A stretch of DNA of 32,000 nucleotides from Thermosulfurimonas dismutans (GCF_001652585.1 NZ_LWLG01000011.1:1-32000); one strand, 5' to 3'. Shown: positions 1 to 32,000, counted from the first letter of the stretch. The notes: generated from the letters alone by a model not told the origin. Made by a program: numbers and translations.

Positions 1-281
1 TTCCGGTTCCAGAAGTGCTGAAACTCAAGGGCGATCTTTACTACCAGCCGCAAATTGGAAGTCACCAGTTTATAGGCCAGACGGGGATCCCTGGTCTCAT
101 AATATTCCTTGGCGATGCGTTCTTCCTCTTCCCGAGAAAGGAGCGGAAACTTGCTTATCTCGGCCAGATACCGCTGAAGGGGGTCAACCGAAGAAGGCAG
201 ACCCTCCTTTTCCTCAGCTAAAACCGGAAGAGTCTCTTTAACCTGGTTTTCGTCCAAAAGTTTATCCTCTTTTCGGCCCAT
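1..281 (-). CDS. RNA polymerase sigma factor, sigma-70 family (N-terminal part only; the gene runs off the window start), RpoH/alternative-sigma-like
   Basis: Absent from the ORF track because it is truncated. My translation from the ATG at 281-279 is MGRKEDKLLDENQVKETLPVLAEEKEGLPSSVDPLQRYLAEISKFPLLSREEEERIAKEYYETRDPRLAYKLVTSNLRLVVKIALEFQHFWNR. It shows a region 1.2-like DPLQRYLxEI..PLLSxEEE and a region 2-like LVxSNLRLVVKIA. The lead-in before region 1.2 is short (about 30 aa). Confidence 0.8.
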   Translation of the reverse strand, partial: MGRKEDKLLDENQVKETLPVLAEEKEGLPSSVDPLQRYLAEISKFPLLSREEEERIAKEYYETRDPRLAYKLVTSNLRLVVKIALEFQHFWNR

Positions 282-294
282 GGAATTAATTATA
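282..294 (-). promoter_or_regulatory. Perfect -10 hexamer TATAAT (294..289, minus strand) lying 7 nt upstream of the sigma-factor ATG; candidate leaderless promoter
   Basis: The minus strand reads cggTATAATtaattccATG. There is no Shine-Dalgarno sequence between the hexamer and the ATG. The -35 region is weak: ATAGAA at 17 nt, and TTGAGA only 10 nt away. Confidence 0.4.
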
Positions 295-306
295 CCGATT
301 TAGATC

Positions 307-2187
307 TCAAATTCTATAACCATGTTTGCGGAGGTAGACCTGGATGGCCGCGATGGCCGCCGGCGTGACCCCGGAAATCCTTAAGGCCTGTCCGAAAGAG
401 GCCGGTCTCACCTTGGAGAGCTTTTCCCGGACCTCGTTTGAAAGCCCGGGGATCTTCCAATAGTCGAGATCCTCAGGGAGGCGCATATGCTCCCAGCGCC
501 GGAAACGCTCCACCTCTGCTCGTTGCCGCTCGATGTAGCCCGCATACTTGGTTTCGATTTCAAGCTCTTCAAGGACCTCTCCGGGAAGTTCCCCAAGCTC
601 GGGATAGAGAGGAACTATCCTTTCGAGGGGGACATCGGGACGCCTAAGGAGATCGTAGAGTTTTACCGACTCCCTGAGGGGGGCGCTCCCTATGGACTCG
701 AGGACACTGTTTACCTCCTCCGGCCGGACCTTGATCTCGCGAAGTAACCGGAACCCTTTCTCTAGCAAGGTCTTTTTGCGCTCGAACCGGGCCCAGTCTT
801 CATCGGAGATGAGACCGAGCCTTCTGGCAAGGGGCATAAGCCTCAAGTCCGCGTTGTCCTCTCGAAGAAGAAGCCGGTACTCGGCCCGGGAAGTGAACAT
901 GCGGTATGGTTCCTTGGTGCCCTTGGTCACGAGATCGTCTATGAGGACCCCGATATAGGCCTGCGAACGATCGAGCACGAAGGGCTCTTCTTCCCGGACA
1001 TAGAGGGCAGCGTTGATGCCGGCGATGATGCCCTGGGCCGCGGCCTCCTCGTAACCCGAGGTCCCGTTGATCTGGCCCGCAAGGAAGAGCCCCGCGACGA
1101 GCTTGGTCTCCAAGGTGTGTTTGAGCTGGATGGGATCAACATAGTCGTATTCGATGGCATAGCCGGGTCTTAGAATTTCGGCCTTTTCAAGCCCCGGAAT
1201 ACTTCTCACCATCCGCCACTGCACATCCACCGGGAGACTAGTGCTAATCCCATTGGGATAAACTTCTACCGTATCAAGCCCCTCGGGCTCGAGAAAAACC
1301 TGGTGTCTTTCCCGGTCCGGGAACCGGAAGACCTTGTCCTCTATGGAAGGACAATAACGGGCTCCCACCCCTTTTATGATCCCGGTGAAAAGAGGGGAGC
1401 GATCTACGCCTCCCTTTATGATCTCGTGGGTCTCCGGGGTGGTATAGGTAATGAAACAGGGCACCTGGGGAAGCGGCGGCCTTTTGCCCTTATTGCGAAA
1501 GGAGAAAAGTGGCGGAGGATCGTCCCCCCACTGGATCTCAAGCCGAGAATAATCTATGGTTCGGCCGTCAAGGCGGGGACAGGTTCCAGTCTTGAGCCGG
1601 CCTATCTCAAAACCCAGTTCCCGGAGACACTCCGAGAGGCGATTCGAGGGCGGATCTCCCATTCGGCCGGCCGCAAAGTGTTCAAGACCGATATGTATGA
1701 GGCCGCGCAGGAAGGTCCCGGTGGTCACCACCACGGTCTTTCCATGATAGACCTCCCCTACCCTGGTCTCGACGCCATAGATCCTCCGGTCGCGCACCAG
1801 AAGGCGGGAGACCATAGCCTGCTTCACGGTCACACGAGGAGCTCTCTCTAGCACCCGTTTCATGCGGGCCTGGTAGCGCATGCGGTCGGCCTGGGCTCGG
1901 GTGGCCCTCACCGCCGGTCCCTTCCGGGTGTTGAGCTTCCGAAACTGGATCCCTGTCTCGTCGATAGCCCGGGCCATCTCCCCGCCAAGGGCGTCGATCT
2001 CTTTTACGAGATGTCCCTTGGCCAGCCCACCGATGGCCGGGTTGCAGCTCATGGCCCCGATGCGCTCTAGGTTCACGGTAAGGACCAGCACCCGGCAGCC
2101 CATCCGCGAGGCCGCAAGCGCGGCCTCAATACCGGCGTGCCCGGCACCAATCACTATGACATCAAAAGTCTCCGGATAGACACTCAC
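307..2187 (-). CDS. mnmG: tRNA uridine-5-carboxymethylaminomethyl(34) synthesis enzyme MnmG (GidA)
   Basis: 626 aa. The N-terminal FAD fold is [23 protein letters not shown], and the length and overall pattern are typical of GidA. It has a GTG start whose GTGA overlaps the stop of the upstream BON gene. Confidence 0.96.
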
Positions 2188-2765
2188 GGTTCGTTCTCTA
2201 TGGTAAGATTGTCAACGACGTCCTTTACCCCTTTGGTAGTCCGGACGATTTCAAGCACCCGCCGGCGTTGCTCTTCACTTTTTACCATACCGGTAAGGGT
2301 AACCACGCCGTTTACCGTGTCTACATCAATCGAAAGGGAACGAATACCGGGTTCGGCAATGAGCTTGGTCTTGATACGGGCGGTAAGGAGCTTGTCATCC
2401 AGGCTCCGTCCGAAACTCCGGTGCCCCACCATCAGGTTGTTCCTTACGCCCCTTACCCCATTTACCCTCTTAGCCACCTCTTCGGCCTTCTTTCTTTCGG
2501 CCTCGGTCTCTACCATCCCGGTAAGAGTCACGATCCCGTTCACGGTATCCACATCAATCTTACGGGCCTTGGTCACCGGGTCTTTTATCAGGGCCATCTT
2601 TACCCGAGCCGTGATAGTGGCATCGTCCGTCTGGGTCCCTACCGAGCGGGGATCGGTGGCCACCTTGTAACCAGCGGTAGCTCCACCAGCCACCACCGCC
2701 GCTCCGCAACTCCAGAGGAGGGGCAGGACCAGCAGGAGAAACAACCCTTTCAAATAGGGTTTCAT
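2184..2765 (-). CDS. BON-domain (OsmY-like) putative lipoprotein with two tandem BON domains
   Basis: I trimmed the track ORF to the internal ATG at 2765, which is preceded by GGAAGGAGG. It has a signal peptide with a lipobox-like end ([20 protein letters not shown]). Two copies of the BON signature are present: [19 protein letters not shown] and [19 protein letters not shown]. Confidence 0.85.
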
Positions 2766-2820
2766 GTTTTCTTGCCTCCTTCCGAAAAAGTATTTAGGAT
2801 TAAAGACAAGGAGATCGGCC

Positions 2821-3186
2821 ATGAAAATATTTTGGGACCCCAACGCTCCTTTAGATTTTACCCCGGGCCGGAAGACCGGCAAAGTAGAAAAAAACTTTGA
2901 GGTCTATTTCAGGGAGGCCCTCTCCCGGAACGAGGCCTCGCGGGAGGACTTCTCCCAAGCCGTGGCCCTGGTGGAGGAGATGCTCCCTCTCCTAGATCGC
3001 CTCTCCGAGGATCCAATCTCTCGTAGTCAGGCCGAAACCCTGGCGGACATCCTCTCTGAGAGGGCCAGACAGCTTGACGAGCTTCTTTCCCATCTTCCCG
3101 AAGGTCCCCTGCGTAGGACCCTTTCCGAGGCCGCCATCCTCTTTGGGGTAGAGGCCGAAAAACTACGGCGCGGATTTTATATCTAA
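2821..3186 (+). CDS. Hypothetical small helical protein (121 aa)
   Basis: The ATG at 2821 is preceded by AAGGAG at 2809-2814. The composition is protein-like, but I recognise no domain. The 3' end overlaps the addB-like stop. The track start at 2764 would overlap the divergent BON gene start. Confidence 0.5.
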   Translation: MKIFWDPNAPLDFTPGRKTGKVEKNFEVYFREALSRNEASREDFSQAVALVEEMLPLLDRLSEDPISRSQAETLADILSERARQLDELLSHLPEGPLRRTLSEAAILFGVEAEKLRRGFYI

Positions 3187-6008
3187 ACCGGTTTCCGCCC
3201 CGGGCAGGCGTAGAGATAGTCGCAGAAGCGGCAGCCGGGCGGTTTCTCCGGAATAAAGAAGGCCTCCGCAGATAACATGTGCTCTATAAGAAGAGTCAGA
3301 AGCCTGGGGAAGACTTCTCCCCGCAGGCGTAAGAGATCCTCCTCGGAAAGCCCCCCGTCTCTGGTATTAAAGGGCGCCCGGTAAAGGAGCGGTTTGAAGA
3401 GCTCCCGGTCCTTTCCGCTGGCAAGCTGGACATAGGCCGCGTCCTGGGCCTCCTCCTTGAGGAAGAGATAGAGAAGGAGCTGGAGATCCGGCATCCTCTC
3501 TCTCAGGGCCGAGAGTCCCTCCAGGGTAGGCGGAGCCGAGAAATCCTCCTCGAGCAACTCCCGCAGACGCTTCAGGCTAAGCGACCGGACGCTGCCCCCG
3601 GTCTTGTAGTCCAGGATCACCAGACCACTCTCGAATTCGTCCACCCGGTCAAGCCGTCCGTAGAATTTGAGGCCCAGGGAGGGGTGTTCTCTCCTTACCG
3701 ACCTCTCCAAAGAGACGATCCTGAAGACCGGTATCTCCCTCAGGACCTCTAGATAGCGCTTGAGGCGGAACTCCGCGGTTCGGGTAATGAAAAATCTCCT
3801 TTCCGGACCGAGCCTCCGGGAAAGGACACTTCTTTCAAACTCTTCGCGGAAAAGCGCAAGCAGCCGTTCGGGGTCATTGTCCCGACGAGGTTCATAGTGG
3901 CGTCCCTCAAAAGGCTTGAAGTATCTCTCGAGCACGGCGTGTATGACGGTTCCGAGCTCAGCGGCGTCGTAGTCCGTAATCCGGGCCGGGGGTTTAAGTT
4001 CAAGGAGGTACCGGAAATAGAACCGCGCCGGGCACTCCAGATAGGTCTCTAAGAAGGTAGCACTGATCTCCCTTTCGAAAAGGATGCGCTCTATCTCCTC
4101 TCGCTCAGCCCGTCCCCGCGGAATCGCGGTCTCCGGGCTCCGGGGTTTTAAGAACAGGGGAAGATGCTTCAAAAGTTCGTCGTTTTCCGTAAAGAGCCTC
4201 TTCCGCCGGCGTTCCTCTTCCCAGAGAAGGGCCTCCACATAACGGCTTCTCACCTGAGGAGGGCGTCTTGCGGAGGTCTCCGTAACCGAGAGATAGAAAA
4301 TATCCACCTCCCGGGCGGCCGCAATTAGACGCCGGAAGTGATATCTCTCCAAGGCCTCCTGCCTCGAACGGGGTGGAAGCGAAAGGGCCGGCCTCACCCC
4401 CTCTGGAAGAAGGGGGTTTATCTCCTCCGGAGAAGGGAGCGACCCCTCATTGGCGTCAAGCACGATGACCTTCCTGAAGGAAAGCAGACGGGTCTCAAGG
4501 AGCCCCATCACCTGAAGACCACAGAGGGGATCTCCCTCAAAGGGGGCCTTGAGGCCTGAGAGTAGTTCTCGGAAAAGTCTGAAAAGGGTCTCGGGTTTGA
4601 GGGGTTCGTCCGCGAAGGAAGAGGCCGCAAAGAGGGGCAGGATCTCGGACTCTAGGGCGTAAAGAAAGTGCCGGGCCAGGATGTCCTGGTTATCGCGGGC
4701 CTCGCGCAACCTTTCCCTCCGGGGCGCAACTACCCTCTCAAGGATCTCAAAGAGGACCTCCGCAAACCTCCGGGGGGTGTTCACCACTGCAAGCGGCCGA
4801 ATAAATCGCCGGTGGAAATCCTCAAGGGCCTGGTCTCCACCGGCAAGCTCCTCGATCTCGAAAAGGGACAGGTAGGGACTTCCGTGTTCCCTGAGGAGGG
4901 CCTCAAGGGACTTTTCCCGGGCCTTTAGGGCCACAAAGCTTCCCCGGATGTAAGGGTGTTTTAGCAGGGCCAGATAGGTCATCACGGGATAGCGTTCCCC
5001 GAGGCGCTTTTCGTGAAGTTCCATAAGGAGCAGAAGGAAGGAGGCCGGAAGAGAGCGTTTTACCGGGTATCCCAGGGTGATGTTCACAGGAAGACTCTCG
5101 GGAAGACTGTATAGGAGCGGCAGGAGGTGACCGGCCACGGGAAGGAGGATCAGGACTTCGTCCGGGGTGAGGATCTTTTTAGGAAGGAGATCGGCCGCCG
5201 CCCGGCATTCCTGATGCACATCCGCGGCTACCCGGAAGGTTATCCGCGGGCGCCTGACCGGAAATTTCTTAAAAGGCACAGGGTCAAGTCCGAGACGAGA
5301 AAGGGTCTCCTCCAGAAAATCCGGAATGTCCTCGGGGCGGCCTTCGAAAAAGACCTCGGCTCCGGCGGAGATAAATGCCCGGAAGACCTCCGCCTCGGCA
5401 CGGGATAGGGCCGCAAACCCGCAAAGATAACAGGGCCCATCCGGGGAGAAGCATTCCTCAATCCTTTCCGCAAGGAGCCGCAACCTTTCGGCCGGAGTGG
5501 TAAAGCCCTTCTCTCTCAGGAGCTTCCGGTAGCGGGTGGCCACTTCCGAAAGATGGGCGAGAAGATTTCGGGCCTCCTGTGGAAGGTCCTCCGGGGGATA
5601 GAGCAGATCTTTTACCGGGACCATTTCCTTCTCGAATTCCTCCAGGACCTCCGAAAGCCTGATCCCCCAGGGCAAAAAACGGTCAAAACTTTCGGCTGTC
5701 CGGGAAAAAACCGGGGAATCCCTCACGATGGCATAGAGCCACCAGGCCCTCTCGGCCGGAGGGATCACCGGCCGGGGGTCGAGTCTTACCGCAAGCTCGT
5801 TCACCAGATCCGAGAAGGCGTAGATCCGCGGAGAAAGGAAGGGACCTCTCAGGTTATGGTAGAGATAATACCTCAGGTAGAGGGCCGCCCGGCGGGTAGG
5901 AAGGACTACGGTCACCCGGGCGAGTTCACGGCCGTGTCTGGCGGCGAGCTCCCCAGCCAGGGTCTTCAAAAAACCGGCCTCAGGCGGAATGAAATAGGCG
6001 GGCCTCAA
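3183..6008 (-). CDS. addB: AddB-like helicase-nuclease subunit: inactivated SF1-helicase-like N-terminus plus a C-terminal PD-(D/E)XK nuclease with an Fe-S Cys cluster
   Basis: 941 aa. The N-terminus (FIPPEAGFLKTLAGELA...VVLPTRRAALYLR) lacks a Walker A motif, as in proteobacterial-type AddB. The C-terminus has ECPARFYFRYLL, GTVIHAVLE, GRLDRVD, ILDYKTG and CRFCDYLYAC, giving a 1+3 Cys pattern. The TTG start has GGGAGG 7 nt upstream and forms a TTGA overlap with the upstream ORF. Confidence 0.85.
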   Translation of the reverse strand: MRPAYFIPPEAGFLKTLAGELAARHGRELARVTVVLPTRRAALYLRYYLYHNLRGPFLSPRIYAFSDLVNELAVRLDPRPVIPPAERAWWLYAIVRDSPVFSRTAESFDRFLPWGIRLSEVLEEFEKEMVPVKDLLYPPEDLPQEARNLLAHLSEVATRYRKLLREKGFTTPAERLRLLAERIEECFSPDGPCYLCGFAALSRAEAEVFRAFISAGAEVFFEGRPEDIPDFLEETLSRLGLDPVPFKKFPVRRPRITFRVAADVHQECRAAADLLPKKILTPDEVLILLPVAGHLLPLLYSLPESLPVNITLGYPVKRSLPASFLLLLMELHEKRLGERYPVMTYLALLKHPYIRGSFVALKAREKSLEALLREHGSPYLSLFEIEELAGGDQALEDFHRRFIRPLAVVNTPRRFAEVLFEILERVVAPRRERLREARDNQDILARHFLYALESEILPLFAASSFADEPLKPETLFRLFRELLSGLKAPFEGDPLCGLQVMGLLETRLLSFRKVIVLDANEGSLPSPEEINPLLPEGVRPALSLPPRSRQEALERYHFRRLIAAAREVDIFYLSVTETSARRPPQVRSRYVEALLWEEERRRKRLFTENDELLKHLPLFLKPRSPETAIPRGRAEREEIERILFEREISATFLETYLECPARFYFRYLLELKPPARITDYDAAELGTVIHAVLERYFKPFEGRHYEPRRDNDPERLLALFREEFERSVLSRRLGPERRFFITRTAEFRLKRYLEVLREIPVFRIVSLERSVRREHPSLGLKFYGRLDRVDEFESGLVILDYKTGGSVRSLSLKRLRELLEEDFSAPPTLEGLSALRERMPDLQLLLYLFLKEEAQDAAYVQLASGKDRELFKPLLYRAPFNTRDGGLSEEDLLRLRGEVFPRLLTLLIEHMLSAEAFFIPEKPPGCRFCDYLYACPGRKPV

Positions 6009-6523
6009 AGAGGAACCTCCCTGAGTTCAGGTGGTCTCAAATAAAAAAGATAGCCCCTTACCGGAGATCCCCATATCGCGGAAAGTCCCCTGAGGTACTC
6101 CCGCACCTGTTTTTCATGTTCGGTGCTCGGGCCGGAGAGTTTGTACTCCAACACCACCGGACCCTCGGGCAAAAACACGATACGGTCCGGCCGGTGCCCC
6201 TCGGGACCGTTTTCTCCCACGGTCACGAAGGGGTGTTCGCGGAGGTCCCTCAAACCCGGGCTAAAGAAGGGCCTTGCCGCCGGGAGGCTGAGAGCGGAAA
6301 AAAGAATCTCCGTAAGCTCCCTGAAATAGGTCTCCCTCTCCGTCAAAGGTTCGGGGTAGAGGGCAAGGGCCCGCCTTACGGCCTCCTCGACCTCCTCGCG
6401 AACTCCACTGAAGGCCGGAAGAAAATAAAGGGCCAGATGGGCCATCTCCCCCAGGACTCGCTCCCGATCCATCTCCCCGAGCACCTTAAGCGCCCGTCTT
6501 TGCTGAAAAATACGAACCCTCAT
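6005..6523 (-). CDS. Stand-alone PD-(D/E)XK nuclease domain protein (equivalent to the AddA/RecB C-terminal nuclease domain)
   Basis: 172 aa. Motifs are LGEMAHLALYFL (GxxxHxxL-like), HRPDRIVFL (the D motif) and VVLEYKLSG (E-x-K). It forms an ATGA overlap with the helicase stop and a TTGA overlap with the addB-like start. The Shine-Dalgarno sequence is weak (GGAAA). Confidence 0.75.
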   Translation of the reverse strand: MRVRIFQQRRALKVLGEMDRERVLGEMAHLALYFLPAFSGVREEVEEAVRRALALYPEPLTERETYFRELTEILFSALSLPAARPFFSPGLRDLREHPFVTVGENGPEGHRPDRIVFLPEGPVVLEYKLSGPSTEHEKQVREYLRGLSAIWGSPVRGYLFYLRPPELREVPL

Positions 6524-9000
6524 TTTCCAAGAATATCTCTTACCACGGATCCAACGGTGTAGTATCTGGTCTTTTCTGGGAGGAAGATATAAAGTCTCTC
6601 CCGCGGGCGGGTAAAGGCCACATAGAGGAGATTAAGGCTCTCGAGCACCTCCCGCCCTTTCTCCCTCAGTTTGGCCCGGGAGACCTCCTCGGAGGACTCC
6701 CTACGGGCCCGAATGAGCCCTCTTTCCGTAACCACGAGTTCGTCCTTCCCCTTGGGCCCCCAGGTAAGGTAAGGCACCACCACCGCGGAAAACTCAAGTC
6801 CTTTGGCGGCGTGGATGGTAAAAACCCTCACAGCCTGAAGCTCGCGCGGCAGCCCCACTTTCTCCTCAAGCCCCTCTTCCTCCCAGAGGGCAAGAAAATC
6901 CGAAAGACTCAGGGCCTCCTCTTCATATCTCAGGACCGCGGTGAGAAACCTCGAAAGATAAAGATCTTCCTCTGGGAAACGCTCCCTGAGGCGGAACCTC
7001 TCCACGATGGCCTGTACCAACTCATAGAGGGATAAACGCTCGAGGTCGCGGGAAAGCCCATCAAGAAGGTCAACCAGGGCTTCGGCCCTCGCCTCGAGAT
7101 AGGCCTTGAGACCGGGGGCCCCATTTCTCTTCTCCGCAAGATAGGCCTCTAGGAGCCCCTCACCTCTTTCTGGAAGGGGGCTTTTCAGAAAACCGGCCAG
7201 GGCGGTCTCGTCCTCAGGGTAATTGAGGTACTGGAGGAGGGATAGGATGCCCTTTACGAGGGGAGAATTTTCGAGCCTCAGGGCCCGATCGGTTACCGCC
7301 GGGATCCCCCTTTCGAAAAGGAAAGTGGCAATCTCTTCGGCCTCCCGGTTTTCCCTTACCAGGATCGCCACCGTCCCCCCGGTCCTCACATAGGTCTCGT
7401 AAAGTCCGGGGATAAGCTCTGCAAGCTTCTCAAAGATCCCCTCCCGGAACCTTTCCCGGTCCTCATCCGAAGGCACGGTAACGATCTCCACCTCCCCCTC
7501 CGGGGCTTCGGAAAGGATCTCCTGCTCAAGATCGGAGAAGGCCGTTTCCAACTTTGAGGCCAACTCCTCGGAGACCTCGCAGTCTTTCGGAGGTTTTCTC
7601 CCGTGCAGGAGTTTGCGCACCACCTCGTGGGCCCGCTCGACTAAAGTGGAGAAGAAACGGTTGTTGAACGCAACGATCCTTTGGGCCGAACGGAAATTGT
7701 GTGGCAGGCTTTCGGAAAAAACCTCCCCCGGAAGTCCTTGCGGAACCTCAAAAAAGAGAGCCGGATCCCCACCCCGCCACATGTATATGGCCTGTTTCAC
7801 ATCCCCCACATAAAGAAGGCTACCGCCTGAGGAGATAACCTCTTCCACCAGGGGATAAAGGGCCTGCCACTGAAGGCGATTGGTATCCTGGAACTCGTCA
7901 ATCAGGAAATGCCTGATACGGGTTCCGATCTTAAGGTAAATGAGGGGCGGGGGATTCTCGGAAAGAAACCTCACCAGCAATTCCGTCCAGCTTCCCACCT
8001 GAAGAAGCCCCTCCTCCTCTCTCAGAGAGAGGAGCTCTCCGGAAAGCTCCCGGAAGAGCCTCTCATAGGGAGCCACCTCCGCCCGCGCTTTAGCAGTAAG
8101 GTAGATCGAAAGTTTTCCTTTGAGTTTCTGATAATCTCCATCCAAGGCCTCGGCGAGTTTGCGGCAGCGGGCCTTAAGCACCTCTCTGAAGGAATCTTTT
8201 TTAAAGACCTTGCTCCAGTAGTAACGGGGGGGATCAAGGATATAGGTCTCCCAGCTAGGATAGGCGAACTCTCCCCTTTCGGAAAGGACCCTTTCACAAA
8301 GGGTCCTTCCAAGCCTCCGCAGTTCCTCCTCGAGTGCGGAGAGGTCCTCGCCTGGATCCCGGGCTTCTAGAAGCCTGCCCCCTGCCCTCTGGCTTAGAAG
8401 GCCGTAGATCTCCCGCATCCGCCGACGAAAGTGTTTCTCGGGGTTGAAACCTCCCCGGCCCTCGATCTCAAGAAAGGTGAAAAGGGCCCGGGCGAAGACC
8501 TCCTCAAGTTTCGGATCCTCCCGGAGCCTTAGAAGCAATCTATCGAAGGCTCTATTCAAAAAGAGGTCTTCCCGAATCTCAGCCGAAAGCTCGGGACGAA
8601 GGCCGAGTTCTATGGCGAGACCCCGGATGAGAGTGAAGATGAGGCTATCAATGGTCCGCACCTGAAACACATGATAGTGGTTGAAGATGGTCTCAAGCCA
8701 GGCGGCGGCCTCCTCGGGAAACAGCCCGGTCTCGGCCGATAGTTTCTTTCCTAGATCCGTGAAAAGGGCGATGTTCTTGAGAAAGTAGATGATGCGTTCC
8801 CGCATCTCGGCCGCGGCCTGATTGGTGAAGGTCAAGGCCACGATCCCGGAAAGTCCTGCCTCCGAAGGGCACCCCTGAGATTTAAGAAGTCTCAGATAGT
8901 GGAGGGCCAGACGATAGGTCTTTCCGGCCCCGGCCGAGGCCGAAACCCGGAAGATCCCCCGGGGCTCAGGATAAAGTGGAAGCTCTAACAGCTCGGGCAT
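6520..9000 (-). CDS. addA: UvrD/Rep-family SF1 helicase, AddA-like, lacking the nuclease domain
   Basis: Walker A is SASAGAGKTYRL, motif II is HFLIDEFQDTN, followed by YVGDVKQAIYMWRGG, NFRS, TIHAAKGLEF and motif VI YVAFTRPRERLYIF. Only about 20 aa follow motif VI. I prefer the ATG at 9000 (TAAAAT 8 nt upstream) to the track's GTG at 9018. Confidence 0.88.
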   Translation of the reverse strand: MPELLELPLYPEPRGIFRVSASAGAGKTYRLALHYLRLLKSQGCPSEAGLSGIVALTFTNQAAAEMRERIIYFLKNIALFTDLGKKLSAETGLFPEEAAAWLETIFNHYHVFQVRTIDSLIFTLIRGLAIELGLRPELSAEIREDLFLNRAFDRLLLRLREDPKLEEVFARALFTFLEIEGRGGFNPEKHFRRRMREIYGLLSQRAGGRLLEARDPGEDLSALEEELRRLGRTLCERVLSERGEFAYPSWETYILDPPRYYWSKVFKKDSFREVLKARCRKLAEALDGDYQKLKGKLSIYLTAKARAEVAPYERLFRELSGELLSLREEEGLLQVGSWTELLVRFLSENPPPLIYLKIGTRIRHFLIDEFQDTNRLQWQALYPLVEEVISSGGSLLYVGDVKQAIYMWRGGDPALFFEVPQGLPGEVFSESLPHNFRSAQRIVAFNNRFFSTLVERAHEVVRKLLHGRKPPKDCEVSEELASKLETAFSDLEQEILSEAPEGEVEIVTVPSDEDRERFREGIFEKLAELIPGLYETYVRTGGTVAILVRENREAEEIATFLFERGIPAVTDRALRLENSPLVKGILSLLQYLNYPEDETALAGFLKSPLPERGEGLLEAYLAEKRNGAPGLKAYLEARAEALVDLLDGLSRDLERLSLYELVQAIVERFRLRERFPEEDLYLSRFLTAVLRYEEEALSLSDFLALWEEEGLEEKVGLPRELQAVRVFTIHAAKGLEFSAVVVPYLTWGPKGKDELVVTERGLIRARRESSEEVSRAKLREKGREVLESLNLLYVAFTRPRERLYIFLPEKTRYYTVGSVVRDILGK

Positions 9001-9036
9001 CGATCCCAATTTTAACACCTAGGGATCTTTTCATAA
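9001..9036 (-). promoter_or_regulatory. Candidate promoter TTATGA-16-TAAAAT followed by 8 nt and the helicase ATG
   Basis: On the minus strand TTATGA is at 9036..9031, TAAAAT is at 9014..9009 and the ATG is at 9000. No convincing Shine-Dalgarno sequence is present. Confidence 0.3.
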
Positions 9037-9062
9037 GGAGAACTTAGAGATCTAGGAGGTCC

Positions 9063-9090
9063 TTGCCGAGGCAAGACACCCGATTAAACT
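9063..9090 (+). promoter_or_regulatory. Candidate promoter TTGCCG-16-TAAACT followed by 9 nt and the ATG at 9100
   Basis: TTGCCG is at 9063-9068 and TAAACT at 9085-9090. The ATG at 9100 is preceded only by ggaaaaata. Confidence 0.35.
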
Positions 9091-9099
9091 GGAAAAATA

Positions 9100-9507
9100 A
9101 TGAAAGACAGGGAAACCTTTCACGTTCCCCATCGGTTCCCGGAGTGGGTGACCTGGCTGGTCTTCGGTATCGGACTCACCGGCTCCATTTCCCTCAGGCT
9201 TATTCTCATTGCCAAGGCCTACAATCCTGAACTCATAACTTTTCTGTGGTATCTGGGGGTCTGCGGAAACACGATCTTTTTTATGTTCCGGGCTTATATT
9301 ACCGGCCGTCGACGCCGAACCATTGAAGAACTCAATCTCCTAGAAAAACTGCAAAGACGAGAGGAACTTTCCTCTACAGACATCGAGGCCTTACGTTACA
9401 TCGTATCAAGCGTTAAAATCTCTAAAGAGCGCTGGAATTATCTGATAATATTTATTTGCTCCCTGGCGGCTATTGCCTGGGATCTCTGGCTGAGGTTCGG
9501 TAAATGA
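9100..9507 (+). CDS. Hypothetical small membrane protein (about 3 predicted TM segments)
   Basis: 135 aa. Hydrophobic stretches are WVTWLVFGIGLTGSISLRLILIA, LITFLWYLGVCGNTIFFMF and YLIIFICSLAAIAWDLWL. A basic and coiled linker sits between them. I recognise no domain. Confidence 0.6.
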   Translation: MKDRETFHVPHRFPEWVTWLVFGIGLTGSISLRLILIAKAYNPELITFLWYLGVCGNTIFFMFRAYITGRRRRTIEELNLLEKLQRREELSSTDIEALRYIVSSVKISKERWNYLIIFICSLAAIAWDLWLRFGK

Positions 9508-10319
9508 CCAGATTTTCAGAGGCCATTCTTTATCCCCAGACCTATTTACGGGAGGATCTTGCAGAGCTTGCCTTCCGGGTATTAGAACGGCTCGTTCTGC
9601 TCCGGCCGGCGGAATATCCTCCCGAAGGCGTGGCTCGAAAGCTCTCCGAAGAGGACCGGGTGAGGTTCCTCTATCCTCCCCCTCTCGGAGAGAAACTCAA
9701 AACCTTTCTCGACTTGGTTTTGGGCTACGAGGAATGGGGCCTCATGATGCGCACTCCGGAGAATGTGGCCCTTTTCAAAGGGTTTTCAGAACCTCTTGAG
9801 GAGAGCGTTTCGGACATTAAAAGGGCTCTTCTCGGTGAAGAAAAAAGGGAAGATCCTATGCTTTCGGCCAGGATTGTCTTGGCCCTTGCCGAGCGCCTGG
9901 ACCAGAAACTAGAATCCCTGGACCGCGAGCTCAAAAACCTGGAAGAAAAAAGCCGTCTCCTTTCCCGTATGATCATAGGAGAGGATCTTCCCCAGACAAG
10001 GTTTACGCGCTGGGTGGTGGAAACCAGGGAGCCCTCCTGGAAACTTCACGCCCTCCCAGAAAGGATGCTCGCCTGGGCCAGGCTTGTCCCGGCACTTTCA
10101 GAAATTCCCGAAGTCCTCCTCGTTGACCAATCAGAAATCCTTGAAGAATGGAGGGATTTCGGCCCTCAAGAAGTCGAAATATTCGAACTTGAAGGATGTT
10201 CGGCAAGTGTTCGTTATCTTGAATATCCTGTTGCCCCTCAAGCCCTCCTAGCCTATCCCGAAGTCGGCCTTACCCAAAGTCCGGGAAAAACCCAAGTGCT
10301 TTTCCTAGAACGCATCTAG
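9504..10319 (+). CDS. Hypothetical acidic soluble protein (271 aa)
   Basis: Forms an ATGA overlap with the upstream membrane-protein gene. The sequence is E/L-rich and looks helical. I recognise no catalytic motif. Confidence 0.6.
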   Translation: MTRFSEAILYPQTYLREDLAELAFRVLERLVLLRPAEYPPEGVARKLSEEDRVRFLYPPPLGEKLKTFLDLVLGYEEWGLMMRTPENVALFKGFSEPLEESVSDIKRALLGEEKREDPMLSARIVLALAERLDQKLESLDRELKNLEEKSRLLSRMIIGEDLPQTRFTRWVVETREPSWKLHALPERMLAWARLVPALSEIPEVLLVDQSEILEEWRDFGPQEVEIFELEGCSASVRYLEYPVAPQALLAYPEVGLTQSPGKTQVLFLERI

Positions 10320-10337
10320 CTATTTGCCAATAGCTAG
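10316..10337. repeat. 22-nt inverted repeat CTAGCTATT-tgcc-AATAGCTAG overlapping the stop codon of the 9504-10319 gene
   Basis: The arms are a perfect 9 bp with a 4-nt loop. No T-tract follows. It could be a weak terminator hairpin or a protein-binding palindrome upstream of rubrerythrin. Confidence 0.5.
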
Positions 10338-10345
10338 AAATTAAG

Positions 10346-10366
10346 CCTAAAATTTAGGAATAAAAT
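10346..10366 (+). promoter_or_regulatory. 13-bp palindrome CCTAAAaTTTAGG immediately upstream of a TAAAAT -10-like hexamer; candidate operator and promoter of rubrerythrin
   Basis: The palindrome is at 10346-10358, TAAAAT at 10361-10366, the Shine-Dalgarno AAGGAGGA at 10373-10380 and the ATG at 10385. No good -35 hexamer is present. Confidence 0.3.
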
Positions 10367-10384
10367 TCAAATAAGGAGGATGTC

Positions 10385-10888
10385 ATGAGCAAGTCTGAGG
10401 AAAAACTGCAAGAGGCCTTTGCCGGGGAATCACAGGCAAACCGCAGGTATTTGGCCTTTGCGAAGAAAGCCGAGGAAGAGGGCTTTCCCGGCATTGCCAA
10501 GATGTTCCGGGCAGCGGCCGAGGCCGAGACCATCCACGCCCTGAACCACCTCCGGGCCATGGGGGGGATCAAGTCCACCGCCGAAAATGTGCAGGCCGCC
10601 ATACATGGTGAAACCTACGAATTCAAGACCATGTATCCGGAAATGATCGAGATCGCGGAGAAGGAGGGTAACCAAGAGGCCAAGCGGAGCTTCTTCTACG
10701 CCAACGAGGCCGAAAAGATGCACGCGGCCATGTTTGAACGGGCCCTCATGTACATTAAGGAAGGAAAAGACGCTCCCGTGGATCAGATTTATGTCTGCCC
10801 AGTTTGCGGTTACACCGTGGAGGGCTCAAGACCGGACAAATGCAAGGTTTGCTGGGCTGAAGGTTCCAAGTTTATCGAAATCAAGTAA
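10385..10888 (+). CDS. rbr: Rubrerythrin
   Basis: 167 aa. The N-terminal diiron four-helix domain reads EAFAGESQANRRYLAFAKKAEEEG...AEAETIHA. The C-terminal rubredoxin-like motif is CPVCG...CKVC. Confidence 0.95.
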   Translation: MSKSEEKLQEAFAGESQANRRYLAFAKKAEEEGFPGIAKMFRAAAEAETIHALNHLRAMGGIKSTAENVQAAIHGETYEFKTMYPEMIEIAEKEGNQEAKRSFFYANEAEKMHAAMFERALMYIKEGKDAPVDQIYVCPVCGYTVEGSRPDKCKVCWAEGSKFIEIK

Positions 10889-10894
10889 GAAAAA

Positions 10895-10912
10895 AGGGGG
10901 CTTAGGCCCCCT
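10895..10912. terminator. Intrinsic terminator hairpin between the convergent rbr and cobQ genes
   Basis: The hairpin is AGGGGGC-ttag-GCCCCCT, flanked by A6 on the plus side, which reads as a T6 tract after the hairpin on the minus strand. This is a good terminator for cobQ. It may also serve rbr, although no T-tract follows on the plus strand. Confidence 0.7.
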
Positions 10913-12336
10913 CACAACAGCTTTTCAAGCCGCTTAAAAAAGTCCCGGAAGGCCGGGTGTTCGAAGACCCGGTCAAGATTAGCGGTTACGGTTTCGGAGT
11001 AGGCTCTGGTAGGCCTTTCCGGAAGGCCAACCGCTTGCCGTATGTAATTCAAAAGGGCCTCCCGAAAGCGATCATTAAAGAAGATTCCATGGAGGTAAGT
11101 CCCCAAAATTCGGTCGTCGGAAAGACTGAGGATCTCCCGGCCATCGAGGAAGCTTCGGCCGTAACGGATCTCAAAACCTGATAAAGAGGTCCGCCAGAAA
11201 GGAAAATCCGGTTGGTCCTCAATACGACCAGCCCTCTTGGGGGTCCGAAAGATAGTCTCGTGGGGCAGAAGGCCCAGGGCTTCCTCCTCTCCGGAAAATT
11301 CTAGGCCCTCAGGATCCCGAATTAGGCGCCCCAGAATCTGAAACCCCCCACAGAGACCCAAAATGAACTTCTCCCGGGAGAGCTCCCGGAGGAGCTCAAA
11401 GACTCCGGTTTCCTTAAGCCAACGGAGGCTCTTGGCGGTATTTCGAGAACCCGGAAGGATAATGAGGTGGGCCTCTGCGAGCACCCGGGGCTCGGTGGTG
11501 AAGAGTAGCTCTACCCCTTCCTCGTGTCTTAAGGGGTCAAGATCCAAAAAATTGGCGAGGTAGGGATAGGCCAAGACTGCCACCTTCAGGCCATTACCGG
11601 AAAATCCCCGGTTTGAAAATTCAAGGGAGGCGCTATCCTCCTCAAGGAAATGTTCGGAGAGATAGGGAAGAAGCCCCAAGGCCGGTTTTCCGGTTTTTTC
11701 CTCAAGGATCTTGAGCCCCTCCTCAAAGAGGGCCGGTTCACCCCGAAACTTGTTCACCACAAAGCCTATAGATTGGGCCTTAAGCTCCGACACCAGCTCA
11801 TAGGTACCCCAGATCTGGGCGAAAATCCCACCCCGATCTATTTCTCCGATGAGGACATAAGGTATGCGGTAAGTTTTGAGGAGTTCGTAGTTAGCGAGAT
11901 CCCCCTCTAAGAGGTTGAGCTCTGCGAGACCCCCGGCCCCTTCTACCACCACGAGGTCGTTTTCGGCTAGAAGCTCCTCGAAGATACCGAAAACCCTCTC
12001 CCGGTAGGCCCGGCGGAATTCCCTAAATTCTCCGGCAGGAAGCACCCCCTGAGGGCGACCCAAATAGATAATTTCGGCCTTTCTTTCGGCAAGGGGCTTC
12101 AAGAGCAGGGGGTTCATGCGTACAGAGGGTTTGCGGCCGGCAGCCAGGGCCTGATAGGCCTGGGCCCAAGCCATCTCCCCCTCCTCGGTGGCGAGTGCGT
12201 TTAAGGACATGTTCTGGGCCTTGAAGGGGGCCACCCGAAGCCCTTTACTGGCGAAGTATCGGCAGGCAAGGGCCACAAGAAGACTTTTCCCTACCGAAGA
12301 CATGGTGCCCACGAAGGCCAGAGCCTTTGCCTGCAC
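10912..12336 (-). CDS. cobQ: Cobyric acid synthase CobQ/CbiP
   Basis: 474 aa. The N-terminal P-loop-like region is FVGTMSSVGKS. The C-terminal glutamine amidotransferase has LGLCGGFQILG and GTYLHGIF. The GTG start is preceded by GGGAGGT. Confidence 0.94.
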   Translation of the reverse strand: MQAKALAFVGTMSSVGKSLLVALACRYFASKGLRVAPFKAQNMSLNALATEEGEMAWAQAYQALAAGRKPSVRMNPLLLKPLAERKAEIIYLGRPQGVLPAGEFREFRRAYRERVFGIFEELLAENDLVVVEGAGGLAELNLLEGDLANYELLKTYRIPYVLIGEIDRGGIFAQIWGTYELVSELKAQSIGFVVNKFRGEPALFEEGLKILEEKTGKPALGLLPYLSEHFLEEDSASLEFSNRGFSGNGLKVAVLAYPYLANFLDLDPLRHEEGVELLFTTEPRVLAEAHLIILPGSRNTAKSLRWLKETGVFELLRELSREKFILGLCGGFQILGRLIRDPEGLEFSGEEEALGLLPHETIFRTPKRAGRIEDQPDFPFWRTSLSGFEIRYGRSFLDGREILSLSDDRILGTYLHGIFFNDRFREALLNYIRQAVGLPERPTRAYSETVTANLDRVFEHPAFRDFFKRLEKLL

Positions 12337-12352
12337 TTTACCTCCCTTCAGG

Positions 12353-12381
12353 TTGGTTTTCCCCTCAGAGAAGTTTAAAAT
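12353..12381 (+). promoter_or_regulatory. Candidate dnaX promoter TTGGTT-17-TAAAAT, with the ATG 11 nt downstream
   Basis: TTGGTT is at 12353-12358, TAAAAT at 12376-12381 and the ATG at 12393. The intervening sequence aaaaccctgaa has no Shine-Dalgarno sequence. Confidence 0.5.
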
Positions 12382-12392
12382 AAAACCCTGAA

Positions 12393-13919
12393 ATGGCCTA
12401 CCTAGTGCTTGCCCGGAAATATCGTCCGCAGAAGTTCTCCGAGGTGGTGGGGCAACCGCATGTGGTCCGCACTCTGCAGAACGCCCTGCGGATGGGTCGC
12501 CTGGCTCACGCCTTGCTTTTTTCCGGTATACGGGGGGTGGGAAAAACCACGGTCGCTCGTATCGTAGCCAAGGCCTTAAATTGTGAAAACGGGGAGCCTG
12601 ATGAACCTTGCAACACCTGTATCCCCTGTCGGGAGATCACAGAAGGTCGATCCATGGATGTCATTGAAATAGATGCCGCTTCCAACCGCGGAATAGATGA
12701 AATCCGTCAACTACGGGAAAACCTCAAGTTCATGCCCACCCGAGGCCGGGCCAAGGTTTACATCATAGACGAGGCCCACATGCTTACCCGTGAGGCCGCA
12801 AACGCCTTACTCAAATCTCTTGAGGAGCCTCCACCTCATGTGTACTTCATCCTGGCCACTACCGAGCCTCACCGGCTCCCGGTCACCATTCTTTCCCGGT
12901 GCCAGCGTTACGATTTCAAACGCCTGCCGATAAATACCCTGGTGGAGTATCTCAAAGAGATATGCACTAGTGAAGGCGTGGAAATAGAGGAGACGGCCCT
13001 GGTCCTCATTGCCAGGGAGTCCGAGGGAAGCCTTCGTGACGCCCTCTCGCTTTTAGATCAAGCTCTGGCCTATGGAGTTAAAACCAGAGAGGAACTGCTT
13101 CAGGCCTTCGGCTTTGCGGAAACCGAAATGGTGGAAGCCCTCGCCCGGGCCTTAATTCGGCGGGATCTTGCGGAGGTCTTCCGGCTTTCGGAGGAGGCCT
13201 ACCGTAAGGGCGTGGATCTGATCTATCTTTCTGAAAACCTTACAGAATTTTTCCGCAATCTTTTGAGCTTCAAGATAAGCCCCGAGGGTCTGAAGGAAGA
13301 TTTATCTCCGGCGGAAGCCGCTCTCCTGCGAGAGTTTTCCATGGACGTGGAAACCGAAGAGGCTCTCCTTCTCTTCCAGCACCTCCTCAAAGGCACGGAA
13401 GCCTTGAAGCGTAGCCATTATCCCCATCTCTCCTTTGAGCTCACCCTGGCCCGCATCTGCGAAATAGGAAAGGTGGTCTCTCTGAGGGAGATCTTTCAAA
13501 AACTTAAAGAACTTTCCGAAAAATATCCAGAGATTCCTGCACAAACTGGAGTTTCCCGGCGGAGTGAAAAATCCCCCTATCCAAAGTCCTCCCTCTCATG
13601 GGAAGAGATCTTATCGGAAATAAAGAATGAAAGCCCGGCCTTAGCGGCTTTTCTCTCGACTCTTGAGGCTCCCCTGGAAGAAGGCGATCGTCTGGTCCTC
13701 TCCGTACCCCCAGGGGGGCTACTCGAAGACGAAGACCTCCGCGAAAGGCTCAAAGGGCTGGTCTTCAAAAAAACTGGTCGCGAGCTAGAGATCAGAACCA
13801 AAACCGAAGAACATAATTTCCGGGAGAAGCTTCTCGAAAGGCCGGAGGTTAAAGAAGCTCTGGCCATTTTCGGGGGCAAAATAGCCTGGATAAAACCCCA
13901 TCAAAGGAGTGAAACATGA
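12393..13919 (+). CDS. dnaX: DNA polymerase III subunit gamma/tau
   Basis: Walker A is GIRGVGKTT, the zinc module is [16 protein letters not shown], Walker B is YIIDEAHML and the sensor is SRCQRYDF. Confidence 0.95.
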
Positions 13920-14233
13920 TACCACCTCAGATGCAACAGCTAATGAAACAGGTCCAGAAGATCCAGAAGAGGATGGCTGAGCTCCAGGAGGAGCTGGCTG
14001 AAAAGACAATTTCGGCCAGTGCCGGAGGCGGGATGGTAACCGCGGTTGTAAACGGTCGTCAGGAACTGGTTTCCTTAAAGATCGAACCCGAGGTTCTGAA
14101 TCCCGACGACAAGGAGATGCTCGAGGACCTCATCGTGGCCGCGGTCAACGAAGCCTTACGGCGCTCGCAAGAGATGGTTCAAGAGGAGATGGCCAAGATC
14201 ACCGGAGGATTGAAGATCCCAGGGCTGTTTTAA
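13916..14233 (+). CDS. ybaB: YbaB/EbfC family nucleoid-associated protein
   Basis: 105 aa. The sequence reads [22 protein letters not shown]...[25 protein letters not shown]. It sits in the conserved dnaX-ybaB-recR arrangement and forms an ATGA overlap with dnaX. Confidence 0.93.
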
Positions 14234-14236
14234 GGC

Positions 14237-14836
14237 ATGGAGGGGGTATTTCCAGAACCCCTTAGGCAGGCTATAAAGGCTCTGGCCTTTCTTCCGGGGC
14301 TGGGGGAAAAGAGCGCCACCCGGCTGGCTCTCTATCTGGTTCGGCGACCGGAACGGGCCGAGGAACTGGCGGCCGCTTTGAGGGCTCTATCCCGCATTAA
14401 ACTCTGCCGGGAGTGCGGAAACTTCACCGAAGCCGAACTTTGCGGCCTGTGCGCCAGCCCTGATCGGGACCGTTCGGTAATCTGCGTGGTGGAGGATCCC
14501 GCAGCCCTTTCGGCCATTGAGTCCGCCGGGGTCTTTCACGGTCGCTATCACGTGCTCCACGGGGTGCTCTCTCCCCGGGATGGTCTTGGCCCGGAAGAAC
14601 TTAGGATCCCGGAACTTCTTGAGCGGGTAAGAAAGGACAACGTGCAAGAAGTTCTGATAGGTCTTTCTCCTACCGCAGCCGGAGAGGCCACCGCGGCTTA
14701 CATTGTCGAACTGCTAAACGACCTCCCGGTGAGAGTCACGCGGCTGGCCTGCGGGCTGGCCCTGGGGATGGAAGTCCGCTACGCCGACCACCTCACTCTA
14801 AAACGGGCCTTACTATCCCGGGAGGTCTTGAAATAA
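14237..14836 (+). CDS. recR: Recombination protein RecR
   Basis: 199 aa. It has an N-terminal HhH region, the zinc finger CRECGNFTEAELCGLC, and a Toprim region (ICVVEDP). Confidence 0.96.
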   Translation: MEGVFPEPLRQAIKALAFLPGLGEKSATRLALYLVRRPERAEELAAALRALSRIKLCRECGNFTEAELCGLCASPDRDRSVICVVEDPAALSAIESAGVFHGRYHVLHGVLSPRDGLGPEELRIPELLERVRKDNVQEVLIGLSPTAAGEATAAYIVELLNDLPVRVTRLACGLALGMEVRYADHLTLKRALLSREVLK

Positions 14837-15361
14837 CTATTTCTCTATCCCCACCCGTGCGGGAACCCCTTTCCGGTAATAGTGTTTGACCTCTCGCATT
14901 TCTGTGACGAGATCAGCCATCTCCAATAGAGGCTCCGGGGCGTTTCTGCCGGTTAAAACTACTTCCACCGAAGAAGGCCTCTTCCTTAAAGTCTCGAGGA
15001 CTTCCGTCAGGGTAACCAGTCCCATAGACAGGGCCATGTTGATTTCATCAAGCACCACCACCTGAAACTCGCCGCTGGCAATAATCTCTCGGGCCTTACG
15101 CCAGCCTTCGGTAACCGCCCGTCTTACGGCCTCATCCGGCTGCCCCCGGACGAAGCCCCCTTCGTGGAACTGGAGGATCTCTACTTGGGGCCTAAAGGTA
15201 GAAAGGGCTCGAATCTCGCTATACTCGCCCTTTTTGAGGAACTGGATAAAAGCCACCTTAAGACCCGCCCCAAGGGCCCTCAAGGCAAGCCCCAACGCAG
15301 CCGTAGTCTTCCCCTTGCCGTTTCCGGTATAGACTTGGATGTAACCTTTGAAATCCTTCAA
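14837..15361 (-). CDS. cobO: Cob(I)yrinic acid a,c-diamide / cob(I)alamin adenosyltransferase (CobO/BtuR type)
   Basis: The P-loop reads GYIQVYTGNGKGKTTAALG. I trimmed the track ORF (which runs to 15454) to the TTG at 15361-15359, which forms a TTGA overlap with the nadE stop. The 31-aa extension in the track lies inside nadE and does not look like CobO. Confidence 0.85.
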   Translation of the reverse strand: MKDFKGYIQVYTGNGKGKTTAALGLALRALGAGLKVAFIQFLKKGEYSEIRALSTFRPQVEILQFHEGGFVRGQPDEAVRRAVTEGWRKAREIIASGEFQVVVLDEINMALSMGLVTLTEVLETLRKRPSSVEVVLTGRNAPEPLLEMADLVTEMREVKHYYRKGVPARVGIEK

Positions 15362-17001
15362 CTTTCCTCCATCTTGAAACGATGAGCAATGGGGTAACAC
15401 CAGCCATAGCCGAAGGCCTGAGGGGATACCCGCAGGGTAGGTGGAAGCTGCCAACGCTTGAATTCAGACCGTCTCAAACGCCGCAAGACCTCCCGCACCA
15501 CCTCCCGGGAGATGCCACGATCAACGATCTCTTCCGGCGAAACTCCCTCCTCCACATAGGCTCGAACCACATTGTTTACCAGATGATAGGGTGGTAAATC
15601 GTCCTCGTCCCTCTGATCTGGACGGAGTTCGGCCGAAGGGGGTTTACGAATCACCCTTTCGGGAATAATTGGGCGCTCCCGGTTGATTTCAAAGGCCAGC
15701 TCATAGACCCAATCCTTGGTAAGATCCCCCAAAACCGAAAGGGCCCCACAAGTGTCACCGTAAAGGGTGCAATAGCCCACCGCGATCTCGCTCTTGTTAC
15801 CGGTATTGAGCACCAGATACCCCTTGAACCGGTTGGAGAGGGCCATGAGGAGATTACCACGGATCCGGGCCTGAAGGTTTTCCTCCACAACCCCGGAAAC
15901 CTCTTCCCCCAGCCCCTCCTCAAGCACCCCCTTCATCACACGCAAAGGCTCCTCAATGGGAAACTTCAAGGTTCGGATACCAAGATTCCGAGCAAGTTCT
16001 AGGGCGTCCTCCTCGCTCTCCGGAGCGTTGTAGGGCGAAGGCATGATGACCCCGATCACGTTTTCAGCCCCGAGGGCCTTCACCGCCAAAACCGCCGTAA
16101 CCGAGGAATCGATCCCTCCCGAAAGTCCGATAATAGCCCCTCGGGCTCCCACCTTTCTGAAAAAGTCCCGAAGACCAAGCACTAAGGCTTTGATAAGGGA
16201 CTCGGGGAGCCTCTCCGAGACCGGATTGATCAGTCCTTCACCGGTCTCAAGGTCGTAAAAGATGAGATCCTCCTCGAAATCTCTTGCCCGGGCAAGGAGA
16301 TCTCCCTTGGGAGAAAGCACCAGGCTCTGGCCGTCGAAGATAAGGTGATCCTGAGCTCCAACCTGATTACAATAAAAGATGAAGGTCTGAGACCGGCGGG
16401 CCTTTTCTGCAAAGAGATTACGCCTAAGCTCCCCTTTACCGAGATGAAAAGGGCTGGAGGAAAGATTGATGAGGATCTCCGCTCCGGACTTCCGGAGTTC
16501 CTTCACAGGATCTACAGGATAGAGATTCGGCACGTATCCGGGCTCGTTCCAGAGATCCTCACAAATAGTAAGCCCTAGTCGCCGCCCTTGAAATTCGAAG
16601 ATCTCGAAGCTCCGGCCTTCGGTAAAGTAGCGTGGTTCTTCATAGATATCGTAGTAAGGGATGAGGGCTTTGCGATAGCGAAATAGAACGCGTCCCTCGA
16701 CTATGACGGCTGCGGTGTTGAACAGAGGTTTTCCGTAGTTCTGATTCCTTTCGGGATAGCCCACGATTATGGCCGGATAGCTTATCTCCTTGACCAGGCC
16801 CTTAAGTACCTTCTCTACCGCCCCCAGAAATTCCGTCCGAAGCAGGAGATCCCTAGGGGGATATCCGCAAAGGGAGAGCTCCGGGAATACCACTAAATCC
16901 GCCGCAAAGGCCTGAGCTTTCTCGTAAAAGGCTAGGATTTTACTTAAATTACCCTCTAGATCTCCGACCGTAGGATTGATCTGGGCCAGGGCTATCCTCA
17001 T
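15358..17001 (-). CDS. nadE: Glutamine-dependent NAD+ synthetase
   Basis: The N-terminal CN-hydrolase domain has FPELSLCGYPP and LTICEDLW. The C-terminal PP-loop is GLSGGIDSS. I trimmed the start to the ATG at 17001 (MRIALAQINPTVGD), which removes the overlap with lptD. Confidence 0.93.
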   Translation of the reverse strand: MRIALAQINPTVGDLEGNLSKILAFYEKAQAFAADLVVFPELSLCGYPPRDLLLRTEFLGAVEKVLKGLVKEISYPAIIVGYPERNQNYGKPLFNTAAVIVEGRVLFRYRKALIPYYDIYEEPRYFTEGRSFEIFEFQGRRLGLTICEDLWNEPGYVPNLYPVDPVKELRKSGAEILINLSSSPFHLGKGELRRNLFAEKARRSQTFIFYCNQVGAQDHLIFDGQSLVLSPKGDLLARARDFEEDLIFYDLETGEGLINPVSERLPESLIKALVLGLRDFFRKVGARGAIIGLSGGIDSSVTAVLAVKALGAENVIGVIMPSPYNAPESEEDALELARNLGIRTLKFPIEEPLRVMKGVLEEGLGEEVSGVVEENLQARIRGNLLMALSNRFKGYLVLNTGNKSEIAVGYCTLYGDTCGALSVLGDLTKDWVYELAFEINRERPIIPERVIRKPPSAELRPDQRDEDDLPPYHLVNNVVRAYVEEGVSPEEIVDRGISREVVREVLRRLRRSEFKRWQLPPTLRVSPQAFGYGWCYPIAHRFKMEES

Positions 17002-17008
17002 GGAGGAA

Positions 17009-17037
17009 AGACTATTACGGAGGTCTCCCGCGGTCAA
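17009..17037 (-). promoter_or_regulatory. Candidate nadE promoter TTGACC-17-TAGTCT followed by 7 nt and the ATG
   Basis: On the minus strand TTGACC is at 17037..17032, TAGTCT at 17014..17009 and the ATG at 17001. The intervening ttcctcc has no Shine-Dalgarno sequence. The promoter sits in the 40-nt gap after lptD. Confidence 0.45.
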
Positions 17038-17041
17038 GCCG

Positions 17042-19186
17042 TCAAGGGTTTTCTTGAGAGAAACTGCGTCCGTAGCCTCCAAGGCCTAGGAGATTTACCC
17101 ACACCGAAAAGCGGGTTTCCTCTGGTGTCCTCCCCAGGGTGAAATCTACACTGAAACAGGAGCCACGATAGGTAAGACCAAGCTCGGCGTAACTAGTCTC
17201 GGACCGAAGAAGATTTCGGGAGACCCTTCCGTGAAAAACGAATTTCTGCCAAAGAGTCTTGTTTCCCGAAAGACTAAATTGTTTGATATTGCGAAGCTTA
17301 TCCCGTTGAAAGTTAAATGAGAAATGATCGAGTAAGAGATGGTTCACCGAAAGGCTCAATTCCTGTTTGCTCAAGCCCAGGCCATAGAAGTTATAGACCA
17401 GATCGTAGCGCAGAGTAAGCCTTGAAAGGGTGCGGATCTCAAACTCCGAAAAGAGGTTTGAAAAGGGGCGTCTCTCTTCATCGGCGGCCGTAAGTTTGCG
17501 GGCCGCCTCCCGGAAGTCGTAGCGCTGAAAAACCTTGATTCTTGCGAAGTCCCAGTATTTGAGTGTGTTAGCCTCTCGCTTTTTGGCTGTAAAAAATTGA
17601 AGGAGGCCGTATTCCAAGTAATGGGCCGGGGGCAAGCGATCCTCACTCACAAAAACCGGAAGGTCTTTCTGGTTCTCCGGTGGACGATAAAAATAGAAAA
17701 CATAAGGCCTCAGGCTGTGCCTCAGCCCCGAAAGGCCAAACTTTCGGAGGTAATAAACCCGGTAGAACTCAAGGGAACTCCGGGCTGAAATCTCATAAAG
17801 GGTACGGTAAAGGCTTTCCTCCGTACCGTTGTCCCAATCCACCCGGTAGTAGGTGTATAGCAGGCGATAAGAGAGCGCATTTTCTGTAGGCCCCAAGGGG
17901 AAATTGAGGATAACCTCCGGGGAAAGGTCGGCCCTCAAACCCCGGGAGCCCTCTTCCCGATACCAATAAGTGGTGTCCAGTCCCACATCGAAAGTAAAGG
18001 GGCCTATCAGAGGCCTGGTCACGGAGAAGACAAAGAGCCGCCCCAGGGGGAAAAGGGTCTCGGCCTGCTTCCCGGGAAGCATGTTATCGTGATAAGTACT
18101 TCCAAGCTCAAAGTAAGTGTTTGTTCGTCGGTGAGACAGCCAGAACCTAGAGGTTCGGTAGGTCTGATTCTTTTCTTCAAGTCCCCGGCCGAACCAGTCA
18201 AGATAACTCTGGTGGCTTTTAGAAAAACCCAAATCTCCGCCCTCGAATTCTTCAAGAAAGTCCCGATCGGATAGTAGATCGAGGTCCAAGTGAATATCAG
18301 TCTGCGGGGAAATTCGGTGATCCAGTTTGGCGGTCAGCCAGTAGCGAGTTCGGTTTTCCCGAATAATACCGTCATTGTTATAGTCATCGTCCTCGAGTCT
18401 ATCCCGGAGATAACGATAGCGGATGATACCCCGGTTATAGTCCGAGAGGCGATAACGGCCCTCGGTCCCGAAAAGGAGTCCCCGCCTTCCGGTATAGAAA
18501 GGATAGAGGGTAAGATCAAAGCTATCATGTAGGGCCAGGAATACTGGGACCTCAAGCCCAAAACCGGTACGTGACCCTTGAGCTAAGCGAGGAAAGAGCA
18601 CTCCGCTTTTGCGTTCTCGTTTTACCGCCAAAGTTGCGAAGGGACTGAAGACCAGCGGCAATCTTTTAACCCAGAATGAGACCATGCGGCCCCGCGCTTG
18701 ACCTTCGCTTATCTCCACTTTCCGGGCGTGAAAACTCCAAGGCGGAGACTCCTTACAGGTGAGTTCGCAAGTGGTGATCACAGCCTCATACGCCACATAC
18801 TTACGTTCACCTAGCTGCTTCATCCTCTTGGCCTTGACGTGGACTCGATCCTTTTTGATGAAAAGGTGCGCTCCGCGTATCTCACCCTCTCCGGAGCGCA
18901 AGTTAATAAAAGCCCATCTCCCCTTAATCCAGTCACCGTGAGGGGTCAGGATCTTGACCGGTCCCCAGAGATAGAGCTTCTTAGAAGCTATGTGATAACG
19001 AGCCCTATTAGCGAAAACCGTAAGGTCTTTCCCCGAGATCACAACTTGACCCTCGGCCACCATCACCTGGGAATCCTGATATACCGTAAGCCGCCGGGCC
19101 TCTATCCGCCAAGAGGCTAAAGCCCCATCAGACAGGAAAAGCAGGACCACCCAAATGAGGATCAAAGAAAATTTAAAAAATTTCAC
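17042..19186 (-). CDS. lptD: LPS-assembly outer-membrane protein LptD (OstA family)
   Basis: 714 aa. The signal peptide is MKFFKFSLILIWVVLLFLSDGALA. An OstA-like N-terminal region is followed by a long C-terminal region rich in Y, R, F and alternating residues, typical of a beta-barrel. It has a GTG start. Confidence 0.85.
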   Translation of the reverse strand: MKFFKFSLILIWVVLLFLSDGALASWRIEARRLTVYQDSQVMVAEGQVVISGKDLTVFANRARYHIASKKLYLWGPVKILTPHGDWIKGRWAFINLRSGEGEIRGAHLFIKKDRVHVKAKRMKQLGERKYVAYEAVITTCELTCKESPPWSFHARKVEISEGQARGRMVSFWVKRLPLVFSPFATLAVKRERKSGVLFPRLAQGSRTGFGLEVPVFLALHDSFDLTLYPFYTGRRGLLFGTEGRYRLSDYNRGIIRYRYLRDRLEDDDYNNDGIIRENRTRYWLTAKLDHRISPQTDIHLDLDLLSDRDFLEEFEGGDLGFSKSHQSYLDWFGRGLEEKNQTYRTSRFWLSHRRTNTYFELGSTYHDNMLPGKQAETLFPLGRLFVFSVTRPLIGPFTFDVGLDTTYWYREEGSRGLRADLSPEVILNFPLGPTENALSYRLLYTYYRVDWDNGTEESLYRTLYEISARSSLEFYRVYYLRKFGLSGLRHSLRPYVFYFYRPPENQKDLPVFVSEDRLPPAHYLEYGLLQFFTAKKREANTLKYWDFARIKVFQRYDFREAARKLTAADEERRPFSNLFSEFEIRTLSRLTLRYDLVYNFYGLGLSKQELSLSVNHLLLDHFSFNFQRDKLRNIKQFSLSGNKTLWQKFVFHGRVSRNLLRSETSYAELGLTYRGSCFSVDFTLGRTPEETRFSVWVNLLGLGGYGRSFSQENP

Positions 19187-19230
19187 ACTTTACCTTTCAC
19201 CCAGGCTCTCTAAAATGTCAACTAGAGGTC

Positions 19231-20028
19231 ATGAAACGCATAATAATTTACCAGAAAGAAGGGCTTGAGATCCCAGAAGCCCTAAAAAAGGCTCTTAGAA
19301 AAAGTTTGTTCGAAAAAGGTGTGGAAATAGTTGGGCCGGAGAACCCCGAAGGTGCGGAGGCCATAGTGGTTTTAGGAGGAGATGGGACTTTTCTCCGGGC
19401 AACTCCCCTAGCCTATCGCTTAGATCTTCCTCTGCTCGGCATCAATCTAGGAAGGCTAGGGTTTCTCACCGAAGTCTCTATCGAAGAGGCCGAGCTTGCA
19501 CTTTCAGCCCTGGTGGCCGGGAAACTCCAGATCGAAAAAAGGCTACTTCTCGAAGTGGAACACCAGAGAGAAGTCTTTTACGTCTTAAACGAGGTAGCGG
19601 TCCTCAAAGGTCCTCTAGGCCGCATGATCCATCTTTCGGTCTTTGCGCAAGGGGAATATCTCACCACTTACTACGGAGATGGTCTGATCGTGGCCACTCC
19701 CACCGGGTCAACCGCCTACAATCTTTCGGCCGGAGGCCCCATCATCCACCCCCAAACCTCGGCCGTAGTCCTGACCCCAGTTTGTCCCTTCATGCTCAGT
19801 GCCAGACCTTTGGTTCTACCTTCGGAAATGGAAATCGAGATCGAACTCGCCAGTCCCTCTCCGGAGGTCCACATCTTACTAGATGGAAACCTGAATTTGA
19901 TACTTGAGCCTCACGAACGATTCAAGATCAAAAAAGCCAAACGGTTCTTAAAACTTTTGACTTCCCCCACCCGGAGCTACTTCGAAATTTTAAGGACCAA
20001 ACTCGGGTGGGGGGAAATCAAACTCTAG
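19231..20028 (+). CDS. nadK: NAD kinase
   Basis: 265 aa. Motifs are GGDGTFLRA, NEVAV and GDGLIVATPTGSTAYNLSAGGPI. Confidence 0.95.
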   Translation: MKRIIIYQKEGLEIPEALKKALRKSLFEKGVEIVGPENPEGAEAIVVLGGDGTFLRATPLAYRLDLPLLGINLGRLGFLTEVSIEEAELALSALVAGKLQIEKRLLLEVEHQREVFYVLNEVAVLKGPLGRMIHLSVFAQGEYLTTYYGDGLIVATPTGSTAYNLSAGGPIIHPQTSAVVLTPVCPFMLSARPLVLPSEMEIEIELASPSPEVHILLDGNLNLILEPHERFKIKKAKRFLKLLTSPTRSYFEILRTKLGWGEIKL

Positions 20029-20387
20029 GCGGCCTCTTCTTTTTTGAGCTTAGCCGCAAGCTTTTCCTTTTCCCGGCGCATAGCCTCTTTGCCGGCCTCA
20101 ATGGCCTCCTCAAGTACCCGTTTTTTCTCCTCCAGGGCCTCAAGGCTCATCTCTTTGATCTCCTCGGTGGCCGTCACTAGCTTTTCTCTAGCCACTTCAG
20201 CCCTGGATTTAAGCTCCTCCGCCTTTTCTCTCAGACGCTCTTTGGTTTCCTCAGTAGTGGTCTTTATCTTCTCTCTGATTTCCTCCCCGCTTGCCGGTGC
20301 CAAGAGAAGAGCCACACTTGCACCCACCAACCCTCCAAGGAGAAAGGCGAAACCCACCGCTCCCATGGAAAATTTCTTCTCCGCCAT
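20025..20387 (-). CDS. YtxH-like membrane-anchored protein
   Basis: The ATG at 20387 is preceded by AAGGAGGTG plus 6 nt; the track's GTG start is part of that Shine-Dalgarno sequence. An N-terminal TM segment (GAVGFAFLLGGLVGASVALLLAPASGEEIR) is followed by a charged coiled coil. Confidence 0.75.
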   Translation of the reverse strand: MAEKKFSMGAVGFAFLLGGLVGASVALLLAPASGEEIREKIKTTTEETKERLREKAEELKSRAEVAREKLVTATEEIKEMSLEALEEKKRVLEEAIEAGKEAMRREKEKLAAKLKKEEAA

Positions 20388-20403
20388 ACCAATCACCTCC
20401 TTG

Positions 20404-21003
20404 TTAATTTTTCTTTCCGAAACGAAAGATCTTTGAAACCACCCTCACGCCCTCCTTGAGACCGGCCGTGGCTGCCGAAAGTTCAATCACCAAATCCCGA
20501 ACCTCGCGATTGATAGTCTCTACTGCCAAAGTAGCCGTGGAACTTACTTCTTTGACAGACTTTGAAACGCCTTTTACGGCCTCAAAGAGGTCATCCACCG
20601 CCGAAAGCCTTTCGTTCACTCCGGAGAGGATCTTTTCCGCCTCGGCCAGGGTCCTTTCGGCTTGAGAAAGCACCGCCGGCACCTCCCCAGAAAGGCGCCT
20701 CTCCAAGGTCTCGGATAGGGCATCCAAACGCTCAAGCCGGGCCTTAACCTCTTCCGAAAGATCCCGGGCGATTTCTATAAAAGAGTCCGAAAGCTCTTTC
20801 ATGGCCCCTGGTAAAACCGCTATCTCTTCGCTGAGTCTGTTCAGGTGTGCCAAGGTTTCGGAAACCGAAGAAAGGGTGCCCTCGGCCGAAGACACCAGCC
20901 TCTGGCCCTCTTCTACCAGTGACTTGACCTTCAAAAGCACAAAGATCAGGACCGTAAGGGCTACAATACCGCCCGCCACCAGCAAACCGTAAAGAGCCGC
21001 CAT
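20404..21003 (-). CDS. Membrane-anchored coiled-coil protein (DUF948-like)
   Basis: 199 aa. It has one N-terminal TM segment (LYGLLVAGGIVALTVLIFVLL) and then repetitive, E/L/S-rich helical sequence. The Shine-Dalgarno sequence is GGAGGAGG. It is paired with a YtxH-like gene, as is often seen for these stress-protein families. Confidence 0.65.
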   Translation of the reverse strand: MAALYGLLVAGGIVALTVLIFVLLKVKSLVEEGQRLVSSAEGTLSSVSETLAHLNRLSEEIAVLPGAMKELSDSFIEIARDLSEEVKARLERLDALSETLERRLSGEVPAVLSQAERTLAEAEKILSGVNERLSAVDDLFEAVKGVSKSVKEVSSTATLAVETINREVRDLVIELSAATAGLKEGVRVVSKIFRFGKKN

Positions 21004-21068
21004 CTCGTTCCTCCTCCGAAAGTTCTCGTCTATTCTCTTCTTAAAGTAAGCACCATCATCTCAATAGC

Positions 21069-21098
21069 AACCCGAACCGCTCATGAGCGGTTCGGGTT
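21069..21098. repeat. Perfect 30-bp palindrome AACCCGAACCGCTCATGAGCGGTTCGGGTT in the divergent intergenic region
   Basis: Read directly from the sequence: 13-bp GC-rich arms around a central CATG. No T-tract follows on either strand. It lies about 65 nt upstream of the DUF948-like gene start. Confidence 0.9.
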
Positions 21099-21273
21099 AA
21101 AGTTAACGACATCACCAGAGGTTCCGAAGCTTTTGGTTTTAAAGCTTCATTCATTCAACCAAACAGGTTAAAAATTTAGAATTGGGAGTGCTACCGTCCT
21201 TCTGTTGAGGACTGAGGTTTGGGAACGAAGCCCCACAAGGAGAGCTAAGAAGAATTGCACAGTTAAGAACAAG

Positions 21274-21302
21274 TTGACGGGAAAAGATTTTTATAGTAGC
21301 GA
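21274..21302 (+). promoter_or_regulatory. Candidate promoter TTGACG-17-TAGCGA followed by 7 nt and the DUF1015 ATG
   Basis: TTGACG is at 21274-21279, TAGCGA at 21297-21302 and the ATG at 21310. A better hexamer, TATAGT at 21292-21297, lies only 12 nt from the -35. No Shine-Dalgarno sequence is present. Confidence 0.3.
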
Positions 21303-21309
21303 GTTTGCC

Positions 21310-22587
21310 ATGCCGGAATTCAAACCCTTTTATGGTTGGCGTTATCATCCGGACCGGGTGGACATTTCCCGGGTAGTGGCTCCGCCCTATGATGTAGTCA
21401 ATGAAGATGAAACCCGTCGTTATTTAAGACAAGATCCTCACAACATCTTCCATCTTGAGCTTGGAGAAGAGCTCCCCGGGGATCACGAGAATGAAAACCG
21501 CTACCTGCGGGCCAAAAGGCATCTCGAAAACTGGATAAAGGAAGGCGTGCTCGTCCGGGAGGACCGTCCGGCCTTTTATCTCTATCGGCTACGTTTCACC
21601 TATCGAGGGCAAACTTTCACCCGCACAGGATTCATCGGGCTGGTACGTCTTAGTCCCTTCTCCGAGGGTCGAATTCTTCCGCATGAAAAGACCTTTTCCA
21701 AGGTAACCGAAGCCCGACTGCAACTCCTCAGGGCCACCGGAGCCCAATTCAGTCAGGTCTTCGCCCTTTATCGGGATCCAGAGAGAAAAACCCTAAAACT
21801 TTCCCTTCCTGAAGAGCCCCTCTATCGAGTAGAGGAATCGCCGGGAATCGCACACGAATTCTACGTGATCGAAGACCCGGAGGTCCAGGAAACTCTTTCC
21901 CTCCAGCTATCGGAAAAAGTCCTTTACATCGCGGACGGACACCATCGATACACTACAGCCCTTAAATATGCCGAGGAAATGGAGGCCAAATTCAAACCGG
22001 ATGGCCCTCGCTGTTTCCACTACCTCATGATGTATCTCTGTCCCTTTGAGGATCCCGGTCTCCTAGTTTTACCCACGCACCGCCTCCTTAAGATTGACAT
22101 CCCGGAAGAAACTGTAAAGAACAAGCTCAAAGACCTTGCGGAAGTCAAAGAAGAGAATCCCTCAGTCCTAGAGAACCCCGGGAGGCCCTCTAAGGGCGAG
22201 CTTCTATGGCTGGCTCCAGAAGGAGTCCTTTCGATAGGGATTCGGCCGGAGATTCTTTCGACCTGGGAGAAGGAAACCGGTCTTCCGGAAAGCGAGCTTC
22301 CTGCGGCCTGGTGCGCCCGCATCATCGAAATTCTCTGTGGAAAGTCCGAAAAGACCCTCAAGGAAGAAGGCCTCCTTCGATACACTCCCTGGCTTTCCGA
22401 AATCAAAAAAGATCTTTCGGCCGGTAATCGGGCCCTCATACTTCCTGAAACGCCGATTTCGGTCCTAGAGAAGGTAGCCACCTCCGGCAAGGTCATGCCT
22501 CACAAGTCCACTTATTTCTATCCCAAAATACTTACCGGCTTCGTCATTTTCAAAATCAATCCCGAAGCCGTCCCTCCTTGTCCGTGA
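21310..22587 (+). CDS. DUF1015 domain-containing protein
   Basis: I trimmed the start to the ATG at 21310. The N-terminus reads MPEFKPFYGWRYHPDRVDISRVVAPPYDVV, and LYIADGHHRY follows later. Both match my memory of DUF1015 conserved blocks. Confidence 0.85.
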   Translation: MPEFKPFYGWRYHPDRVDISRVVAPPYDVVNEDETRRYLRQDPHNIFHLELGEELPGDHENENRYLRAKRHLENWIKEGVLVREDRPAFYLYRLRFTYRGQTFTRTGFIGLVRLSPFSEGRILPHEKTFSKVTEARLQLLRATGAQFSQVFALYRDPERKTLKLSLPEEPLYRVEESPGIAHEFYVIEDPEVQETLSLQLSEKVLYIADGHHRYTTALKYAEEMEAKFKPDGPRCFHYLMMYLCPFEDPGLLVLPTHRLLKIDIPEETVKNKLKDLAEVKEENPSVLENPGRPSKGELLWLAPEGVLSIGIRPEILSTWEKETGLPESELPAAWCARIIEILCGKSEKTLKEEGLLRYTPWLSEIKKDLSAGNRALILPETPISVLEKVATSGKVMPHKSTYFYPKILTGFVIFKINPEAVPPCP

Positions 22588-23096
22588 AAACCGCTGAAGA
22601 CCTCTTCCAAGAAAGCTTAACCGCGACCTTAAGCCTCTTTAAAAGGATAAAGCCCAAACTCGAAAGGAACGAAGATTTTAAAGCTCTTTTAGCAGAGCTC
22701 ATGAAAGGCCTTGAGGAAAGCGAAAGGGCTTATCGAGAAACCGGAGCCTACCTCGTATGCCGAGAATGCGCTCGCCTTTCCCGCCATACTTGTTGCGGAC
22801 ACGACATGGAACTCGAAGTCAGCCGTGAACTCCTCATCGTAAACTTATTCTTAAAAGCAAACCTCCCACAAAAACGAAGTTTTCCTGAAGCCTGTTTTTT
22901 TCTAGGTCCTCAAGGATGTACTTTACTCGCCCGCCCCATCCTATGCCGAAACTTTTTCTGCCCCTGGTTCAAAGAAAGACTTCCAATCGAAAAACTTAAA
23001 TATATCCAAATAAGACAAGAAAAAGAGATTATATCCCTTTTTAAGCTCATAAACCACCTCAAAACTCTTCTTTTTAGGGTTGACCACTCTTATTAA
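22578..23096 (+). CDS. YkgJ/UPF0153-like cysteine-cluster (putative Fe-S or Zn) protein
   Basis: 172 aa with 8 Cys. CRECARLSRHTCCG is a variant of CxxCGxCC. ACFFLGPQGCTLLARPILCRNFFC matches the family's C.FL..G.C.IY..RP..CR.F pattern. The TTG (22578) or GTG (22584) start overlaps the DUF1015 stop. Confidence 0.65.
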   Translation: MSVKTAEDLFQESLTATLSLFKRIKPKLERNEDFKALLAELMKGLEESERAYRETGAYLVCRECARLSRHTCCGHDMELEVSRELLIVNLFLKANLPQKRSFPEACFFLGPQGCTLLARPILCRNFFCPWFKERLPIEKLKYIQIRQEKEIISLFKLINHLKTLLFRVDHSY

Positions 23097-23138
23097 AAAT
23101 CCTAAAATTTCAAAAGTTATTGCTGGTGGAGGTGGTTT

Positions 23139-24467
23139 ATGTACCCTATTTGGGAAGTACCATATTTTTCGTCAGCTTTAATAATCGGTTTGATCGCTTC
23201 TTTTCATATTCTGCCTTCGCATCTGGCAGTGGGAGCCTTCTGGTTTAACGTGTATATAGAACGCAAGGCCTATAGGGAAAAACAGCTAGAACTCTTAGAT
23301 TTCATCAAGCGCTATACCCTCTTGATCCTAATTTTTTGTTTCGTTTTCGGATCCCTATCTGGAGTGGGTATATGGTATTCGGCTACCGTAGCCAGCCCCC
23401 GCGGCATCTCGGCTCTCATTCACAACTATGTTTGGGGTTGGGCCACGGAATGGGTCTTTTTTCTGATCGAAGTGGCCACCATCTATGTCTATTATTACAC
23501 CTTCGGCAAAGTGGATGAGAAAACCCATCTTCGCATAGGCTACCTTTATGCTTTGGCCGCTTGGATCAGCATGATCATTATCACCGGTATCCTGGCCTTC
23601 ATGCTTACCCCAGGGAAATGGTTAGAAACCGGAAGGTTCTTTGACGGCTTCTTCAATTCTACCTACTGGCCTCAACTTTTTGCGCGCACCTTCCTCATGT
23701 TCGGGATCGCGGCCGTTTACGCCTTGGTAGTGGCAACCACGCTTCAAAACAAGGCTGTACAGTACAAGATCACCAGGTTAGCGGGCCTTTGGGGAATCCT
23801 GGGATTCCTTATAGGAGGCCTCATGACCTATTGGTATCTAAAAAAACTGCCCGAGCCCGCACAAGATTTCCTTTTTGGAGGCACCTTGCCTTATCTCAAA
23901 ACGCTACTTTACGTTTCGGGGATTAGCTGGGTCCTGGCTCTCCTTTACTTCCTCCTTTGTGGAGCCCTGTTTCCTCGAGCCAACACTCTGGCCGGAAGCC
24001 TCTTGTTGATGTTGATCCTTTTCTTCGGCATCTTTGCCGGAGAGGGCCTCCGAGAAGGCCTCCGACGGCCTTATATCGTAAACTTTTTTATGTATAGCCA
24101 TCAGGTAGTGGCCGCAGACCTTCCGGCCAAAGGCATACAGGCCGAAACGGAGCTCCTTTCCGAGGCAGGTTATCTTTCTAGGTTAGGATATCTTCCTCCT
24201 GAATTAAGAAAAATCACTCCTGAAAATCAGGTAGAAATAGGACGGATTCTAGTAATACACCAGTGTGCCAACTGCCACGCTCTCAGTGCCAAAGGTCTGC
24301 GTAGCCTACCGAAACTCCTCTCTGGAATGGGTATGACAGATCCTGAAGATTTAGCAGGCTTCCTGGAAGGACTCGATGGTTATCCCTATATGCCGCCATT
24401 TGTGGGTACGGAAGAGGAGCGGTTGGCGGCTGGGGCCTATCTTTCCACTTTGGTGGAAAATAAGTAA
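23139..24467 (+). CDS. Cytochrome bd subunit-I-like membrane protein (about 8 TM) fused to a C-terminal class I mono-haem cytochrome c domain
   Basis: The Shine-Dalgarno sequence is GGAGGTGG. TM1 (LIASFHILPSHLAVG) resembles the CydA motif MYHFLFVPLTLG. TM3 (ATEWVFFLIEVAT) resembles the CydA motif IEGLMAFFLEST. The haem c site CANCH is at nt 24264-24278, with a downstream PYMPPF as a likely Met ligand. Confidence 0.8.
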   Translation: MYPIWEVPYFSSALIIGLIASFHILPSHLAVGAFWFNVYIERKAYREKQLELLDFIKRYTLLILIFCFVFGSLSGVGIWYSATVASPRGISALIHNYVWGWATEWVFFLIEVATIYVYYYTFGKVDEKTHLRIGYLYALAAWISMIIITGILAFMLTPGKWLETGRFFDGFFNSTYWPQLFARTFLMFGIAAVYALVVATTLQNKAVQYKITRLAGLWGILGFLIGGLMTYWYLKKLPEPAQDFLFGGTLPYLKTLLYVSGISWVLALLYFLLCGALFPRANTLAGSLLLMLILFFGIFAGEGLREGLRRPYIVNFFMYSHQVVAADLPAKGIQAETELLSEAGYLSRLGYLPPELRKITPENQVEIGRILVIHQCANCHALSAKGLRSLPKLLSGMGMTDPEDLAGFLEGLDGYPYMPPFVGTEEERLAAGAYLSTLVENK

Positions 24468-24479
24468 AGGAGGAAGTCT

Positions 24480-25688
24480 ATGGACAGCTTTGCCAATTAC
24501 ATAAATACCTTAAGAGATGTAAGCGGATTACCTTTCTATCCCTGGCTTTTTGACATTCTATTAGTCTTCACCTTCACATGCCACATTCTCTTGGTAAACC
24601 TCGTCCTCGGTGGCTCGATCGTTCTCCTCTGGGGAAAACTTTCCGGGAATCCTTATGGAGGAAGACTTTCCAGATCTTTGTCTCGGGTCTTACCCATCTC
24701 TCTCTCCTGGGCTATCGTCTTAGGGGTAGCCCCTCTCCTTTTTATTCAGGTCATATATGACCCCTTCTGGTACTTTTCGAGTGTCATTTCTGCTTGGTGG
24801 ACCCTGGCCTTTCTGGCTTTGATCGCTCTGGCCTTTTCCCTCTTCTATGTTTACTACCTCCGGGGAGGGTACGAGGGACAGGGAAATCCTCTTTGGGTGT
24901 TCCTCGCACTGGCGGCTCTATCCACTGTCGCGGTCATTATTCACGCCCTATCACTTCAAGCTGTCCATCCCGAGAGGTGGTCTGAGTGGGTAGTGAAGGG
25001 AGGGCGGGTGAATTTCAGCGGAAGTGGCCTTTATGCCTTTGAATTGCCGCGTATTTTACACTTCATTCTAGCCTCTGTAGCCATAATCGGCATATTCCTA
25101 ATGCTTTATGCCCGTTATTTCAGGGCCCGACCAGATTATCCCTCCGAATATCTGGCGTGGGTAGAACGGACAGGCGCCAGAACGGCTTTCGTTTTCTCTC
25201 TGCTGCAGGCCGGCGCGGGCATTTGGTGGTTCCTTACCCTTCCTAGGACCTTTCATTTTTACATTCATCCCCTCTTCCTCATAGGAGCTGGTTTTGGCAT
25301 AACCCTTATCGTGGTCTTGGCTCTAGCACAGGCCAGACCCTCGGCCTATACCTGGCCCGTTACCATCCTGGCCTTTCTTACGGTCTTTTTCATGAGTTAT
25401 GCTCGAGAAGCCTTGCGTATGAAATATCTTCATCGTGCGGGTTACTCCTTTGCCGATTATCCCGTCCACCCCAGCTGGTCCTCCACTGCTCTTTTCCTTC
25501 TCACGTTCGTTATGGGGCTTGTAATCCTTTTCTATGTAGGGTTGGTGGCCTTTAGGGCCGGACGGGGGCATAAGGAAGTAGGAAGTCATGGACTCGGTAA
25601 ATTGGCCGTTACCCTTAGTTGTCTCTGGATCGGAATTATGGTGGTTATAGGACTTGTCATCTCTTTCAAGAACGGCGCCCTGCCATAG
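24480..25688 (+). CDS. Polytopic membrane protein (about 9-10 TM), probable partner subunit of the preceding protein
   Basis: The Shine-Dalgarno AGGAGGA begins 12 nt upstream of the ATG. TM1 (VFTFTCHILLVNLVLGG) again carries a His in a CydA-TM1-like context. I recognise no soluble domain. Confidence 0.78.
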   Translation: MDSFANYINTLRDVSGLPFYPWLFDILLVFTFTCHILLVNLVLGGSIVLLWGKLSGNPYGGRLSRSLSRVLPISLSWAIVLGVAPLLFIQVIYDPFWYFSSVISAWWTLAFLALIALAFSLFYVYYLRGGYEGQGNPLWVFLALAALSTVAVIIHALSLQAVHPERWSEWVVKGGRVNFSGSGLYAFELPRILHFILASVAIIGIFLMLYARYFRARPDYPSEYLAWVERTGARTAFVFSLLQAGAGIWWFLTLPRTFHFYIHPLFLIGAGFGITLIVVLALAQARPSAYTWPVTILAFLTVFFMSYAREALRMKYLHRAGYSFADYPVHPSWSSTALFLLTFVMGLVILFYVGLVAFRAGRGHKEVGSHGLGKLAVTLSCLWIGIMVVIGLVISFKNGALP

Positions 25689-25695
25689 GTTATAT

Positions 25696-25724
25696 CTGAC
25701 AAGCCTTCCAAAAAGGCTTATAAT
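25696..25724 (+). promoter_or_regulatory. Sigma-70-type promoter CTGACA-17-TATAAT for the epimerase/OFOR gene block
   Basis: CTGACA is at 25696-25701 and TATAAT at 25719-25724, with an exact 17-nt spacer. The spacer also forms the hairpin AAGCCTT-ccaaa-AAGGCTT (25701-25719). The Shine-Dalgarno AAGGGGG is at 25744-25750 and the ATG at 25755. Confidence 0.6.
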
Positions 25725-25754
25725 AGGCCCATCTAAAAGCTCTAAGGGGGTTTT

Positions 25755-26726
25755 ATGGCTTGGATTCTGGTTACAGGTGCAGCGGGTTTTATTGGCTGGA
25801 AGACCTGTGAGTTGCTTCTCGCCGAGGGTCATCAAGTCCTCGGAGTGGACAACCTTAACGACTATTATGACATCCGACTCAAGGTCTGGCGAAGGGATCA
25901 GCTTGCATGCCACTCAAACTTCAAGTTCTTCAACCTAGACATCGAAAATTACGGGGCCCTAAAACTCCTCTTTGAGGCCTTTCCTATCGAGGCCGTTATA
26001 AACCTGGCGGCCCGGGCCGGGGTGAGAGCCAGCATCGAGGACCCTTGGGTCTACTACCGCACCAATGTAGAAGGCACCCTCAATCTCCTTGAGCTCATGC
26101 GCAAGAAGGGCGTAAAAAAGATGGTCTTGGCCTCGACCTCTTCCGTTTACGCCGGATCACCGCTCCCCTACCGGGAAGATCTTCCGGTAAGCCGGCCCCT
26201 TTCCCCTTACGCCGCAAGCAAGAAAGCCGCTGAGGTATTGACCTACAGTTATCATCACCTCTATGATCTCGATATCTCTGTTCTTCGTTACTTTACGGTT
26301 TATGGCCCGGCAGGTCGGCCGGATATGAGCTACTTCCGCTTCATCAAGTGGATTGACGAGGGCCGTCCGGTTATCGTTTACGGCGACGGCACCCAGGCTC
26401 GCGACTTTACTTATGTGGACGATATTGCCCGGGGTACAGTAAAGGCCTTAAAGCCCCTAGGTTACGAGATTATAAATCTCGGGGGAGGGAAAAACCCGGT
26501 CTCCATCAACACCCTCATCGAAAAAATCGAAAATCTTCTCGGTAAAAAGGCCCAGGTAGAATACCGGGAATTTCACAATGCGGACATGAAGGTCACCTGG
26601 GCCGAGATCGGAAAGGCCAAAGAACTTCTTGATTGGCAACCGGAAGTAGAACTTGACAAAGGTCTTTCTATAACGGTATCCTGGTATTTAGAAAACCGGG
26701 ATTGGCTAAAAAAGATCCCGGTTTAA
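25755..26726 (+). CDS. NAD-dependent nucleotide-sugar epimerase (SDR family, UDP-glucuronate 4-epimerase-like)
   Basis: 323 aa. The Rossmann motif is VTGAAGFIG and the catalytic motif is YAASK (YxxxK). VDNLNDYYD is typical of the GalE/WbnF-like subgroup. Confidence 0.9.
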   Translation: MAWILVTGAAGFIGWKTCELLLAEGHQVLGVDNLNDYYDIRLKVWRRDQLACHSNFKFFNLDIENYGALKLLFEAFPIEAVINLAARAGVRASIEDPWVYYRTNVEGTLNLLELMRKKGVKKMVLASTSSVYAGSPLPYREDLPVSRPLSPYAASKKAAEVLTYSYHHLYDLDISVLRYFTVYGPAGRPDMSYFRFIKWIDEGRPVIVYGDGTQARDFTYVDDIARGTVKALKPLGYEIINLGGGKNPVSINTLIEKIENLLGKKAQVEYREFHNADMKVTWAEIGKAKELLDWQPEVELDKGLSITVSWYLENRDWLKKIPV

Positions 26727-26735
26727 GGGGGGAGG

Positions 26736-28373
26736 GTGGAGGTTTCCGTTCTTTTTGGGGGCCGGGCCGGAGACGGGATTAGGCAATTGGGGCAGCTCTG
26801 GGCCCGGATGCTTTCCCGCCGAGGATTTAGGGTCTTCCTCTACGACGACTACCCTTCCCTTATAAGAGGCGGACACAACTTTACCATTGTAAGGTCCTCA
26901 ACCGAACCCATCCTCGCTCACCGGGAGAAGGTAGATCTTATCGTGGCCCTAAATCAGGAGGCCGTAGAAAAACACGCCTGGCGTCTCCTTTCCGAGGTAG
27001 ACTTAGTTTTTGATAGTACAGCCGTAAAGGCTCAAGGCTTCGGTGTACCTTGGAAGGAAATAGTTAAGGAATTTTCGGCCCCGCCCATCATGCGGAATAC
27101 GGCTGCCTTGGCTTCGACGGCCAAGCTTTTCGGAATATCCTTTCAGGAAGTGGAAGAAAGTATCAAAAAAGACCTCCCCAAAAAAACAGAACTTAATCTT
27201 TCGGTAGCTCACAGGGCCTATGAACTTACGGAAGGGCATCTGCGGAAACTTTCAAGGCCAGGAAATGATCCCTGGCCCACCCTTTTCGGAAATGAGGCCA
27301 TTGCCCTGGGAGCAGTTTCTGCAGGGCTTAAACTATATGTAGCCTATCCTATGACCCCTTCCTCTTCCATCCTCCACTATCTTGCCCAGCACGGGGAAAG
27401 CCTCGGCGTAACCACTATCCATCCCGAAAACGAGATCGCGACCATTCTCTGTGCCTTGGGTGCGGCCTATGCCGGAAAACCTGCTATGGTTGGGACTTCC
27501 GGTGGTGGTTTTGCCCTTATGGTGGAGGCCTTGAGTCTTGCCGGCCAGGCCGAACTTCCCATCGTGATCGCCGAGTGCCAGCGGCCCGGGCCGAGCACCG
27601 GGGTGCCCACCTACACCATGCAGGCGGACCTCAATTTCGTGCTTTCGGCGGGACACGGGGAATTTCCTAGGTTGGTAGTGGCTCCTGGAGATGCGGAGGA
27701 GGCCTTCTATCTTACGGCCCTTTCCCTGAAGCTTGCCTGGAAGTATCAAATCCCGGCCTTCGTGCTTTCCGATAAACATGTAAGCGAGAGTCTTTTCACC
27801 CAGCAACTACCTTTTGACGAGGTCCCGAAAGTGGCCTTCAAGGCTTGGGATGGCCAGGGAGAATACAGACGTTACGAAATTACCGCAGACGGGGTCTCGC
27901 CCTTGGCCTTTCCGGGAGACCCCGGGGCCGTGGTCAAGGTCTCCTCTTACGAACACGATCCCTACGGTATTACCACCGAGGAACCCGAGACCATCGCCCG
28001 CATGCAAGAAAAAAGACTGAGTAAGGCCAAACTTTTAAAGGAAGAAATAGAATCCCTTTCTCCGGTAAAGATCGAGGGAGAGGGCGAAGTAGGGCTTCTC
28101 GTCTGGGGTTCCACCCGCGGGGCCGCCCTTGAGGTCTCCCGCAAACTCGGTCTCAAGTACATTCAGCCTCTGGTACTTGAACCCTTGCCCGAAGAGGCCC
28201 TCCGGAAAGCCCTTTCCGGGGTAAAAAGACTCATTGTGGCCGAAACCAACGCCACCGGTCAACTGGCCCGTCTTCTTAAAGCCCGCGGGCTCAGCGTAGA
28301 CAAGACCATCTTAAAATACGACGGCCGCCCCTTTACAGTGGAGGATCTAGAACGAAGCGTCGCGGGAGTATAA
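26736..28373 (+). CDS. 2-oxoacid:ferredoxin oxidoreductase alpha subunit (gamma and alpha domains fused)
   Basis: The GTG start follows GGGGGGAGG. The N-terminal gamma-like domain reads GGRAGDGIRQLGQLWARML. The alpha domain has YPMTPSS. Substrate specificity cannot be read from the sequence. Confidence 0.9.
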   Translation: MEVSVLFGGRAGDGIRQLGQLWARMLSRRGFRVFLYDDYPSLIRGGHNFTIVRSSTEPILAHREKVDLIVALNQEAVEKHAWRLLSEVDLVFDSTAVKAQGFGVPWKEIVKEFSAPPIMRNTAALASTAKLFGISFQEVEESIKKDLPKKTELNLSVAHRAYELTEGHLRKLSRPGNDPWPTLFGNEAIALGAVSAGLKLYVAYPMTPSSSILHYLAQHGESLGVTTIHPENEIATILCALGAAYAGKPAMVGTSGGGFALMVEALSLAGQAELPIVIAECQRPGPSTGVPTYTMQADLNFVLSAGHGEFPRLVVAPGDAEEAFYLTALSLKLAWKYQIPAFVLSDKHVSESLFTQQLPFDEVPKVAFKAWDGQGEYRRYEITADGVSPLAFPGDPGAVVKVSSYEHDPYGITTEEPETIARMQEKRLSKAKLLKEEIESLSPVKIEGEGEVGLLVWGSTRGAALEVSRKLGLKYIQPLVLEPLPEEALRKALSGVKRLIVAETNATGQLARLLKARGLSVDKTILKYDGRPFTVEDLERSVAGV

Positions 28374-28377
28374 AAAA

Positions 28378-29232
28378 ATGCCCATCACCAAAGAAAAAGA
28401 TCTTCTAGCCACCTATGCCGAAAACACCTGGTGCCCGGGCTGCGGAAATTTTGGTCTTCTTGCGGCGGTAAAGAAGGTTCTTAAAGAATTCAGGGAAAAA
28501 AACGAACTTCACCGCCTGGTGATGGTCTCAGGGATCGGCTGCCACGCAAAGATCGTGGACTACGTACCGGTAAATAGCTTTTATTCTATTCACGGACGGG
28601 TGCTCCCGGTGGCCTGGGGTATAAAGCTGGCCCACCCCGAACTCACCGTGATCGGACACGCCGGCGATGGAGACGCTTATGGGGAGGGCCTAGCCCATCT
28701 CATCTTTGCCGCCAAGAGAAATACCGACCTCACCTTTATCGTCCACAACAACTCCGTCTATGGGCTTACCACCGGGCAATTTACACCCACAAGCCCCAAG
28801 GGGTTTAAGGGCCGCTCCACCCCTAAGGGCAGCCCCGAGACCCCCATCAATCCCATTGAACTTTTGCTTGCCAGCGGAGCCACTTTCGTGGCCCGAGGGT
28901 ATGTCGGCAAACTCGAACACCTAGCCAATCTCATCCGCGAGGCTATCCGTCACCGGGGTTTTGCCTTTATTGATGTCCTTCAGCCCTGCTACACCTTCTT
29001 CAACACTTACGAGTTTTACAACCAGCATGTAAAAGAAATCAGCCCCGAACACGATTCCCGGGACTTCTCAGCCGCTATGGAGCTGGCCCTCAAATGGTCT
29101 TACAGTTTTGAAGCCGAAGAGATCCCTATCGGAATTTTCTACCAGACCGAAAAACCGGTTTACGAGGACGCCGTTATTGTCCCGGAAAAGAAGGTTGACC
29201 TCGGAGAACACTTCCGGCATTATCACCTCTGA
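28378..29232 (+). CDS. 2-oxoacid:ferredoxin oxidoreductase beta subunit (TPP-binding)
   Basis: 284 aa. Motifs are WCPGCGNF, GIGCH and the TPP motif GDGDAYGEG...NNSVYGLT. Confidence 0.92.
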   Translation: MPITKEKDLLATYAENTWCPGCGNFGLLAAVKKVLKEFREKNELHRLVMVSGIGCHAKIVDYVPVNSFYSIHGRVLPVAWGIKLAHPELTVIGHAGDGDAYGEGLAHLIFAAKRNTDLTFIVHNNSVYGLTTGQFTPTSPKGFKGRSTPKGSPETPINPIELLLASGATFVARGYVGKLEHLANLIREAIRHRGFAFIDVLQPCYTFFNTYEFYNQHVKEISPEHDSRDFSAAMELALKWSYSFEAEEIPIGIFYQTEKPVYEDAVIVPEKKVDLGEHFRHYHL

Positions 29233-29816
29233 TGTCCATGGGAGACACTCATCGACTCCTGGTGCGCTACACCAGGCTTCTGGCTAATACCGGACTAATT
29301 TCTGGAAGCGAAGGCAATCTTTCGGTAAAACTTCCAGACCGCATTCTGGTCACGCCCGGAGGCGTAATAAAATCAGAAATCATTCCAGAGGACCTGGCGG
29401 AAGTGGAATTTTCCGGAAAAATTATCAGTGGAAAACCCACCTCCGAACTTCCCATGCATCTTGAGATCTATCGACAAGCCCCGGAGGCTGGCGCAGTAGT
29501 ACACACCCATCCCCCCTACACCCTGGCCTTGAGTCTTGCGGGTTTTGATTTTGGAAAACACTACCTGGCCGAAAGCCAAATCCTTCTACGCAGAATTGCG
29601 ACCGTCCCTTATTTTCCTCCTGGAAGCCAGGAGCTGGCCGAAGCCGCTGGAGAAGCCATAAAAGAGGGCCGAGTTATCATCCTCGCTCGCCACGGGGCCC
29701 TTACGGTGGGCAAAACCCTGGAGGAAGCTGTCAATCTGAGCCTGATTCTGGAAAAGGTTGCCAGGGTTATCTACTTAGCTCTAAACTTAAACCGCAAAAT
29801 AAAACCGCTAACATAA
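29232..29816 (+). CDS. Class II aldolase/adducin-family protein
   Basis: 194 aa. It has GNLSV, SELPMHLEIY and HTHPPY (metal-binding His residues). A TGATG overlap links it to the OFOR beta subunit. Confidence 0.87.
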   Translation: MSMGDTHRLLVRYTRLLANTGLISGSEGNLSVKLPDRILVTPGGVIKSEIIPEDLAEVEFSGKIISGKPTSELPMHLEIYRQAPEAGAVVHTHPPYTLALSLAGFDFGKHYLAESQILLRRIATVPYFPPGSQELAEAAGEAIKEGRVIILARHGALTVGKTLEEAVNLSLILEKVARVIYLALNLNRKIKPLT

Positions 29817-29817
29817 A

Positions 29818-29843
29818 GCTTGGGGCCCGCTTGGGCCCCAAGC
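29818..29843 (-). terminator. GC-rich hairpin GCTTGGGGCCC-gctt-GGGCCCCAAGC between the convergent aldolase and zinc-ribbon genes
   Basis: The stem is a perfect 11 bp. On the minus strand it is followed by TTTATGTT, a modest U-tract. On the plus strand it is followed by AAAAGG, so it is a weaker terminator in that direction. Confidence 0.55.
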
Positions 29844-29874
29844 AAAAGGAGGGAGGCAGGGAGGGGTAAGAAAG

Positions 29875-30027
29875 TTAAGAACACCTTTTCCGACTACATT
29901 TGGATGAAGCCTTAGCCTCACAGCCCTCCTTAACCATGGTTCCGGACTCCCCACACTCGGGACACTTTCTAGGTTTACACCGGCTCTCTTTGGTAGCCCC
30001 ACACTTGTCGCACTTCCAAACCGCCAT
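29875..30027 (-). CDS. Small (50 aa) Cys-rich zinc-ribbon/rubredoxin-like protein
   Basis: Absent from the track because it is under 60 aa. My translation is MAVWKCDKCGATKESRCKPRKCPECGESGTMVKEGCEAKASSKCSRKRCS. It has paired CxxC knuckles, and the ATG is preceded by AAAGGGGG with a 6-nt spacer. It reads in a different frame from the track ORF 29808..30002. Confidence 0.6.
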   Translation of the reverse strand: MAVWKCDKCGATKESRCKPRKCPECGESGTMVKEGCEAKASSKCSRKRCS

Positions 30028-30052
30028 CGCTAACCCCCTTTATTTTTGTCTT

Positions 30053-30082
30053 TAAGTTAATATACTTTCTCTACTTTGTCAA
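30053..30082 (-). promoter_or_regulatory. Candidate promoter TTGACA-18-TAACTT for the zinc-ribbon gene
   Basis: On the minus strand TTGACA is at 30082..30077. TAACTT is at 30058..30053, and an alternative TATATTAA lies closer to the -35. The leader is about 20 nt and contains the Shine-Dalgarno sequence. Confidence 0.3.
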
Positions 30083-30132
30083 GACTTTAGGAAGGCCCCC
30101 AAAAGCCTTTTATTAAATGTCCGAAATGGATA

Positions 30133-30160
30133 TTGACAGGTTTTAGTAACAAGTTAGCCT
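30133..30160 (+). promoter_or_regulatory. Candidate promoter TTGACA-16-TAGCCT followed by 9 nt and the GGDEF-gene ATG
   Basis: A perfect -35 is at 30133-30138, TAGCCT (TAnnnT) at 30155-30160 and the ATG at 30170. No Shine-Dalgarno sequence is present. Confidence 0.4.
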
Positions 30161-30169
30161 TTCTAGGCC

Positions 30170-31672
30170 ATGAATACCCTTGAAAAGTTGACCAAAGAAG
30201 GAGAAATAGAATTACCCTCTCTTCCCAGTGTAGTTTTAAAGTTACTCGAAGCCGTTAAAAACGACTCTTTCGAGGCCCTAGCTCATCTTATCAAATTTGA
30301 TCCGGCTCTAGCAACCAAGGTCCTCTCAGTAGCCAATTCTCCTCTTTTTTCGAGGGGAAAAAAAATTGAAAGTCTAGAGACTGCTATTTCTTTGCTAGGC
30401 ACTGAAATGATCAAGAATATTGCCCTCTCCTTTATTCTTGTCAAAAACTTCCAACGCCAAGAAAAAAACGAATTTGACTTCGAAAATTTTTGGAAAAGGG
30501 CTATCACAGCCGCCGTCTCTGCCGAGCTGATGGCCCAAAAACTAAGGCTTGCGGGAGACAAAATTTACCTTTCTGCTCTTCTTATGGATATTGGAATAGT
30601 GATTATGTTCTTATGTCGGCCAGATGATTACTTAAAGGTCTTTGATGAAAAAAGAGCAGAGAACCTGTCTACCGTAGAAGCAGAACGGAACATTTTCGGT
30701 TTTGACCATCAACAGGTAGGAGCCGAAATAACCTCTGCCTGGGGATTACCTGAGTATTTGCGAGATATGATACTATATCATCACTCTCCCGAAAAAGCCC
30801 CTTTAGAGATCCAAAAAGAGATCCAATTAATATCCTTCGCTGACAAAATGGCTGGTATTTATTTTGCTTTTCACGCCTTGGATAAGTATACCTATATTCT
30901 ACATCATGCCCAAAAATATCTGGCTTTTTCTCCTGAGGAAACAGAGAGCTTAGTAGATGAAGTGGCAGAAAAATCTCAAGAACTCCTTGAGATATTCGAT
31001 CTACCTGTAAGAGAACTGAAACCTTATTCCCAAATATTAGAAGAGGCAAACAGAGAACTCCAAAAACTAACTTTGAATTATGCGCAGCTTCTACAAAAAC
31101 TTAAAGAAGAAAAAGCGCGGGCCGAGGCCTTGGCCCAGAAGCTTAAAGAAGCCAACCAAAAGCTCATGGAAATGGCTATAAAGGATGGGCTTACAGGAGT
31201 TTTTAATCGGAGGTACTTCCAGGAAAGGCTCGCCGAAGAAGTTAATCGATTCAAACGATACAATGGAAGCCTTTCGGTAATAATTCTAGATATTGATCAT
31301 TTCAAAAAAATCAATGATACTTATGGACATCTCTTTGGAGACGAGGTCCTAAAAAAAATGGGGGCTATTTTAAAGACCGAAACTAGAGAGTGTGACCTCG
31401 TGGCCCGTTATGGAGGTGAGGAATTTGTCATTCTTCTTCCTTCAACGGATCTAAAAGGAGCTACCAGATTAGCCGAACGTCTACGTCAAAAAGTAGAAGA
31501 AACAGAATTTTCGTATGGAAACCAAAAGGTGAAAGTGACTATAAGCCTAGGGGTGGCTTCTATCTCTTCCCCTAGTGAAAAGACGGAAAAAGAACTTCTT
31601 TCGGTAGCAGACAAAGCCCTTTATTATTCTAAACATAAGGGCCGCAATCGGGTCACAGCGGTAAAGATTTAA
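30170..31672 (+). CDS. HDOD domain - coiled coil - GGDEF diguanylate cyclase
   Basis: The N-terminal HDOD domain reads LPSLPSVVLKLLEAV...FDPALATKVLSVANSPLF...LLG. The C-terminal GGDEF domain has the active-site RYGGEEF and an RxxD I-site (RECD) 5 residues upstream. Confidence 0.9.
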   Translation: MNTLEKLTKEGEIELPSLPSVVLKLLEAVKNDSFEALAHLIKFDPALATKVLSVANSPLFSRGKKIESLETAISLLGTEMIKNIALSFILVKNFQRQEKNEFDFENFWKRAITAAVSAELMAQKLRLAGDKIYLSALLMDIGIVIMFLCRPDDYLKVFDEKRAENLSTVEAERNIFGFDHQQVGAEITSAWGLPEYLRDMILYHHSPEKAPLEIQKEIQLISFADKMAGIYFAFHALDKYTYILHHAQKYLAFSPEETESLVDEVAEKSQELLEIFDLPVRELKPYSQILEEANRELQKLTLNYAQLLQKLKEEKARAEALAQKLKEANQKLMEMAIKDGLTGVFNRRYFQERLAEEVNRFKRYNGSLSVIILDIDHFKKINDTYGHLFGDEVLKKMGAILKTETRECDLVARYGGEEFVILLPSTDLKGATRLAERLRQKVEETEFSYGNQKVKVTISLGVASISSPSEKTEKELLSVADKALYYSKHKGRNRVTAVKI

Positions 31673-31675
31673 GAC

Positions 31676-32000
31676 ATGCAAGTTCCTAAAGGGTTTTCCT
31701 TTAATGCAGTCGAGGCAGGAATCAAGTACCAGGGACGGCCGGATGTAGGACTGATCTTTTCTGAAAAGCCCTCTTTTTGGAGCGGAGTCTTCACCAAAAA
31801 TGACGTTAAAGCTGCCCCTGTAATTTTAGGTCTTGAACGCCTCCGAAAACAATCGAAGATTCGGGCCATCTTGGTGAATAGCGGTTGCGCTAACGCCTGT
31901 ACCGGGGAGGCCGGCCTACGGGACGCCGAAATCGTTCTAACCGAATTGGCAAAGAACTTAAATCTTTCACCAGAGGAAATCCTCCCGGCCTCGACCGGGG
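31676..32000 (+). CDS. argJ: Bifunctional glutamate N-acetyltransferase/amino-acid acetyltransferase ArgJ (N-terminal part; runs off the window end)
   Basis: My translation is MQVPKGFSFNAVEAGIKYQGRPDVGLIFSEKPSFWSGVFTKNDVKAAPVILGLERL...ILVNSGCANACTGEAG. The VPKGF...AGIK and NSGxANACTG blocks are typical of ArgJ. Confidence 0.9.
   Translation, partial: MQVPKGFSFNAVEAGIKYQGRPDVGLIFSEKPSFWSGVFTKNDVKAAPVILGLERLRKQSKIRAILVNSGCANACTGEAGLRDAEIVLTELAKNLNLSPEEILPASTG

Follow-up and report, generated by a model that had tools for sequence, protein, structure and literature searches.

The window, which is the whole stretch of 32,000 nucleotides of Thermosulfurimonas dismutans DNA that was analyzed, contains two adjacent open reading frames on the plus strand, found at the coordinates given in the initial annotation (Table 1). 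The product of gene 1 is 100% identical to a T. dismutans protein; the deposited form has 405 aa, starts at V38 and is devoid of TM1 and H23. The long start is supported by the ribosome-binding site placed right before it, which ends 3 nt upstream of the ATG at 23139. Also, a promoter-like site had 10 of 12 matches in a consensus scan, being a pattern only and no evidence of function. The motifs quoted for the first protein, SFHILPSHLAVG (H23), ATEWVFFLIE (E104, E111), and PYMPPF (M418), are all present, as are CANCH (residues 376-380), at exactly the nucleotides claimed, and in the second protein FTCHILLVNLVLGG, which carries H35. The public names of these proteins are "cytochrome c family protein", "cytochrome ubiquinol oxidase subunit I", and "hypothetical protein".

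Table 1. Features of the gene pair, in positions of the window.
Feature	Coordinates	Strand	Remarks
Promoter-like site TTGACC, 17 nt, TAAAAT	23080..23108	+	just 5' of gene 1
Ribosome-binding site GGAGGTGG	23128..23135	+	read from sequence
Gene 1	23139..24467	+	ORF, 442 aa; CydA homologue of OR-C1a type with a fused cytochrome c domain
Membrane core of gene 1, residues 1-309	23139..24065	+	8 TM helices, no Q-loop (AlphaFold2 helices)
His23 codon	23205..23207	+	CydA H19 equivalent (axial ligand, active-site haem)
Glu104-Glu111 (EWVFFLIE)	23448..23471	+	CydA proton-channel E99/E107 equivalents, six residues apart
E302-G-L-R-E306-G-L-R-R-P-Y	24042..24074	+	periplasmic end of TM8; E-x-x-R-R-P-Y motif
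Class I cytochrome c domain, about residues 345-442	24171..24464	+	C-terminal; PF13442, Foldseek
CANCH haem c attachment motif (C376, C379, H380)	24264..24278	+	invariant, 89/89
Met418 in PYMPPF	24390..24392	+	kept in 88/89; aligned to NorC M-P motif
Gene 2	24480..25688	+	ORF, 402 aa; OR-C1b-type paralogous partner, about 10 TM helices, no CxxCH
His35 of gene 2	24582..24584	+	aligned with gene 1 H23 and CydA H19
His194 of gene 2	25059..25061	+	periplasmic start of TM5; aligned with CydA H186
Met305 of gene 2	25392..25394	+	TM8; coupled to His194

Membrane core and haem c domain of the first subunit

The likeness to CydA that had been noticed by eye was borne out by profile and structure searches. 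Protein 1 matches the Pfam model of bd subunit I, Cyt_bd_oxida_I (PF01654), with E=6.2e-8 and a score of 32.1 bits, which exceeds the curated cut-off (26.2 bits), and the match spans residues 16-219 (profile positions 6-219 of 418). The AlphaFold2 model (pLDDT 85.8) has eight TM helices and a C-terminal helical domain, and eight TM helices were also obtained by hydropathy analysis. In Foldseek, each of the best 18 PDB matches of this model was a subunit of cytochrome bd, and the list was headed by CydA chains, matched with a probability of 1.00.

Pfam, hhalign, and the fold search agree on a CydA-like four-helix core with equivalents of H19, E99, and E107. In hhalign, H23 aligns with H19 of E. 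coli CydA and E111 with E107, while E104 is assigned as the E99 equivalent because of the six-residue spacing of qOR3-type enzymes and the published Table S6 (E105/E112); the conserved His and Glu residues thus correspond to those of CydA, as initially proposed. H23, E104, and E111, together with C376, C379, and H380 of the haem c motif, are invariant in all 89 homologues of protein 1. H130, which aligns with CydA H126 (hhalign), is invariant too, and the position of S144 is always Ser or Thr in these homologues.

No Q-loop was found in protein 1, the loop between TM6 and TM7 having only about 19 residues in the AlphaFold2 model and the topology analysis, in line with the early estimate of about eight TM segments and no Q-loop. 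The haem b558 ligand H186 is absent, with Ala182 in its column (hhalign), and no Met-bearing start of TM7 was seen when an equivalent of M393 of haem b558 was sought. At the end of TM8, E302, R305, E306, R309, and P311 are invariant in the 89 homologues, and the motif is collinear with W441...E445-Y-G-R-Q-P-W of CydA in a weak alignment that is not significant (hhalign, E=0.06). By this alignment, the motif is a possible counterpart, through E306, of that of the haem b595 ligand E445, whereas OR-C1a is listed without E445 in the published table (bioRxiv 10.1101/2021.01.16.426971).

Outside Pfam, the sequence link of protein 1 to solved CydA structures is weak. A PDB sequence profile search with the protein 1 family gave weak cytochrome c matches and no CydA; the fold search was used instead because the family profile is too narrow. 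With hhalign, both families were in register with the single E. coli CydA at non-significant scores, and with a CydA alignment in place of the single sequence, protein 1 reached E=0.005 and protein 2 E=0.002, a small gain because the homologues in that alignment are at least 75% identical to the query. A Pfam scan of TM6-8 of protein 1, as fragments or consensus, yielded no bd match.

The C-terminal domain was correctly read as a class I cytochrome c, having an N-terminal CxxCH, a distal Met, and a three-helix core fold like that of cytochrome c6, with the CxxCH and the Met conserved. PF13442 matches residues 364-435 with E=6.2e-5 and 23.7 bits, just below the cut-off of 27, and Foldseek finds the domain to resemble cytochrome c6 with target TM-scores of 0.64-0.69; weak profile matches to NorC, CcoP, and c6 were also obtained. 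Judging from its conservation and alignment, Met418 is probably the sixth ligand of haem c. The K+R counts of protein 1 are 9.4 opposite the N-terminus versus 4.0 on the N-terminal side, so by the positive-inside rule, the N-terminus and the haem c domain are both predicted to be periplasmic, as had been expected from the even number of helices. Periplasmic placement fits the topology of CydA and the attachment of haem c, both of which require that side. T. dismutans makes other c-type cytochromes (PMC4911364) and therefore has the cytochrome c maturation machinery.

The partner is a paralogue of the first subunit

Protein 2 has no match to any Pfam family, including CydB (PF02322), and Pfam scans of its N-terminus and TM7-9, as fragments or consensus, gave no bd match. 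An assignment as CydB was rejected, as hhalign with E. coli CydB also aligns nothing, and tblastn with E. coli CydA and CydB found nothing in the whole window; both this search and the Pfam scan agree with the original statement that a classical CydB is missing. The AlphaFold2 model of protein 2 (pLDDT 90.8) is matched best in the PDB by CydA from a qOR2 bd oxidase (Foldseek, TM-score 0.63/0.67, E=1.3e-4). Furthermore, a comparison of the two protein families by hhalign gave a probability of 96% and E=1.1e-9 over 257 columns, covering TM1-TM8 and aligning H35 with H23, and the C-terminal halves of the two families alone gave E=5e-9. The protein P0342 (807 aa), in which both subunits are fused, was left out of the E=1.1e-9 comparison; a score of E=2e-62 (hhalign, A6 versus A3) was discarded as an artefact of this fusion protein. 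Over TM1-TM8, the two proteins are true paralogues, and protein 2 has a bd-subunit fold, which bears out the earlier suspicion of a divergent CydA-like protein and not CydB.

The number of TM helices in protein 2 is about 10 in the T. dismutans clade, not eight (AlphaFold2, hydropathy), and about nine in most members of the wider partner family. A cytochrome c domain occurs in only 2 of 117 partner-family members, and the partner P0243 is a relative with a di-haem tail. The proton-channel Glu pair is absent from protein 2, where the TM3 region reads QVIYDPFWY. All 113 diverse representatives of the partner family have the TM1 His (H35).

H194 is weakly aligned with the haem b558 His ligand H186 of CydA (hhalign, E=0.002), a correspondence that had been overlooked in the initial annotation. 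Among the 113 representatives, 95 have both His194 and Met305, 18 have neither, and none has one alone (Fisher p=3e-21, a statistic that ignores shared ancestry), and the two residues were lost in at least two separate groups. Because His194 and Met305 are always kept or lost together, it is suggested that the partner binds a haem b, for which Met305 is the candidate second axial ligand. The invariant TM1 His and the coupled His(TM5)/Met(TM8) pair are new features of the partner family.

Relation to known bd branches and genomic distribution

Judged feature by feature against the published description, the pair has the OR-C1a/OR-C1b architecture of the OR-C family of the bd superfamily, defined by Murali, Gennis and Hemp 2021 (bioRxiv 10.1101/2021.01.16.426971). 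This is the family behind the initial remark that bd-like proteins with haem c fusions had been catalogued, with no function assigned. As in OR-C1a, protein 1 has homology to the CydA core, eight TM helices, the TM1 His, the E99/E107 glutamates at six-residue spacing, no quinol site, a C-terminal periplasmic CxxCH extension, and an adjacent paralogous b subunit. Its H23, E104, E111, H130, and S144 are offset by one residue from the OR-C1a reference positions H24, E105, E112, H131, and S145 (bioRxiv 10.1101/2021.01.16.426971). The T. dismutans clade has one haem c, whereas up to 8 have been published for some Desulfovibrionia proteins. Protein 2 resembles OR-C1b as a CydA paralogue without the E99/E107 glutamates; in contrast, published OR-C1b has eight TM helices, and the listed b subunits have 1-2 CxxCH, so that the partner with about 10 TM helices and no CxxCH departs from the published description but not from homology. 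OR-C1a/OR-C1b are likewise found in Desulfobacterota-type anaerobes, and the published OR-C family also covers aerobes and facultative bacteria, for example, Sphingobacterium and Chitinophaga (bioRxiv 10.1101/2021.01.16.426971); its tables do not list T. dismutans. Literature searches for OR-C biochemistry and for the listed OR-C1a locus tags found no biochemical study, and the T. dismutans genome papers, including PMC4911364, do not mention the gene pair.

The features of canonical CydAB, a Q-loop with H186/M393 in subunit I and CydB as the second subunit, are missing from the pair. The CydAB oxidases (E. coli bd-I/bd-II, Geobacillus thermodenitrificans, mycobacteria) share with it the fold of both subunits and, with protein 1, the TM1 His ligand, the two TM3 glutamates, the H126 equivalent, and an N-terminus outside the membrane. 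They differ in having the Q-loop, H186, M393, and TM9, in electron entry via quinol, which here would take place via the fused haem c, and in a haem-free CydB where T. dismutans has a CydA paralogue with conserved His and Met. In CydAA' (qOR4a/qOR4b) of Caldivirga maquilingensis and other archaea, a CydA duplicate likewise replaces CydB and may keep a haem ligand; however, the quinol site is kept and quinol is oxidized, there is no cytochrome c domain, and the duplication was independent. OR-N of Nitrospirota and Chloroflexota has also lost the quinol site, forms pairs of a/b paralogues, and has been proposed to use a cytochrome c donor, but differs in its 10-14 TM helices and in lacking a fused haem c. 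Some of the OR-N subfamilies, namely N1, N2, and N5a/b, are in operons with other redox subunits, for example, PetABD-like proteins, whereas the T. dismutans pair stands alone.

A relative is encoded in 210 species genomes, and the partner family has 1670 representatives. In 78 of 80 loci, a homologue of gene 2 is directly downstream on the same strand with gaps of 7-240 nt, and intact pairs span several phyla. Dozens of residues are invariant in the 89 homologues of protein 1, down to about 50% identity; both genes are real and under selection. Close homologues are present in Caldimicrobium thiodismutans, Thermosulfuriphilus ammonigenes, Dissulfuribacter thermophilus, and Dissulfurispira thermophila, all of them sulfur disproportionators, and the pair is common among anaerobes that disproportionate sulfur or reduce sulfate.

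A census of upstream and downstream neighbors in the 80 loci showed nothing conserved besides the partner beyond lineage-specific synteny, and no nitrogen or sulfur gene among the conserved neighbors. For lack of a conserved neighbor in these loci, the idea that the unit includes its own donor, maturation gene, or regulator was discarded. The upstream DUF1015 and Cys-rich ORFs were discarded as operon members, being conserved only in Thermosulfurimonas relatives. Oxygen-related neighbors were seen in only a handful of the 80 loci: canonical cydAB is directly upstream on the same strand in two Thermodesulfovibrionales loci, and Rrf2 regulators, peroxiredoxins, and flavodoxins are occasional neighbors, with the Rrf2-family regulators directly upstream in several Nitrospirota loci.

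Proposed function and alternatives

Here, it is proposed, with a probability of roughly 0.6, that the pair is an OR-C1-type member of the bd superfamily acting as a cytochrome c-fed O2 reductase that scavenges oxygen in anaerobes. The same function has been proposed by the authors of the OR-C family (bioRxiv 10.1101/2021.01.16.426971). From the homology, fold, conserved residues, topology, and gene pairing described above, we infer the haem occupancy, electron path, and substrate of the complex as follows. Subunit a would be a CydA reduced to eight helices that keeps the active-site four-helix bundle, with His23 as haem ligand, Glu104/Glu111 as the proton path from the cytoplasm, and Glu306 probably ligating a second haem. 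It could not oxidize quinol, because the Q-loop and the haem b558 ligands are lost, and the periplasmic mono-haem cytochrome c domain would stand in place of the lost quinol parts. Subunit b would be an old duplicate of subunit a in place of CydB, without the glutamates, and probably holds at least one haem b because the TM1 His and the coupled His/Met pair are kept. The fused haem c would be reduced by a soluble periplasmic cytochrome c, and electrons would then pass to the high-spin haem site of subunit a, directly or via the haem b of subunit b, where O2 would be reduced to water with protons from the cytoplasm, consuming oxygen and increasing the membrane potential. In a vent anaerobe, the role may be oxygen scavenging at the oxic-anoxic interface. 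O2 reduction by OR-C would be an extrapolation from its quinol-oxidizing relatives, and the cydAB, Rrf2, peroxiredoxin, and flavodoxin neighbors are counted as a link to oxygen. Against an O2 role counts the host, as T. dismutans, a hydrothermal-vent organism growing at 74 °C, is strictly anaerobic; the spread of the pair among sulfur-metabolizing anaerobes and the small number of loci with oxygen-related neighbors also count against it.

That the hosts are strict anaerobes, with close homologues in the sulfur disproportionators named above, would also suit the same complex with another substrate (NO, nitrite, H2O2, or sulfur species) reduced at the cytochrome c-fed bd-type haem site, a reading that is considered unlikely. 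The Rrf2-family regulators directly upstream in several Nitrospirota loci can be read in its favor, the Rrf2 family including NO sensors. For example, the complex could contribute to nitrate ammonification in T. dismutans and Dissulfuribacter thermophilus, neither of which has the usual nitrite reductase NrfA; in T. dismutans and strain F29, Nap and NrfCDH are present and NrfA is missing (PMC4911364 for T. dismutans). However, the kept equivalents of H19, E99, and E107 belong to an O2-reducing site and its proton channel, canonical cydAB adjoins the pair in two loci, published OR-C members also occur in aerobes and facultatives (Sphingobacterium, Chitinophaga), and nitrogen or sulfur genes are not conserved neighbors.

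Some structural matches point elsewhere, since the partner model also resembles the NrfD-type quinone-interacting subunits ActF and ActC of alternative complex III as well as PsrC, with E=3e-3 to 2e-2 and TM-scores of 0.36-0.46 in Foldseek. The pair could accordingly be imagined as an electron-transfer module and no terminal reductase, linking the periplasmic cytochrome c pool in either direction with menaquinone or another membrane complex, with a quinone site in the partner; the probable His/Met low-spin haem of the partner would be suited to electron transfer. This appears quite improbable, as the bd-subunit matches are better (TM-score 0.63/0.67, E=1.3e-4), the partner is demonstrably paralogous to a CydA-like subunit, a pure electron wire would not need the invariant proton-channel glutamates of subunit a, and the quinol-site residues and Q-loop are absent.

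A reduction of a nitrogen or sulfur oxide in place of O2 in the strictly anaerobic sulfur disproportionators, with electrons from periplasmic cytochrome c reaching the bd-type haem site through a haem chain that includes the His/Met haem b of subunit b, is regarded as improbable; the complex might then be, for example, the missing nitrite/NO reductase of NrfA-less ammonifiers such as T. dismutans, and OR-C would be a new class of respiratory enzymes on the bd scaffold. That the pair is a degenerate bd oxidase that no longer catalyzes anything, as the loss of the Q-loop, the haem b558 ligands, and TM9 and the lack of conserved accessory genes might suggest, can practically be set aside, given that every candidate cofactor ligand is among the dozens of residues invariant in 89 homologues and that 78 of 80 loci, from several phyla, have the pair intact, with 1670 partner-family representatives.

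Only three enzyme families are known to reduce O2 to water, the bd superfamily being one of them, and the non-quinol branches of this superfamily, OR-C and OR-N, are known from sequence alone. The OR-C family itself was already known, whereas the His/Met pattern of the partner, the E-x-x-R-R-P-Y motif, and the annotation error that removes TM1 are new here. The T. dismutans pair is compact, with two genes and a single haem c, comes from a cultured thermophile, and is a good candidate for expression and cryo-EM, with positions identified for mutagenesis in subunit a (H23, E104, E111, E306) and subunit b (H35, H194/M305). If the partner binds haem, the picture of bd enzymes in which all haems are in subunit I and subunit II is a scaffold would fail here.

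Gene pair and start site

Both open reading frames predicted in the initial annotation were recovered at the same positions, with all of the motifs quoted for them, including CANCH. The genes are on the same strand, separated by 12 nt, and their products (subunits a and b) have 100% identity to Thermosulfurimonas dismutans proteins in the database comparison, that of protein 2 being named "hypothetical protein". The deposited record of protein 1, named 'Cytochrome c family protein', has 405 aa and begins at an internal GTG (V38), and for this reason lacks TM1 and the invariant His23 and His28. The N-terminus MYP(I/F)WE, common to all protein 1 homologues, as well as a GGAGGTGG ribosome-binding site 5' of the ATG at 23139, support this ATG as the probable start of gene 1. 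Promoter-like sites, as pattern matches only, lie directly 5' of gene 1 and directly 3' of gene 2.

Coordinates of the gene pair and of other features in the window
Feature	Position	Strand
PD-(D/E)XK nuclease, 172-aa ORF and UvrD-type helicase	3183-9018	-
Rubrerythrin with rubredoxin-like tail	10385-10888	+
DUF1015 protein	21205-22587	+
Cys-rich ORF, 172 aa	22578-23096	+
Gene 1, 442 aa (ORF listing)	23139-24467	+
Gene 1, ATG start to the V38 codon (start of the deposited protein)	23139-23252	+
Gene 1, TM2-TM3 loop (residues 90-96)	23406-23426	+
Gene 1, CANCH motif	24264-24278	+
Gene 2, 402 aa (ORF listing)	24480-25688	+
Region of lower G+C	30001-32000	
HDOD-GGDEF protein gene	30170-31672	

The CydA-like subunit and its paralogous partner

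The bd-like core of about eight transmembrane (TM) helices without a recognisable Q-loop, described in the initial annotation, was borne out for protein 1. The profile search suggested there, against cytochrome bd subunit I (PF01654), gave 32.1 bits, above the curated threshold of 26.2 bits, for residues 16-219 on the first half of the model. In the AlphaFold2 model (pLDDT 85.8, pTM 0.83), built on 89 homologues with identity down to about 52%, the eight TM helices lead into a small helical domain that resembles cytochrome c6. The best 18 PDB matches of the model are all bd oxidase chains, CydA ranking above CydB, with 7oy2_C (E=1.3e-5) and 5doq_A (TM-score 0.59/0.60) at the top. The TM6-TM7 loop has only 19 residues, so the Q-loop is absent. 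The sole stretch of the model with pLDDT <50 is the periplasmic TM2-TM3 loop, which carries the invariant His95 (LIHNYVWGW). Family-wide K+R counts (4.0 for the side bearing the N-terminus vs 9.4 for the other) place both termini outside; therefore, the haem c domain is periplasmic, in agreement with the needs of CydA topology and of haem c attachment.

Residues H23, H28, H95, E104, E111, Y118, H130, E302, R305, E306 and R309, as well as C376, C379 and H380, are invariant in the 89 homologues, and M418 is present in 88 of them. In the hhalign alignment to E. coli CydA, H23, E111 and H130 fall on H19, E107 and H126, respectively, and Ala182 on H186, which is the His ligand of haem b558. E104 lies six residues ahead of E111, a spacing that matches qOR3-type enzymes.

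Protein 2 had no family match in Pfam or NCBIfam. Its model has about ten TM helices (pLDDT 90.8), with the CydA chain of a mycobacterial qOR2 bd oxidase as the best PDB match (9r2g_A, E=1.3e-4, TM-score 0.63/0.67), followed by other CydA chains, NrfD-type subunits of alternative complex III and CydB chains; because all of these match, A-type and B-type subunits are inseparable by fold alone, but they can be told apart by sequence. A partner-family profile of 113 diverse representatives, drawn from 1670 relatives found among 1.84 billion cluster representatives, aligned with the protein 1 family from TM1 to TM8 (hhalign, 96% probability, E=1.1e-9), pairing His35 with His23 and R309-E310-x-x-R313 with R305-E306-x-x-R309, and the C-terminal halves of both families aligned alone with E=5e-9. 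No alignment was found between protein 2 and E. coli CydB. Protein 2 thus arose by duplication of the CydA-like subunit and later divergence, as had been guessed from the sequence.

His35 is present in 113/113 representatives. His194, where TM5 begins on the periplasmic side, and Met305, on TM8, are found together in 95 representatives, give way jointly to hydrophobic residues in 18 and occur singly in 0 (Fisher p=3e-21, uncorrected for phylogeny); these joint losses are spread over two or more separate groups, with flanking anchor motifs confirming the columns. His194 aligned weakly to CydA H186 (hhalign, E=0.002), and His194 and Met305 are read here as putative axial ligands of a low-spin haem b carried by subunit b. 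In protein 1, these columns are occupied by Ala182 and Glu302, the latter opening the invariant E302-G-L-R-E306-G-L-R-R-P-Y at the periplasmic end of TM8. This motif resembles W441-F-V-A-E445-Y-G-R-Q-P-W of CydA, where E445 is a ligand of haem b595; the alignment of the two regions is collinear and non-significant (hhalign, E=0.06), and E306 is a possible counterpart of E445.

Gene neighbourhood and variant architectures

With each species represented by a single genome, the scan gave 210 loci with a relative, and in 78 of the best 80 the protein 2 homologue is directly downstream on the same strand, after a gap of 7-240 nt. In the other two (L041 and L053), unrelated genes follow the protein 1 homologue. 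No further gene family was found in more than 11/81 loci in the neighbour census, and Pfam tallies of the immediate neighbours on either side gave lineage-specific synteny only, so the unit comprises two genes and nothing further. Two Thermodesulfovibrionales loci have a canonical cydA-cydB directly upstream on the same strand (L046:5392-7870 and L052:1409-3785; 40% and 36% identity to E. coli), and several Nitrospirota loci have an Rrf2-family regulator 50-60 nt directly upstream, others a peroxiredoxin (AhpC/TSA) close by (together L047:7539-7943, L062:7555-8028, L075, L060, L053 and others). Peroxiredoxin and flavodoxin each occur twice among the neighbours. Such neighbours point tentatively to oxygen or redox stress.

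A C-terminal di-haem cytochrome c domain occurs in some relatives of the partner, such as P0243 (588 aa), where it has two CAGCH motifs. P0342 (807 aa) joins a protein 1-like half (CVACH) to a protein 2-like half through an Arg-rich segment suggestive of out-of-frame translation; this fusion, which distorted one profile comparison, probably reflects a frameshift or an error in gene calling.

Within the window, the pair is flanked by housekeeping genes. The Cys-rich ORF, which overlaps the stop codon of the DUF1015 gene, terminates 42 nt before gene 1 and contains, among other motifs, CRECARLSRHTCCGH and CFFLGPQGC...CRNFFCPWF. It had no match in Pfam or NCBIfam, and it is kept beside the pair only in Thermosulfurimonas-like loci (L002-L004). 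Since the Pfam match of the DUF1015 protein (E=5e-86) covers the listed ORF only from residue 40 onwards, the true start of this gene probably lies downstream of the listed TTG. The rubrerythrin, an oxidative-stress protein typical of anaerobes, is 12 kb away and unlinked to the pair. The nuclease (941 aa) and helicase (832 aa), around an ORF without family, resemble an AddAB-like repair pair. The G+C content falls from about 0.53 to 0.42 in the last 2 kb, across the HDOD-GGDEF protein gene.

Place in the bd superfamily and proposed function

Murali, Gennis and Hemp (bioRxiv 10.1101/2021.01.16.426971) split the bd superfamily into qOR, OR-C and OR-N, with the OR-C1b gene adjoining the OR-C1a gene. 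Their OR-C1a reference (Table S6) has 8 TM helices and H24, E105, E112, S145, H131, Y119 and Y121, with Phe at the H186 position and M393 and E445 absent; protein 1 has the same pattern with a one-residue shift (H23, E104, E111, S144, H130, Y118 and Y120). P0243 likewise agrees with the haem-c-bearing OR-C1b proteins of that 2021 paper. All eight defining OR-C features tested were found (8/8), so the pair belongs to this catalogued kind and the earlier interpretation is upheld, including that such fusions had been catalogued without an assigned function: the literature search found no biochemical study of OR-C enzymes, a structural paper of 2026 mentions OR-C solely as a phylogenetic class, and the T. 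dismutans genome papers mention neither gene.

Beyond the homology, fold, topology, conservation and pairing demonstrated for the two proteins, here it is proposed, with a probability of about 0.6, that they form a cytochrome c-fed O2 reductase with its haem site in subunit a. A periplasmic cytochrome c would reduce the fused haem c, electrons would pass to the His23/Glu306 haem site directly or via haem b of subunit b, and O2 would be reduced there with cytoplasmic protons delivered via Glu111 and Glu104. Reduction of NO, nitrite, peroxide or a sulfur compound by the same complex is a less probable reading, which gains appeal from the strictly anaerobic life of the hosts, several of which ammonify nitrate without NrfA; T. 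dismutans itself is a thermophile and strict anaerobe of deep-sea vent origin that disproportionates sulfur (PMC4911364). A module passing electrons from cytochrome c to quinone is considered improbable, and a relic without catalytic role hardly credible.

If the match of E306 to E445 is right, protein 1 would correspond to TM1-8 of CydA, the cytochrome c domain standing in for TM9, and a second active-site haem ligand would be kept, against the published Table S6. These residue-level predictions make the question of OR-C function testable.
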